In this document: piece after piece, positions 1 to 64,000 of the stretch | Layout of the letters: each line of letters opens with the position of its first letter | Numbering within the stretch: the stretch's first letter is position 1 | Origin: Nitrosopumilus sp. | GTDB taxonomy: Archaea > Thermoproteota > Nitrososphaeria > Nitrososphaerales > Nitrosopumilaceae | Length of the DNA stretch: 64,000 bases | Reading direction: 5' to 3' | Assembly (NCBI GenBank): GCA_965219345.1 | Contig: OZ244732.1 | Span: 1,216,001-1,280,000 of the forward strand | The notes under the pieces: generated by a model | Told to the model about the DNA's origin: nothing | Databases searched by the model: none | Seen by the model: the letters and a program-made list of their open reading frames with translations, nothing else | Made by a program: the position numbers and the translations under genes

Positions 1-751
1 CAATAGCACCATTACAGTTCTCAGCATGTTCTTGAAATTCATATTCATACATATTATTCATAATGATCTTACCATGCCATACGTCAAAATTAAATCTATA
101 TTCATATTCATCAGAAAAAAAACGACCATCACCCCAATACTCAGGTGGTGTAAGATCATTAGGAATTTGTCCTTTATCTATTAAAGATAGAGTATCTGGA
201 ATGCCGTCATAGAAATGGATTAACCTACTGTCTGCCAGTTTAAGATACCAAATATCAGCATTAGAACGGTCATCATTTTTAGCATAGTTTGGTATGAAAT
301 CACAATAACGAAATGAAAAATGATTAAATTCAGTTATAGAACCAAATGCTTTCCCTCCCGATGCTTTTAAGTTATAAATAGAAAGCATTTTGAATAAATC
401 CATACAGTCTTGTGGATCTGTTGATATGTTAAATTCAAGTAAACATGGTTTAGATGAATTTATCACATAAACACATAGAACATCACCATTTCTTGAAATT
501 GCACAATCAGAGTCAATATCAAGAAGATCAATGAATTCTGTACTGCATTCTTTTGCAAGGTTTACACCATTAGTAGCAAATCCTCTCTCTGTTAATTTTT
601 TGATTGAATCATCATATACATAAATTATATGATTGTTTTGTTTCTTCATTACAGAATAATCTTCAAACTTGTAAGCATATGCTTCGGCACTTGTAAAACC
701 CATAACTAAAAAGCATACAGGAATTACTAAAAGAAATAATTTATTGTACAT
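1..751 (-). CDS. Secreted hypothetical protein (runs off window); paralogue of 8410-9207
   Basis: ATG at 751 overlaps TAA of upstream protease gene (TAATG). Signal peptide MYNKLFLLVIPVCFLVMGFTSAEA. Open to window edge; absent from ORF track. Confidence 0.8.
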   Translation of the reverse strand, partial: MYNKLFLLVIPVCFLVMGFTSAEAYAYKFEDYSVMKKQNNHIIYVYDDSIKKLTERGFATNGVNLAKECSTEFIDLLDIDSDCAISRNGDVLCVYVINSSKPCLLEFNISTDPQDCMDLFKMLSIYNLKASGGKAFGSITEFNHFSFRYCDFIPNYAKNDDRSNADIWYLKLADSRLIHFYDGIPDTLSLIDKGQIPNDLTPPEYWGDGRFFSDEYEYRFNFDVWHGKIIMNNMYEYEFQEHAENCNGAI

Positions 752-819
752 TATTGAAGTTGTAATGCAGTTTTTGTATTTTCCCAAGATGAAAATATCT
801 TATATGGTGTATCATCAGG
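1..819. repeat. Direct repeat copy 1 (copy 2 = 8457-9275), 18 substitutions, no indels
   Basis: Base-by-base comparison at offset 8456. Includes the last 69 nt of the protease gene. Confidence 0.95.
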
Positions 820-2853
820 ATTACATCGAGCAAAACCAGGTGTTAGATCAACGTCAAAAGATCGTCCATCAGCATAATTAGTAAATTCACAAATGTAACC
901 CATATGAACACCAACTAGATGATTAACACCGTTAATGGTTGTGATAATTGGAGCTCCACTATCACCTGTAATACTATCATAATTTGATATTGATGTGTTA
1001 GTCAATGTAATGTCAGATTGACGTATTGTAGTTGCGTTTGTTACTGTAACTGAGCCTTGACTGTTAGTAAAGATACCAAGCATTTTAATGCTTAAATTTG
1101 GAACTAGAATATTTGTAGAATTAGTATATACATTGATAATTGTTCCATCTAATTTTTTTATTTGATTTGCAGAAACAGTAAAGTTATCATATTCAGTTAT
1201 TGGTTGGAAAGATACATCAGTTTGATGTCCAAGTTCAATTTGAGGGGTTGTGGAATTTGCTCGAATAAGATCAGATCCAACATAAATGCCTACAAAATCT
1301 ATTCCAGATTCTACTTGAAGATTGTGACCAGCAGTTACAAATCCCACATCGCCATTAGTTTTAGTAGCGCCAATAGTTATTGTACCATTACCATTATGAG
1401 GAGTACTCGTTCCATTATCAAATTGTTTCAACTGCATTAAATCACCACCATAAAACATCATTGGCATATTTTGAGAAATTGCAGAAATCTCTACATCATC
1501 AATTCCAACCTCCTCACTAGAAGAGCTCATAGAGGCTACAAAACGTAATGAAAAATCAGTGTTGTTATACATAGAAATATCATAACTCTCTTGATGCCAC
1601 ATTCTATCATTATCATTATTCTCAGGTGACCACAAATCAAGTAATACCCAAGTAGTGCCATTATACACCTCGGCTTTGAGATATTCTGTATTATCTAATG
1701 ATCTATCAATGAATCTGAGAAAACTTAGTGTAGAGTTTGTAGAGGCAGATAAATCAATAGAGTTTGCAAATGTTAGTGTGCATACAGTATCACAATTATC
1801 AGCTTCAGCTACTTTGTTTTGATTATCATAACCACTAGGTACAATATTCCCATCAAGTCTATCTGCCCTCCAATCTAATTCATCAGATTCAATCCATTTG
1901 TTTAAAGTTCCATCCTCAAAATCATCAGAAAACAACACAACACTATTAACATTCATCAAAATAGGTGTAGGCTCTATTGGTTCTGGTTCAGATACAGAAT
2001 TACTAGTAATGGTTATAGTAAAACTAGCAGTTGCAGTATTTCCAGCAGTATCAGTTGCAGTACAAGTAACAGTATACACACCAACAGTATACCAACCAGT
2101 CTCCCTATTACAAGTTACATCAACTATGTTATCTACATCATCAATAGCAGTTACAGTGAACTCTACAAATGAACCTAAAACAGGAGATCGTTCTTGACGA
2201 ACAATATTATCAGGTGTTGTAATTACAGGAGGTGTAGTATCTTGAGGGGTGGGTGGTGTTACTGGAGGAATAACAACAGTAGAAGGTGGTTGCCACATAT
2301 TATTTGAATCAAGTACATAATGATTTTGGGTTCCTAGATTAAATGCAAGAGCTTGACATAGTCCATTATCAGTAGGGGAACTACATCGGACATTGTACAG
2401 AGAAATCCATGAATTAATTAATGACTGAGATGACGGATTTACATGACTTTCAGGGATAAACACACCATAAGATACAGAAACATCAATGTCATTATTTAGC
2501 AGAGATTTAACATCAGATGAATCATACTCTAATCCTAAACTTAGTAGTATTGGATCAAGCATTACAACTAGAGTATTATTTTCCTCATCAACAAAAGTCA
2601 TTGTAAATACAAACTCATTGGCTAAAGAATAATTATTATTGGAATGATCAATCATCATACTTGTAATATCACTGTGAGCTTGTTGTAGTTCATCTGTAAC
2701 TCCAACTGCACCTTTTGGTAGAGTTGGAATTAAATCACCTAAATCCACATTATCATTGTTATTCTCATCTGTAGTTTGAGCTGATACTATACCAACTGGC
2801 ATAATCATAATTATTGCAAAAATCAGAGGCAATAGTTTTTTATTTAATATCAT
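751..2853 (-). CDS. Secreted multidomain protein: HYR domain + beta-sandwich + C-terminal trypsin-like (S1) serine protease
   Basis: Signal peptide; HYR-like DTTPPVITTP...CTATDTAGNTATASFTITI; FSDDFEDG module; catalytic motifs TAGH and GDSG. Confidence 0.75.
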   Translation of the reverse strand: MILNKKLLPLIFAIIMIMPVGIVSAQTTDENNNDNVDLGDLIPTLPKGAVGVTDELQQAHSDITSMMIDHSNNNYSLANEFVFTMTFVDEENNTLVVMLDPILLSLGLEYDSSDVKSLLNNDIDVSVSYGVFIPESHVNPSSQSLINSWISLYNVRCSSPTDNGLCQALAFNLGTQNHYVLDSNNMWQPPSTVVIPPVTPPTPQDTTPPVITTPDNIVRQERSPVLGSFVEFTVTAIDDVDNIVDVTCNRETGWYTVGVYTVTCTATDTAGNTATASFTITITSNSVSEPEPIEPTPILMNVNSVVLFSDDFEDGTLNKWIESDELDWRADRLDGNIVPSGYDNQNKVAEADNCDTVCTLTFANSIDLSASTNSTLSFLRFIDRSLDNTEYLKAEVYNGTTWVLLDLWSPENNDNDRMWHQESYDISMYNNTDFSLRFVASMSSSSEEVGIDDVEISAISQNMPMMFYGGDLMQLKQFDNGTSTPHNGNGTITIGATKTNGDVGFVTAGHNLQVESGIDFVGIYVGSDLIRANSTTPQIELGHQTDVSFQPITEYDNFTVSANQIKKLDGTIINVYTNSTNILVPNLSIKMLGIFTNSQGSVTVTNATTIRQSDITLTNTSISNYDSITGDSGAPIITTINGVNHLVGVHMGYICEFTNYADGRSFDVDLTPGFARCNPDDTPYKIFSSWENTKTALQLQ

Positions 2854-2937
2854 TGGATCATAATATTAGAGAATAGTATTAAAACATAGATTAAATTGGT
2901 TCTGTGTAATCTTCGGGTGCCGATTTTCTCAAAAAAA

Positions 2938-4056
2938 TTACTCAGCAGCCGTACTGAGTGAGGCGTTTTGGATTATGGTTTTCCACTTGTTAACCCCATC
3001 AACCTCAATGAGTGATGCTTCCGCAGGGGTCTTGCCTTTGAGTGCAGAGTGCTTCTTGGTATAGTTGTAATAGACTCTCATGCCATCCAGTATGGCTGTG
3101 TCCATTTTCTTCAGGCCTCTAAAGACTTTCTCACGGTCACGGATTTCAGAATTTAACCTCTCTTGCTTGTTGTTATTGTCTTCGTCTCGTTTCCCAGCCA
3201 GGTGAATGTGCTTTACGTGGTTTGTCTTTTTGCCAAAGACTTTTTTGGATGATTTGGCATAGGCTGGAAGCCCGTCAGTGATGAAGTTTCTGGGGGATTT
3301 GCCAGCTTGTTTCTTGGTCATGTCAAGGAGTGAATCCGCATTGTGCTGGAATTTGTTGTCGGCTAGGTCACTAGCCAGCCAATACCTCGTGTCATCATCC
3401 ATGCTTGCAAACAGATAGCATTGCTTTCCGTTTATCTTTATCCACATCTCATCAGCCCTGAACCAGTTGCCAACCCTAGGTACTATTCCGTTGAGGTATT
3501 CGGCAGCCAATTTGGAGTATTTGTCGACCCAGTTGTAAACGGTCTTGTGGCATACGTCTATTCCCATCATCTCATAGTGGTCGGCAATATCCCTGACTGA
3601 CATTCCTGTAAAATACATCTGTAGATCTCCGGTGATTATCTTATCGTCAAACTGTTTCTTCTCGAAGCCAAAGTTTGCTGTAAAACGTCTCTTGCAGTCA
3701 AGACACTGGAACCTCTGGACATTGCCATTCTTGGTCTGTCTTGTGCCGTTCTTCTTGATATTGCCAGAGTCACAATACTTGCAGAGTTGCAGCTTGGATC
3801 TTTCCAAGATTCTAAACATGTTGTTTCTGTAACCGCCATTTCGTCTCATCATATCCAAGACAATCTTGATGTGCTTGCAGTCTGCGTTTCTGCTGGTATG
3901 GTCTGGATACTCACATACCAGCTTCTCACCATTTGTGACTGTATAGAATTTTGTAGGATCGGTTTGTGATCTTACTTTGAATCTGTCGTGGTCAATCTGG
4001 GAGCAATAACCGCTTGTTGACATGATTTGTTTTGCACGTTCCATTCTTGGGTTCAT
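2938..4056 (-). CDS. IS6-like DDE transposase with N-terminal SWIM-like and Zn-ribbon domains
   Basis: ADEMW / ITDG / QERLN triad; CKYC..CLDC ribbon; SWIM-like motif reads CEYPDH (CECKDH in the 48 kb relic), so possibly impaired; C-terminal TPAE..NKWKTIIQN. Confidence 0.85.
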   Translation of the reverse strand: MNPRMERAKQIMSTSGYCSQIDHDRFKVRSQTDPTKFYTVTNGEKLVCEYPDHTSRNADCKHIKIVLDMMRRNGGYRNNMFRILERSKLQLCKYCDSGNIKKNGTRQTKNGNVQRFQCLDCKRRFTANFGFEKKQFDDKIITGDLQMYFTGMSVRDIADHYEMMGIDVCHKTVYNWVDKYSKLAAEYLNGIVPRVGNWFRADEMWIKINGKQCYLFASMDDDTRYWLASDLADNKFQHNADSLLDMTKKQAGKSPRNFITDGLPAYAKSSKKVFGKKTNHVKHIHLAGKRDEDNNNKQERLNSEIRDREKVFRGLKKMDTAILDGMRVYYNYTKKHSALKGKTPAEASLIEVDGVNKWKTIIQNASLSTAAE

Positions 4057-4105
4057 GCGTGATTCCCCGTGAAAATTAATATAGAATGAAAAGAAATGAC
4101 ATGTG

Positions 4106-4191
4106 CGGCAGGAGTGGGATTTGAACCCACGATCTCGGCGAGAGACACAGATTCTGAATCTGTCGCTTTAACCTTGCTAAGCAATCCTGCC
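4106..4191 (-). tRNA. Atypical class II tRNA, anticodon CAG (nominal Leu), discriminator G73
   Basis: GGCAGGA TT GCTT AGCAAGGTTA AAGC G ACAGA TTCAGAA TCTGT GTCTCTCGCCGAGATC GTGGG TTCAAAT CCCAC TCCTGCC G; all stems pair. Confidence 0.88.
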
Positions 4192-4199
4192 ATGTATAT

Positions 4200-4250
4200 A
4201 TTATGCGTACACATAATATAATCCTTGCTATTAAGGGTACACATAAATAT
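4200..4250. promoter_or_regulatory. Divergent promoter with GTACACATAA repeats (putative AbrB-like operator)
   Basis: Near-palindrome TATGCGTACACATA; GTACACATAA at 4207 and 4237; TTATAT about 30 nt upstream of the tRNA. Confidence 0.45.
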
Positions 4251-4270
4251 CAACAATTCCTACGTATTGC

Positions 4271-4435
4271 ATGACAAGGTGGAAAAAAGACGAGACGGAA
4301 TTTCCGGTCAGCGTAAGCTCCAACGGACATACAAAGTCATGCAGGATTCCAAAGCCCATACTTGAACTTCTTGACAACCCAAACTCGCTAAAATTTATCG
4401 TCAAGGGGAAGCATGTAGAGATCGAGGGCGAATGA
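4271..4435 (+). CDS. Small AbrB/MazE-like DNA-binding protein (54 aa)
   Basis: MTRWKKDETEFPVSVSSNGHTKSCRIPKPILELLDNPNSLKFIVKGKHVEIEGE; divergent from the transposase; below ORF-track cutoff. Confidence 0.65.
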   Translation: MTRWKKDETEFPVSVSSNGHTKSCRIPKPILELLDNPNSLKFIVKGKHVEIEGE

Positions 4436-4613
4436 TAGTGCTTTCATCTAATAGAATTAAGCGAGAATTAAGCGAGAATTACCCTCGACATGGGGGCTTT
4501 AGTTTCTCCAAATCTAAATGCAACCATATTGAAAACAAATCCCTAATTCCAAACAATCCTCCGAATAAGTTTGGGATTTTCACTGCAACAGGCAAAAAGG
4601 TGGTTAATCCACT

Positions 4614-5621
4614 ATGACATCAAACAATGCCTCACTTAGCAATGCAAGAGCTACCAAACAAGACGAGTTTTACACGCAACTTGTAGATATTGAGAACGAG
4701 CTTAAACACTATCAAAATCACTTTAGTGACAAGACTGTCCTTTGCAACTGCGATGATCCACGAATCAGCAGCTTCTTCCACTATTTTTCATACAACTTTG
4801 AAAGACTAAAACTGAAAAAACTCATCGCAACCTGTTATAAAAACCAGCAGATGGATTTGTTTAGCCGGAATAAATCAGAATGTGCAATATATCTCGAATA
4901 CAATGGTGACAAAAACCAAAACAAGGTTCCTGATCCTAAAGAAATTGGAATACACTACTTTAAAAAAGACGGGGATTTTCGCAGTGATGAATGCATTGAA
5001 ATCCTGAAACGTGCAGATATTGTAGTGACGAATCCACCATTCTCACTATTTCGGGAATACGTTGCACAGTTGATAAAATACAAAAAACACTTTCTAATCA
5101 TAGGAAATCAAAATGCCATAGCCACCAGAGAAATATTTCCTTTAATCAAAGATAATAAAATGTGGTTAGGTGAGAGTATACATAGTGGGGATAGAGAGTT
5201 TGGTGTTCCAGACAATTACACATTAAATGCTGCTGGATTTAGGATCGATGGGGATGGAAGAAAATTCATAAGAGTAAAAGGGGTTCGTTGGTTTACCAAC
5301 ATTGATTACAAGGAACGCCATAAAGATTTGATCCTTTACAAAAAATACAACAAGACAGAATATCCAAAATATGACAATTACAATGCCATAAACATCAACA
5401 AAACAAAAGAAATTCCAATGGATTATGACGGAATAATGGGTGTGCCAATAACATTCGTGGATAAATACAATCCAGAACAGTTTGAAATAATAGATTTGAT
5501 TAATCGATATAGTTTGTTGGACGGCCCGACACCCACAACGAAAGGAAAATACCTAACAGAATTAGGAGATAAACGAAAATATTCTCGCATCATAATCAAA
5601 CACAAAAGGATTGCCCGTTAA
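4614..5621 (+). CDS. Adenine DNA methyltransferase, M.EcoRI-like family
   Basis: DEFYT, LCNCDDP, GDFRS, DIVVTNPPFSLFREY, MGVPITF motifs. Confidence 0.9.
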   Translation: MTSNNASLSNARATKQDEFYTQLVDIENELKHYQNHFSDKTVLCNCDDPRISSFFHYFSYNFERLKLKKLIATCYKNQQMDLFSRNKSECAIYLEYNGDKNQNKVPDPKEIGIHYFKKDGDFRSDECIEILKRADIVVTNPPFSLFREYVAQLIKYKKHFLIIGNQNAIATREIFPLIKDNKMWLGESIHSGDREFGVPDNYTLNAAGFRIDGDGRKFIRVKGVRWFTNIDYKERHKDLILYKKYNKTEYPKYDNYNAININKTKEIPMDYDGIMGVPITFVDKYNPEQFEIIDLINRYSLLDGPTPTTKGKYLTELGDKRKYSRIIIKHKRIAR

Positions 5622-6703
5622 TGAATATAGAACTCAAAAAAATCACTGTCAAGGAGTTATCCAAAGATTATGTGGATAATGCAGAAGAAGGCGTTTTAGG
5701 CTATGGGGGTAAACTAGACATTAGACCACCCTATCAAAGGGAATTTATTTACAAAGATAAACAACGGGATGCGGTAATTGATACAATCACCAAGAAGTTC
5801 CCACTCAATGTCATGTATTGGTCAGTACGGGATGATGGAAATTTTGAGATTATCGACGGGCAGCAAAGGACAATATCCGTCTGTCAATATATCACTGGGG
5901 CATTTTCGTTTAATTCAAAATATTTCCACAATCTACAGGATGACGAACAGAAAAAAATTCTCGATTATGAGTTGATGGTTTACCTGTGCAGTGGAACGGA
6001 CAGTGAGAGGCTAAAGTGGTTTGAGACTATCAATATTGCAGGAGAAAAATTAACTTCCCAAGAACTTAGAAACGCAGTCTATTCAGGATCATGGATTTCA
6101 GATGCCAAACTCTATTTCAGTAAAAGGAACTGCGCAGCTTATGGAATTGCCAGTGATTATGTAAGTGGCTCTGCTATCCGTCAGGAATATCTTGAAACAG
6201 CTATAAGGTGGATTTCAAAGGATAGCATAAATGAATACATGGCCAAACACCAGCACGACCAAAACGCCAACATATTGTGGAATTATTTTCAGGCCGTGAT
6301 TAACTGGGTTGAGACCACATTCAAAATCAAGAGAAAGCAGATGAAAAATGTGGATTGGGGTCCCCTGTATAACAAATACAATGATACACAGATGGATACA
6401 GAACAGATTGAGGAAGAAACGAAAAAACTGTTTTTGGATGATGATGTTACCAAGAAAAGCGGGATTTATCCATACATACTTACACGGAATGAAAAATATC
6501 TCTCGATCCGTTCATTTACAGAAAATATGAAGCAAAAAGTCTATGAATTACAGAAGGGCAAATGTGTAAAATGTCAGGAACATTTTGATCTATCTGAAAT
6601 GGAGGCAGACCATATCAAACCTTGGCATGAAGGCGGTAAAACGACAGAGGAAAACTGTCAGTTACTTTGTAAGAACGACAATCGTGCAAAGTCAGGAAAA
6701 TAG
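5621..6703 (+). CDS. DUF262 (ParB-like/GmrSD) + HNH endonuclease
   Basis: YQREF, IIDGQQR, FETIN; C-terminal CVKC..EADHIKPWHEGGKTTEENCQLLC. Confidence 0.88.
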   Translation: MNIELKKITVKELSKDYVDNAEEGVLGYGGKLDIRPPYQREFIYKDKQRDAVIDTITKKFPLNVMYWSVRDDGNFEIIDGQQRTISVCQYITGAFSFNSKYFHNLQDDEQKKILDYELMVYLCSGTDSERLKWFETINIAGEKLTSQELRNAVYSGSWISDAKLYFSKRNCAAYGIASDYVSGSAIRQEYLETAIRWISKDSINEYMAKHQHDQNANILWNYFQAVINWVETTFKIKRKQMKNVDWGPLYNKYNDTQMDTEQIEEETKKLFLDDDVTKKSGIYPYILTRNEKYLSIRSFTENMKQKVYELQKGKCVKCQEHFDLSEMEADHIKPWHEGGKTTEENCQLLCKNDNRAKSGK

Positions 6704-6724
6704 GAAATCCGTCTAGGTACAATC

Positions 6725-6773
6725 TAGAGAAGATCCACATTCCACACCCATATCACGATAACTTAGCAGAACC
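6725..6773 (-). mobile_element. Nested transposon end of the element-2 type
   Basis: Reverse complement GGTTCTGCTAAGTTAT plus subterminal AGAGAAGATCCA, both shared with 19513-19559. Confidence 0.8.
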
Positions 6774-6774
6774 C

Positions 6775-6999
6775 GTGCCCGTACAGGTCAAACGCTGGAA
6801 GCACAAGGTCGGGCGGCCAGAGATAGACAAGTTTAAGACGGCAGTGGAGAGGGACAGGAAGAAATCCGGTATTATAGTGGCACATGAGTTTAGTAGGGAT
6901 GCAATTAACGAGGCTGCACGAATTAAGAGTGATACTGGCATATCAATAGAATTGAGACCGGTGAAGGACGTTTTTGGTTGGTCTAAATACGATGTTTAG
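6775..6999 (+). pseudogene. C-terminal remnant of Mrr-type restriction endonuclease domain
   Basis: QVKRW..VGRPEIDKF..GIIVAHEFSRDA; begins immediately after the nested TIR. Confidence 0.75.
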
Positions 7000-7156
7000 C
7001 TAGGCATAAATTTCATCTCGGAGAAAATTTACATTCCATGCCAGCACCCGAAGATTACACAGAACCGACAATAGGTTCTATTATCAATGGCTATGAACTT
7101 GATGAAATATTTACCTTTGAGTTTTTTGGTCTATATCTTTAACTGGATCGACAAGA

Positions 7157-7633
7157 TTATAGCTCTCTCCATTCTATTCCTATATGTTTAGGTGTATTGG
7201 TAAGCACACCTGTTGCACAGCACAGCATTACTTTGAGTCCAGTTTCGGTTTTTCCTCTTATTTGGGCATTACTAGCTTTACTGTGTCCTGATTTTGCCTC
7301 TATCCACATAAAGTTCTCTACTTTAACATTCTCAATATTATCTAATGTGCAATTTCCCCCAAGATCATACCCTAAAAAGTCATAAAGATATCTAGGCCTG
7401 TACATATTGCCAACTTTGACTATCTTGCATATCTCATGATGTATGTCATTTGGTATTTTTATTGATATTCTGCTTTCTTTAAAGTCAAATAATATATCTT
7501 TTACAAATAATCCTCCTTGTAATATTCTATCAAAGTCAACACATGCAATGTTTTTCTCAAAAAGAAACTTTTTACAGTAAATTTCGCCTAGCATTCCCAA
7601 TAATTGGTCATCTACATTAAGATAGTGTAGCAT
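7157..7633 (-). CDS. Hypothetical protein, possible PD-(D/E)xK nuclease
   Basis: GE..YDF..IEAKS motif spacing. Confidence 0.45.
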   Translation of the reverse strand: MLHYLNVDDQLLGMLGEIYCKKFLFEKNIACVDFDRILQGGLFVKDILFDFKESRISIKIPNDIHHEICKIVKVGNMYRPRYLYDFLGYDLGGNCTLDNIENVKVENFMWIEAKSGHSKASNAQIRGKTETGLKVMLCCATGVLTNTPKHIGIEWREL

Positions 7634-7898
7634 ATCTATATTTTTTTGATTTTTTATTAAAGGCTTTTTACTGTAATATTCCTTACAATTTTGCTTGGAA
7701 TTGGTTTAATTCCCATTAAAACTTGTGATAATTCGTTGATTTTATTCTGTTATCTTTATGATATTCTTACAACTAGGACAAGCTAGAGTTATCTGTCTCT
7801 TTGTTATCTTATTTGCTACTACTTTACGGCAATATTTGGTGCATACTATCTGAAATTCATGCAATATTGCATATCTTACTGACATTATTTATCACACA

Positions 7899-8408
7899 TT
7901 ATACAAAGGTCTCAAGTGTTTGTTGTGCTATCATGGTTTTTCTAGGCTTTGTTTTTTTCACTGCATCTCTAGTGTCTTTTTGCCAGTGTTTGATTCTACT
8001 TGTGCTTATTTTGCAATTATGAGAGTCTTGCTCAATTAGGATATAGTTTCTTTGTAGTAATGTTGCTGCAATACCAGTTGTACCAGATCCTGCAAATGGA
8101 TCAAGTATTGTATCTCCTTTTCTACTTTCCATTGTGATTAGATGTGCCATTAGTTTGATTGGCTTTATGGTTGGATGTGTATTTTTTCTCGGGGTCTCGC
8201 CTCTGTGACCTGGGGTGTCGTTGCTTTTCTTACGTCCTTTTGATGTTATTTTTTCCATTGGCATATTCTCTAATCCTTTTTCTTTTTCTGCACGTGATGG
8301 CTTTGGGGTAATTACAAACTGTGAGATGTATTGTTTTTGCCACCACATATCAAGATCAAAGTATCTAGGGAAAGAAGCTATGACAATAATATAATAAATA
8401 ATATTCAA
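7899..8408 (-). pseudogene. C-terminal fragment of N4/N6 DNA methyltransferase
   Basis: HPTIKP and ILDPFAGSGTTG present; DPPY catalytic half missing. Confidence 0.75.
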
Positions 8409-8409
8409 C

Positions 8410-9207
8410 TTAATCTGCTTTTACTAAAAAATAACATTCATCACTCAACAGTGTTACAATAGCACCATTACAGTTCTCAGCATGTTCTTGAAATTCATAT
8501 TCATACATATTCTTTATAATGATCGTACCATGCCATACGTCAAAATTAAATCTATATTCATATTCATCAGAAAAAAAACGACCATCACCCCAATACCTAG
8601 GTGGTGCAATATCAATAGGAATTTGTCCTTTATCTATTAAAGATAGAGTATCTGGAATGCCGTCATAGAAATGGATTAACTTACTGTCTGCCAGTTTAAG
8701 ATACCAAATATCAGCATTAGAACGGTCATCATTTTTAGCATAGTTTGGTATGAAATCACAATAACGAAATGAAAAATGATTAAATTCAATTATAGAACCA
8801 AATGATTTCCTTGCCGGTGTTTTTAAGTTATAAATAGAAAGCATTTTGAATAAATCCATACAGTCTTGTGGATCTGTTGATATGTTAAATTCAAGTAAAC
8901 ATGGTTTAGATGAATTTATCACATAAACACATAGAACATCACCATTTCTTGAAATTGCACAATCAGAGTTAATATCAAGAAGATCAATGAATTCTGTACT
9001 GCATTCTTTTGCAAGGTTTACACCATCAGTAGCAAATCCTCTCTCTGTTAATTTTTTGATTGAATCATCATATACATAAATTATATGATTGTTTTGTTTC
9101 TTCATTACAGAATAATCTTCAAACTTGTAAGCATATACTTCGGCACTTGTAAAACCCATAACTAAAAAGCATACAGGAATTACTAAAAGAAATAATTTAT
9201 TGTACAT
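8410..9207 (-). CDS. Secreted hypothetical protein, paralogue of 1-751
   Basis: Likely start MYNKLF at 9207 by analogy with copy 1; signal peptide; KKLTERGF motif. Confidence 0.8.
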   Translation of the reverse strand: MYNKLFLLVIPVCFLVMGFTSAEVYAYKFEDYSVMKKQNNHIIYVYDDSIKKLTERGFATDGVNLAKECSTEFIDLLDINSDCAISRNGDVLCVYVINSSKPCLLEFNISTDPQDCMDLFKMLSIYNLKTPARKSFGSIIEFNHFSFRYCDFIPNYAKNDDRSNADIWYLKLADSKLIHFYDGIPDTLSLIDKGQIPIDIAPPRYWGDGRFFSDEYEYRFNFDVWHGTIIIKNMYEYEFQEHAENCNGAIVTLLSDECYFLVKAD

Positions 9208-9454
9208 TATTGAAGTTGTAATGCAGTTTTTGTATTTTCCCAAGATGAAAATATCTTATATGGTGTATCATCAGGGGGCAAACTTGTCTCCTTTTTTCAG
9301 TATTGATAAGAGGCTGCACATCTTTGGCTGGACGTTTATGCTGTACTTCTTTTTTGGGGTGTCATAGTCTTCTAATACTGTATATTGGCTATCTATCATG
9401 ACTAATATTTGTTATAATGATAAATAAATATAATGAAGTTATAATCTAAAACAA

Positions 9455-9688
9455 TTATTCGGGGTTGGTAACATTCAGCGTCATTGTGCTAACAACTCTG
9501 GAAAGTTTTCTAATTGTTGCAATTGCTTTTGCAAATTCTTCTTGGTCTTCTGTTTGAATTTCTGCAATTACATCATATGCCCCAAAAGTAAGATATGCGT
9601 TAATGACGACTTGTATCTGTTTTAACTCATCTACAATGTATTCTTCAGCGCCAAGATCACAATTTAATAAAATGAATCCTTTGTTCAT
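9455..9688 (-). CDS. Lrp/AsnC ligand-binding domain protein
   Basis: TFGAYDVIAEI..IRKL..VVSTMTL. Confidence 0.85.
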   Translation of the reverse strand: MNKGFILLNCDLGAEEYIVDELKQIQVVINAYLTFGAYDVIAEIQTEDQEEFAKAIATIRKLSRVVSTMTLNVTNPE

Positions 9689-9743
9689 TACTTTATCTTA
9701 AAATAATTTATGAAGTTCAAGTCTTTAAGTTTTATAGTTATTA

Positions 9744-11129
9744 CTATCTACTACGGCCGCCGTAGCTATTTTTACCGCCTCCATCACTGTATCTTCTTCT
9801 ACCGCCTCCATCACTGTATCTTCTTCTACCGCCTCCATCACTGTATCTTCTTCTACCGCCTCTATCATCTCTTGAATCCCCACTGTTTGATCTTCCATAT
9901 CTTCCAGAACGCCCTCCTCTGGAATAGTTAGATCTTGATTGACCTCCATATCTTCTTGATGGCATTTGTCTTTTTAGAGGATCTGGAATTGAAATTTGAA
10001 TTCCCATTGCTTCATTCAAATCTTTGATAGGAACTTTGATTTGACGTTTGATAAGATTCCAATCCCCAACAGATGAATATGAAACAAATGTTATTGCTTT
10101 ACCTTCTGCACCTGCTCTAGCTGTTCTTCCAATTCTGTGAAAATATGTCAGTTCTTGATTTGGAACATCATAATTGATTACTAGTTCTACTCTTGGAACA
10201 TCTATGCCTCTTGAGGCTACATCTGTTGCTACAAGAATGTCAGCTTTCCCACTTCGGAATTTTCCCATTGCTTGCTCTCTCCTGTGTTGTGACATGTCTC
10301 CTTCTATTGCTACTGCATTGAACTTTTCTTGATGAAGGAATTTTGCAACATCTCTAGTTCTATATTTTGTTGAGCAAAATACAATAGCTTGATGTTTTAC
10401 CGGCTTGATGAAATCAATTAGATACTTGAACTTGTCTCTGTCTTTAATCACTAAAAATGATTGATCTATTCCTTCCCCACTAAGATCATCCGCATCCAAT
10501 AGAAACTGTTTTGGATTATTCAGATATTCTTCAGAGAGTCTTAGAATCTCCGTTGGCATTGTTGCTGAATACAATGACATTACTCTCTCTTCTGGTGCCA
10601 GATCTAAAATAAATTGGATATCATCAATGAATCCCATATCTAACATTGTATCTGCTTCATCAAGAACAATATGGGTGACATCTCTTAGTTCTATTGTACC
10701 TCTTTTGAGATGATCTATCAGTCTACCTGGTGTTGCTACGACAATTTCTACTCCCCTGTCAAGAGCGTCCAATTGGATTCCCATTCCTTGTCCTCCATAA
10801 ACCGTCGCCACTCTGATTTTGGTATATTTTCCAAATTTCTTTATTTCATCAGTAATCTGTATTGCCAGCTCTCTTGTTGGAGCCATGATCAATCCTTGAA
10901 TTCCATTTTTTGGTTTGATATCTTGTAACATTGCTAATGCAAAAGCAGCAGTCTTACCAGAACCTGTATGGGCTTGTCCTACAACATCCCTTCCTGTAAG
11001 TAATACTGGAATTGCTGCTTCTTGTATTGGAAATGCTTCTTCATACCCAAGATCGGTAATTCCTTTCAGTATCTCTTCTTTTAATCCTAATTCTTGAAAT
11101 TTTGTCATTTTGTTTTTTCTCTTAAGCAA
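9744..11129 (-). CDS. DEAD-box RNA helicase
   Basis: AHTGSGKT, PTRELA, DEAD, SAT, HRIGRTAR; RG-rich tail. Confidence 0.95.
   Translation of the reverse strand: MLKRKNKMTKFQELGLKEEILKGITDLGYEEAFPIQEAAIPVLLTGRDVVGQAHTGSGKTAAFALAMLQDIKPKNGIQGLIMAPTRELAIQITDEIKKFGKYTKIRVATVYGGQGMGIQLDALDRGVEIVVATPGRLIDHLKRGTIELRDVTHIVLDEADTMLDMGFIDDIQFILDLAPEERVMSLYSATMPTEILRLSEEYLNNPKQFLLDADDLSGEGIDQSFLVIKDRDKFKYLIDFIKPVKHQAIVFCSTKYRTRDVAKFLHQEKFNAVAIEGDMSQHRREQAMGKFRSGKADILVATDVASRGIDVPRVELVINYDVPNQELTYFHRIGRTARAGAEGKAITFVSYSSVGDWNLIKRQIKVPIKDLNEAMGIQISIPDPLKRQMPSRRYGGQSRSNYSRGGRSGRYGRSNSGDSRDDRGGRRRYSDGGGRRRYSDGGGRRRYSDGGGKNSYGGRSR
9774..9862. repeat. 27-bp coding tandem repeat (GGRRRYSDG, about 3 copies)
   Basis: TACCGCCTCCATCACTGTATCTTCTTC units in the helicase tail. 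Confidence 0.9.
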
Positions 11130-11210
11130 CGACGAAAAAGCTCATTGCCTACTCGTCATTATTCCGATATCTGCCGTCTCGATTTCGGTCTAATAAACGC
11201 TTGTTATTTT

Positions 11211-12047
11211 TTACAAACCTAATTGAGAATCAATAACTTTTTTGAAACTTTCAAATGGCTGGGCTCCCTTTAACTCAACATATCCTATTTGATCATTACC
11301 TACAAAGAATCCCGGTGTTCCTGAAACTCCATAGTCTCTTCCATCATCAAGATCTTTTCTAATTTCTTCAATATACTTTCCATTAGTAAGACATGAATCA
11401 AAAACTTCTCGTTCTAGCTGCATCTCTTCAGCATATTGACTAAACAATGATAATGCAACAGCAGTTTCTTGACTGTTCCATTCATTTTGTTTTTCAAATA
11501 GTACGTCATGCATCTCTTTGAATTTGCCTTGTTCATTTGCACATTCTGATGCAATAGACGCAGGTACTGCATTTGGATGAATACTTTGAATTGGGAAATC
11601 TCTGAAAACCAAGTTGACTTTTCCTTGGTCTATGTATTCCTCGTAAATTAGTGGAAGTGTTTGAGTGTAGAATCTTGCACAAAATGGACATTGAAAGTCT
11701 GAAAACTCAATTATTGTGATTGGTGCGTCTATGTTTCCAATAATTGGGTCATTATCTACTGAAATTTTCATTGGAAGTTTTGGTTGTTCTGCGGGTAATT
11801 GATTTTGTAGTATTTTGAGTTCTAATTTGGCTATTGCCTCTTCCAGATCTTCCTCTGAAATCTGATTTGAGCTTTGATTTGATATGTATGATCCTGCAAA
11901 AAACGCTGCAATTCCTATCACTATAATTAATCCTATAATTAATCCGTTAAATGTTGATTTTTTTACAGATATCTTCCCAGAATCATTTTGATTTAACTCA
12001 AAATCATCAGAATCATTTTGATTTAACTCAAAATCATCAGAACTCAT
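11211..12047 (-). CDS. Membrane-anchored DsbA/thioredoxin-fold protein
   Basis: FSDFQCPFC, GTPGF; 30-bp in-frame duplication at N-terminus (SDDFELNQND x2). Confidence 0.9.
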   Translation of the reverse strand: MSSDDFELNQNDSDDFELNQNDSGKISVKKSTFNGLIIGLIIVIGIAAFFAGSYISNQSSNQISEEDLEEAIAKLELKILQNQLPAEQPKLPMKISVDNDPIIGNIDAPITIIEFSDFQCPFCARFYTQTLPLIYEEYIDQGKVNLVFRDFPIQSIHPNAVPASIASECANEQGKFKEMHDVLFEKQNEWNSQETAVALSLFSQYAEEMQLEREVFDSCLTNGKYIEEIRKDLDDGRDYGVSGTPGFFVGNDQIGYVELKGAQPFESFKKVIDSQLGL

Positions 12048-12173
12048 TTAAATTCATTCCAAAGCCTAGCATACTTAATCGTATTGGCAAACCTAACAAT
12101 ATATGTCAAGTATAATTTTTGAAAACAAAGTAATTTCCTATGACTGAAAAAATTACTCCCAAATCTAGTTTGA

Positions 12174-13493
12174 CTATCCTAATCCTATAGCTCTAAAGTT
12201 TAGCTTTGAAAACTTTGTAGGATTCAAAACTCTCCTTGCATCAATAATGTTTGGGTGACTCATGTTCTTTTCAAATTTGGCAGGTACTAGTATTTTGTAC
12301 TCATCCCAGTCGGTTAGGATTATGCAGCAATCCGAATTATTCAAACACTCTTTGACGCTAGTACAATAGTTTATTCTATTCCTGAAAATAGCCTTAAAAT
12401 TGTTCATGGCCATTGGATCATGAACTCGAACTTTGAGACCTCTCCTAGTAAGCTCTTTTACAACATTAATGGACACAGCAGATCTTATATCATCAGTATC
12501 TTTCTTAAATGAGAGACCCAAAATTGAAACGGTCTTTCCACTAGAACATGCTTTGAGTTCTTTCATCAATTCAATGATTTTTTTAGGTTGTGAATCATTA
12601 ACGTTTTTTACAGCTCGCAGAAGGGTATTGGCATTACCCAACTTTTCAGAATATTTGAGTAATGCCGAGAGATCTTTTGGCAGACAGCTACCCCCGAATC
12701 CAGGCCCTGCATTGAGAAACAAAGAACCAATTCTCGGATCTTTTCCAATTGCAGCAGCTATTGTAGTTATATCTGCATCTGGTATTTTTTGACATGTGTT
12801 TGCAATCGAGTTAATGAAGCTAATCTTTGTTGCCAAAAACGCATTGTTTGTGTATTTTATCATCTCAGCAGTAGAAAAATTGGTATGAATAATCTCAAAT
12901 GATTTTGAATAAAAGGAACGATAGTATTTTTCCAAAAACAGGCCACTTTTTTTGTTGCGCTCCCCTATTACTATCAGGTGAGGGTTTTCAAGATCATGTA
13001 TTGCACTTCCCTCTCTGAGAAATTCCGGATTGACTAGGACATCTACATTTTTAGAGTCTATCAGGTCTTGTAAAATTGGAAGAATCTCTAGTTGAGTAGT
13101 TTGTGGTACTACTGTACTTTTTACTACTATTACATGATAACTAGATTTTTCTTGAAGAATTGTATGGATTTGTTTTGTGGCCTTTTTGATAAAATCAAGA
13201 TTTATTGTTCCCGAACTTGTTGAAGGAGTGCCAACAGTAAGGAAGGTTAGGTCACTATTCGTTATTGCATTTCTCAGATTGGTAGTAAATTCCAAATTTT
13301 TGGATTTGATGGATTTCTTAAGATATTTTTCAAGATTATGCTCAAAGATATCTGGTTTGCCAGACTTTAGATTGTGAATTTTTTTCTCATCAATATCCAC
13401 ACCGATAGTATGAAAACCACGCACCGCATTTACTACTGCCAAAGATAGTCCTACAAAGCCAAGACCAACTACTGAAATTCTAATTTTTTTCAT
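12174..13493 (-). CDS. ugd: UDP-glucose 6-dehydrogenase
   Basis: GLGFVG, VGTP, KSTV, NPEFLREG, GFGGSCLPKD. Confidence 0.9.
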   Translation of the reverse strand: MKKIRISVVGLGFVGLSLAVVNAVRGFHTIGVDIDEKKIHNLKSGKPDIFEHNLEKYLKKSIKSKNLEFTTNLRNAITNSDLTFLTVGTPSTSSGTINLDFIKKATKQIHTILQEKSSYHVIVVKSTVVPQTTQLEILPILQDLIDSKNVDVLVNPEFLREGSAIHDLENPHLIVIGERNKKSGLFLEKYYRSFYSKSFEIIHTNFSTAEMIKYTNNAFLATKISFINSIANTCQKIPDADITTIAAAIGKDPRIGSLFLNAGPGFGGSCLPKDLSALLKYSEKLGNANTLLRAVKNVNDSQPKKIIELMKELKACSSGKTVSILGLSFKKDTDDIRSAVSINVVKELTRRGLKVRVHDPMAMNNFKAIFRNRINYCTSVKECLNNSDCCIILTDWDEYKILVPAKFEKNMSHPNIIDARRVLNPTKFSKLNFRAIGLG

Positions 13494-13501
13494 AAGCCAA
13501 A

Positions 13502-14341
13502 TTAATTTTTATTGTAAAACTCATAGGATAAATTAAGACATTCAATGTAACTTTCCGCACTTCCAAAGTCTATGCGCTTTTCATCATCATTGAGTTGTAC
13601 AGCCACACTCTTTTTGTTTTCGATCATTTTTTTCATTGCATCAGAAAGCTGAATCTCGTTATTTTTATCAGGTTCTACCTTTTCCAGAAAATCAAAGATT
13701 GTTGGTTTGAAGATATACGTTCCAATAACAGCAAGATTAGACTTTGGCTTTTTTGGTTTTTCTTCCATATTTTCTACTTCAATTATGTCATCTTTTTGCT
13801 TTCCCTCAACTACCCCATATGGTCTCGGGTCATCAACTTTAGCTACCAAAAATGCCATGTCAGCATCATACTTGAAGAATGCTTCTTCAAGTCGTTGTAA
13901 ATGATTATTTTTTTTTGATAGAATCACATTGTCTCCTGCTTGTAATAGAAAATTATTATCTTCAACAACGGGTTTGGCTCTTAATACTGCATCTCCAAAT
14001 CCTAAAGGAAATGGTTGTTGTGCAAAAACAATATTGCTGCTTTTTACCATGGAGAAAAATTGTTTTATTGTAAAATCTACAGTAGTTTTCTCATTATCAA
14101 AATCCGAAAGAAAATAATCTACTACCGATCTTTTGGAGCTTCCAACAACAAAACTAAAGTCCCTAATTCCAAAATCAAATACAGATTCAAAGATTATCTG
14201 AAGGAGAGGTTTCAACACAGAATCATTTCTGCCATTTTTTACATAAACTGGCAACATCTCTTTGGGAGCGGCTTTAGTATAGGGTAATAGTCGTTTACCA
14301 CGACCAGCTGCTGTAATTACTGACTTTGCTATCCTTGTCAT
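13502..14341 (-). CDS. galU: UTP-glucose-1-phosphate uridylyltransferase-like nucleotidyltransferase
   Basis: AAGRGKRLLPYTKAAPKEMLP, PLGFGDAV, EEKP. Confidence 0.8.
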   Translation of the reverse strand: MTRIAKSVITAAGRGKRLLPYTKAAPKEMLPVYVKNGRNDSVLKPLLQIIFESVFDFGIRDFSFVVGSSKRSVVDYFLSDFDNEKTTVDFTIKQFFSMVKSSNIVFAQQPFPLGFGDAVLRAKPVVEDNNFLLQAGDNVILSKKNNHLQRLEEAFFKYDADMAFLVAKVDDPRPYGVVEGKQKDDIIEVENMEEKPKKPKSNLAVIGTYIFKPTIFDFLEKVEPDKNNEIQLSDAMKKMIENKKSVAVQLNDDEKRIDFGSAESYIECLNLSYEFYNKN

Positions 14342-14453
14342 TATCTACTTTGATTAATTACTTCTTTATTTTAATGATTGACGTTAATCAAACATATTTT
14401 TCCTAAAATTTTCTATGTTTCAAAGAGGAATGGGCTTTAAACATAAGAAGTAA

Positions 14454-14527
14454 AGCCAATGACGGGATCTGAACCCATGACCTGCTGATTACAAATCAGC
14501 TGCTCTACCAGGCTGAGCTACATTGGC
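14454..14527 (-). tRNA. tRNA-Thr(TGT), canonical
   Basis: GCCAATG TA GCTC AGCCTGGTA GAGC A GCTGA TTTGTAA TCAGC AGGTC ATGGG TTCAGAT CCCGT CATTGGC T. Confidence 0.95.
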
Positions 14528-14638
14528 ACAAAATAAAATAAAATTTTTCAGGTTTAAAGTGTTACCTGTGGTTTATCTAAAATACTTTTTTGTTTCAAAC
14601 TAATCGAATTATCCGTCAGTTTATAATAATGCCATATT

Positions 14639-14884
14639 TTGATATCTGTTATGAGAATAAAATACATGCCACCACTTAGAGTAAAGGTTCTGATGATGAT
14701 GTTTTTTGGAACAGGTGCGATGGGAATGGTTATGGGATTATTTATTGCTCCTCCTTCAATGACTGTGTTTCTTACTTTATTGGGAGTAATTAATTTTGGA
14801 TTGGGTGCATTTTTTACATTTATCTTTTTAACACAAACTCCAAACACCCCTGATAAAAGAAAGAAAAAGAAAAAAGATAGATGA
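14639..14884 (+). CDS. Small two-TM membrane protein
   Basis: Two hydrophobic helices and basic tail; true start probably an internal Met. Confidence 0.7.
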   Translation: MISVMRIKYMPPLRVKVLMMMFFGTGAMGMVMGLFIAPPSMTVFLTLLGVINFGLGAFFTFIFLTQTPNTPDKRKKKKKDR

Positions 14885-14986
14885 TTATGCAAGAAGGTCA
14901 AGATTTTGCTAATTTTTTAAATCGGTTATGAAAAATGTCTATCTCAATTAAAGTATAAATAATGATATTCTTTCATCAATTCAGAA

Positions 14987-15538
14987 ATGTTTGACTTTGT
15001 AGCCAAGAAATTATTCCTTACAAAAGGTAAAGGGATTCATGCAGATAGATTGACAAGTTTTGAATATGCTCTTAGAGATGCTGGAATAGCAGGAACAAAT
15101 CTTGTGTTGATTTCAAGTATCTTTCCACCACATGCTAAATTAATCTCTAGAAAAGAAGGTCTAAAAAAAATTAAACCAGGCCAGATTCTATTCACAATTT
15201 ATTCCAAGAATCAAACTAATGAACCACATAGAGTGTGTGCTGCATCAGTAGGTCTTGCACAACCAAAAGATGTGAAAAGATATGGTTATCTATCCGAATA
15301 CGAATCTTTTGGTCAAAACGAAAACCAAGCAGGTGACTATGCCGAAGACATTGCAGCACAAATGCTAGCATCTTCCTTAGGAATTCCATTTGATGTTGAC
15401 AAAAACTGGGATGAAAAAAGACAGCAATGGAAAATTTCAGGCCAGATCTATAACACTCATAATATTACTCAATCAACTAAAGGTAACAAGGATGGAAAAT
15501 GGACAACTGTATTTGCAGCAGCGGTACTCTTACTGTAA
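14987..15538 (+). CDS. pdaD: Pyruvoyl-dependent arginine decarboxylase
   Basis: SFEYALRDAGI..NLVLISSIFPP (SS self-cleavage site), GYLSE. Confidence 0.9.
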   Translation: MFDFVAKKLFLTKGKGIHADRLTSFEYALRDAGIAGTNLVLISSIFPPHAKLISRKEGLKKIKPGQILFTIYSKNQTNEPHRVCAASVGLAQPKDVKRYGYLSEYESFGQNENQAGDYAEDIAAQMLASSLGIPFDVDKNWDEKRQQWKISGQIYNTHNITQSTKGNKDGKWTTVFAAAVLLL

Positions 15539-16690
15539 TTACTTTTTGTATCCTTTAAGATAAAACATCGCAGCTGCAATTGCCACTATTGTTATTATAA
15601 TTACTACAGCAATTGATTCGTCAAACTCAACATTTTCAGGTTGTGTAGTTTGCTCTCCACCTAGTGAAAATTCTAATTCTTGTTTGCTTACTGATACTTT
15701 TTCACCAAAAATGTATTTACCTTGAATCCTTTGTCCTTCTTCAGGATCAAAAACCCATCCTTCTTTTGAAATGTCTGCAGGAATCTTTTCATTTTCTATG
15801 ATTTGTGTAGGGACAATATTTCCTTTGACATCTGAAACATTTGTATTCTCAGATGATAATACTATCACTTGAATTATTGAATTTAGGGGATACAGTCCTG
15901 ATGAAAAATAATCTGATCTCTTTAGATTTTCAACTTTGAGAAATTCTAATGGGCTAATTTCAGAAATTATTGTGCCTTTGTTTGGGTAATCAACTGATAA
16001 TTTTAACTGTAAAAGTGATTTTGATTCTAATGCGATAAACGAAAATGTCATTTTTGAGTTTTCTTCAAATGATAGATCCTTTGCGACATCATAAAATCCT
16101 CCTCCGTCTCTAATTATCTTTGGAATAAGTATTGTTGAAATCTTTTCATACATTGAATTTGTGTCTTCCATAGGCATTGTGTACACTGCTGAAATTATGC
16201 CCTTACTTGAAATTACTCCCGAAGTTTCAAGTGCTTCATTTATTTGATTACTACTGTGGATGAAAACCGAATGAAATTTAGCATCTGTGTCGAATGCCTG
16301 ATTAATTTCATCAATGTACAAATCACCAATCTCTTTTGTAGAATCTTGAATTGCAATAATTCCCTTATCTGCAAAATCTCTTTCTACATTTATCATGATA
16401 CATGATTGGTCAACAACTCCTAGAACACATTGGTCGTGATTAGTCAAAACTATGGCTTTAATTCTCTCGTTTTCTCTAATTTTTTGCTCCAATTCTGCAG
16501 GAATTCTAATTTCTTGAGTGTTAGTACTTTGTAATGTAATTGACGCTGTAACATTTTGTGAGATGCTATTGTCTACAATTATCTGTGCATTTTCCTGAAA
16601 AGTTGCAAGACCGAGTTCTTGTGAATAGGCATAATTTGTAGAAATTCCAATCAATGCAATTAATGCAAAGAAAAATACCTTTTTTCGCAT
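15539..16690 (-). CDS. Exported protein with C-terminal membrane anchor
   Basis: Signal peptide; C-terminal TM helix + YLKGYKK. Confidence 0.8.
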   Translation of the reverse strand: MRKKVFFFALIALIGISTNYAYSQELGLATFQENAQIIVDNSISQNVTASITLQSTNTQEIRIPAELEQKIRENERIKAIVLTNHDQCVLGVVDQSCIMINVERDFADKGIIAIQDSTKEIGDLYIDEINQAFDTDAKFHSVFIHSSNQINEALETSGVISSKGIISAVYTMPMEDTNSMYEKISTILIPKIIRDGGGFYDVAKDLSFEENSKMTFSFIALESKSLLQLKLSVDYPNKGTIISEISPLEFLKVENLKRSDYFSSGLYPLNSIIQVIVLSSENTNVSDVKGNIVPTQIIENEKIPADISKEGWVFDPEEGQRIQGKYIFGEKVSVSKQELEFSLGGEQTTQPENVEFDESIAVVIIITIVAIAAAMFYLKGYKK

Positions 16691-16825
16691 AAGTTGTCAC
16701 TCTGGAAATCAAATTATTAAATTTACTCTTATTTTGGGAGGTGTCAAGTTATGGTGACCTGGCGAAGGGTGTCAAGTCGGTGACCTGGGTGGGATCTAAC
16801 ATCTTCGTGTGCTAGAACACACTGA

Positions 16826-17146
16826 CAGAGTCAGAACTTCTCGCTTGAAGAGGGATCCTTTACAGACAGATATCACCTGAGAATCTTCAATGGTGGTCAG
16901 GACACACACAGTGGTGGATTCAACTACTGGTCAGTCGGTGCTATACACAGAGAAAACTGTACTCCTTCATGTCACACACTGTATTCTAATGCTTGGGAAA
17001 CAGCCGAGTCACACCTAAAAAGCGATCTTAGCTCAACACTTGGCATTCTAAGTGTGGGAACAATCAATTTATCCAATTCAGGATCTTATGGTTCTCCAAC
17101 TTCATACTGGAACAATGGAATAGCAGGTAAAATCAAGGTACAGTAA
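16826..17146 (+). pseudogene. Start-less 3' gene fragment (106 codons)
   Basis: Open frame QSQNFSLEEGSFTDRYHLRIF..WSVGAIHRENC..GKIKVQ*; no start codon. Confidence 0.55.
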
Positions 17147-17226
17147 TATGCTTCCTTTTTTCTTTCTTTCACTATGAGGTTCTGCTAAGTTATGGGAATA
17201 TGAATTATCCAAATTGAATTTTGTAC

Positions 17227-18665
17227 CTATTCGGAATCAATCCTGCCGAACTTCATGCCTTCCTGGACCAAAAGTGCATTAAGTTCTGCCATGATAAGTT
17301 TTCCACCTTTTCTGCGGTTGCAGTTACCGCAAAGTAGCTGAAGATTCCCATCGTCATCAATGCCTCCCTTTGCCTTTGGCATTATGTGGTCTACTTCAAG
17401 ATCTTTGAACTGGTAGTGGTACCTGCATCCGTTGCAACAGCCTTGTTGTATACCGTATAGGGTATGTTTGATATTTTTCGATCTGTTTCCCTTTCTATTT
17501 GGTATGTCAGTTCTATGTATGACCTGCCCTGCTCCTGTGATAAATTTGGCAATGCCTGCATCCTTTCTTAGTCTTTGCTCGATTAGGGAATAGGCCCGTT
17601 CTGATATGTCACACCCTATCCATTGTCTGCCCAGTCTTTCTGCGGCCAGACATGCAGTGGCACACCCATAAAAAGGATCAAATACAATTTCACCAACACC
17701 ACTGCTACTTTCAATTATTCTTTCCAACAATGCAAGTGGTTTTTGGGTAGGATAGCCAAGTCTTTCTTCACCTTGAACATTCTGTATATCTGTCCAAATA
17801 TTCTGTAATGGTATCCCTTTTGCCTCATCAAGATATATCTTGTATCTGGGAATGCCGTTCTTGCTCTTTGGCATATGTATTCTTCCTTTTTTTTCCAATT
17901 CAAGCATTGATTCCAACGGCCTTTTCCATATTCTTACGTGTCCTTTGTACTCATATTCATATCCGCCGCCAGCCAGGCTTTCTGCGGTTAACATTATGGA
18001 ATTATACCTGCCACGTTCATCCTCGTTTCTAAAATATCTTTTAATATCCTTCTCTGAGTATGGCTTGTAGACGGCATGCCAGTTATAATTTTTTGTCTTT
18101 GTGTAAAATAATATTTGATCAGACACCTTGCCATATCTCTTTCCGTCATTATGGACGTTTGGAGTCCTTCTCCATGTAATATCATTACAAAATGATCCAG
18201 ATCCAAATATTGCATCAAGAACCAGCTTGAGATAGTGACTCATGGTAGTATCACAGTGCAGGTACAACGAACCTGTCGGTTTCAGAATCCTGTACATCTC
18301 CAAAATCCTGATTGCCATGTATATCAGATACGACATGGCAGAATCCCCGCCTATTTTTCCAGCCGTACCTATGATTGAATACAGCGGATAATTCTGTTCT
18401 GCAATTTCACCCCACCACGACGTATCAATGTCACTCAAGGTCCATGTGTCCCTGAACTCTGCACCTGCAGCCTTGGAACCGATAGGTGCCGCATAGTTAT
18501 GCTTTGAGTTGAAGGGAGGATCAAGATAGATTAAATCAACAGAATCATCTTCCATGCCCCTCATAACAGGCAGATTGTCTTTTATGAAGATTGTACGGTT
18601 TTTGATTCCATTTGATTTCGGGGGGGGGGGGCGGGCGGTGTGGGGATTCGTGCTTTTGAGGTCAT
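17227..18665 (-). CDS. N6/N4 DNA methyltransferase fused to HNH nuclease; 5' end frameshifted in G12 tract
   Basis: DLIYLDPPF, YPTQKP, DPFYGCAT; C-terminal CNGC..DHIMPKAKGG..NLQLLCGNCNRRK. Conserved NRTIFIKDNL lies upstream of the 18564 ATG. Confidence 0.85.
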
Positions 18666-18944
18666 CTTACACGTTCCTTATTCCAATATGGGGAATTGCA
18701 TTTCTTATTGTTACAGTTCTTTGGTGATTCATTTCTGCTATACCATATTTCACTGCATCTGTTACACTCATGTCTCCAATATGCACCATCTACTTTCATA
18801 CTCATATCGATACCGTAAATTCATCATTATATAATCATTTACTACATATAGCCAAAAAGTATAGTATATATGTAGGTAAAAAATATAGTATGATATGAAA
18901 TGTGTAATGATGAAAAATAAAATCAAAGGCATGGAAAAATAACT

Positions 18945-19250
18945 ACAAGGCAAAAAATCCACTTTGGAAAGACACTGAACATGTCAGACACATTCACATG
19001 AAAGGTGACAAAAACAATAATCGCGTGGAACGTTTGAACGGTACAATCAGGGACAGGGAAGTCTCATACAGGGGGATAAAGAAAATGAAGTCCACTCTTT
19101 GCAGGATTTCAGACATTCTACAATTTCTCAAAGAAGCATGGAGGTATAGGCAAAAAGACACCAGCTGAGATGGCAGATATTCTAGTTGATGGGAATAACA
19201 AGTGGAAGACCGTAATCCAAAATGCCAGTCTAAACAAAAATTACGTCTAG
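18945..19250 (+). pseudogene. C-terminal remnant of IS6-like transposase
   Basis: HVRHIHMKGDKNNNRVERLNGTIRDRE..(frameshift)..YNFSKKHGGIGKKTPAE..GNNKWKTVIQNASL, collinear with 2938-4056. Confidence 0.9.
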
Positions 19251-19416
19251 GCATAGAAACTTTTTATTTAGTAGTTTGACTAATAAAAATGGGCTTAAGT
19301 CCCTCTCTGTCTTGGTCGTTGTGGTTCGCTATCACAATATAGACAGTAAAAAATGAAGCCTTATACCCCGCATGGCATAAGGTGGATTTTTATTATTTTT
19401 AATTTTTCAAATCTTT

Positions 19417-19498
19417 GCTACGATACGCAAGCTCGGTATGCGGGGAGCCTCCTAAGCTTCTGCCATGCGGTTCGGGGGTTTAAATCCCTCTCGTAGCG
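19417..19498 (+). tRNA. Atypical tRNA, anticodon CCT (nominal Arg), with 13-nt variable arm
   Basis: GCTACGA TA CGCA AGCTCGGTA TGCG G GGAGC CTCCTAA GCTTC TGCCATGCGGTTC GGGGG TTTAAAT CCCTC TCGTAGC G. Confidence 0.8.
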
Positions 19499-19660
19499 TT
19501 GTTTTTCAATTCAGAGAAGATCCATGTTTCATTCTATATCCCCATAACTTAGCAGAACCACATTTTGAAATGGTATAATTAGATGAACTTTTTTTATTTT
19601 TTTACGAAAATGCATTATCTGCTAGCTAATATTGTTATTTATGCAAAAATCTAGTTAGTA

Positions 19661-20233
19661 ATGGCCCTAATCCCACTTCCTGTTGATATTTTCCAAGATC
19701 CCATAATTCAATTAATTGCAGTTCTGAGTGCTTGTGGAATTGGTATATTTCAAGGAATTATTTTAGGACGAGCTATTCTTGTGAGATTCCCACGCCTCCA
19801 AAATCATGTAAAGACTGTGTCTATTACTTTGTTTATCATATTTTTGGCAAATGCTATTTTGAGTGTTCCACGTTTTTCTTCTCCTGAAAAAATTGATCTC
19901 TCAAATATATCAGCAGGTAGTGCAAGCGAAGTTGCCTCCTCCATCTTTTTGATTTTTGGAATGAATACTGGATTTCTAACTGTACTAGCTATTTCTGTTA
20001 CTGTAATGACTTTTGTTCTTTTAAAATACACAAATATTCATGGGATATCCAGAGCATTTGTCTTCCTTTTTAGCGCTCTTATCCTACTTCTAACTGGTCT
20101 GAGCAGACTCACGGATCTTACACCTAGCTCATTTGAGGTACTTTTGTATTTTCTTTATCAGTTAGGGATTACAATTGGTATTCTAGCTGGCACAATCAGA
20201 AAGATTAAACCAAAAAAATTGGACTTGAAATAA
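19661..20233 (+). CDS. Polytopic membrane protein
   Basis: About five hydrophobic helices. Confidence 0.75.
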   Translation: MALIPLPVDIFQDPIIQLIAVLSACGIGIFQGIILGRAILVRFPRLQNHVKTVSITLFIIFLANAILSVPRFSSPEKIDLSNISAGSASEVASSIFLIFGMNTGFLTVLAISVTVMTFVLLKYTNIHGISRAFVFLFSALILLLTGLSRLTDLTPSSFEVLLYFLYQLGITIGILAGTIRKIKPKKLDLK

Positions 20234-20347
20234 TTTCAAACGTTTAAATCAGATTATCTTTGGGTTGATTATGACATCGAATTCAAACCGTTCGGGGAAC
20301 AAGCTGGCAGTCCATGCGTTGGACTGTCAGCCCCATTATTATAAAAT

Positions 20348-22144
20348 CTAATTCAATGATGATAGTGCTTTAACTTGCTCATCGACATAATCAAAACCTT
20401 CTTGCCAAAACTTTGGAGATCTGATATCAAATCCATATTCTGAGAGGAGTTTCTCTGGTTTCTTAGAGCCCCCTGCAGCAAGAATGTTGATGTATGACGG
20501 AACAAAGTCTTTTCCCTCTTTTTTATATCTCTGAAATAGAGATAGTGCAAGCAAATTTCCAAAAGAGTATGCATAGCAGTAAAATGGCGTATGATAAAAG
20601 TGGGGAATACAACTCCACTCTATTGCAAAGTCTTCAGAAAGGCTCACTGAATTCCCAAATTGTTCTTTAAGATTTTGTAGATATGTCTTTGAAATCTCAT
20701 CCATTGTAGTTCCTTTTCCAATCTGCTTATGAGCATCGACTTCAAAGATTGTGAAAAATGATTGTCTAAGAATTGTTGCATACAAATCATCAATTTTTTC
20801 TGATAATGCGATCTTTTTCTCATCATTCGAAATCTTGTCAGATAAATTGTCATACAATAACAACTCTGAAAAAGTAGATGCTGTCTCAGCTAAAGGCAAT
20901 GGAGCGTCTTGAACAAGAATTGATCTATCTTGTGCTGCTTGACTATGCACTGCATGACCCAATTCATGAGCTAAAGTAAAAACATCTCTTGACCTTCCTG
21001 TAAAGTTTACTAGGACATATGGTGTGATTTTTGGTGTAAGAGTACTGCAAAATGCACCCTCTCTTTTTCCTTGTCTTACAGACGAATCAATGTGATTCTC
21101 ATTGAAGACTTTTCTAGCAAATTCTTCTAGTGTTTCACTAAACTTTCCAAGTGATTCAAAAACTAGTTTTATAGATTTATTGTATGTGTAATTTTTTTCC
21201 TTGATGTTAGCTGCCGCTGGAGCATACAAATCATATCTTCTCAGCTTTTTCATTTTTAACATCTTCGCCTTTTGGACAAAAAACTTTTGAAAAATTGAGG
21301 AATTTTTTTTACAAACCGAAAGAAGAGATTCTATAGTTTTATCATCAATATCATTTCCAATATTTCTCATTGATATTGGAGTTTTGTATCCTCTTATTTC
21401 GATACCTTCATCCTTCCAATTAAGAACAATATTTTGATATATCTCGCCTACCACTCCTTTATTTTCGGCATATTTTGTAAGAATGGTTTTGTAGGCGGTC
21501 TCACGGATCTTTGGATTTGTACTTCGGACGTAGTTTGTAAGTTCTTCTCTTGTCATCGTTTTATTTTTATTTCCTACTTTCATTTTGTATTCATAGGCAT
21601 TAGTTATCTTGTCATACAGTTTTACAAGTGCAGATATGCCTGTAACATCTAATGTGTTGATAATTCTCTCTTCAGGTTCACTAAGAGCATATTTTGCAAA
21701 TAGTCTTTTACGTGACAAATATTCTGTGAGTTCTCCTGCATCTTTCATGAGTCTTTTTGCATTTTTTTTGTTTACTTGTGTTTTCCACCATAAATCAAAA
21801 AATAAAATCTTGTTAGAGATCTCAGAACCTAGTTTTGACATCTGAGTCATTAGGGATGTTGCTTCATCTGATTGGGTATCTGAAGAGTATGACAATGATG
21901 CATATCCGCCAATCTTACTCATCTTCTCAGACATTTCTTCAACTTGGTGTAGAATATCCATGAATTTTTTGGAAGACATTTTGGGGTCTAGTTTTGATTT
22001 TATCTTTTCAAACTTACTTGCTTGCAATTCTAATTTCTGAATCTGTTTTTGAAATGCTGGGCCCTTTGGGTTCTTTGTCAATTCTGAAAGATCCCATCTC
22101 CCAAGTTGAGTTTCTGACATTTTATATTCATACTTTTTATACAT
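20348..22144 (-). CDS. pepF: M3B oligoendopeptidase F
   Basis: WDLSEL, GKREGAFC, HELGH, AETAS, PHFY..FYCYAY; start probably MSETQ. Confidence 0.92.
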   Translation of the reverse strand: MYKKYEYKMSETQLGRWDLSELTKNPKGPAFQKQIQKLELQASKFEKIKSKLDPKMSSKKFMDILHQVEEMSEKMSKIGGYASLSYSSDTQSDEATSLMTQMSKLGSEISNKILFFDLWWKTQVNKKNAKRLMKDAGELTEYLSRKRLFAKYALSEPEERIINTLDVTGISALVKLYDKITNAYEYKMKVGNKNKTMTREELTNYVRSTNPKIRETAYKTILTKYAENKGVVGEIYQNIVLNWKDEGIEIRGYKTPISMRNIGNDIDDKTIESLLSVCKKNSSIFQKFFVQKAKMLKMKKLRRYDLYAPAAANIKEKNYTYNKSIKLVFESLGKFSETLEEFARKVFNENHIDSSVRQGKREGAFCSTLTPKITPYVLVNFTGRSRDVFTLAHELGHAVHSQAAQDRSILVQDAPLPLAETASTFSELLLYDNLSDKISNDEKKIALSEKIDDLYATILRQSFFTIFEVDAHKQIGKGTTMDEISKTYLQNLKEQFGNSVSLSEDFAIEWSCIPHFYHTPFYCYAYSFGNLLALSLFQRYKKEGKDFVPSYINILAAGGSKKPEKLLSEYGFDIRSPKFWQEGFDYVDEQVKALSSLN

Positions 22145-22213
22145 CCTTATGTATGATTACCTAATTTCGCAACTTCATCGATACCATAGCATGTTTTTAT
22201 ATTACAGAATAAT

Positions 22214-22564
22214 GTGATCATGTGCATGCCATTTAAAAGAAAATTTTCTTTTCTTAGCATATCTTTCGGTGTAATTTTAGCACTTTTGTTATTCGTTTCA
22301 CCTTCAGCATTTGCTGCAGAAGAAAGCTCGTCAGACGGTTCAGATTTGACGAAACCCATGTTGGCTATAGCTGCTGCCATTGCAATAGCTGGTGGTTTGA
22401 TAGGTACTGGAAATGCACAACAGGGAATAGGTGCTGCCGGTATGGGAATTATTGCAGAAAAACCTGAGAAGTTTGGTCAAGTGCTATTTTTCTTTGTAAT
22501 TCCAGAAACACTTTGGATCATTGGCTTCGTTTTAGGAATTATCTTATTGCTTGATATACTCTAG
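22214..22564 (+). CDS. atpK: A/V-type ATPase proteolipid subunit c/K
   Basis: GTGNAQQGIGAAGMG..PEKF..IPETLWI; N-terminal leader. Confidence 0.92.
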   Translation: MIMCMPFKRKFSFLSISFGVILALLLFVSPSAFAAEESSSDGSDLTKPMLAIAAAIAIAGGLIGTGNAQQGIGAAGMGIIAEKPEKFGQVLFFFVIPETLWIIGFVLGIILLLDIL

Positions 22565-22573
22565 GAAGGTACT

Positions 22574-23131
22574 ATGAGCATAGATATCTTCTTAGATGAA
22601 ATAGAAAGTAGGAAAAAAAAAGAAATCAATGATCTCGACAAAGAATTCGATGATAAAAAATCAGAAGCTGAAATAAAAAAAAACACAACTATAAAAGAAC
22701 TTGAAGAACATTATTCAAAGGAAGCAAAAACAAAATCTGAGAAAGAAGCATCAAAAATAGTTGAAGCTGGAAAGTTAGAAGCAAAGAAGATCTTGTTTGA
22801 CGCAATCAACCAAAATCTAGATTCTACATTTGATAAGATAAAACAAGAACTTGGTAACTATGCCCAAACTTCAGAATATAACAAAAAATTACAGAAAATG
22901 GCTGAAACTGCAAAAAATACATTGGGTGATAGTATAGTAATTCATTGTAGGGAAGAAGATAAGGCTGTCTTTGGCAGCCAAGATATCACTATTGGTTCCC
23001 CGATTCAAATCTTAGGTGGATTAGTAGCTGAAAACAACGATGGCACAAAGGAACTGGATCTTACATTTGAAGAGTTACTGCGAACTCATGAAGATGAAAT
23101 TAAAACTACAATTTTGGAGAAGATACTGTAA
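22574..23131 (+). CDS. atpE: ATPase subunit E
   Basis: Coiled coil + ILGGLV..DLTFE; operon position. Confidence 0.88.
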   Translation: MSIDIFLDEIESRKKKEINDLDKEFDDKKSEAEIKKNTTIKELEEHYSKEAKTKSEKEASKIVEAGKLEAKKILFDAINQNLDSTFDKIKQELGNYAQTSEYNKKLQKMAETAKNTLGDSIVIHCREEDKAVFGSQDITIGSPIQILGGLVAENNDGTKELDLTFEELLRTHEDEIKTTILEKIL

Positions 23132-24195
23132 TGGGGGCTTCACCATATTCATCTTCTTTTGGCAGATTACAGTCAATATCCATAAGTTTTCTTAAACCAG
23201 AATTTTTGGAAAGCCTTCTAAAGGCAACCGATGTAAATGAGATGATCAAGCTTTTAGAGCCAACCTGGTATGGTGAGAAGATTAAAAAATATGCTTCAGT
23301 CTATCAAGGTACAGAACTTTTAGAAGTGGCACTTAACCGTCATCTGGTTGAAATTAATAGAATTATTTTGGAATCAGCACCCTATAATGGAAAAAACGTT
23401 GTTCGGGCTTATTTGGCAAAGTGGGATCTCTATAACATTGAACTAATTCTTTCTTCTAAAATGATGGGCAGAACCATCACAGAAACAGAGTCATTGTTGG
23501 TTTCTAGTCGTAATGTGCCTGCAGGAATTGCGGCTGGTAACATTCCACTTGATGAAATTAAGATTATACTTTCCGAAGCAGATGTTGGTGGTGTCGTTAA
23601 TAAACTTACGAAATATGATTATGGCGTGGTATTGATGAAACACATAGACGAATTCCAAAAGACAGGTGATCTAGGACCAATGATGTCTGCTTTACATGAA
23701 TCATATTATCAAAAGTTACTAGAGTCATTAAAATTCTTTCAAGGTGATGAAGGTCCTATTAGAGAATTATTCCGTGCTGAGATAGACAAGAAAAATATTC
23801 TAAACCTTCTGAAGGCAAAAGAGTCCAACGTTGAAAAAGAAGTACTAGCAAGACATCTTGTTGAGGGAGGACGAATAACTTCAAAGGAATTAACTGAAAT
23901 TTATGAAGTTAAAGATGTTACAGAAATCATAGGAAGAATAGAACCCTTCTTTAAAATAAGTGAGTCATTAGAACAGTATGAGACCTCGAAAAACTTGATT
24001 GATTTTGAAGTAGCTATTACAAAATTTATCAATATTACATATGTAAGGAAATTAAAAAATATTGCACTTTCTATTGGTACTATTTTCTATTTTATCATTA
24101 ACGCTGAATATGAACATGAAAATCTTAAAAGAATTTCATATGGAAAACGATACAATCTTTCAATTGATAAGATTAAGGAGCTGTTACTAACTTGA
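23131..24195 (+). CDS. atpC: ATPase subunit C
   Basis: WDLYNI, EIDKKNI, EHENLKRI. Confidence 0.9.
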   Translation: MGASPYSSSFGRLQSISISFLKPEFLESLLKATDVNEMIKLLEPTWYGEKIKKYASVYQGTELLEVALNRHLVEINRIILESAPYNGKNVVRAYLAKWDLYNIELILSSKMMGRTITETESLLVSSRNVPAGIAAGNIPLDEIKIILSEADVGGVVNKLTKYDYGVVLMKHIDEFQKTGDLGPMMSALHESYYQKLLESLKFFQGDEGPIRELFRAEIDKKNILNLLKAKESNVEKEVLARHLVEGGRITSKELTEIYEVKDVTEIIGRIEPFFKISESLEQYETSKNLIDFEVAITKFINITYVRKLKNIALSIGTIFYFIINAEYEHENLKRISYGKRYNLSIDKIKELLLT

Positions 24196-24548
24196 GTGAA
24201 CAAACATCAAAACAAAAAACCGATGCAACAGGTAGATTGGCCATTGTAGGTGAACGTGAACTCGCAATTGGGTATCGTCTAATTGGGATAGATGATACAT
24301 TTATTGTAAATGATGAAGAAGCAAGTAAAAAAATTCAAGAACTATACTCCTCTGGAGAATTTGGTTTAATCATCGCCAGTGACTCAGTACGATCTAAAAT
24401 TCCATCTAAATTTCTGTCAGAAATTGAGGGTTCAATTGAACCATTAGTATTATTTTTACCATCTCTAAAAGAAACTACCGAAGAAGACAAAGAATCAATC
24501 GCCGCATTAGCAAAACGCGTACTGGGAATAAATATAGAGGCAAGTTGA
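24192..24548 (+). CDS. atpF: ATPase subunit F
   Basis: [25 protein letters not shown]; TTG start. Confidence 0.9.
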
Positions 24549-24555
24549 TGATAAT

Positions 24556-26319
24556 ATGGTTGATGCTTTAGTTTCAAGAATTTCTGGACCTGTTGTGGTA
24601 GGTAAGGGTCTTGGAGGCGCACAGATGTTTGACGTTGTTCGTATTGGTGAAATGGGTCTTGTGGGAGAAATCATTCGTTTAGAAGGAGATACTGCCCAAA
24701 TTCAAGTTTATGAGGACACTTCAGGCCTAAGACCTGGAGAAAAAATAGTAAATACAAACAAACCACTTTCTGTGCAACTTGGACCCGGATTACTAAAGTC
24801 AATTTATGATGGTATTCAAAGACCTTTGGATGTATTAAGAGAACAAAGTGGAGACTTTATCAGCAGAGGAAAAATTATTCCAGCTCTAGATCAAAAGAAA
24901 AAATGGGATTTTATTCCAATTAAGAAGAAAGGAGATAAAGTTTCTCCCGGTGAAATAATTGGTGAGGTTCAGGAAACCCCACTGATCAAACACAAAATTA
25001 TGATTCCACCTGATGTTTCTGGTGAACTTGTAGAAATTTCCGAAGGACAATTTACCGTTAACGATAATGTCGCAGCTGTAAAAAACGATAAGACAACTGA
25101 TATTGGGTTATCTAGTTGGTGGACAGTTCGAATACCAAGACCAGTTCTGAAAAAACTTCCTCCTGAAGAACCATTGATTACCGGTCAACGAGTTATTGAT
25201 ACATTTTTCCCAGTTGCTAAAGGCGGAACTGCTGCAATTCCTGGACCTTTTGGAAGTGGAAAAACAGTAACTCAACAACAGCTTGCAAAATGGGCTGACA
25301 GTGAAATAATTGTGTATATTGGCTGTGGTGAAAGAGGAAATGAAATGTGTGAAGTTCTAACTGAATTCCCTAAATTGATAGATCCAAAATCAAAACGACC
25401 TCTCATGGACCGAACCATTCTAGTTGCTAACACTAGTAACATGCCAGTAGCAGCAAGAGAAGCAAGTATCTATACTGGAATTACAATAGGCGAATATTAT
25501 CGTGATATGGGCTATGGTGTTGCACTTATGGCAGATAGTACTTCTAGATGGGCTGAAGCATTAAGAGAAATTTCAGGAAGATTGGAAGAAATGCCTGGTG
25601 AAGAAGGATATCCTGCATATCTTGGTAGGAGACTAGCAGAATTTTATGAAAGAAGTGGAAAAAGTATTGTTATTTCTCCTGAACAACGTCAGGGTTCTCT
25701 ATCTTTAATCGGTGCAGTTTCTCCACCTGGTGGAGATTTTTCAGAACCAGTTTCACAAAACACACTAAGAGTTACACGTGTCTTCTGGGCACTTGACGCA
25801 GGCTTGGCAAACCGAAGACACTTCCCATCAATCAACTGGTTGACTAGCTATTCTTTGTATGACAATGATTTGTCTGATTGGTACAAATCTAACGTTTCTA
25901 AGGACTGGGTTGATCTTAGAAAGGAAGCATTAGAAATCTTACAGAGAGAATCAGAATTACAAGAAATTGTTCAGTTGGTTGGATACGATGCGCTTCCTGA
26001 ACCCGAAAAAGGTGTTTTAGATACTGCTCGTTCAATTCGAGAAGATTACTTACAACAAAGTGCATTTGATGAAGTTGATACTTACACATCGATTGAGAAA
26101 CAATCCAAGATGTTAAAATACATTTTAGAATTTGGTAGGATGGAAGCTGATGCAATTAAGAAAGGAGTCTCTGCTGCCAAAGTATCTTCACTTGAATCAA
26201 GAGGAATGATACCTAAAATGAAATGGACAAAAGAAGAAGAACTAGAACAGTTAGTTAATGACATTCAATCTAAGATGAATCAAGAATTTGATAATCTTTC
26301 AAAGGAGGTTTCTGATTAA
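24556..26319 (+). CDS. atpA: ATPase catalytic subunit A
   Basis: [26 protein letters not shown]. Confidence 0.97.
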
Positions 26320-27722
26320 TGGCTAATGTTTCATTCAAATCACTTGACAAAGTTGCTGGGCCTTTGATATTTGTCAAAGGAGTAGACAACGCTGCTTACG
26401 GCGAAATGGTCGAAATAAAATTGCCCAATGGGGAAAGACGTCAGGGTCAAGTTTTAGATACAAGTCAGGGACTAGCTGTAGTTCAAGTATTTGGTTCAAC
26501 ACTAGGTCTAAACACTACTGGTACTTCCACAACATTTCTTGGAGAAACTGCCCAGTTAGCAGTTTCTGACGAAATGCTTGGAAGAGTATTTGATGGACTT
26601 GGAAATCCAAAAGATAATGGTCCAAAGATTGTATCAAAAGAAAAGTTTGATCTAGTAGGCGCAGGTATTAATCCATATTCTCGAGAAGAACCATCCGAAT
26701 TCATTCAAACAGGAATATCAAATATTGATGGAATGAATACGTTGGTAAGAGGTCAAAAACTACCAATATTTTCTGCATCTGGTCTTCCACATAACTTGCT
26801 TGCATCCCAAATAGCAAGACAAGCACAAGTTCTTGGAACTGAAGAAAAATTCTCTGTTGTTTTTGCAGCAATTGGAATCACAAGTGAGGAATCTAACTTT
26901 TTCATTAAACAATTTGAAGAAAGCGGATCATTAGAAAGAACTGCTTTGTTTCTTAACCTGTCTTCTGATCCTTCTATGGAACGTATCCTTACCCCTAGAC
27001 TTGCATTAACTACTGCAGAATATCTTGCCTACGAACGTGGAATGCATGTTCTAGTTATTATGACAGATATGACAAATTATTGTGAAGCATTAAGAGAAAT
27101 ATCTGCAGCACGAGAAGAGGTTCCCGGAAGAAGAGGCTATCCTGGATATCTTTACACTGACTTGTCTTCAATATTTGAACGTGCAGGAAAAATTAAAGGC
27201 AGAAGTGGTTCGGTGACACAATTACCAATTCTTACTATGCCGGCTGATGATATTACACATCCAATCCCTGATCTTACAGGTTACATTACTGAAGGTCAAA
27301 TTGTAATGAGTAGAGAGTTACATAGAGGAAACATTCAACCTCCGGTTGACGTTCTAACAAGTTTATCGCGTTTAATGAATTCGGGAATTGGTGAAGGAAG
27401 AACAAGAGAAGATCATAGACAACTTGCAGATCAACTTTATTCTGCATATGCACAAGGAAAAGATGCAAGAGCATTAGCTGCTATAGTTGGTGAGGGCGCC
27501 CTAAGTGATTTAGATAGAAAATTCCTTGACGTGGCAAATAACTTTGAACAAAAGTTTGTTAACCAAGGTTTAGATGAAAATCGTTCTATTGAACAAACAC
27601 TTTCAATTGGTTGGGATCTATTATCCGGTCTTTCAGAAACAGAACTGACTCGTATTAAACCTGAATTTATTGCAAAATATGCAAAGAAGACTAGTACTGG
27701 TGATACAACAAAATCAAAGTAG
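26319..27722 (+). CDS. atpB: ATPase subunit B
   Basis: [34 protein letters not shown]. Confidence 0.97.
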
Positions 27723-27732
27723 GTGATATGGG

Positions 27733-28398
27733 TTGACAATTGGTTCTGATATTCGTCCTACACGCCTTGAATACTTGCGTGCAAAAAAGCGAATAAAAAT
27801 TGCCCAAAAAGGATTGAAACTTTTAAAACTTAAACGTCAAGCACTGATTTTAGAATTTTTCAACATTAGCAAGTCATCCGCTAAATTGAGAGGCGAGCTA
27901 AACTCGGAACTTGTCAAAGGCTACCAAAGTATTCGAATGGCAGAAATGCTTGATGGTGAGATGAGGCTAGAAAATGAGGCAATGAAAATTCCACAACTAA
28001 AGAAACTGCTCATAACACCAAAAAACGTGATGGGAGTTAAAATTCCAAGACTGGAAGGCGGAACTAGGGAACAAGCTCTTACAGAATATTTGTTAGAAAT
28101 CCCAATTTCAATTAGCGAAGCTATGAAGGCATTTCAAGAAGTTCATAAGATAGTGTTAGATGTTGCAGAGAAAGAGACAACTTTACGAAAACTTCTCAAT
28201 GAAATAGAGAAAACAAAACGTAAGGCAAATGCAATTGAAAATGTCTTTATTCCAAGATTGGAAGAAGCCGTTAAATTTATTCTATTTAGATTGGGAGAAA
28301 TTGAACGCGAAACATTTGCTATGTTAAAGACTGTTAAGCGAAAGATTAGTGAAAGAGAAGAGCAAGCTAAAAAGGAGGCAGACATAGTTGCAAACTAA
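27733..28398 (+). CDS. atpD: ATPase subunit D
   Basis: PTRLE..LLKLKRQAL..EIEKTKRKANAIE. Confidence 0.95.
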   Translation: MTIGSDIRPTRLEYLRAKKRIKIAQKGLKLLKLKRQALILEFFNISKSSAKLRGELNSELVKGYQSIRMAEMLDGEMRLENEAMKIPQLKKLLITPKNVMGVKIPRLEGGTREQALTEYLLEIPISISEAMKAFQEVHKIVLDVAEKETTLRKLLNEIEKTKRKANAIENVFIPRLEEAVKFILFRLGEIERETFAMLKTVKRKISEREEQAKKEADIVAN

Positions 28399-28512
28399 TT
28401 TTAAAAATCCTCAACAAAAAAAATTCTATTTTATAAAACGAGTAATTATGAGAGCTAATATCGTCATCGCAATTTTTGCCATTTTGTACTTTGCCAAAGA
28501 ACTTATGGGTGT

Positions 28513-28848
28513 ATGATCATGTCTGATAATCAAGAACAATACATCAACTCTCTCAAGAAGATCAAAGAGGTTGAGGAAAATGTCCAGAAAGAAATTGATA
28601 ATCATAGAAAGAATATATCTGAAAAAATTTTTCAGTTCGATCCAGATTTAAAAAACGCCATTACATCAGCAAAGGCTGAAGGTGAAAAACTTGTAGAATC
28701 AAGCATGGAACAGTCAAGAAAAAAGGCTACTGCTGAAACAGAGAAAACAATTGCAGAAGCAAAGACCAAAGCTGAAAACATCTCTTCTCAAATTACGCCT
28801 CAAAACACCAAAGAAATCATAGATATTTTGCTAAAAGGAGTAGAATAA
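28513..28848 (+). CDS. atpH: ATPase subunit H/G
   Basis: Small coiled-coil protein coupled to subunit I. Confidence 0.75.
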   Translation: MIMSDNQEQYINSLKKIKEVEENVQKEIDNHRKNISEKIFQFDPDLKNAITSAKAEGEKLVESSMEQSRKKATAETEKTIAEAKTKAENISSQITPQNTKEIIDILLKGVE

Positions 28849-30962
28849 TGGTGATGAAGCCTGTTCAAATGGCTTTGATAGCAATTTTAGGTTTAAGAAA
28901 AAATCGACAATCTGCTATTTCCATATTACACGATCTGAATGTTATCCAACTAGAACCATTATCAAAAGATGTTTCTACATTGTTAAGAAACGAACGTGAT
29001 GAGGAATTAACAAGAAATGTTTCGACTCAACTTTTGCGAGTAAAGGCATTATTGACTACTCTTCCCACAATTCCCGTAAAACTTCGTAAACGTTTTGCAT
29101 CGATAGATGAACTTTTGCAAATAGCCAGTTCAATTGATATCGATGACAAAGTTTCAACTATTGAAAAGAAAAAAGAATCTTTACTAACAGAAATAAAAGA
29201 CACGGAAAATAAAATCAAACTATTGGAAGAATTTGTTTTTTTTCCTGAAGATTTAAAAATTCTCCAATTATTATCTGCAAATTCTTATTTTGGCAGAATT
29301 GAATCAGAAAAATTTGAAGAATTTAACAAAGTTCTGCAAGAATATAAACAAGATATCTTCCTTTATTCAAAACAAGAAAAAAAAGTTACACAACTTGTGC
29401 TTGTTGTTTTTAAAAGTATTCCATCTGATGCTTTTGCCAATATTATTCAAACACATAATGTCAAAATTGAAGTAGTCCCAAATCTTGATGGAAAACCAAC
29501 TGACATTATAACAAAACAAAAAACTAATCTTGAGGAACTTAAACAAAAACTTAAAAATATCAATGAAGAACTAACCAAAATTTCAGAGGAACACTATGCT
29601 AATTTGGTTGTAGTCCGAGAGCAATTAGCGATTGAAAACAAAAAACTCGAAGTAATTTCAAATCTAGGCGTGACTGATGATGCTTTTGCATTAGAAGGTT
29701 GGGTTCCAAAGTCAAAAATTAACCAAATTGAAACAACATTGAAAAAACATACTTCTGGCACAACTGTTTACAAATTAGAAACAAAAGAGAAACCTCCCAC
29801 CTTACAGAATAATCCAAAAAGATATTTCAGATTGTATGAGGCGTTCATAAGATTCTATTCACTACCACAAGGCAGAGAATTTGATCCAACTATAATTTTT
29901 GCAATTGTCTTTCCTATATTTTATGGAATTATGATAGGCGACGTAGGTTATTGTGTTTTTATTCTTCTTGTTTGTTTATGGGTGATTAGACGTATTGAAA
30001 AAGGAAAACGTAATCTTAACATAATGCCGAAACAACTGCGAAGTTTTGCATTGTTAATATTGAAAAAAAGACAGATGTTAAAATTAGCAAAGGCAATGAT
30101 TCCAGGTTGTATTGCTGGTATAATTTTTGGGGTAATCTTTGATCTTTACTTTGGATTCCATGCTAACGGTTACGTATTTGATGCTCTAGCTAGTGTAGGA
30201 GTTACTGGTTTTCCTGAACCAGGTAGTGTATTGAATAGACCTTCACAAGCATTTTTCGATCCAATTGAAAGAGCAGGCAGTCTTTTGCTATACTCTGGAT
30301 ACATTGGCATTGGAATGGTATCATTAGGTCTTGTTATGGGGATACTAAACTGTCTAAGAGAGGGTGAAAAAAGAGAAGCCATTGGTAAAGTTGGTTGGTT
30401 AGCATTTGGTTGGGGGGTTGTTCTAGTTGGACTAGCTCTAATACATCAAGAAGCACTCAATCCTATGTGGCCTAGACTAATTGAGGTCAATCCTATCGCA
30501 TACATGTACTTTGGATTACTTTTTGGTGGAATTGCATTAATGTTCATTGGCGAAGGCGCTAAAGCCATAATGGAATTGGCATCTATTGTGAGTCACATAC
30601 TTTCCTATACTAGATTGATTGGAATATTATTAGCATCAGTCATCCTTGCACATACTACAGATTTCATTTTCCTAAAAGCACTGAACATTTCAATCCCGTT
30701 TATCGTTATTGGTTCCCTTATACTGGTTATAGGACATCTGTTCAATATTATTATCGGTGTCTTTGAACCTGGTATTCAGGGAGCAAGATTGGTTTACGTT
30801 GAATTCTTCTCTAAATTTTATCATGGCAACGGAAGACAATTCAATTCTTTTGGAAGTGGAAGAAAGTTTACAGAAAAACAATATGAATTAGAACAAGGTG
30901 TGACTCAACCAGAAAAGAAGAAACTAGTTAAACCAAAAATAAAGACTAGGTCAAAAAAATAA
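28848..30962 (+). CDS. atpI: ATPase subunit I (a)
   Basis: EGWVP, FDPT, GDVGY, SHILSYTRL, RLVYVEFFSKFY. Confidence 0.95.
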   Translation: MVMKPVQMALIAILGLRKNRQSAISILHDLNVIQLEPLSKDVSTLLRNERDEELTRNVSTQLLRVKALLTTLPTIPVKLRKRFASIDELLQIASSIDIDDKVSTIEKKKESLLTEIKDTENKIKLLEEFVFFPEDLKILQLLSANSYFGRIESEKFEEFNKVLQEYKQDIFLYSKQEKKVTQLVLVVFKSIPSDAFANIIQTHNVKIEVVPNLDGKPTDIITKQKTNLEELKQKLKNINEELTKISEEHYANLVVVREQLAIENKKLEVISNLGVTDDAFALEGWVPKSKINQIETTLKKHTSGTTVYKLETKEKPPTLQNNPKRYFRLYEAFIRFYSLPQGREFDPTIIFAIVFPIFYGIMIGDVGYCVFILLVCLWVIRRIEKGKRNLNIMPKQLRSFALLILKKRQMLKLAKAMIPGCIAGIIFGVIFDLYFGFHANGYVFDALASVGVTGFPEPGSVLNRPSQAFFDPIERAGSLLLYSGYIGIGMVSLGLVMGILNCLREGEKREAIGKVGWLAFGWGVVLVGLALIHQEALNPMWPRLIEVNPIAYMYFGLLFGGIALMFIGEGAKAIMELASIVSHILSYTRLIGILLASVILAHTTDFIFLKALNISIPFIVIGSLILVIGHLFNIIIGVFEPGIQGARLVYVEFFSKFYHGNGRQFNSFGSGRKFTEKQYELEQGVTQPEKKKLVKPKIKTRSKK

Positions 30963-31012
30963 GAACAGAATCGAGATCATTCTTAAATAATCATTTCATA
31001 ATAAATAATTTA

Positions 31013-31408
31013 ATGGATTTCAATAAATTTTGCAGCGAAGTACTCAAACTTAATCCAAAGGTGAGATTTGCTGGAGTCTATAGTACTGTAAATGGTAACA
31101 TTTGGTATAAAATGCAAGAAGGAATTACAAAAATCTTTGACGATGAGCAAACTAAAGACTCTATGGTACATGGATACATGAGATGGAAAAACAGAATGCA
31201 TGCTGCAGACCTTATAGGTACGCCAATCTATACCATGACAAAATATCCAAAGATAAGTCGCATTACGTTACCTTGTGGTTCTAATGCGTTAATCATGATT
31301 AGTACGGAGGTCGACCTTGAACCTGTTGACATAGTTGATGATGTTTGCGAATTGCGAAAAAAGTATGAGGACGACAAAGACTATGAACCACGCAGTCAAA
31401 CATGCTGA
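31013..31408 (+). CDS. Thaumarchaeal roadblock/profilin-like hypothetical protein
   Basis: KVRFAGV..G.PIY..TKYPK..LIMISTE pattern. Confidence 0.6.
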   Translation: MDFNKFCSEVLKLNPKVRFAGVYSTVNGNIWYKMQEGITKIFDDEQTKDSMVHGYMRWKNRMHAADLIGTPIYTMTKYPKISRITLPCGSNALIMISTEVDLEPVDIVDDVCELRKKYEDDKDYEPRSQTC

Positions 31409-31431
31409 CTCTATTTTGATATTTTAAAAAA

Positions 31432-31688
31432 TCAATAATACTCCTCATGAATATAGCACCACTTCCAAATATTCCCTGGAATTGCTCTCATTACCGGATG
31501 CCCAGTATCTTGAAAGTGCTTTGTTGCATGTTTTCCAATGATGAATCACAGCAACCAACATGTCCACATGTTAAACACATTCCAAGTGCAGCTACTGGGA
31601 GATGTTCTTTTTCACACTCTTCACAGCTTTTTGTGTTTGGCGGAATCCCTTCCTTTTCTTGGGAGAAATGATCACATTCTTTTGGCAT
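31432..31688 (-). pseudogene. UBP-type zinc finger, 1-bp frameshift
   Basis: CEEC..MCLTCGHVGCCDSS then shifted frame GKHATKHFQDTGHPV..WKWCYIHE. Confidence 0.85.
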
Positions 31689-31778
31689 ATTGTTAGTTTT
31701 TGTAAAAAGTATATCAAGTGTATGATAATTTTGTGAATTTAGAAAAAATGTTTTATCTTGTTTTATTATGAATAATTA

Positions 31779-32420
31779 TTGGCAAAAATTGTAGTAATTG
31801 TTGGTTCCGTAAGATCTGAAAGACATGGAATTAAAGTTGCAAAATGGGTAGTTGGCAAACTAAAAGATAGAGGACACCAAGTTTCACTGGTAGATCCTGT
31901 GGAATTGGACTTGCTATTATTAGACAAAATGTACAAAGAGATGGACTCTCCTCCTGAAAAATTAAAGAACCTTCAAAAAATCACCAAAGAAGCTGATGGA
32001 TACATTCCAATAACCCCCGAATACAATCACAGTATTTCATCTGCAATGAAAAACACATTGGATTATTTCTTGGAAGAATATTTCTTCAAACCTTCAGCTA
32101 TCATCTCTTATTCTGTTGGCCCTTTTGGAGGTATTATTGCTGGAACTCATCTTTGACAGATATTGGCAGGGATGGGCTGGAAAACATGTGGTTTAGCGTA
32201 GGTACCAACAACTGGAACTCATCTTCGACAGATATTGGCAGAGATGGGAGCCTCTGTCATTCCATCACAACTCCCAATCTCTAAAGTTCATGAAACATTT
32301 GATGATGATGGCAATCTACTTGATGAAAACTATGAGCGAAGATTTTCAAGGTTTCTAGATGAGTTTGAATGGTATGTGTCAGCTCTGGCAAAACAAAGAG
32401 AATCTGGGACACCTTATTGA
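31779..32420 (+). pseudogene. NAD(P)H-dependent FMN reductase interrupted by 72-bp duplication+insert
   Basis: GSVR, TPEYNHS, KNTLD, YSVGPFGG; removing 32140-32211 restores ..AGTHLRQILAEMG.. Confidence 0.9.
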
Positions 32421-32849
32421 TTATACTAAATCATTGGTATTTGGAATTACTCTGAAGATTTTAACAGTATAATCCCCTTCAAAGACATTTACAAATTCTC
32501 CAGTGTTTGAATCAAGACTTCGTACTCTGAATTTGTATTCATAAGATCCATCTCCTTTTACATCAACTTGTGAAAAGTGAATAGGATCTTCACCCTTGTA
32601 CATTTGGATAATTACTGGATATCTTTCAACATAATCTGATGCTGCACCGACTACTGCTCCCCAAGGAAGTTTGTTGTCTTCAGGAATGCTCATTGCAGTG
32701 ACCGTCTCTTGCAAACTTATTTCCTCATTAATTGGAGTTACAGTAATGCTGTTTTGATTAGATTCTGCAGAAATATCTGCTGGGATCATCATTATGCCAA
32801 ATACTGTCATAATTGATGCCATCAAAACTAAACTTGATTTTATATTCAT
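32421..32849 (-). CDS. Exported hypothetical protein
   Basis: Signal peptide; DGSYEYKFRV..GDYTVKI. Confidence 0.75.
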   Translation of the reverse strand: MNIKSSLVLMASIMTVFGIMMIPADISAESNQNSITVTPINEEISLQETVTAMSIPEDNKLPWGAVVGAASDYVERYPVIIQMYKGEDPIHFSQVDVKGDGSYEYKFRVRSLDSNTGEFVNVFEGDYTVKIFRVIPNTNDLV

Positions 32850-33189
32850 CTATTCCTCCTTTTTCCAAGTCCTTTAAAAAATTTGTTACTAATTTGTTCC
32901 AACTTTGTAATTATGGCAATTCTTCTTCTAAATCACAACATGCCTTGTGAACCCATTTTTCATTAGAGTTTTTCAGAATTTCTTTGCCTACTTTGATTGC
33001 CTCACCACATTCTACACATTTTCCGTTAAATCTGGCCTTCATAGTTTTTCTATGATATTATCTAATTTTAACATCTCTTCTAAAAATTTCATAAATGTTA
33101 CAAAATCACCCAAAAAATATCAAGATTTTATCAAAAATAATATGTATATTCCCTTTTGAGTTAGTTGTAAAGAGAAATGATGATTATCA

Positions 33190-33510
33190 TTGCTAAGTGA
33201 AGAGGATCTAATTGCCCGAATTCTAAAAGTTAAAGATCTTAAAGAAAATTGCTTCAAATATCTTGAAGAAAGCTCAAAAGAATTAGGAGTCCCTGTTCCA
33301 ATTGGAGTTGATGCTGGAGGAGATGGCTTGATTCTAAATATTATCTCTGAATGGGAGCCTAGCAAAGTATATTGTGTAAAGTGTAACAGTCTCAAAGGTG
33401 TTAATGTAATGCCAAAGCAGTATTTTGTAACATGTCCTAGTTGCAGGTTTATCTTAGATCAAAAAGAGATAAAGAATAAATGTCCTCATTGTAGTTTTGA
33501 ATTAGTGTAA
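33190..33510 (+). CDS. Small Zn-ribbon protein
   Basis: Three CxxC pairs (CVKC, CPSC, CPHC). Confidence 0.65.
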   Translation: MLSEEDLIARILKVKDLKENCFKYLEESSKELGVPVPIGVDAGGDGLILNIISEWEPSKVYCVKCNSLKGVNVMPKQYFVTCPSCRFILDQKEIKNKCPHCSFELV

Positions 33511-33527
33511 TCCACTTGTTATCACCT

Positions 33528-34961
33528 TCAACTTTCACACCTGGCAGTCGTAGTTATGGTCTGTCTCAGCTGACCTGTAAAGTCTTGACTGATGTCACTA
33601 ATTTGAACTTGCAGATAGCCGGTAGCAAAATGTTGAACTGGAATACCGCTTACAAAATGAGCGTCAGTTGCAGACAGTACGAATCTATTCGCGTATGGAA
33701 CGTTCAAACTCTCAAACTCTGCTTGACCAGGGTTGAACGGGGTTATGGTTACCGACTCTCTATCCCCCTCGCTAGTAGAACCGTACCTTGTCTGCCCCAC
33801 ACCCATGATTGACTCATCACGACTGTTCATCCAGTCAGTTGCAGATATGTCCACATCAATCCACGCAGTGCCAGTATTACTAATTTGAAGTGGCTTTGCA
33901 ACCGAAGTATCGCCATATGCCAGAATGCCAAAGTCCAGATCACCTGATATTATGTCAGCTGAGCATACAGGAGCATCAGTAGCGCCAGAGGCATCCAGCG
34001 TGACGTCAATTGTTTTTGATGCAATCTCGTTTAGGGACCCTACGATAGTGCCGTTTGCAGCAACGGTACCGTAAGGCAGACTGGCAGTCGCATTGTATGA
34101 AAAAGAGTCATTACTAAACACGCCTCTGATGACATAATATTTGGTACCATTTTCCAAGGTTACGGGAGTTATGACTGATCCGTCATCTGTCGTCTCAGGA
34201 AGGTCAAGTCCGACTATTGCATTACTTACAGGGAGATCAAAGGAGGGAAATGGAACCGCGAAGTCGAAGAAGCCATCACCGGGAGGTTGCAAACCAATCA
34301 GGTCATCATCACGGTCAAGCACGACTACGCCGGAACTGTTGGAGGACTTTGTAAAGTCATCCCTGAACGTTACGGATGGCTTTTCACCTACCGTAATCTC
34401 CACGGGTATGGTCTTGGTTGCCCCGGTAGTAGTACAGGTCGCATTCCCGGCATTACCGGTATAGGTGAACTCTTTTATGACAATGTCAAACGTATCGATG
34501 CCCGTATATGTAGCACCGGGGATGTAGTCAAATTCGGCAAGCATTGTGGGGTCGTGGCCAAAGTCATCCGTAGCACAGGTTATGGCAGGTACCTGATTGC
34601 CAAGATCATGATAGTCGTATGGTAATATGGGATCTCCGGATGCCACAAGGCTGCCGCCCTCTTCAGTGGTCAGGGGGTCGGGAAACACGGCAATCCAGGG
34701 ATTGTCACTGCCGGGTTGTCTAAGGTTGATGGCATTATGATATGTGGGATGAACACGATCCTCTGTTACCAGGGACAGATCATGGGCAATCGTACCATAT
34801 CCGACATCGTATCTCAGTGTTGGAAGAATCTCCACGTCAGCATCATTGACTGACTGGCCATACGCATGGCCTGCAGTCACTGCTACTGCTACTACTACCA
34901 CTGTTATCGCTGCAGCCATCAGGATCGCCGCAACAATGCCGTCCCTCTTCTTTAGTGTCAC
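33528..34961 (-). CDS. Secreted beta-rich (Ig-like) surface protein, GC-richer than host
   Basis: Signal peptide; YTGIDTF and LDFG..SNTG Ig-like motifs. Confidence 0.7.
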   Translation of the reverse strand: MTLKKRDGIVAAILMAAAITVVVVAVAVTAGHAYGQSVNDADVEILPTLRYDVGYGTIAHDLSLVTEDRVHPTYHNAINLRQPGSDNPWIAVFPDPLTTEEGGSLVASGDPILPYDYHDLGNQVPAITCATDDFGHDPTMLAEFDYIPGATYTGIDTFDIVIKEFTYTGNAGNATCTTTGATKTIPVEITVGEKPSVTFRDDFTKSSNSSGVVVLDRDDDLIGLQPPGDGFFDFAVPFPSFDLPVSNAIVGLDLPETTDDGSVITPVTLENGTKYYVIRGVFSNDSFSYNATASLPYGTVAANGTIVGSLNEIASKTIDVTLDASGATDAPVCSADIISGDLDFGILAYGDTSVAKPLQISNTGTAWIDVDISATDWMNSRDESIMGVGQTRYGSTSEGDRESVTITPFNPGQAEFESLNVPYANRFVLSATDAHFVSGIPVQHFATGYLQVQISDISQDFTGQLRQTITTTARCES

Positions 34962-34972
34962 TGACTGTATAC

Positions 34973-34987
34973 GGGGGGGGGGGGGGG
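34973..34987. promoter_or_regulatory. G15/C15 tract between TATA-like box and start codon
   Basis: Minus strand TTATTTA-C15-GTATACAGTCA-GTG. Confidence 0.7.
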
Positions 34988-35009
34988 TAAATAACCATAT
35001 CGATCAAGG

Positions 35010-35208
35010 GGAACTGGTAACTTAACGGGAGTTAATTCTTGATGGCAAGTTTCGGGAGCTGGTGTTCTGTATTATTGTATTCCACTTGTTATCCTATCAT
35101 CCTCATTACCGCAATTTGCAGTCCACGATTCTGTATTATTGTATTCCACTTGTTATCCCCCATCATGCGGATTCCTGCCCTGTCTGCCGGTGTGTCTCCA
35201 TCAAGACC
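35010..35208 (-). mobile_element. Relic end of an IS6-like element (transposase tail + TIR-like end)
   Basis: Encodes GLDGDTPADRAGIRMMGDNKWNTIIQN; GGAACTGGTAACTTAACGG matches 13/19 of element-2 TIR. Confidence 0.75.
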
Positions 35209-35440
35209 GTACTAGTAGACATGACGGGTTCATTATTTGATCTATCTTGGGAAAAAGGAGAGACACTATATTGAACACTGTCTTAGCTCTCGAAAGCCTA
35301 TATGATAAAGTCTCTTTTGTGACTCATCATTCCTATGATAAAGGCCGTGAACATCTCAATGACCTTGAGATTGAACACCTAATCAAAATGACAAATGATG
35401 TCGTCATGAAAATCAAACAGCAAACAAAGTAGATGTCAAT

Positions 35441-35605
35441 ATGAACATATGCGTTGAGGGTCACAAGACACGATTTCAGATCACATACAAGTCTGCTAAA
35501 GGCAGAACTTACAAACCAGTATGGTTAATATGCGACATATGTATGCAGAATAAAAAGTGCTTTGGTTCTGAAGATGAAATAGAATCAATTGAGATAATGG
35601 TATGA
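35441..35605 (+). CDS. Small Cys-containing protein (54 aa)
   Basis: MNICVEGH..WLICDIC..; ATGA-coupled to next ORF. Confidence 0.55.
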   Translation: MNICVEGHKTRFQITYKSAKGRTYKPVWLICDICMQNKKCFGSEDEIESIEIMV

Positions 35606-35754
35606 AAATTTGTCAAGTATGCACTAAATCATTTGCATTTGGGCGAAATGGTTGCTGTTCAATTGATTGCTATTTACAGGAATTACAAACAAAATTAAAT
35701 GAATGCTTTAGAAACGATACCAGTCATACCGAACTTTTGACAAAATTAGTTTGA
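35602..35754 (+). CDS. Small Zn-finger protein (50 aa)
   Basis: MKICQVC..CCSIDC. Confidence 0.55.
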   Translation: MKICQVCTKSFAFGRNGCCSIDCYLQELQTKLNECFRNDTSHTELLTKLV

Positions 35755-35948
35755 TTTTAATTAAAACAAGATAATGGATCGGATGGGGTTTGTGTTCACT
35801 GTGAGCGCGGATACCTTTTTGATTGTTCTACAAAATTAGACGACAGAAAGCGATTGGAACGCTTAGAATATTCCTACTCTTTTTTTGTTTTCATCTGTAT
35901 CTGATAATATCTTTCAATATTTTAAAAAATATTTTTGCAAGTTAGAAA

Positions 35949-37079
35949 TCATTTTATCTTTTCAATTATGGGTAAATTAGTAATGGCCATCTTGAGATCA
36001 GGTTCATCAGATTCTGGCCAATTCCAACATCCTTGAATTCTAAGTAATACATTATTGACATCAGTACTTGTAATTTCAATATCTCTAACGTCTATATCAT
36101 ATTCATCACCAAATTGAGAGATTTCATTTATTAGCATATCTTTTAACACTTCTTCATTGATATCTGATGTTAAAATGGCATCCCAATTAGTATGGCAACC
36201 CAGATCATTTTGACGAAATTGAATTGCCCATTCTCGTTCAATTAATTTTGATTTTGTATCTGAACTAACACATGCTATGCGGTTACTTTCAGAATCGTGA
36301 GATTGTTTTAGAATAATATGCAAGTCTGATTTGCAGCGAATAGATTCCTGAAGTATACCAAATTTAGATTATTTGAGAGGGGGAAATGTTTCAGTGACAT
36401 CAGTTAGTTTTCCAATTGTAACTAAAGGATCTTCAGTTATTGCATTCCCTTGTTTGGTTACTGCAAAAGGCCAACTTACATGTATTACACATGATTCATC
36501 TTGAGTCCAAGGTGAATTATTGGATTTAAACAAAATTGCATTAAAATTATAATTACCAGGTCCCAAGGCATTGAAACCAAAAGTCACATCTTTGGTACTG
36601 TTTTTGAAAAATTTTTGGTAATCATATTCAGATGAATTTAATCCAGAAGATGTGGTTTCTGTCAAAACTGCCAAATTTTCATAACCAGTAAATAATCCGC
36701 CATGTATTGTGCCGTCTTGATTTTTCAAGTCAATAAGATATGAAGGGTCTCCAAAACTCGAAGGTAATTCCATTTGCAAATATTCGTATAAAACATCATT
36801 ATGATTTCCAATCACTGCAAAGTAATTGTGTTGAAATCCATCCAAGTCAAGAAGAGAATGATTAGTAGAATTTACCAATTTCACGGAATAATTTGTAAAG
36901 AGAAACATGCACTAATCACTAGATACATCAGTATATTCTAAAATTCCACGTGCAGAAGAATACATGTTATCTGGTAATCGTTTTTCATGTTCTTCACTTG
37001 GAAATCCATATGATTCAGAAGCCATAAACAAAATTCCAGAAAAACCAGTCATAATCAGAAAAATTACAAAATATTTCAT
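35949..37079 (-). pseudogene. Exported protein broken by two in-frame stops
   Basis: Single frame from MKYFVIFL (37079); TAG at 36912 and TAA at 36369 inside the PPLK*..C..ACV..KLIERE W-type motif. Confidence 0.75.
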
Positions 37080-37217
37080 GATACACCTATCGAGAGAATA
37101 TGACTGTCATAAAGTGTTCTAATCTTTTGTATTGATTCTATGATGTTTGAACTTATTTTGTACAATGATGAGAATGGTACTAGGCTGATCTTGCTAAATC
37201 TGATGAAAGTTTGGTTT

Positions 37218-37778
37218 TCATTTTCTTTTTCTCAAAAAATAAAACATAATTCCAGTTACCATTATGCCTCCAATGACAACTGGGATTAACTCATATGCAG
37301 TATTGGTAAATGCAATGGGTTTGGTAATAGAATTTCCTTCAACAATGATTGTTTGTCCTGGACCAAATTCTGGACCTATTTTATCTATATTAAATTGAGT
37401 ATGCATGTGATATGTTCCTGCTTCAAGAGCTTTTGCAGATAGTGAATATTCAATCACGGAGTTTCCTGGAATATTAAAAACTACATCTAGCGGTTCTCTT
37501 GCTAACATTTCCCATCTGTTACTTGTATCTGATGACTCCGAAAAAAATGACAGCCATCCTCTAATTTCTTGGTTATTAGAATTAATCAAAACTCCTCTTA
37601 CAGTCAAGGTTTCACCTGTTTGCAAAAATTGTTGGCCAAAGGTTTCATCGCCGATTGTAATTATGGGTGGAGTGAGAGTGGATTTTATACTATGCATCTC
37701 TGCACTTGGAATGGCAAAATCAATACCCTGAAATCCTAAAACTCCCAGTACAAAGATTATGACAAATACCGTTTTCAT
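37218..37778 (-). CDS. amoB: Divergent archaeal ammonia monooxygenase subunit B paralogue
   Basis: DETF..LQTGETLT, RGW, SES..NRWEML, IPGNSV, LSAKALEAG.YHMHTQ, GPGQT..VEG, KPI..TN.AY match archaeal AmoB as I recall it; termini differ. Confidence 0.85.
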   Translation of the reverse strand: MKTVFVIIFVLGVLGFQGIDFAIPSAEMHSIKSTLTPPIITIGDETFGQQFLQTGETLTVRGVLINSNNQEIRGWLSFFSESSDTSNRWEMLAREPLDVVFNIPGNSVIEYSLSAKALEAGTYHMHTQFNIDKIGPEFGPGQTIIVEGNSITKPIAFTNTAYELIPVVIGGIMVTGIMFYFLRKRK

Positions 37779-37795
37779 TTTTCAACACTCATTTG

Positions 37796-39145
37796 CTAAT
37801 TACTTGCATGTTTAATGATTGGAATGTTGAATGTCCATGGTCCTTCTGCAATCACAATCTTTGGAACCGGCTGATTTTCTATCGGGGTCATATGTGGTGG
37901 TTTTGTCGGAGGTAATGCATCCATTATTGCTCTATCTTGCCTTATCCATTGCACTTCTTCAATGGTGAGAGTAATTTTTTTTGCATTAGAATCTAAAGTT
38001 GGTGAAAAAATATGATGCCAAGAAGAATCTGAGATAATTTCTCTTGTTGCGGGATCTGGTCCGCTTGAACTCCCACCACCTTCACTTTCATTTGTACTGA
38101 CATAGTGATTTCCTAAATCATCTTCCAATGTAATACGTAATATTGGGTGACTATTGTGCATCCTTCCATGCATACGGCGCATTTTATGTATATCCGTAAA
38201 ATCAGATTCTGGAATTTTTATGCGTTGGTGAGAATACCAAATCAACCTCATCATGTTTGAGTAAACTTCCAATGATGGTATTGTAAACTCTGTATCTCCT
38301 ACAAAGAGTTGTTTTGATATGGAAACAACATTGACAAGTTTTTTTGGTGGAAGTCCAAAGGAATCAGCAAAGATCTTTACCAAATCCGCTTCTTTAAACT
38401 CAAATTTTGTATTTTCAGTGATAGTCCAAAAAGGTTTTCCTTCAGGTTTCACATCAAGTATTGCGGACTGAAATGAATTTGGAAATGGGGGAGTATGTGG
38501 ACGGGAACGTTTTTGCATATCATTCTCCATGTTTGGATGTTCTTGATTCTCTTTGTTCTGTAATTCATTCTGCTTTTTTTCATGCCATTCCTTTTGGAAA
38601 GGAATGTTGATTCGGTCATTCTTAGTTACTATAAAACCTATGATTTCAGAATAATCCAGATTTGATTGGTATCCAGACATCATTTTTTCAACTATATTCA
38701 TGGTAGCCAGCGTAACAAGTTCTGCCTCTGTAATATTTTCTGATCTTATCTGTGATTCTGGAAACTTGCTAAGCTTGATTGTTTGCTGCCATTCCCGTGA
38801 AACATCTACATTGCATGAAACTGGTCCATAAATGATGATTTTTGGATGAGGATGTATCTTTTTTCCAGGGTTGTTCAAAAATTCTACTTCCATTTTGTGT
38901 GCAACTATTTCCTGTAAATCTAAATTAGACATGGGCAAACATATTGCAGCAGTATTTTTGGTGATACCGCTTATCTTGACTATGTCTCCTTCTTGTATTC
39001 CAATTTTTTGCATGTATTTTGGTTCTATTTTTACAATTGTTTTACATTGATGTGGATCATTATTTTTTTCAAATCTATCCCTTCTTTTATGCACCACACT
39101 AAATTCAACTGAATTATCATCATTCTCAGTCATTGCGGTGTCCAC
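37796..39145 (-). CDS. Protein with CDC48 N-terminal-like domain, no ATPase domain
   Basis: MQKIGIQEGDIVKISG..TAA; no Walker motifs; C-terminal LEDDLGNHY..GGG..GPWTFNIP. Confidence 0.55.
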   Translation of the reverse strand: MDTAMTENDDNSVEFSVVHKRRDRFEKNNDPHQCKTIVKIEPKYMQKIGIQEGDIVKISGITKNTAAICLPMSNLDLQEIVAHKMEVEFLNNPGKKIHPHPKIIIYGPVSCNVDVSREWQQTIKLSKFPESQIRSENITEAELVTLATMNIVEKMMSGYQSNLDYSEIIGFIVTKNDRINIPFQKEWHEKKQNELQNKENQEHPNMENDMQKRSRPHTPPFPNSFQSAILDVKPEGKPFWTITENTKFEFKEADLVKIFADSFGLPPKKLVNVVSISKQLFVGDTEFTIPSLEVYSNMMRLIWYSHQRIKIPESDFTDIHKMRRMHGRMHNSHPILRITLEDDLGNHYVSTNESEGGGSSSGPDPATREIISDSSWHHIFSPTLDSNAKKITLTIEEVQWIRQDRAIMDALPPTKPPHMTPIENQPVPKIVIAEGPWTFNIPIIKHASN

Positions 39146-39265
39146 AAGTTGATTTATCTAGGACATTCATAAAGTGTTTGCATCTTTTATTCTTTTGAGA
39201 ATGAAGTCATGGATTTGGAATTATTGTATATGCAGTATTGTTGTTGGTACACGGATTATTGATTT

Positions 39266-39823
39266 TCATGGATATTGATCCTCAAGACAATCATAATTTT
39301 TTAAATAATCTAAAATATTTTCAGACACACTATAATTCCCAACTTCACAATAAATAGTCATTTCATGTTCAGAATAATCAAAACCATGACGTATGTTTAA
39401 TGTAATCACGTTATTGTTTGTAAAAGTGTGCATATATCGTATGTATTCTTCATTTGGACTGTAAATTTCGACATCCTCGTATCTATCATAAAATGCAATA
39501 ACTTCAGGATAACCTTCAAATTCATTATTGTAAATATAACTTAAAATGTTAACACGCCAAGTATCCCACTGAACTGCAATTATTTCTGCACCTATTACTG
39601 CAATTATTATTATTATGATCATTTTGATGTTTTTTCTATACTTGATTAACCCAATGATACCGCCAACGCAAATCATGCCCATTCCAAAATGATACCATAG
39701 AAATCCATATTTGTCATATGCTCCTATAACCAACCAAAACATTGTTGCAGAAAACAACCCCATGAGTACTTGGAAAAAAATTGTCAACAAAGATAACTGT
39801 GATAATTTGTATTTAGTTTTCAT
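39266..39823 (-). CDS. Membrane protein
   Basis: Three TM helices; ATGA-coupled. Confidence 0.7.
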   Translation of the reverse strand: MKTKYKLSQLSLLTIFFQVLMGLFSATMFWLVIGAYDKYGFLWYHFGMGMICVGGIIGLIKYRKNIKMIIIIIIAVIGAEIIAVQWDTWRVNILSYIYNNEFEGYPEVIAFYDRYEDVEIYSPNEEYIRYMHTFTNNNVITLNIRHGFDYSEHEMTIYCEVGNYSVSENILDYLKNYDCLEDQYP

Positions 39824-40254
39824 TTCTTTATCAATTTCCTAATAATTGAGGATCTGCACAATAGTATTCCACCAATGGATAATTCAACAATCGGTATTAT
39901 TAACGATATGACTAACTGATCTAAAATGTATGGTTGACTATGATCAATTACAGGTGATGTTGTTATCCAAGATTGTAGAAATGAAATTAGGCTGGCGATG
40001 CCAAAATATACCAATGATCCTGCTATTGCCAAAATAAAATACGGTCTTCTAGGAATGTTTTTTCTCTTTAGAATAAGATAAAGAATTGGAAATAATAATA
40101 ATACTGCAACACCCAATGAATAGCCTACAGATATTACAGCACCAATAATGCGGAATGCTTGTTGTTCTATGTTTTCTGGTGAGTCGTTCCATCCATAAAT
40201 CCAGGGAATCTGTACAAGAAAGAATACAATAATTACCAAAAGTCCAATTTTCAT
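39820..40254 (-). CDS. Membrane protein flanked by 27-bp direct repeats
   Basis: Four hydrophobic segments; TTTTCATTTCTTTATCAATTTCCTAAT at 39817 and 40248. Confidence 0.7.
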   Translation of the reverse strand: MKIGLLVIIVFFLVQIPWIYGWNDSPENIEQQAFRIIGAVISVGYSLGVAVLLLFPILYLILKRKNIPRRPYFILAIAGSLVYFGIASLISFLQSWITTSPVIDHSQPYILDQLVISLIIPIVELSIGGILLCRSSIIRKLIKK

Positions 40255-40272
40255 TTCTTTATCAATTTCCTA

Positions 40273-40662
40273 ATGACTGATGATCTGTATAATAAAAACC
40301 CTGCACCTGTTATTGTTACTTACGACATAACAGTTGAGAATGGAGACGGTAGTGGAAAATATGAAGAAGGATCTGAAGTTACCCTAAGTGCACAAGATAT
40401 TTTAGATGATATGTTTGTGTTCAAAAAGAAACTGGCAGGATGGGAGAATCTACCATATACTACACCAATAGTCACATTTGAGACAGATGATGATATAATA
40501 ACTAAACCCATCTACAAAAATGATTACACCATATTACTTGTAATCATTGGAGCTGGTGCTGGCAGAGGCGGCTTTGTATTTTTGAGAACATGGAGGAAGA
40601 AAAATACACCAAAAAAAACAGATGAATTTTCTGATTATGATGAATTAGAAGATGACTTGTGA
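40273..40662 (+). pseudogene. C-terminal fragment homologous to 54735-57575
   Basis: GDGSGKYEEGSEVTLSA..GWE..YKNDYT vs GQGSGVYKIGDTVKISA..HWE..YREDYT. Confidence 0.75.
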
Positions 40663-40822
40663 TGTAGCAAAGCATGGTAAAGTAATCCCATCATTGATGG
40701 TTTTCAACATTTAGCTACTACAAAAGTAAAAGGTATTCAGATAAAGACTATTAACAAATCCTAATGTGTCCATACTTTACAAAGACTGAATCCTTGTCGA
40801 ATTAAATCCCAAGGTATGATGT

Positions 40823-40990
40823 ATGATAATTGATATTCCAATATCGCGTCCAAAATGTGGAGGTAAGATGTACTCTGAAAGATATGATCCTGTTCTAAAT
40901 ATTTTGAAAGACAGAAGCTGGCAAGTATGTAAAGAATGTAGTTTTCAAAGAGATACAGAAGATTTTAAGAAAGATCTTTTCACTGTCTAA
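40823..40990 (+). CDS. Small Zn-ribbon protein (first Cys apparently lost)
   Basis: RPKCGGKM..WQVCKECSF. Confidence 0.5.
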   Translation: MIIDIPISRPKCGGKMYSERYDPVLNILKDRSWQVCKECSFQRDTEDFKKDLFTV

Positions 40991-41197
40991 AAATGTCATT
41001 CATAATATTGTGTGACCTCTCCATGAGAGTAATGACGTCAGGAGGAACACCGAAGGCGTTATGACTGAGAGAGGGATCATTTTATTTCAATATGTGGTAT
41101 TCATCTCATTTTTGTCATCGCATTATGAAAGATTGTCACTTCATCTTCAATAACTGCTTGAACTAGTCTTCAACAACAAGTTACAGGTGACTGTTTT

Positions 41198-42076
41198 TCA
41201 AAGAAAATTACGAAATATCTTGAGATATCTTTTCATGAACCATTGTAAAAATATAATGTCGTTGTTTTTGACACTTGATCTTTCAAGTGCAGTATAGTAT
41301 GATCTTCTATCTGTATACTCTATGTCAAACATTGGATAATCAAATCGATTTAAAACATAATTCATCATGAGTCTTGATATTCTACCGTTTCCGTCACCAA
41401 ATGGATGTATTGTCACAAATTTTAGGTGGACTAGAGCTGCTAGTTCTACAGGATTTAGTTCTTTTTTATTTTTCTTATACCAAACAAAGAAACTTTTCAG
41501 TAAAACGGGAACGGCCTCTGATTTTGGTGGGACAAATTTACTTCCACCTATGCGCACTTCAAAGTCACGTATCTGTCCTGCAATGTCTGATTTTGTTTCA
41601 CCAAAGAGTAATTTGTGCCACGACAAAATTGTTCCTAGTGACATGTCCTGTTTTTTTTGCATGATTTGCAAAAATAGTTTTTGATGTATCCTGGTTTCAA
41701 TCATATCACTTGCAGGTTTGTTTGATGGAGTTATTCCATCCATGATAAGATCAGCGGTTTCTCGTAGGGTCAAGGTAGAGCCCTCTATTTTTTGTGTATT
41801 ATAGGTGAATCGAATAGAAAACTCTTCAATTTCCTTTTTTTGTACAGACTTTGGAATTTTAGTTCTTGTTTTTTTGTAGTTCTTCTGGACTTGTTCCATC
41901 TTGGAAACCCAATCTTCCCTGTAAAATCCTAACAGAAAGTTATATTTTATTTGTTCAATGTTTTCTGGAATCTCTTTACCAATGTAAATTTCCTTTTGTC
42001 TTTTCTGGTTTCGTATTTTGTGCTGAAGGTAGTAAAATATACGGTTACCTCGCTTTCTTTTTACTATAGATACCAC
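41198..42076 (-). CDS. Fic-domain protein (class II-like)
   Basis: HPFGDGNGRISR; inhibitory-type TQKIEG. Confidence 0.92.
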   Translation of the reverse strand: MVSIVKRKRGNRIFYYLQHKIRNQKRQKEIYIGKEIPENIEQIKYNFLLGFYREDWVSKMEQVQKNYKKTRTKIPKSVQKKEIEEFSIRFTYNTQKIEGSTLTLRETADLIMDGITPSNKPASDMIETRIHQKLFLQIMQKKQDMSLGTILSWHKLLFGETKSDIAGQIRDFEVRIGGSKFVPPKSEAVPVLLKSFFVWYKKNKKELNPVELAALVHLKFVTIHPFGDGNGRISRLMMNYVLNRFDYPMFDIEYTDRRSYYTALERSSVKNNDIIFLQWFMKRYLKIFRNFL

Positions 42077-42700
42077 AAATGTATTGCCCAGTGCAAATTA
42101 ATAAATGTATTAAATATGTACTAAATGTACTGTGCAATAACAAAATAACATTTGAAAAGTTTTAAGATGGATACTTTGAATGCAATAACGTGTATTTTGT
42201 CTCTTTTTAATTGATTCATCTCTTGAATTTACTTGAAAAGAATACTATTTGCAATTGCCGTAATGTGTTTGATTTCTACCTTTATCGCCCCTGTTTTTGC
42301 ATTTAACGTCTCAGAGATAAAAAGCAAATATCAGGAGAATCATGGTGGTCAGGAAAAAATCTCGCAGAAGGCGACTATTTCATTTATGAAATATGTAATT
42401 CTGAATCATTTACAAAATCAACTTTATCCGGACACTGCTGTGACATTTCACTAGAGTTTGTCTCACTGTTACGGACCAGCACTGGTGGCATGTGGATAGT
42501 TCAAGCACAAATTGTTACAGAAGTGGGAGAAAAAAATATGCCATATTTCAAATTGACGAGACAACATTTGACGTCACCACTTATGACAGAACCGCGATAG
42601 AGTATGCCGATTCAGTTCATGATGCAATATTTTACATGAAGGATTTTGCTAATTCTCAAACAAAAAAAAACACCTAAAAATTGGCAACAGTTGGGGAGCT

Positions 42701-43452
42701 ATGGAATTCTACGCTACGCCAGATCCTGAGATGACAGTCAGAGCGAAAACAACTACTACAATACTTGACGAGCAGATTTCAGTATATGATATAGGATTTG
42801 TCATACTTGAACAAACATCAGTTCTAATTTCAAAAGACATTCCTTTTCCACTAGGTGCAACAGTCTATGACTCTCACAGAATAATTCCTACCACACCAGG
42901 CAAAACGGAGAATCAACATCCACAAGACCATATGTGTCAGTTCCAACGGACATAACATATGCTGCATTAATTGAAAATATCGATACACCAACTGTTGTAA
43001 ACATTCCGGACTTTGCAGGAAAATACCAATACAATGGAGGAAAGCTCACCGATGTTTCATCATTGCTTCCAAACGAGATAGGTTTTGCAGATGAGATAAC
43101 AATGTCAGGCGATGCCGATGCATCTATTGCAGACGGCATCTCCATTACTGGCAGCAGTGGCAGGATAATCATAGAGCTAAATGACTATGCAGACCAAACC
43201 ATGCTTTTAGAGTCTGTAGTGCTTCTAGGTTCCCAATTTGAGGTTGTAGAATCACCTTATGACTTGATTTCTTTGCCATATGTAAATTCAAAGGGTTATC
43301 TGCTTTATTTCTGTAATTGTAATCCTGCTACTCTTGATTTCTATGTATCCACATCATCTATTTTTGCCAAAAATGGGGTTGATTCTATATGTATAAAACC
43401 AAATTTACATTTAACCTCAAATTACAAGTTTGAGTTTCTCTATCATGTCTAA
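42701..43452 (+). pseudogene. Fragments homologous to 57919-60141
   Basis: VESPYDLI..GYLLYFCNCNPAT vs VESPYNLI..GFLINHCTCNPAT; frameshifted and truncated. Confidence 0.7.
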
Positions 43453-43615
43453 GGCATAAAATAAAAAATCATAATGTCTGAATTTTATTAAAGTATGATT
43501 CACAAAAATATCCGAGTGACATTAAACAAAGTTGGGAGAATAATCCTAAAAGTATTACATATCATAATTTCTTTAAATCTAAACTTTTTTATTATTTATG
43601 ATATGTATTATATTC

Positions 43616-44485
43616 ATGGTAAGTATAGTAAAAGAAAGAGGGTTTTACTATCTAAAACATCACATACAGGCAAAAGAAAAGAGAAAGTATTTGGGCAAGG
43701 CAATCCCAAAAAACATAGAATCTCTCAAAAAGGAGTTTCTAAAACAATTTTACTGTGAGGACTGGGATGAAAGGATACAGTCAATTGGCAAAAAATACCA
43801 AAAAGAGCTAAAAAAAATACCAAAGTCAATTCAACTGAAAAATTTTGAGAGTTTTGGAATTGCATTTACTTACAATACCCAGAAAATTGAAGGTTCCAGC
43901 CTCACAAAAATAGATACCAAAGACCTGCTTGTATTTGGAGTGACTCCCGCAAAGAAATCACAGATTGATACCATAGAGACAAAAAAGCACTATGAATTAT
44001 TCATGAAACTAGTAACATCAAAAAAAATACCAAAGCTTACAAAAAAAACGATACTTCAATGGCACAGGGAGATTTTTGATCAAACAAAAATAGGAGAGGC
44101 AGGAAGCATCAGATCATACGGGGTGGAAGTCACCACTAATGAGAAAATAGACTTTACTCCAGTTGCAGAAATTCCAAAAAAATTAACAGAATTTTTTGAC
44201 TGGCTTTACAAATATGATGGAGAGAAAAATACTGCAGAGTTTGCATGTATGGCACACTACAAGTTTGTATCAATACACCCGTTTGGAGATGGAAATGGCA
44301 GAATTTCACGACTCATCATGAACTATATTTTGCTGAAATACAATTATCCATTATTGATGATAAAAAGTACAGACCGAAGGCCTTATTTCAAGTCATTAGA
44401 GAAATCTCAATTAAACCATGATGAGATTCATTTTCTGAAGTGGTTTATGAAGTATTACATCAAAGAAAATAAGCAATATTTGTAA
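43616..44485 (+). CDS. Fic-domain protein (class II-like)
   Basis: HPFGDGNGRISR, TQKIEG; start MVSIVK as in its paralogue. Confidence 0.92.
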   Translation: MVSIVKERGFYYLKHHIQAKEKRKYLGKAIPKNIESLKKEFLKQFYCEDWDERIQSIGKKYQKELKKIPKSIQLKNFESFGIAFTYNTQKIEGSSLTKIDTKDLLVFGVTPAKKSQIDTIETKKHYELFMKLVTSKKIPKLTKKTILQWHREIFDQTKIGEAGSIRSYGVEVTTNEKIDFTPVAEIPKKLTEFFDWLYKYDGEKNTAEFACMAHYKFVSIHPFGDGNGRISRLIMNYILLKYNYPLLMIKSTDRRPYFKSLEKSQLNHDEIHFLKWFMKYYIKENKQYL

Positions 44486-44717
44486 GAACCCTTTTGTGAA
44501 TTATATCATATTCAAAAAAAAAAAAAAATAATTCATTACTAATTCTTTAGACATTCTAAAATCCACGCTCTTATGCAAATTAGTATCTGTAATGCATGAT
44601 ACTAGACTCTTATATTCTCAAAGATGAACTTGGAAAACTATACTGACGAGCAAAAGTTCATGAGATCAAACATGTTAGACGGCAACACATTTTGATCACG
44701 TCCCACTACGCATTACA

Positions 44718-45344
44718 ATGCCCGCAGTAAAATCCGAAGACCTGAAGAAGGCGTACAAGAAGGAAAGGGATCCCAGGGTCAAGATCAGGATGGCCGCAGT
44801 AAACATGGTGTGCATGAACAATGAGAGCATCCAGCATGCGGCAGACTCGCTCATGCAGTGTCCCAACTGGGTCTCCTTCTGGGTGGAACGCTTCCGGGAG
44901 GGCGGCATCGACACCCTCCGGGATCTTCCCAAGAGCGGCAGGCCACCGAAGGTCAGGCCCGAAGACATTGAAGAGACAATGTCCGGGGCAGGCAGCATCA
45001 TTACTCCCCCGCAGCTGAGGGAACGTGTCCGCAAGATGCACGGCATAACATACCACATTACAAGCGCCAGAGGATAATGCGCAGGCTGGGCATGTCTGCC
45101 AAGACGGCAAGACAGGTCCACAAAACAGGGCAGGGACAGACGAAATCAGAAGGTGGCAGCACAACGCAAAGAGGCGCGCATATCGCGCCTGGAATCGAGG
45201 GGTTTTGTCGTCGTAGTCTTTGACGAGTCCATATTCATAGACGACCCGGCATCGGGAACAAAGTACTGGTCCCCGAAGGCCAGCCCATAGTCACCACATA
45301 CAAGGGCAGACACGGCAGGGTCGTGGCGTACGGTTCCATCGCGA
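44718..45344 (+). pseudogene. IS630-family transposase, frameshifted and truncated, conspicuously GC-rich
   Basis: WVERFREGG..LRDLPKSGRPPK HTH; later VVFDESIF; cut by IS5. Confidence 0.8.
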
Positions 45345-46358
45345 CTTGCTTTGTTTCCCAACACCAACTAATCATTAACACCATCTAACCATTTGAAACA
45401 ATTTTGATTTTTCTACTGTATTACAATCATCTTGTTGTACAGACAGACCTTCATTTTCAACTCATGAATCATGTTTTCTCTCCTGTGCGATGTGACATGC
45501 TCTCCAAACATTCTTTTGAATGCAGAAAACACTCCTTCTACGATCCACCTATCGCCATAGCTTACGCTGTTCTTCCACAAATCATAATTGAAAATTTGGG
45601 CCAGTACTGCCTTTCTTCTTGGATAGCAATCAGTAGTAACTGATGAGTTCTTTCTTGTCTTGATTCCTGGAATTATGTTACCATGGTACAAATATGAAAA
45701 ATTATCTTTTGTGTCATATGCACCATCAGCTAGTGTCTTAGTCACATTTCCAAATTGCTTTGACTGCTCAACTAGTGATACAAAAGATTTGGAATCATGG
45801 GAATGATCATCTGTAATTTCCAAACCTGTAATCTGTTTTGATTTTACATCTGCTGCCACATGAATCTTGAGAAATCCTCTTCTTTTCTGCCATTTCTGTC
45901 TCATCCACTCACCCCTGTCTGCAACCTTGATTCCTGAACTATCTATTGCAATGACAATGTCTTTTCCCAGCTTTGGGCTCATCTTGATGTCAAGCTTGTT
46001 TACTCTTTTCCAGATGGCAGAATATGTTGGTGTTTCTGTCTTGGATTTGAGATGTGATTTTATCAGACCTTCAGTTTGTCTATATGGAAGATGCAGATAT
46101 GCATGGCAGTATCCCAGTGCTTCCATGAATGATTCAGGATAAACATACTGGTGTCCTTCTTTTCCACGGTTCATTTCTTTGAGTTCTTTTGTCCATGAGT
46201 CTATTGCGTCAAAAGACAGCATGATTTCACCTCTTCTTACTAGTGTTTGGTTGTATTTTTTCCAGTTTCTACTCATGGAATGATACAAAATGTTCTGATC
46301 CAAACCTTGAGTGATGAAATTAATCAGATAAACTAGTCAGGTTAGGAAACACAGCAAG
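45345..46358 (-). mobile_element. IS5-family (IS903-like) element
   Basis: Imperfect TIR CTTGCT(T/G)TGTTTCC(C/T)AAC; exact ends uncertain by a few nt; no TSD. Confidence 0.8.
45413..46303 (-). CDS. IS5-family transposase
   Basis: NWKKYNQTLVRRG, IDSSG, KIHVA, ADGAYD, Y..RWIVE..F. Confidence 0.92.
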   Translation of the reverse strand: MDQNILYHSMSRNWKKYNQTLVRRGEIMLSFDAIDSWTKELKEMNRGKEGHQYVYPESFMEALGYCHAYLHLPYRQTEGLIKSHLKSKTETPTYSAIWKRVNKLDIKMSPKLGKDIVIAIDSSGIKVADRGEWMRQKWQKRRGFLKIHVAADVKSKQITGLEITDDHSHDSKSFVSLVEQSKQFGNVTKTLADGAYDTKDNFSYLYHGNIIPGIKTRKNSSVTTDCYPRRKAVLAQIFNYDLWKNSVSYGDRWIVEGVFSAFKRMFGEHVTSHRRENMIHELKMKVCLYNKMIVIQ

Positions 46359-46438
46359 CAAAGTGGTTTTGTTATTTTTGAAAGTACTGTAACTAGATTA
46401 TTTTTTGAGATGTCAGTCTCATAATTTTCGTAAAGCAT
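46359..46438 (-). pseudogene. 5' stub of partner gene (putative nucleotidyltransferase toxin) cut by IS5
   Basis: MLYENYETDISKNNLVTVLSKITKPLCLL overlapping upstream gene; identity inferred from context. Confidence 0.45.
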
Positions 46439-47024
46439 CTTTCTCCATCTTTTCTAGTAACATATCTCCTGCTTCAATGCATACACCTCTCTCACTATAT
46501 AAATCCAATATTATTTGAGGTATAGATACGAGCATTAAATCATCTACTTTGAATGATTTGTAAAATACATGATCATCACCAATTAAAATTCTCATATTTC
46601 CTTTACCGACCAGTCCATTTTGCACTAACGATTCATGCCAACGTAGTTTGTCTGATGCATGTATGTAAATATCAGTTCGTGATGGAAATAGATAATTTTG
46701 TATTTTGTTGTCTGCCTGGTATGTTGTCAGGGCATATTCCAGATTGGTTTTTCTTAATAATTCCAATGGTCTTTGTATCATATATTCTCGATATTCTGGA
46801 ATTGGTTGCCATTGTTTCCACCACATCATTAACGATTTGAAATTCCTTACTCTAGTTTTTTGGATTATTCCTTGTTTTTCTAGTTTTTCTAATAATTTGT
46901 GAATCCACGGATATCCACTATCTGCCAGCTTTGATATTCGATATTTTGTCAATGTTCCATTGGGCTCATTAAATAGTATTCTGGCTACTCTACCCTTGAT
47001 ATTAGTTCGCGTTTCCTTTTTCAT
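46419..47024 (-). CDS. wHTH + AbiEi-like (type IV TA antitoxin-like) protein
   Basis: N-terminal HTH; YALT..A..TDIY..VSIPQIILDLY. Confidence 0.6.
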   Translation of the reverse strand: MKKETRTNIKGRVARILFNEPNGTLTKYRISKLADSGYPWIHKLLEKLEKQGIIQKTRVRNFKSLMMWWKQWQPIPEYREYMIQRPLELLRKTNLEYALTTYQADNKIQNYLFPSRTDIYIHASDKLRWHESLVQNGLVGKGNMRILIGDDHVFYKSFKVDDLMLVSIPQIILDLYSERGVCIEAGDMLLEKMEKDALRKL

Positions 47025-47217
47025 TCTATTACTTTATTTTTACTAACCGTTTCTAATAAATTTATATCGTTTTATTTTAAATAATAGTTCTAATAGATAT
47101 ATATTGTTTTATTTTAAAAGAACATTGTAAAAACGATATTTTATACTTGAATTATGTATAGCAGATCAAAAAATGTATGTATTTTTTCTTTAAATATAGA
47201 TTAGTGTCTTAAAAGTT

Positions 47218-48147
47218 AACACTTTTTCACGATCTCTTATTTTACCGTTCAGTCTTTCTATTTTGTTATTGTTCTTGTCACCTTTCAAGTGAATGTGTCT
47301 AACGTGGTTTGTATCATTGCCAAACACTTTCTTACTTGATTTCATGTACGCTGGCAATCAATCTTTTATGAAATTTCTAGGATTCTTGCCAGCTTGCTCT
47401 TTAGTCATGGTCAATAGATTGTCTGCATTATGATGAAATTTGTTGTCTGCAGCATCAGAAGCCAACCAAAATCTAGAATCATCATCCATTGAGGCAAAGA
47501 GATAACACATTGTTTGCCGTTGATTTTTACCCATGCCTCGTCTGCCCTGAACCAGTTACCAACTCTAGGCACAATGTCATTAAGATACCTTGATGTCATT
47601 TTGGAATATTTTTCAATCCAGTTGTAAATACTGCAATAACTTACCTCAATCTCTTCTTTGCTCAAAACAGTCTGCAATGTCTCTAACTGACATTTCAGTA
47701 TAATACATCTGCAAGGCCCTAGTAATGATAACATCCTTTGATCTCATTTTTTCAAATCCGAAATTGGCAGTAAATCGCTTCTTGCAGTCAAGACATTTGT
47801 AACTCTGCTTATTACCTTATTTGGATTTTCTCATACCTCATTTTTTGATACTGCCTGAATCACAATACTTGCATAATGATAACTTGTTTCGTTCCATGAT
47901 TCTGAATGTATTGTTACGATAGCACTTGTTTTTTCGGATTATCTCCAACACGATTTTGATGTGCTTGCAATCATCTTTTCTAACCTGATGATCTTTACAT
48001 TCACAGATTAATCCATCTCCAATCTTTGACACAACGTAAAAATTTTCAGGATTGGCCTGTGATCTTACTTAACTTGTCATGGTCAAATTGAGAACAGTAT
48101 CCTTTTGACTCCATTATTTGTTTGGCTCACTGTGTTCGTGAATTCAT
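47218..48147 (-). pseudogene. Degraded IS6-like transposase, paralogue of 2938-4056
   Basis: CECKDH..CKHIK, LCKYCDSG, VPRVGNWFRADE, IERLNGKIRDREK; multiple frameshifts; C-terminus lost. Confidence 0.9.
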
Positions 48148-48493
48148 GCATGATTCACCTCGAAAATTAATATAGAATTAAAATAATTTGTAATGCGGAG
48201 GGAAAAAGAAGGCTCAGTTGTCACGGCTGTTTGTTTCTTTTTTTCTTCTTGTAGTTTTGATTGTTTTTGTAGTCATTGCTAGCACAGCAAAAGATTTGAT
48301 ACAAGCATCATGATCACAGCGTGTCACAGCGTGCCACAACTGTTGAATCCTGCATCGTTCTTGGTTCGTGTTGAATTAAGAATTTGGTGTTTATTTCCGG
48401 CTAGATAATGCATTTGATGAGGCCAACGCCAACTAGCCTCACGGTGGATTAGTCAGTGTTGAAGAATAAAGTAGAAAGTCGACACGGAAATTT

Positions 48494-48703
48494 TCATGGA
48501 GTGTTGTTTACATCGCCTTTTTGTATCGACTGCCTCCTGAGCTCGGCGGCAACAGCCTTTTGCACCTCCGGCGGCAGATCCCCGTGATGAAGCAGCGACA
48601 CTCGCAGGCCCATTATCACGTCGTGTACGCTCAAAAAGTCGTTGTCCATATGCGGTGCAAACGTGTTCTTGAACGTCTGATTAGATGAATCTTGGAGGGT
48701 CAT
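48494..48703 (-). CDS. Hypothetical protein
   Basis: Overlaps upstream gene on the same strand. Confidence 0.45.
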   Translation of the reverse strand: MTLQDSSNQTFKNTFAPHMDNDFLSVHDVIMGLRVSLLHHGDLPPEVQKAVAAELRRQSIQKGDVNNTP

Positions 48704-49133
48704 TCTTTTTCAACACCACTATAGATAGTTGTCCATACCTTCGTTTATACTTTAATGCCTTCTCACGCTCGATCCCGGAGATTGCTATGGTGACATCTCT
48801 GTATGTGATCCCGTTAATGTCAGTCCATTGGCCCAGCATTACGCCTGCTCCCTGTTTGCGAAACCTGACATACTCATTTCTAGTGTGCTCATCAAAGTTC
48901 TTCTTGTTGTTGGTGACAGAGATAAGGTAGACTGGCTGTCCACCATCTGTAAGTCTTTCAAAAAGTGTGTCCCTTTCGTCTGGCTTTGCCAGATCTATGC
49001 AGGATCCAATGCTCGGATGATATGTTACGGATTTTGAACCGTGCTGCCGGATTGACTTTACTCCAGCATCGTATTCCCTGCCGTATTCGTGAGGATCGTG
49101 TTGTTGCTTGCGATCCAAACCTGGCCCACTCAC
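48681..49133 (-). CDS. Hypothetical protein
   Basis: 150-aa ORF, GTGA-coupled to upstream ORF. Confidence 0.6.
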   Translation of the reverse strand: MSGPGLDRKQQHDPHEYGREYDAGVKSIRQHGSKSVTYHPSIGSCIDLAKPDERDTLFERLTDGGQPVYLISVTNNKKNFDEHTRNEYVRFRKQGAGVMLGQWTDINGITYRDVTIAISGIEREKALKYKRRYGQLSIVVLKKNDPPRFI

Positions 49134-49297
49134 GCTACAATCTTTGCAAGCTTTTTGAGTTCTTCTTTGGTCAATGTCAGCCTAAACAGCACTGCGTCTG
49201 GATTCTTTGCATTCTTGGCCTGCGGATAAAAACTAATCACAAACTTGGAGCCGTCCTTTTTTATCTCGTATGGCCTTCCGCCGATGGTATCTCGCAT
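49130..49297 (-). CDS. Small hypothetical protein (55 aa)
   Basis: MRDTIGGRPYEIKKDGSKFVISFYP..; below ORF-track cutoff. Confidence 0.55.
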   Translation of the reverse strand: MRDTIGGRPYEIKKDGSKFVISFYPQAKNAKNPDAVLFRLTLTKEELKKLAKIVA

Positions 49298-49351
49298 GAT
49301 GATATGAAACAGACGAGATTTATAGAGTTATTGTATTATCTAAAATTTTAG

Positions 49352-50108
49352 TCAGATCTCCATTACTGTCACTGTATCGTTTTGATGTATGGCATAATGG
49401 TGTAATGCGGTATCAAGACAGATGTGGTATTTGTTTTGCTGGACATAGAGCATAGCAAATCTTACGAGAGTAACAGGTATCAAGACAGATGTGGTATTTG
49501 TTTTGCCGTACCTCTGGTGCTCTGGTATGGCCAAATATCTGCCTGATTGCTGGAATGTCTGTAAACTCGTCATAGTCACACCATACGATTCCGCCGTTTT
49601 TGTGCGGACCACCGCGCGATATTCCGACCTGAAAGAATTTTTGCAGACGATTCACATCATCAATATGTCTTAGACCCTCAACTGACTGTGCCATGAACTC
49701 TTTCAGACTCGTAGTTCCATATTCCTCAAAGAACTGCCTGCTTACTCCTGCATGGGTACAAAGATAGCTGCCAACATAGCAGTACGAAGTCATTTTCGTC
49801 CATGGTATGTCATACGAACCTATGATGTATCTTTTGAACTCGAAGAATCCAGAGCAGCGAAATGCAGGATTGCCAGTCATGTAGTGCAGATCATGGTTTC
49901 CAACCAAGTGAACTCTGTCTTGCTGTTCTAGTGATGTGACAAGCCATCTTGCAGTATTGTGAGTGTCCAAGGCCGTCTCGTAGAACGCATCAAAGTAATC
50001 TCCCAGAAATACAGTCTTGTCCAGGGATTCCCTTTCTATGATGGACTCTGCAGTCTGGAATTTTGTGTGGATGTCAGGTATTATGAGGGTTTTAGCGTCG
50101 TGTGCCAT
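49352..50108 (-). pseudogene. Calcineurin-like metallophosphoesterase, C-terminus frameshifted by 67-bp duplication+insert
   Basis: PDIH, LGDYFD, GNHD, THAG, FGHT; removing one repeat plus the insert gives CLDTALHHYA..MEI*. Confidence 0.85.
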
Positions 50109-50159
50109 ACTTGGTATGATGCATGTATGAATTTGTGTCTAGCTTTGCCATGATAAATA

Positions 50160-52376
50160 GTGTCAATATCATCAATACAGGTTTTGCATGAATTATTTCA
50201 TATATTAGAATCAAGTTGTAATGTCGTGGAGTCAAAGAGAATATGCAAGGGAGTCTGCAAAAGATTCAGGGTAAAAAAGCCCGTCTCTGGAGGCAGATAC
50301 GAGGCAGGACAGGGACGATGCCAGACATGTGACGTATGGATAGACTATCATGGAGGACATCTCAAGGACGGGGCTCCTGCAAGGATTGACTCGGCCGGAT
50401 GGTTCTGCAACTGTTGCAACTATAGAGTCCGCAAGAATCCAAGAAACATAGATCGCAAGGCAAAGTTGAGATCCGCAAATTCAGATGAGACAACCTCCGG
50501 TAAAAACGACGATGGTGTGGACCTGTCATATTTTAACAAGCGCCGAGCCCGCATGATAAAGTACATTGCAAGATGCATTCCAAGAGACAGGGATGTGTTT
50601 GACGAGTACGAATTCAGGGATGCACTCATGCAACACGCCATGTCTACATATGATATAGAGTCGGAATTCAACATGCCGATTGAGGATATAATCAGCCTTG
50701 CATATACGACAACTCCACCAAACAAGATATCGATGATCGTGGAGCTTGAGCGAGTTCGTGCCGTTCTAGGTGATACTCCAACAAAGCAAGAGTTTGAAGA
50801 GAATTCCAGCCTTATAGTATCGCAGTATGACGATGAATTTGTGTCTTGGGAACATCTCTTAGACAGGCTGGATTATGATCCATGGTACAGAGACAAGGCA
50901 AAGACGACACTTCCTACCTTTGAGAATATCATGCTACCGCTTTTGGAATTTTTATCAGACAGTCATAAAAGAGATTATTCAGAAGTAACTAATTATCTGG
51001 CATCCTATTTCAAACTAACTCAGAAAAGCCTGAAAATACAAAAGCCGTCTGGAGGAAGTTATTTTTACAATAAGATCGGATGGGCCAAAACATATCTGAC
51101 ACGTGCAGGCGTCTTGCAAAAGAAGGCAAAAGTATTTCAGATATCTACACTGGGTTTGGATGTATTAAAACAGAAACCGCCAAGAATTGACCGTGCGTTT
51201 CTGCACCGGCTTTCAGAGAATGCTTTGCACGAATCAGAGTCAGATAAAAAACACAGTCAGAACCAGAATATTCATACAGCACAGGAACCGTCACATGAAG
51301 AATACATGAACAGGCTCAATTGTCTAATTGACAAGATGCTACGTCTGGTAAAATCCAGTCAGAGCGGTGCATACATGAGCGATATCAGGATGTTGCTTGA
51401 TATCTCACAGGAGGAGATGTCCGGCGTTACCACAAGGCTGATAAGAATAGACGGTGTCTCCAAAAAAGAGATTGTTCATGATGGAATGCTAAAGGATATC
51501 TTGTTTCGATATGATGAACCAGTTGATGATATTGAGTCAAATGATATCGCACAAAATGAATACATTGAACAGACATCTGTACAAACAACAGACAGTATAG
51601 ATGTAATAGCACAACAAATGATTGATCAGTATTATGCAAATAGAAAGCTAGACAAATCTTTGCAACACAGCTTGACTATGGAATATCTCAAGTCCAGATC
51701 GATAGAATCTGTAATTGAGAATCATCCCGACCTGTCAGAGAAGGATATTCGACGCCATGTAAGAACACCACTGCGCTTACCAGATGAATTAAGAGTGCTC
51801 AATGAGACAGGTCTGCATCCAGATCCAAAATATTCACTATACATTGCACTTTTTGCAACAGACCATTACCAGTGGAACGGAGAAAAAGATGTGGAAGAGA
51901 ATGTGATACACATGGCCAAGTTATTATCAAGATATGTTATGTCGTTGAACAAATCCCCCAGCGGTAAATATGAGAAAAGCCAAGATGGTATAAAAGGTGG
52001 AACTCTATCAACTGCCATAGCTGTCTGGATAGCCGTTGCTACACTACATAAAGAGCATGGAATGGATACTGTCTTCTCAAAGCAGCTCATAACAGACAAA
52101 ATGATCCAGCAAAAACTATGTAATGTATCCTACAAAACCATCTCAGTTCACATCTCAAGTCACTGTGTTGCCAATGCCCCAACAACAATGTCTGCAGTTC
52201 ATCGAAAGCTGTATCGTGTTGGGCCTGGAGCATACAGGTTATACAAGAGAGGCGAGTCGTGTCATCCTACTAGAGAACGATGTAAAATAGCACCACTTCC
52301 CATACAAATGTCAGATGAATACAAAGATCTTAGAAGATGGTATGATGAAGAGTATTGTAGAGCCAATGATTCATAG
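50160..52376 (+). CDS. Mosaic DNA-binding protein (Zn finger, Mrr_N-like wHTH, other helical modules)
   Basis: CQTC..CNCC; LPTFENIMLPLL..IGWAKTYLTRAG; C-terminal HISSHCVAN..LYRV. Confidence 0.65.
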   Translation: MSISSIQVLHELFHILESSCNVVESKRICKGVCKRFRVKKPVSGGRYEAGQGRCQTCDVWIDYHGGHLKDGAPARIDSAGWFCNCCNYRVRKNPRNIDRKAKLRSANSDETTSGKNDDGVDLSYFNKRRARMIKYIARCIPRDRDVFDEYEFRDALMQHAMSTYDIESEFNMPIEDIISLAYTTTPPNKISMIVELERVRAVLGDTPTKQEFEENSSLIVSQYDDEFVSWEHLLDRLDYDPWYRDKAKTTLPTFENIMLPLLEFLSDSHKRDYSEVTNYLASYFKLTQKSLKIQKPSGGSYFYNKIGWAKTYLTRAGVLQKKAKVFQISTLGLDVLKQKPPRIDRAFLHRLSENALHESESDKKHSQNQNIHTAQEPSHEEYMNRLNCLIDKMLRLVKSSQSGAYMSDIRMLLDISQEEMSGVTTRLIRIDGVSKKEIVHDGMLKDILFRYDEPVDDIESNDIAQNEYIEQTSVQTTDSIDVIAQQMIDQYYANRKLDKSLQHSLTMEYLKSRSIESVIENHPDLSEKDIRRHVRTPLRLPDELRVLNETGLHPDPKYSLYIALFATDHYQWNGEKDVEENVIHMAKLLSRYVMSLNKSPSGKYEKSQDGIKGGTLSTAIAVWIAVATLHKEHGMDTVFSKQLITDKMIQQKLCNVSYKTISVHISSHCVANAPTTMSAVHRKLYRVGPGAYRLYKRGESCHPTRERCKIAPLPIQMSDEYKDLRRWYDEEYCRANDS

Positions 52377-53282
52377 GCTGTATGGTGGCCTGTATTCTGT
52401 TCTGATGTTTGGAAATTTTTGCTCTATCATCTTTGCAAGCTGCTTTGCATATTGACTGCGGGAGTTGTCAGTAATCACATATTTTGGATTTACTGCTTCG
52501 ATATAGTCATAGATTCCTCTAATTGATGTGTGTGCAGCAAGATTAAATCTACATCCTCCTTCAAAGGGAATTATCGGTGGCTCATTTTTTGTAAATCTGA
52601 ATCTGTCCACCATGATCTTATGACAGTGATATACTTCATCATCTAACACCATATTTGACAGGAATATCACACATTTTTTGTTGGAGTGTAGGATATTCCA
52701 AAAATCCGGAGAGTTGTATTCAACTATCTCCCGAAACTGATTTGATTCGTATTGATAGATCATGCGCAGAACTTGTTCTTGTTTTTTATCCATGACAAAC
52801 ATCACACCATCATCTATCTTTTTGCCATATCCAACCTCAAAGTGTCGTATTATCTCCTGAAGTGTTCCAGATGAGGCCTGTATTACTATTTGATTATGCA
52901 GATCTAGTTGTTCTACGGTATACTCAAACATGCGATTTTTGATGGATTTTCTGTCCGTCTGCCCATCTATCCATGGGTCGCCATGAGTAGAATCTATTAC
53001 AAGATAATCGGCCTGTCTGATCTGAATGTCAGGAAAGCTAAAGTCGCCCGAGTACAGCCTCGCTTGTCCGAACAGCAAACAAAGAATTGTCACAAACCGC
53101 TTTTATCTGGTTAGGGGAACATACAATCCAATCCTCAGGAAAGTGATATGTGTTAAAAACCAAATCCGTATTCTTGTAAATTTCTTCAACGTTTGTTGTA
53201 CTTGGAATTGCTTCATCGTCTACAACTTCTTTACGTGCATAAATTGTCCTACTGATTCAACTAATGGTATTCCGGTTTTCAT
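52371..53282 (-). pseudogene. MBL-fold/beta-CASP nuclease-like remnant
   Basis: YSGDF..LVIDSTHG..AHT..NPKYVI; 5' part fragmented. Confidence 0.6.
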
Positions 53283-53325
53283 ATTTCTCTTAGGCCTAAG
53301 TTGTTAATAAAAACTATTTTCTAAC

Positions 53326-53715
53326 TTACAACTTCTTGAGCATCTCGGCAACCGTAACCATCTGAATTCCCTTGAACCCCTTCACTCTAAGAAGGTCATC
53401 GTCCCCTGAAACGATGTAATCTGCCTTTCCGTCGTATGCAGTGTTTACGATCACGTCGTCGTCAGGATCGTCTATGACTTTGAACTTTGACTTGATCATC
53501 TTGATATCGCTCGAAGAAACCAACGCAAACAGAATCTTTGATATTTCCCCTTCATCCATCTTGAACTTTGATCCGCGAAGAACTTTCGCCGTCTCGTTGA
53601 GTATCTCGTCAGAAGTGACCAAGACGTATTTTTTATCTTCTACTGCCTTATTCAACAGTTGTCTCGGCTTTCCGTTGCGAATTACTGCACTGATAAACAC
53701 GTTTGTGTCAAGCAC
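53326..53715 (-). CDS. vapC: PIN-domain toxin
   Basis: LDTNVFISA..DPDDD..ADYIVSGDDDLL. Confidence 0.9.
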   Translation of the reverse strand: MLDTNVFISAVIRNGKPRQLLNKAVEDKKYVLVTSDEILNETAKVLRGSKFKMDEGEISKILFALVSSSDIKMIKSKFKVIDDPDDDVIVNTAYDGKADYIVSGDDDLLRVKGFKGIQMVTVAEMLKKL

Positions 53716-53746
53716 TACTCTGTATATCTAAAACAACTCCGACGTG

Positions 53747-54019
53747 CTACTTTTTGCGTCTTGCCTTTCTGTATTTTTTGACCTCGCCTACAATCTCCTT
53801 GTCTGAGACTTTCAGCTTCTTTGAGTCCATCTTCTTGAATATGCTGTCCCACTCCTTCTTCACATCAGGAACACGAAGCGTTTTCATCACTATGATGTCC
53901 CCTTTGCGCATCACGACAAATCTTGTCTTTGTCTTCAGCCCCATCTCCTTTCTGAAGAGTTGAGGTATCACTACCTGGCCTTTCTCGCTCATGGTTGTTA
54001 TTTCAAGTTCTTGTGACAT
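53747..54019 (-). CDS. vapB: AbrB/MazE-family antitoxin
   Basis: MSEKGQVVIP..R..MGL; directly upstream of the PIN gene. Confidence 0.85.
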   Translation of the reverse strand: MSQELEITTMSEKGQVVIPQLFRKEMGLKTKTRFVVMRKGDIIVMKTLRVPDVKKEWDSIFKKMDSKKLKVSDKEIVGEVKKYRKARRKK

Positions 54020-54734
54020 CTTTCTTACCTGTAGTAATATTTTACTTTCTTACCTTTTATAGTTTAGTATGATGTCAGTTAAGCGAAATGAACACATACG
54101 AGGTATCTGCCCTGCACTATCTTTGAAACACCATCCATCATGGATTTCAAATGTATTATCCACGCAAGTACACATGTCATAAATCCGAACCGTCACTCTA
54201 TCCGTGTCTTTCCTCCTTTGATCTGGTCGCTTATCTTGCGGACACAACGATGTGCCGCAGGGTCTGTTTAGAGGTACTGCTTGTAGGCTCACAGGTTCAT
54301 AGAGTTTTACAACAAGCGCAAAACAGCGTGTTCCAAAACGGCTCGCCTAGTTGGAATGAATCCAGTATGTGCAGTATTTTATTGAAAAGTTTCATTTCTG
54401 ACTTGAGATAATATGATATTATGGAATCGGGCCAGTATCGCGTGGAACCAATTGAGATCTGTTCTGGCATCAAAAGTCCCGATGATCCATGGGAAAGGCA
54501 TACGAATTAGCAATATGCAGCTGCATGGTTTAACCAAAAAAAAAAAAATCTCAAGATTGACTGTAAGGTAATGGATCTACGAGAAGATATCAAAAAAAAA
54601 AAGTATGAAGCGAGATTTGTTGGAATAATGGAGTTGCCAGAAACAATTGCCTAGTACCCTCTGTAGTCCCGTAGATCTGGAGGATAAGTATTCTGGCAAA
54701 CACACTACAGCATACCAATATAAAAAATCTCAAC

Positions 54735-57575
54735 TCATTTTTGTGACTGATTTTTCACAGATTTGCTCCTCTTTGCGTTTATTCCATTTGGGATAAACCC
54801 CATAATTTTCTCCAGCATATTTTGTATCCGCCACCTGGCGCCTGACGTGTTTTTTACTAGTATAAAGACACTGCCTGCAATCAACGGAACAGTGACTAGT
54901 GCCATCAGGTAGGTATAGTCCTCCCTATACACTGCAACAATGTGTGAATCCCTACTTGCAACAAAAGACACTGCAGGTGAATCTGCCGCATCAATTCCCT
55001 CCCAGTGATCAAACACGTCACGAATCAAAAACAAGACCTTGTATTTGTCTGGTGCAGATATTTTGACTGTATCGCCAATCTTATACACGCCAGAGCCCTG
55101 CCCGTCAATCACGTCAATTAGAATCTCCTCGTTGTACGATGCTGATATCCTTACATCCTGCGTTGGTGTCATGTGAAGATAATTCCCCTTGATCTTCTCA
55201 CCGTTTACAGTCATCTTTTCAAATGCATATCCCCTGCTGTGCGCAGTCGTTTTTTTAGAAAACGCAATCTCGATATTGTCTGGCCTAAACTCTGAATAGT
55301 ACGGCGATACAGCTTCAATTGCATTGCTACCTACTGTAACATCAAACGGCATGGCTAGTCTTTTTCCCTCTGCATCATGTATTGTAACATCAATTGAGAA
55401 TATTTTTTTTACAGATATGGTTTCTGATATCGATACTGTCTCATAGCCGTCCCTTGTTGCAAGTACGGTAATTGTTGATGATTCATCTTCTGCATCAGGC
55501 GTTATTACAAACGTATCGTGTGCAGTATGCTCGTATGGATGATCCGTGATTAGCGTATAGCTTGCATTAACAGAGTTGAGAGCCTTCAGCACTGTCTGCT
55601 GGCCTAATCTCAAATCCGTCTTTTCAATGTCCAGGCTAACACTCATAGTATTTGCAAACCCAGATAGTTCCAGCTCTGATGCCCCCACATCCGAGATTAT
55701 CGTGGCCTGCGCATCACCGGAATTCTTCAGCAGCATGTGTCCGTCCCGTATTGTGACTCCAAGAGGGGAGGAGATCTTCCAGTGTGTGGCTTTGTACAGT
55801 GGCACTCCAAAGGAATCCACTGCATGTACGGCAAACGGGAACCACTCTTGGATGTGAACCTGTTCTGGTGCAAGCAGCTCTATTGACGTGGCAATCTTTG
55901 CAGGCAAGATATCTGCACTGGCAGAATCTATGCCGTCCATTGTTGCAGTGATGGCATCTGTTTTAGACAGTACGCCGCCAATTGTTGCCGAACCCGAATG
56001 TGTGGGCTGTATAACACCAGACAGTCTGGCAGATTCAGAGTATATCAAAAACTCTACGTCCCTTCCAAAGACGTCTTGCGCATCAATCATGGTGCCGCTT
56101 TTGTCTGTTATGCTGACTATGGCAACATCTTGTTTTGTGTGCGCAGTTGCAGCAAGTACGGTAATGTCCAGCCCAAACTCTTCTGTGTGTTGCGGAGCAA
56201 TTTCCACTCTGGCATTACCTGACTCTAGACCCTTACCTGATATCTGAATCTCATGAGTCCCATGATCCCCTGTGATCTCAAACTCTATTGCGTTGGTCTT
56301 TGTTATGTGCTGCTGCTCTAAAAGATAGACACCGTCGTGTTCTAGTCCGTCTGAAGAGGAGACATAGACAGTACCATGTGAGCTTGCAGGGGTGATTGTG
56401 GCGCCTTGGGATATTGCGCCGTCCATCTTTCCGACATCATCAATGAACAGCTCCAATGACTGTGTCTTGTTTATGTGGTATGTGGCAGCTACCCCCCATG
56501 CGGATTCGGATGTAACATCAGGGTATATCCAGGATAGTATGATGTTTGGCTCATGTTCTGTGTCATCTCGCATCACAAAGTTTTGCTCCTGAATCTTTAT
56601 TGTTGCAGAGTCGTCTGTACTGCCAATCTTTGCAGGGCCCACAAATATAGTATCATGTGCCGTGCCAAACTCCGCACTTGCAGTAATTGTTGCGTATCCC
56701 CTGTCGCCAGTGTACAGTATTCCCTTTGCAACGCCATCTACTAGATGTATCTGAAATCCGTCTGAACCTGTAACGTACGGGTTTGTGTTTAGTCTTGCAA
56801 TGTCTGTGTTGCTAGAATGAACAAAGGCATCTACCACATACGGCGGTACAAACGGTCTTTGCTCCTTTTCTAACCACACATAGTAAAACGCATAAGAGTT
56901 CTCCATGGCAATGTCCGGAGCTATGGCCATTCTGAGGGTGAACCCATCTTGAATCTTTTCTATGTGCGTCTTGTACGAATCCAGCTGATCGGCACTTGCA
57001 ATTATGTGGCCTGTCCCGCCTATATCCATCTCAAATGCTTTTAGAGTCGTACCGTTTCTTATGGTAATCGTATCTGGGGCATCAATTGCCTGCGTCGTGC
57101 TAATGTCTATCCTCAGATTCTCATTTGCAGGTGCAGGAGAGCCGCCCTCATCTACAAGCATCACATATCCAAGCATTGAATCTGCCTTTGTCTTGTTTGC
57201 AGGAATTACAATTTGCAGCCCGGATGCTTCGCTTTTTTTAGAATAGACCTGCGTTGATACAGAGTACAGCTGCCCGTCAATTGCTGCAAAGATATCTGCT
57301 GTTCCCTCATGTATTGGAGCAATTGAGAATATTCCATGATTCTGATAGGGTAGAATGGAGACGCTCTCCTGAATGTTTATTGCATCATCGCCGGCAGACA
57401 GCAAGACAAGTGAGCCCTGAGGCGTTGCCTCTGATATGACGACCCCCTCGTATTGCTCCCCTACAATCATGTGTTCTGGCACCCACAGTGTAACGTCAGC
57501 TTCTGCATATGCTGGTGCTGCCACGCACGCCAAAAAGACTATACACAAAAAGACTACACACAGCAAGCTTTTCAT
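54735..57575 (-). CDS. Large Ig-like surface protein with C-terminal TM anchor
   Basis: Signal peptide, beta-rich, C-terminal TM. Confidence 0.75.
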   Translation of the reverse strand: MKSLLCVVFLCIVFLACVAAPAYAEADVTLWVPEHMIVGEQYEGVVISEATPQGSLVLLSAGDDAINIQESVSILPYQNHGIFSIAPIHEGTADIFAAIDGQLYSVSTQVYSKKSEASGLQIVIPANKTKADSMLGYVMLVDEGGSPAPANENLRIDISTTQAIDAPDTITIRNGTTLKAFEMDIGGTGHIIASADQLDSYKTHIEKIQDGFTLRMAIAPDIAMENSYAFYYVWLEKEQRPFVPPYVVDAFVHSSNTDIARLNTNPYVTGSDGFQIHLVDGVAKGILYTGDRGYATITASAEFGTAHDTIFVGPAKIGSTDDSATIKIQEQNFVMRDDTEHEPNIILSWIYPDVTSESAWGVAATYHINKTQSLELFIDDVGKMDGAISQGATITPASSHGTVYVSSSDGLEHDGVYLLEQQHITKTNAIEFEITGDHGTHEIQISGKGLESGNARVEIAPQHTEEFGLDITVLAATAHTKQDVAIVSITDKSGTMIDAQDVFGRDVEFLIYSESARLSGVIQPTHSGSATIGGVLSKTDAITATMDGIDSASADILPAKIATSIELLAPEQVHIQEWFPFAVHAVDSFGVPLYKATHWKISSPLGVTIRDGHMLLKNSGDAQATIISDVGASELELSGFANTMSVSLDIEKTDLRLGQQTVLKALNSVNASYTLITDHPYEHTAHDTFVITPDAEDESSTITVLATRDGYETVSISETISVKKIFSIDVTIHDAEGKRLAMPFDVTVGSNAIEAVSPYYSEFRPDNIEIAFSKKTTAHSRGYAFEKMTVNGEKIKGNYLHMTPTQDVRISASYNEEILIDVIDGQGSGVYKIGDTVKISAPDKYKVLFLIRDVFDHWEGIDAADSPAVSFVASRDSHIVAVYREDYTYLMALVTVPLIAGSVFILVKNTSGARWRIQNMLEKIMGFIPNGINAKRSKSVKNQSQK

Positions 57576-57684
57576 CTAAATACGAATTTGAATTTTGGAT
57601 TTAAGCGGGGAAGAACTGATTCGGTATGAGACACCTGCCAACGAATTCACAGTATTTTCATAAAAAAAAATATCTGAGGCTTGA

Positions 57685-57861
57685 TTATTCTATCCTTAGT
57701 GCCTTTGATGGGCACTCATCTACCACCTTTCTGATCTGCTCTTCTGGAGCACCGTCCTGGATTATGACAAACTTTCCGTCCTGTACTGAAAATACAGACG
57801 GAAGATTCTTTACGCATTTTCCAGAATGAATGCAGATCTCCTCATCCCAGCTTACTTTCAT
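57685..57861 (-). CDS. Divergent mono-cluster ferredoxin (YjdI/Fer4_19-like), 58 aa
   Basis: CIHSGKCV..LPSVF..CPSKAL; absent from ORF track. Confidence 0.8.
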   Translation of the reverse strand: MKVSWDEEICIHSGKCVKNLPSVFSVQDGKFVIIQDGAPEEQIRKVVDECPSKALRIE

Positions 57862-57918
57862 GGTTTACTCTATGACTACAGCTAGAAAAACTAGACGGTT
57901 TGCACGCCTCAACCCATG

Positions 57919-60141
57919 TCACATGCTTGTGTTTATGCTGGCATATCGCAAAACAGCAGTGGCAGAGGCCGTACCGCTCCTTTGATATTCAGTAAATCCG
58001 GAAGGCACAGGCGGAATACTCCCCTGTGCAAATATCTGATTGTAAAAATAAAACTCTACAAAGTCCGCCTCTCTTACCGGGACTGAAATCGTATCAGTTA
58101 TGGTAATTTCAGGATATGAGAATCGCGCAATGTGCGTAGCTGACGTACTGTGACTTTGTGCCGTGTGGTCAGTCTCTGGCGTATCACTGAAAAATATCTG
58201 TGTTCTAGTATTGCCGTTTATCGGTGTGATCTCCCCGTTGATGTACACCTCAATCCATGTTGTAAGCGGGTCTGTGGGCCGAGGAGGTGGGGGAGGAGGC
58301 GGGTTGCCCAGATACTTCCGGGTGTTTGTAATTTCAGACGTCCCAGATATGGTTGCCTGCACATGTGCTTTTGCGTTTCCGTCGTGCGTGGCAACCATGT
58401 ATGCTATGGCCCCGGCCGTTGACTGTACACTGTGGATAAAGCCGTCTGGATTGCTTTGCGTAATCGTGTCTGACACAGAGTCTGCAATGTACAGTCCCGT
58501 GCCGCTCAGTACGTCTGCTACGTTTAGGGATATTGGCACACCGCTGATTCTCATGTGAATGCTTTGGTACGTTGGAATTACTGGGACAAAGATGCTCTGT
58601 CCATCTGTATAGTTTCCATCAAGATACTGCAAAGACAGCCTCTCATCCAAATTGATTCCAGTTATCGTTACATCTCCTATCACTGGAATCTTGACATAGG
58701 CATGAACGTTGTACAGGGTATCTTTTAGCTTGGATTCTGCAAATATTCTGTCATGTATGGTATCGTGTAGTGTCGCATCATTGTGGTGATCAAATATTAC
58801 GGTCTGAATGCTAGGTGAACCGGCACTGTACATAATGGATTTGTCATGTATATGGAGCACTCCGCCAATCTCAGATGACACATCTGAATCCGGCGCAGGT
58901 ATGCTTATCGTGCCTTGTTTTGTGGTAAAGCCTGCTGCAATTGTGTGGCCGTCTCGGATTATACTGTAGCCAGTATCAGGAGCCACTCCGGACACATCTA
59001 TGAAATTTCTCTGCCCCAGTGCCGTTCCTTTGATCTCAGATGTCCCGCCTGCTGAATCAATTATCAGATAGTTGCCGTTCCCTGATGGCAGCGTAATTGT
59101 AGTCTCAAAATTTCCAGAAAACGCATGGATCTCCCTTACAGGAAGCGTGTCATATATCCAGTGATTAAAATCGCCCACATTGTTGTAGTTTATTCTAAAG
59201 ATTTTGGCACCGGGCCTCAGAATATCCCCGATGTTCATATTTTGTGGATTTGCAGTGTCGCCAACTATAACATGGTATCTGCTAGTGGCATCTGGCTGGA
59301 TTATCAGGGGTGCATTTACTGTCACTGTATTGGTTCCAGATACCGTGTACCTTCCTTTGCAACATTTTCCATGGTACACAGAGGCACTGGCATTCTGTGT
59401 ATATTGGAATGTGGCAGATTTCTCAGAATCATCTGCAGAGCCTGCCTCTAAGGCCAGACCAGTAGTTGCTGGGTTGCATGTGCAATGATTTATCAAAAAC
59501 CCGCGTGTTGCATCATGTGTAATTGTAATCAGATTGTACGGGGACTCTACTAACCGGATTGTAGTGCCCTGGCTGAGCTTTCCGGTCAGTACCATCTCTT
59601 CTGCGTTATGATCATCTAGGTGCAGTACGGTTCTTCCCTTGCCTCCGATGAGAATTTTATCATACAGATCAACTTGTGCGTTGCCATTTATTTCTCTAGA
59701 GTCCGTATATCCAAGTATGTTGGGATGATCATTTGATGAGACCCTTGACAAAACCCCGCCGTCTCTGCCGACGTTTTCCATATCATAGCCATGGTAAAAC
59801 TCTGGTATCTCTGCAAGTCTGGAAAGTTCTGTGTCAAGTACGGCAGTTACAAATTTTGTTTGCGGATGCATTGTATTGTATGGTTTGATGGACTGTTCTT
59901 TGCCAAGCAGTCCTGTTGCGTGTATTACTTTGCCGGTGTAATCCTCATGTACGAGTCTGGAGTTTATTCCTATTCCATCTAGCATTGATGTGCCGTTGCC
60001 TGCACCGTCATTGCTTTCGTTTAATGCATCTGTGCCATCTAACACAAAGACGTTGCCCCTGCTAGTTACTATCTCGATGCTATCTGCATGTGCTGCACAT
60101 GGCACAAAAAATGCAAGAATCAACAGTCCGTACAGCTTCAT
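57919..60141 (-). CDS. Large secreted protein (possible adhesin/minor pilin)
   Basis: Signal peptide, beta-rich, poly-Pro linker; follows pilin-like gene. Confidence 0.7.
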   Translation of the reverse strand: MKLYGLLILAFFVPCAAHADSIEIVTSRGNVFVLDGTDALNESNDGAGNGTSMLDGIGINSRLVHEDYTGKVIHATGLLGKEQSIKPYNTMHPQTKFVTAVLDTELSRLAEIPEFYHGYDMENVGRDGGVLSRVSSNDHPNILGYTDSREINGNAQVDLYDKILIGGKGRTVLHLDDHNAEEMVLTGKLSQGTTIRLVESPYNLITITHDATRGFLINHCTCNPATTGLALEAGSADDSEKSATFQYTQNASASVYHGKCCKGRYTVSGTNTVTVNAPLIIQPDATSRYHVIVGDTANPQNMNIGDILRPGAKIFRINYNNVGDFNHWIYDTLPVREIHAFSGNFETTITLPSGNGNYLIIDSAGGTSEIKGTALGQRNFIDVSGVAPDTGYSIIRDGHTIAAGFTTKQGTISIPAPDSDVSSEIGGVLHIHDKSIMYSAGSPSIQTVIFDHHNDATLHDTIHDRIFAESKLKDTLYNVHAYVKIPVIGDVTITGINLDERLSLQYLDGNYTDGQSIFVPVIPTYQSIHMRISGVPISLNVADVLSGTGLYIADSVSDTITQSNPDGFIHSVQSTAGAIAYMVATHDGNAKAHVQATISGTSEITNTRKYLGNPPPPPPPRPTDPLTTWIEVYINGEITPINGNTRTQIFFSDTPETDHTAQSHSTSATHIARFSYPEITITDTISVPVREADFVEFYFYNQIFAQGSIPPVPSGFTEYQRSGTASATAVLRYASINTSM

Positions 60142-60142
60142 G

Positions 60143-60496
60143 CTATCTCCCCGATGTGATCTGCGTTATCGCATCTGCAACTCTGAGGTCTGCAGGTATT
60201 GCTTGTGTCTGCGATGAAAGAATGGTAGTTTCTGCTTTTTGCGTATGTATCACAGACCCTGAATCATCAAGTATTCTGACCTCCCTGACGTGGATTGGAA
60301 CAGGACCCGTGTTTTTTAGCCACAGCTGCCCGTCTTGGATTGTAACTGCTGCCTGCTCCTGGAGTCGTTGTGCCTGCATCTCGACAGTCCTTTGCATGGT
60401 ATCTGAATATCTGACCTGCTCATCAGAAAAGGAGATCATCATGGATATCGAGGCTACTGCCACTGCCAAAACCCCTAAAATCACAATCGGATTCAT
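60143..60496 (-). CDS. Archaeal pilin-like protein
   Basis: Hydrophobic N-terminal helix, RLQE, LKNTGPVPI. Confidence 0.55.
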   Translation of the reverse strand: MNPIVILGVLAVAVASISMMISFSDEQVRYSDTMQRTVEMQAQRLQEQAAVTIQDGQLWLKNTGPVPIHVREVRILDDSGSVIHTQKAETTILSSQTQAIPADLRVADAITQITSGR

Positions 60497-60544
60497 AACA
60501 TTGCAAATTTGAGGAGTATTTAAGGCAAAAAAATACCCTCACCG

Positions 60545-60628
60545 ATCACCCCGTTGTTGCCAACAGTAGGCAACAACAGGGCAATAAATCACCCTGTTGT
60601 TGCCAACAGTAGGCAACAACAGGGCAAT
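60545..60628. repeat. Two tandem 41-bp palindromic units (period 43)
   Basis: CCCTGTTGTTGCC-AACAGTA-GGCAACAACAGGG core; one mismatch between copies. Confidence 0.95.
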
Positions 60629-61362
60629 CAGTGGTCCTGAATTTTCTCTGGGGATCCGGAAAATGTGGAATTGTCTGCTTGATTCAAAGTCGTACCTGCA
60701 TAATCTAGCAGCTCAAAGGTAAACATTACCGGCGGATCATCTGTGTTCCAAAACGGATTATATGCAATTGCAGTGATTGGAAATGCAACGTCTTGCGATA
60801 TCATAAATGTGCTTTGCTCAAAGATGCCGTACTGTATTGCAGATACGTCAAGTGTGTTGCCGTTTTGCAGCTCGATGTTGTCCTCAAAGCTTACCACAAG
60901 CTTGTCTCCGCTATACAGGGACGATGAGACATCTCCCCAGACGGCTCCAATCTTTAGATGCTTTGGGGAATGCGGAGATGCAAACTGTGCAAGATAAAAG
61001 ATCGTCTCTTCAATGGAACGTGCGACATCTCTTCCTGCAAACGTGTGAACCTTCATCGTATCTGAATCCAACAAAAATATGTAGTGTGCAACTGCATTGT
61101 CAACCGTGACTTCTGCTTGAACTATCCAATAGCTTCTGTTTTCAGAAAATAATTCTGCATAAAAATCCATTCTTATCTGGTAGCACTCATGCACTACTGA
61201 TTGTGAGTCGCACACATGATACGTAAAAAAATCTCCCGGTATGATTGACTTTCCTGCATGCCACATATCTGCTAAATAATATGCAACAATGTCGTCTGCA
61301 TCATATGCAAAGGCAGGTGTTACACATGCAATCAATACAGGTATCGCATAAACGTATCTCAT
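60628..61362 (-). CDS. Exported hypothetical protein
   Basis: Signal peptide; 244-aa ORF. Confidence 0.7.
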   Translation of the reverse strand: MRYVYAIPVLIACVTPAFAYDADDIVAYYLADMWHAGKSIIPGDFFTYHVCDSQSVVHECYQIRMDFYAELFSENRSYWIVQAEVTVDNAVAHYIFLLDSDTMKVHTFAGRDVARSIEETIFYLAQFASPHSPKHLKIGAVWGDVSSSLYSGDKLVVSFEDNIELQNGNTLDVSAIQYGIFEQSTFMISQDVAFPITAIAYNPFWNTDDPPVMFTFELLDYAGTTLNQADNSTFSGSPEKIQDH

Positions 61363-61407
61363 AAAAATAAAATGAGGTTTTTGGTTAAAAGAACTGTTTC
61401 TAATCTT

Positions 61408-61704
61408 TTATTTCCATTCTTGGTATCCGTCCAGAGTCCATACCTTCCAGCCTTTTTTGGCAAGTCTGCCATTAAAGATCATCACCTTGCATCTGCGGCA
61501 AATCTTGATTGGAATATTCTCCCTTTTTCGCTTCTCAAGTCTAACCAAAATGCTTGGAGTGTTCAATGAGGCGATCTGGCATTCTGGACACCTGGGAGAA
61601 TCACCCTGGTCATGCGTATTGCTTATTTCTTTATTTTTCATTATTACCGTAATGTACGGTACAGATCGATAAAAACATTGTGCGTAACTTCTCCACCTGT
61701 TCAA
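61408..61704 (-). CDS. Small Zn-finger protein
   Basis: CPEC..CRRC; start probably internal MKNK. Confidence 0.5.
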   Translation of the reverse strand: MNRWRSYAQCFYRSVPYITVIMKNKEISNTHDQGDSPRCPECQIASLNTPSILVRLEKRKRENIPIKICRRCKVMIFNGRLAKKGWKVWTLDGYQEWK

Positions 61705-63164
61705 TCTGTGTCATTTTGTAATTTTCCACAAGGCGTTCATTTAGACGGATTGGTATTAAGTTAGGGTGATCATAGTTATAATATGTTAAATGCCAGAAAA
61801 CATCAAGATTATGTCAAAAAATAGGGAAATAGAAACTAAAAATCAACATGAAGAAAAATTGGATGAAGTATTATTCATGTTTGTAGATGATGAAATGGAT
61901 TATGATATTTCTAAAAATGAGATCGTTAAGATTGTAGAAAATCATACGCTAAATGCAATTAACAAAGTACAAGATGAAGATGATGATTGGATCACAAATT
62001 GTCATAAGGAACGCACTTATTCGTGGTATAGTAATTACCAATCTAAAGGCCATTATGTTTGTGCTCCTTGGGCTTCTGGTGCTGGACACACGTTATACAG
62101 CACTATTGGACTTGGAATCTAACTCTTCTCTTTTATTTTTTAAAAAGAAGAAAAATATTATTTTGTTAATTGTTGTATTTGTTTCAATATATTTGTCGTT
62201 TCCAATTATTGGGAATGTTTGTAATCAGTTTAGTCTTAGTATAGATGATATTTGTGTACAGATTTGGCGTTATGGTCCTATTATTACACTGGAAGAGAAT
62301 ATTTGGGATTATGAGAAGGATAATTGGTATGAAAGCCAAACATGATTTTATTACGATTTTGTGATCAAAATTCTGATCGTTAGACGTTTAATCAATATGA
62401 TTCTAGAAATGTCAATAATGGAAAAAACATCAAAAATACAAATTGCCAGTATTTTCACAATATGTGCTACACTGATTGGAGGTATTGGGAATATACAAGC
62501 TGAAGAACAAGAACCAGATATTAAAAAGGTAGTAAAAGAAATTTCAAGAGTTACGAGAATATATCAAAGATGAATCTCCACTATAAGAAGATGCAATGCA
62601 AATCAGAAATGCCCTGATTCAGCAAAGCACACTGAGAATGGCCCGCAGTAGGATAAGAGACGATTTCGTATGGGAGAACCTGTGCAGTTTGCCATTTTGC
62701 AGGTACTCTTTCTGCTGCCGTGTCAGAATGACATCAAATCAGTTCTGCAGTCAAGCTTGGATGGATTGGTAGAATATTCGAAAAATCCAAAAGCACCAAT
62801 AGTCAAAGAGAAGGAAAAATTTCGCGTCCTTAACTCGTGTTTTTAAATTTCTTTATGCAGAAAAGTAACATGATGCCTTTGATGAGATTTTGAGCCTTTT
62901 ATTTGGGGACATATTGGGTATCATGTCTGAGAATACAGGACTGTCATTATTTGAAGAACTTGCAAGAGAGATGATTAAAAATATCAAGCCTCGCAGACTA
63001 GAATTCTGAACAAATGGCACAATGACCTTTTAAAATACCCCATGTCATACAACATGGATGACATAGTAATGATGTCAAAAAAGACCTTTGATCTCATACA
63101 GGAATTTCTAATCCGGTATGAAAAAATGATCAACGGCATGAACAGGAACCAGGCCCGTAAACCA

Positions 63165-64000
63165 TCATTCACACTTTGGACAATGCTCCCCAACATATGA
63201 AGAAGAGCAGATATCGCATGCGCTGATGTTTTTGAGAATCTCCATGATGCCGGTATCTTGAATCTTTTTTGCCAAATCTTTAAACTCGCTTACCTCCTGC
63301 ATCAACTTTGCATTCTCAGAAGACTGGATTACCTTGGCCTGCCGTATCTTTTCTTGGGCGTCTTTTGCCTCTTTTTTGAGGCGTTGTTCATCAGATATGG
63401 TAAGAAAAGCAATGGCCTTTTGATACTCAGAGAACCGCTCAAAGTCTTCTTCTACATATCTTTCATAGTTTTTCTCAAGGCCCACCTTGTGCCCCATCAT
63501 GTCCTCTTTGTCCAGGTAGTTTACCTTGGCACGTCTCATCATTGTGTTAAAATATTTTCGAAACCCGTGATCAAGCTTTACAGAGTACCTCTTTTTTCCC
63601 GGTGGCAAAGGCGGCCTGAGTCCTGCATCTTTTGCCATGTTCTCCACTCTCTTTCTTACACCCTTTTGTTCCAGCCTTCTTACTTCAAGACGGTCGGTGA
63701 CCCTTAGCAGTGGAAAGTCTGGTTCCGGATAAGAGTGGAGATCATTTCTCCACTTTTCCCGGTACTGCCACAAATACTCGCATGCCTCTGGCGTGATAAA
63801 CGTCCAATAGCTTTCAGGGTCTCCACAATACACCAGCAACGCGCCGCCCTTGAACTGTTCCTCCTCATCTCTGAAAAATATCACATCACGCCACGTAAAA
63901 TAACTCCATGACTCCAGTCTGAATCCGGCCGATGAGAACATTGTAATTATTACCTTGTCTGTAATGTCATGTGCTGCAATCATCATCTTTTGTAGTTCTT
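63165..64000 (-). CDS. Tyrosine recombinase/integrase (5' end outside window)
   Basis: SSAGFR, HGFRKYF, MGH..NY catalytic residues; C-terminal CxxC pairs. Confidence 0.9.
   Translation of the reverse strand, partial: ELQKMMIAAHDITDKVIITMFSSAGFRLESWSYFTWRDVIFFRDEEEQFKGGALLVYCGDPESYWTFITPEACEYLWQYREKWRNDLHSYPEPDFPLLRVTDRLEVRRLEQKGVRKRVENMAKDAGLRPPLPPGKKRYSVKLDHGFRKYFNTMMRRAKVNYLDKEDMMGHKVGLEKNYERYVEEDFERFSEYQKAIAFLTISDEQRLKKEAKDAQEKIRQAKVIQSSENAKLMQEVSEFKDLAKKIQDTGIMEILKNISACDICSSSYVGEHCPKCE

Follow-up and report, generated by a model that had tools for sequence, protein, structure and literature searches.

The window analysed here, a 64,000-nucleotide stretch of the genome of Nitrosopumilus sp., spans positions 1216001-1280000 of contig C1 within a 1.91-Mb, two-contig assembly. 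On its minus strand, at 49413..50108, lies an open reading frame (ORF) of 231 amino acids that matches the Pfam Metallophos profile PF00149 (calcineurin-like phosphoesterase) with an E-value of 9.8e-08 and a score of 33.1 bits. As this score lies above the gathering cut-off of 21.5, the ORF can be assigned to the calcineurin-like metallophosphoesterases. Sequence comparison within the window reveals that the gene is interrupted by a lesion, referred to here as lesion C, in which an exact 31-bp direct repeat, GGTATCAAGACAGATGTGGTATTTGTTTTGC, occurs at 49409-49439 and again at 49476-49506, the two copies being separated by 36 unrelated base pairs at 49440-49475 (TGGACA...TAACA). The bases immediately outside the two copies mismatch, hence the duplication is exactly 31 bp; the target-site duplication (TSD) is accordingly 31 bp, or 30 bp if one border base represents a chance match. 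This structure is the one that the original prediction, made from the sequence without database searches, had described.

Lesion C adds 67 bp to the gene and, since 67 mod 3 = 1, shifts the frame of the minus-strand ORF. Comparison with an intact homologue of 229 amino acids (L008, C-terminus ...ICLDTTLHHYAIHQNDTVTVMEI) shows that its final 18 residues are swapped in the window ORF for 20 out-of-frame residues, confirming the frameshifted C-terminus that had been proposed for this metallophosphoesterase. The original 3' end of the gene, identified from the ORF list and the homologue comparison, lies displaced at 49352..49408 on the minus strand as 18 codons, ALHHYAIHQNDTVTVMEI, and a stop. Judging from the sequence, the catalytic motifs of the phosphoesterase would precede lesion C, such that the replaced part may amount to the C-terminal tail only.

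Homologues of the target gene were found by a protein-guided scan using one genome per species, and two proved informative, both in Nitrosopumilaceae assemblies: L008, with 96% amino acid identity, and L009, with 73%. DNA alignment reveals that each possesses a single copy of the 31-bp sequence, followed by the sequence that in the window follows the second copy, and neither carries the insert. These homologues therefore represent the empty site, and lesion C is an insertion flanked by a target-site duplication. A DNA search for the target gene returned no match in any of 40 relatives and the GC content of the surrounding stretch is raised (0.40-0.43 versus 0.36 for the genome), indicating that the gene resides in a strain-variable island. 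We rejected the possibility that lesion C is a genuine CRISPR array, as only two copies are present and the ‘repeat’ consists of coding sequence found just once in the homologues. A transposon, casposon or MITE was likewise rejected, since the insert is unique in the genome, possesses neither a hairpin (MFE -0.8) nor terminal inverted repeats and is flanked by a TSD of 31 bp.

The source of the 36-bp insert was sought at several levels. A blastn-short search of the host genome gave no match anywhere, and the derivation from a nearby template that had been considered as an alternative is thus not borne out. Nor was the insert present in 150 other genomes of the genus (allowing up to three mismatches), in viral_contigs by exact matching of the 36-mer, or in metagenome_contigs by exact matching of a 26-mer core.

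An assembly or sequencing artefact is extremely improbable as an explanation for lesion C. The region is represented by contigs in four public runs from a single study, and these contigs stop at the 31-bp repeat, ending at 49299 and resuming at 49477, with no listed piece bridging the insert. However, contigs built from k-mers are expected to break at an exact 31-bp repeat, and 30 of 30 depth bins across the region are covered in all four runs. No joint that skips the 67 bp is listed among the contigs of these runs, a form of data that cannot reveal rare variants. Furthermore, as described below, similar scars occur in four other independent assemblies, and inserts that are exact copies of distant loci combined with a precise 36-bp TSD do not constitute an error pattern.

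A genome-wide population of scars in two size classes

Scanning the whole genome for direct duplications that are isolated, non-tandem and spaced by 60-80 bp yielded 41 candidates, of which 35 were kept. The remaining six (C1:185773, 1483340, 1779671, 1824847, 1826944 and 1868726) were dropped by hand, having been judged to be repeats internal to proteins or belonging to multi-copy families. Among these, 1483340 and 1826944 (inverted paralogues sharing a unit of 65 bp and the same filler) and 1824847 (unit 68 bp) could be further scars of the shorter class. The 1.9-Mb genome thus contains approximately 35 isolated repeat-filler-repeat scars, which fall into two size classes with no intermediates. 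The larger group, termed here the 36-bp class, comprises 29 scars whose units span 70-76 bp and whose duplications are in most cases 36-38 bp long. The 30-bp class comprises six scars including lesion C, with units of 64, 65, 66, 66, 66 and 67 bp; their duplications range from 27 to 32 bp, the 27-bp TSD belonging to a single lesion. No scar has grown past one spacer.

When the scan of contig C1 was widened to spacings of 30-199 bp, counting isolated non-tandem duplications no shorter than 24 bp, 36 of 57 fell at a spacing of 63-77 bp. The other 21 were scattered, and most of their spacings were multiples of three, as in protein repeats. Given that the spacing peaks at 63-77 bp only, the pattern seen in lesion C is not due to chance. 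Both classes are represented within the window itself. Sister lesion B (35065..35158) is an exact 30-bp duplication around a 34-bp insert, giving a unit of 64 bp and placing it in the size class of lesion C; sister lesion A (32140..32248), situated in a gene for an NADPH-dependent FMN reductase, is a duplication of about 37 bp with two mismatches around approximately 35 bp, giving a unit of 72 bp and belonging to the 36-bp class.

Empty sites are not confined to lesion C, as eight or more further lesions have a paralogous copy in the same genome that serves as an internal empty site. One repeated sequence has been struck twice, at C1:404166 and C1:1448839, with TSDs of 36 bp and 31 bp, different fillers and left borders 2 bp apart; a third copy is intact. 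These two strikes are independent.

In silico removal of one unit places 23 of the 35 lesions within open frames that span 100 codons or more, and unit lengths show no in-frame bias (13, 11 and 11 of the 35 scars in the three classes of length modulo 3). The mean GC content around the lesions is 0.398, compared with 0.36 for the genome. Hence, the scars are mostly gene-breaking and located preferentially in island-like or multi-copy DNA, which is the distribution to be expected if selection purges scars elsewhere. The two classes are indistinguishable in age on the basis of mismatches between TSD copies, counted by hand as 4 in approximately 182 bp for the 30-bp class and approximately 14 in approximately 1044 bp for the 36-bp class.

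The fillers all differ from one another, yet the origin of some can be traced. In the 36-bp class, seven reproduce distant loci of the host's own chromosome over their full length (six exact, and that at 1638625 matching at 34 of 35 positions) and one further filler is a partial copy. Discounting one paralogous duplicate, 8 of 28 fillers in this class are therefore self-derived. By comparison, none of the 163 spacers in the host's CRISPR array matches its own genome outside the array beyond the 18-19 nt expected by chance (Fisher p 8e-08). Self matches were likewise absent from the six fillers of the 30-bp class. Where the source defines the ends of the spacer precisely, five of six TSDs measure 36 bp and the sixth 37 bp, with spacers of 35-39 nt. 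This combination of a constant TSD with a varying spacer is that of a fixed ruler with variable cargo.

In composition the fillers (GC 0.422) resemble the array spacers (0.420), as against 0.36 for the genome. They show no tendency to form hairpins (MFE -2.0 versus -1.6 for random 37-mers, p 0.22). The TSDs too have a folding energy equal to that of random sequence, with no repeat hairpin. The protospacer-adjacent motif (PAM) of type I-G systems is TTN. No consistent flank was observed at the self-derived sources, TT being present at -3/-2 in two of seven.

The choice of target sites was compared with the CRISPR repeats described in the following section. The ends of class-30 targets are less similar to the type I-B repeat than random sequence (z -0.68), and those of class-36 targets score z 2.37 against the cognate type I-G repeat, yet z 3.57 against the non-cognate I-B repeat. 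In a sliding full-length test, p was 0.22 for the 30-bp class compared with the I-B repeat and 0.49 for the 36-bp class compared with the I-G repeat. No significant likeness of the targets to their cognate repeats emerges, and we rejected target-repeat similarity as evidence. Enrichment is seen at the borders only. A G at the 5' border or a C at the 3' border, expected at a frequency of 0.18, is enriched in both class 30 (6 of 12, p 0.012) and class 36 (17 of 56, p 0.017), and the target of lesion C is of the form G...C over 31 bp. This enrichment agrees with the rule given in the accessible text of an in vitro study of Pyrococcus furiosus, in which Cas1-Cas2 integrated at non-CRISPR positions with G and/or C spaced 30-31 bp from each other (PMC6698737).

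Resident, relic and congeneric CRISPR systems

The host possesses a complete type I-G system in which a Cas4g/Cas1g fusion, Cas2, the leader and the array are followed by Csb2, Cas7g, Cas8g1 and Cas3g. The array consists of 164 repeats of 36 nt and 163 spacers of 35-53 nt (mode 36-38), producing units of 71 bp and upwards (mode 72-74) that match the 36-bp class of scars. Type I-B is represented in this genome by a relic only, with no intact adaptation module. The relic lies approximately 93 kb upstream of the start of the window and consists of a 77-amino-acid C-terminal fragment of Cas1, 29% identical to the resident Cas1, followed directly by a repeat of about 30 nt, a spacer of about 38 nt and a degenerate repeat, giving a unit of 68 bp.

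Full-length relatives of the relic Cas1 occur in 11 of 120 other genomes of the genus. The locus in one of these congeners (G017) can be typed as I-B from its Cas4, Cas1b (TIGR03641), Cas2 and Cas6, and its array, together with that of G009, employs a 30-nt repeat nearly identical to that of the relic. Spacers in the I-B arrays of the congeners measure 34-42 nt (mode 36-37) and units 64-72 bp (mode 66-67). The 67 bp of lesion C (31+36) thus fall on the mode of the I-B unit. The TSD of 31 bp fits the 30-nt I-B repeat and not the 36-nt repeat of the resident I-G system, and the 36-bp insert lies within the spacer lengths of both.

A kinship between the target of lesion C and the resident CRISPR repeats had also been envisaged; alignment reveals that the target is unlike the I-G repeat. 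The more specific suggestion, that the minus-strand end of the target resembles the TTGAAAC termini of many 30-bp repeats, fares somewhat better as regards this one site. Read as a minus-strand 30-mer, the target ends in CTTGATAC and the congeners' I-B repeat in ATTGAAAC, with six of the last seven bases shared. This likeness of CTTGATAC to ATTGAAAC is an anecdote and not a statistic, as it does not extend to the class as a whole.

To place the scars in a wider context, a Cas1 profile search was conducted on 88 other genomes of the genus with at least 95% completeness, six genomes were picked by their Cas1 content, and the same scan was applied to one contiguous 400-kb sample from each, representing approximately one fifth of the genome. 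The sample from G009, which encodes both an I-G fusion and an I-B-like Cas1, contained 11 scars of 70-77 bp. Two such scars were found in G055 (I-G only) and two in G093 (I-B-like only), and none of these three samples contained a scar of 63-69 bp. G017 (I-B only) contained one scar in each size range: the longer is atypical, with a poly-G filler, and the shorter (29+39) possesses a duplication that begins like the I-B repeat. The two genomes without a Cas1 match, G018 and G002, yielded no scars of either size in a combined 800 kb, albeit with a GC content of 0.52-0.535 such that composition is not matched. This distribution demonstrates that scarring is common to several species, and that it goes with CRISPR adaptation genes generally and with I-G particularly. 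Conversely, the 30-bp class does not clearly track I-B. The I-B-bearing samples (G009, G093 and G017) together contain one short scar in 1.2 Mb, as against approximately 3.9 expected at the density of the host, and G093 carries I-B only, yet has two scars of the 36-bp class. The scars do not, therefore, correspond one-to-one with present-day systems.

Taken together, these observations give us considerable confidence that lesion C and the scars like it arose by off-target integration of spacers by Cas1-Cas2. The tentative link to CRISPR that had been drawn from the target sequence is thereby upheld, although on other grounds than those first offered: it is supported by the empty sites, the scar sizes, the self-derived fillers and the distribution among congeners, and the repeat-like end from which it was argued does not itself carry it. 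Other origins can be envisaged, such as a replication or repair accident involving templated filler insertion with duplication, a small mobile element as yet undescribed, or an integrase resembling a casposase. In their favor, neither a source, a PAM nor a resemblance to a repeat is demonstrable for lesion C, the self-derived sources mostly lack the TT expected of a PAM, and several congeners encode casposase-like Cas1 proteins of approximately 410-420 amino acids. Casposons, however, are kilobase-sized elements that generate TSDs of approximately 14-15 bp. A process unrelated to CRISPR would also have to account for two scar sizes that equal the two CRISPR unit sizes of the lineage, for TSDs held at repeat length while spacer length varies, for fillers that are all different, are not hairpins and equal true spacers in GC content, and for the absence of scars from the two Cas1-free samples. 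We consider such an origin improbable.

Within this generic account of spacer integration, we assign lesion C to a type I-B-like enzyme at a probability of roughly 0.55, and view it as the fixed scar of an off-target, full-site integration. We infer that an integrase loaded with a prespacer of 36-37 nt would have attacked both strands of a site whose borders are G and C by transesterification, the two points of attack being offset by 30-31 bp, and that repair of the resulting gaps would have left the 31-bp target duplicated on either side of the insert. The most likely candidate for this enzyme may be a type I-B-like Cas1-Cas2 that measures a repeat of 30 nt, a module that is intact in congeners and decayed to a relic here. 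A lost I-B module would most simply account for the stagger of 30-31 bp, given the relic and the match in unit size. Lesion C would then be the molecular fossil left by a CRISPR system that has been lost, since I-B survives in this host only as a relic.

A rival that shares the same chemistry, and that we hold only tentatively, is that the resident I-G Cas4/1-Cas2 performed the reaction and that its second strand transfer fell approximately 30-31 bp away instead of 36, the ruler having slipped at a site that is not a repeat. The I-G module is intact and evidently error-prone in this host, as the 29 scars of the 36-bp class attest, and in vitro the spacer-side fidelity of I-G integration at the correct site is given as 60-70%, compared with 80-90% for the leader side, in the accessible text of the relevant study (PMC10504553). 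The repeated sequence struck at C1:404166 and C1:1448839 is also suggestive, as left borders 2 bp apart are there combined with a 36-bp and a 31-bp TSD, and the 400-kb samples from I-B-bearing congeners contain almost no scars of the 30-bp class. Slippage is disfavored, however, by a bimodal distribution of units, 64-67 and 70-76 bp with none between, and by a short class of exactly the I-B unit size. Filler lengths point the same way: three of the six class-30 fillers are 34 nt long, shorter than any of the 163 I-G spacers, for which the minimum is 35. If a true stagger of 30 bp is assumed, all six short-class fillers measure 34-37 nt. Finally, G009, G055 and G093 together possess 15 scars of the 36-bp class and none of the 30-bp class, whereas approximately three would be expected if the 6:29 ratio seen in the host were intrinsic to the I-G enzyme. 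The I-B-like assignment therefore remains our preferred reading of lesion C.

Implications and relation to known systems

If these interpretations are correct, gene-breaking insertions arise in nature from CRISPR adaptation to a measurable extent, and a routine source of pseudogenes can be flagged in abundant marine ammonia oxidizers. Off-target integration is established in engineered E. coli and in vitro. With regard to its rate and cost in nature, the host and its congeners offer a natural catalogue of tens of events for which empty sites are available and, in some cases, the self source can be identified. In particular, the contrast between 8 of 28 self-derived fillers and 0 of 163 self-derived array spacers quantifies both the self-sampling of the I-G module and its removal by selection. 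With at least 29% of captured pieces being self DNA, compared with 0% in the functional array, the scars would make the purging of autoimmune spacers directly visible. It is tempting to speculate that scar dimensions might also expose CRISPR systems that have since been lost from a lineage. On balance, we lean towards the broader proposition that Nitrosopumilus-type archaea accumulate dozens of fixed off-target integrations per genome, that these scars form an unselected archive of capture that outlives its maker, and that lesion C is a datable fossil of a type I-B system.

In their dimensions, the scars are like the lineage's own I-G (36-nt repeat) and I-B (30-nt repeat) arrays, matching them in unit and spacer length. 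They differ in that the two ‘repeats’ of lesion C are metallophosphoesterase coding sequence with no leader and no adjacent cas gene, and in that the TSDs of the scars lack a repeat hairpin. The literature within our coverage on natural, genome-wide cases consists of in vitro work, ectopic acquisition within arrays and reviews; provisionally, as most subscription journals lie outside that coverage, it describes no genome with fixed chromosomal scars by the dozen, and no such case in ammonia-oxidizing archaea.

The closest precedent is the work of Nivala, Shipman and Church (2018, Nat Microbiol), cited in 10.1101/148544 and PMC7054753 as having described off-target ‘neo-CRISPR’ units in E. coli over-producing Cas1-Cas2. 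As summarized in those sources, such units resemble lesion C in consisting of a spacer-sized insert outside an array, with the target duplicated over the length of a repeat on either side. Unlike them, the scars described here have become fixed in wild genomes, amount to dozens, fall into two size classes and extend over several species. Evidence for off-target integration in nature is termed circumstantial in the accessible part of 10.1101/148544, where it concerns two other species.

The in vitro integration by P. furiosus Cas1-Cas2, so far as the available text of that study (PMC6698737) describes it, is similar in its stagger of 30-31 bp, its G/C borders and its independence of a leader. 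It was observed on plasmids, however, and the preferred sites shared several internal positions of the repeat, whereas the scars here are without significant internal resemblance. Ectopic acquisition in Streptococcus thermophilus, according to the accessible text of PMC7999890, is alike in that spacer integration takes place elsewhere than at the leader-proximal repeat; those events use genuine repeats within the array, whereas lesion C uses DNA that is not a repeat. Off-target spacer integration is a known reaction that has rarely been documented in nature, and the interest of the present case lies in its scale, its two rulers, its self-derived cargo and the possibility that part of it is the fossil of a lost system.

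Relative age of the lesions and the repeats around them

Lesion A (window 32140-32248), a 36-bp-class scar with a unit of 72 bp, lies inside a gene for an NADPH-dependent FMN reductase (PF03358). Its two copies differ by a C-to-T change in copy 1, which turns CGA into TGA. This nonsense codon arose after the insertion; hence, lesion A predates lesion C, the scar in the metallophosphoesterase gene.

Lesion B (window 35065-35158; 30+34+30) adjoins a stretch, window 33400-35300, in which contig depth in the public sequencing runs is up to ~20-fold higher, indicating that this stretch is a multi-copy element. A low-depth contig present in both runs X2 and X3 leads from 35093, the end of the first copy of lesion B, through 22 other letters to 44638. 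A further multi-copy element of high depth occupies window 44180-45450, with paralogues at C1:466.8k, 749.6k, 1335.2k and 1846.7k. One of these copies carries a 36-bp-class scar of its own (C1:1335276), the filler of which appeared in run X1 as 'letters between'. Additionally, the window contains a tandem 43-bp unit with a long palindrome (60545-60630), a 27-bp tandem repeat of coding type (9762-9867) and a 30-bp tandem repeat (11978-12049).

Scars in paralogous and repeated sequence

Elsewhere on contig C1, the paralogous gene copies at C1:37490 and C1:243305 carry one and the same scar, with an identical filler and a near-identical target. Since two more paralogues (C1:237k and C1:968k) retain the empty site, the scar was copied after insertion by gene duplication or gene conversion. 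Two independent insertions, at C1:404166 and C1:1448839, occupy one repeated sequence bearing the palindrome CACAGACTGTG; one of the duplications is 36 bp and the other 31 bp, and their left borders differ by 2 bp. A third copy of this sequence (C1:332945-333180) is intact. The repeated sequence may be an integration hot spot.

An I-B-like relic and the distribution of Cas1 and scars within the genus

Outside the window, a second CRISPR locus of I-B-like type survives in the genome as a relic (C1:1123013-1123344; L005:7014-7345), which consists of a 77-aa C-terminal fragment of Cas1 followed immediately by 30-nt repeats, one good and one degenerate. Genes for the specificity (S) subunit of a type I restriction-modification system adjoin it.

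A genus-wide Cas1 profile search revealed multiple homologues with open frames of ~410-450 aa in several congeners, for example three each in G110 and G048 and two in G101; these we take to be casposases. Two sampled Cas1-free genomes assigned to the 'same genus' have a GC content of 0.52-0.535, against 0.36 in the genome studied here.

In the congener G017, paralogous units at C1:1221667 (L136) and C1:1318834 (L140), with spacings of 76 and 81 bp and poly-G-rich fillers, are unlike the other scars in appearance. In the congener G093, whose Cas1 content is I-B-like only, two scars (C1:541166, L057; C1:732792, L066) each combine a duplication of 37 bp with a unit of 72 bp; they are possible fossils of an I-G system that has since been lost.
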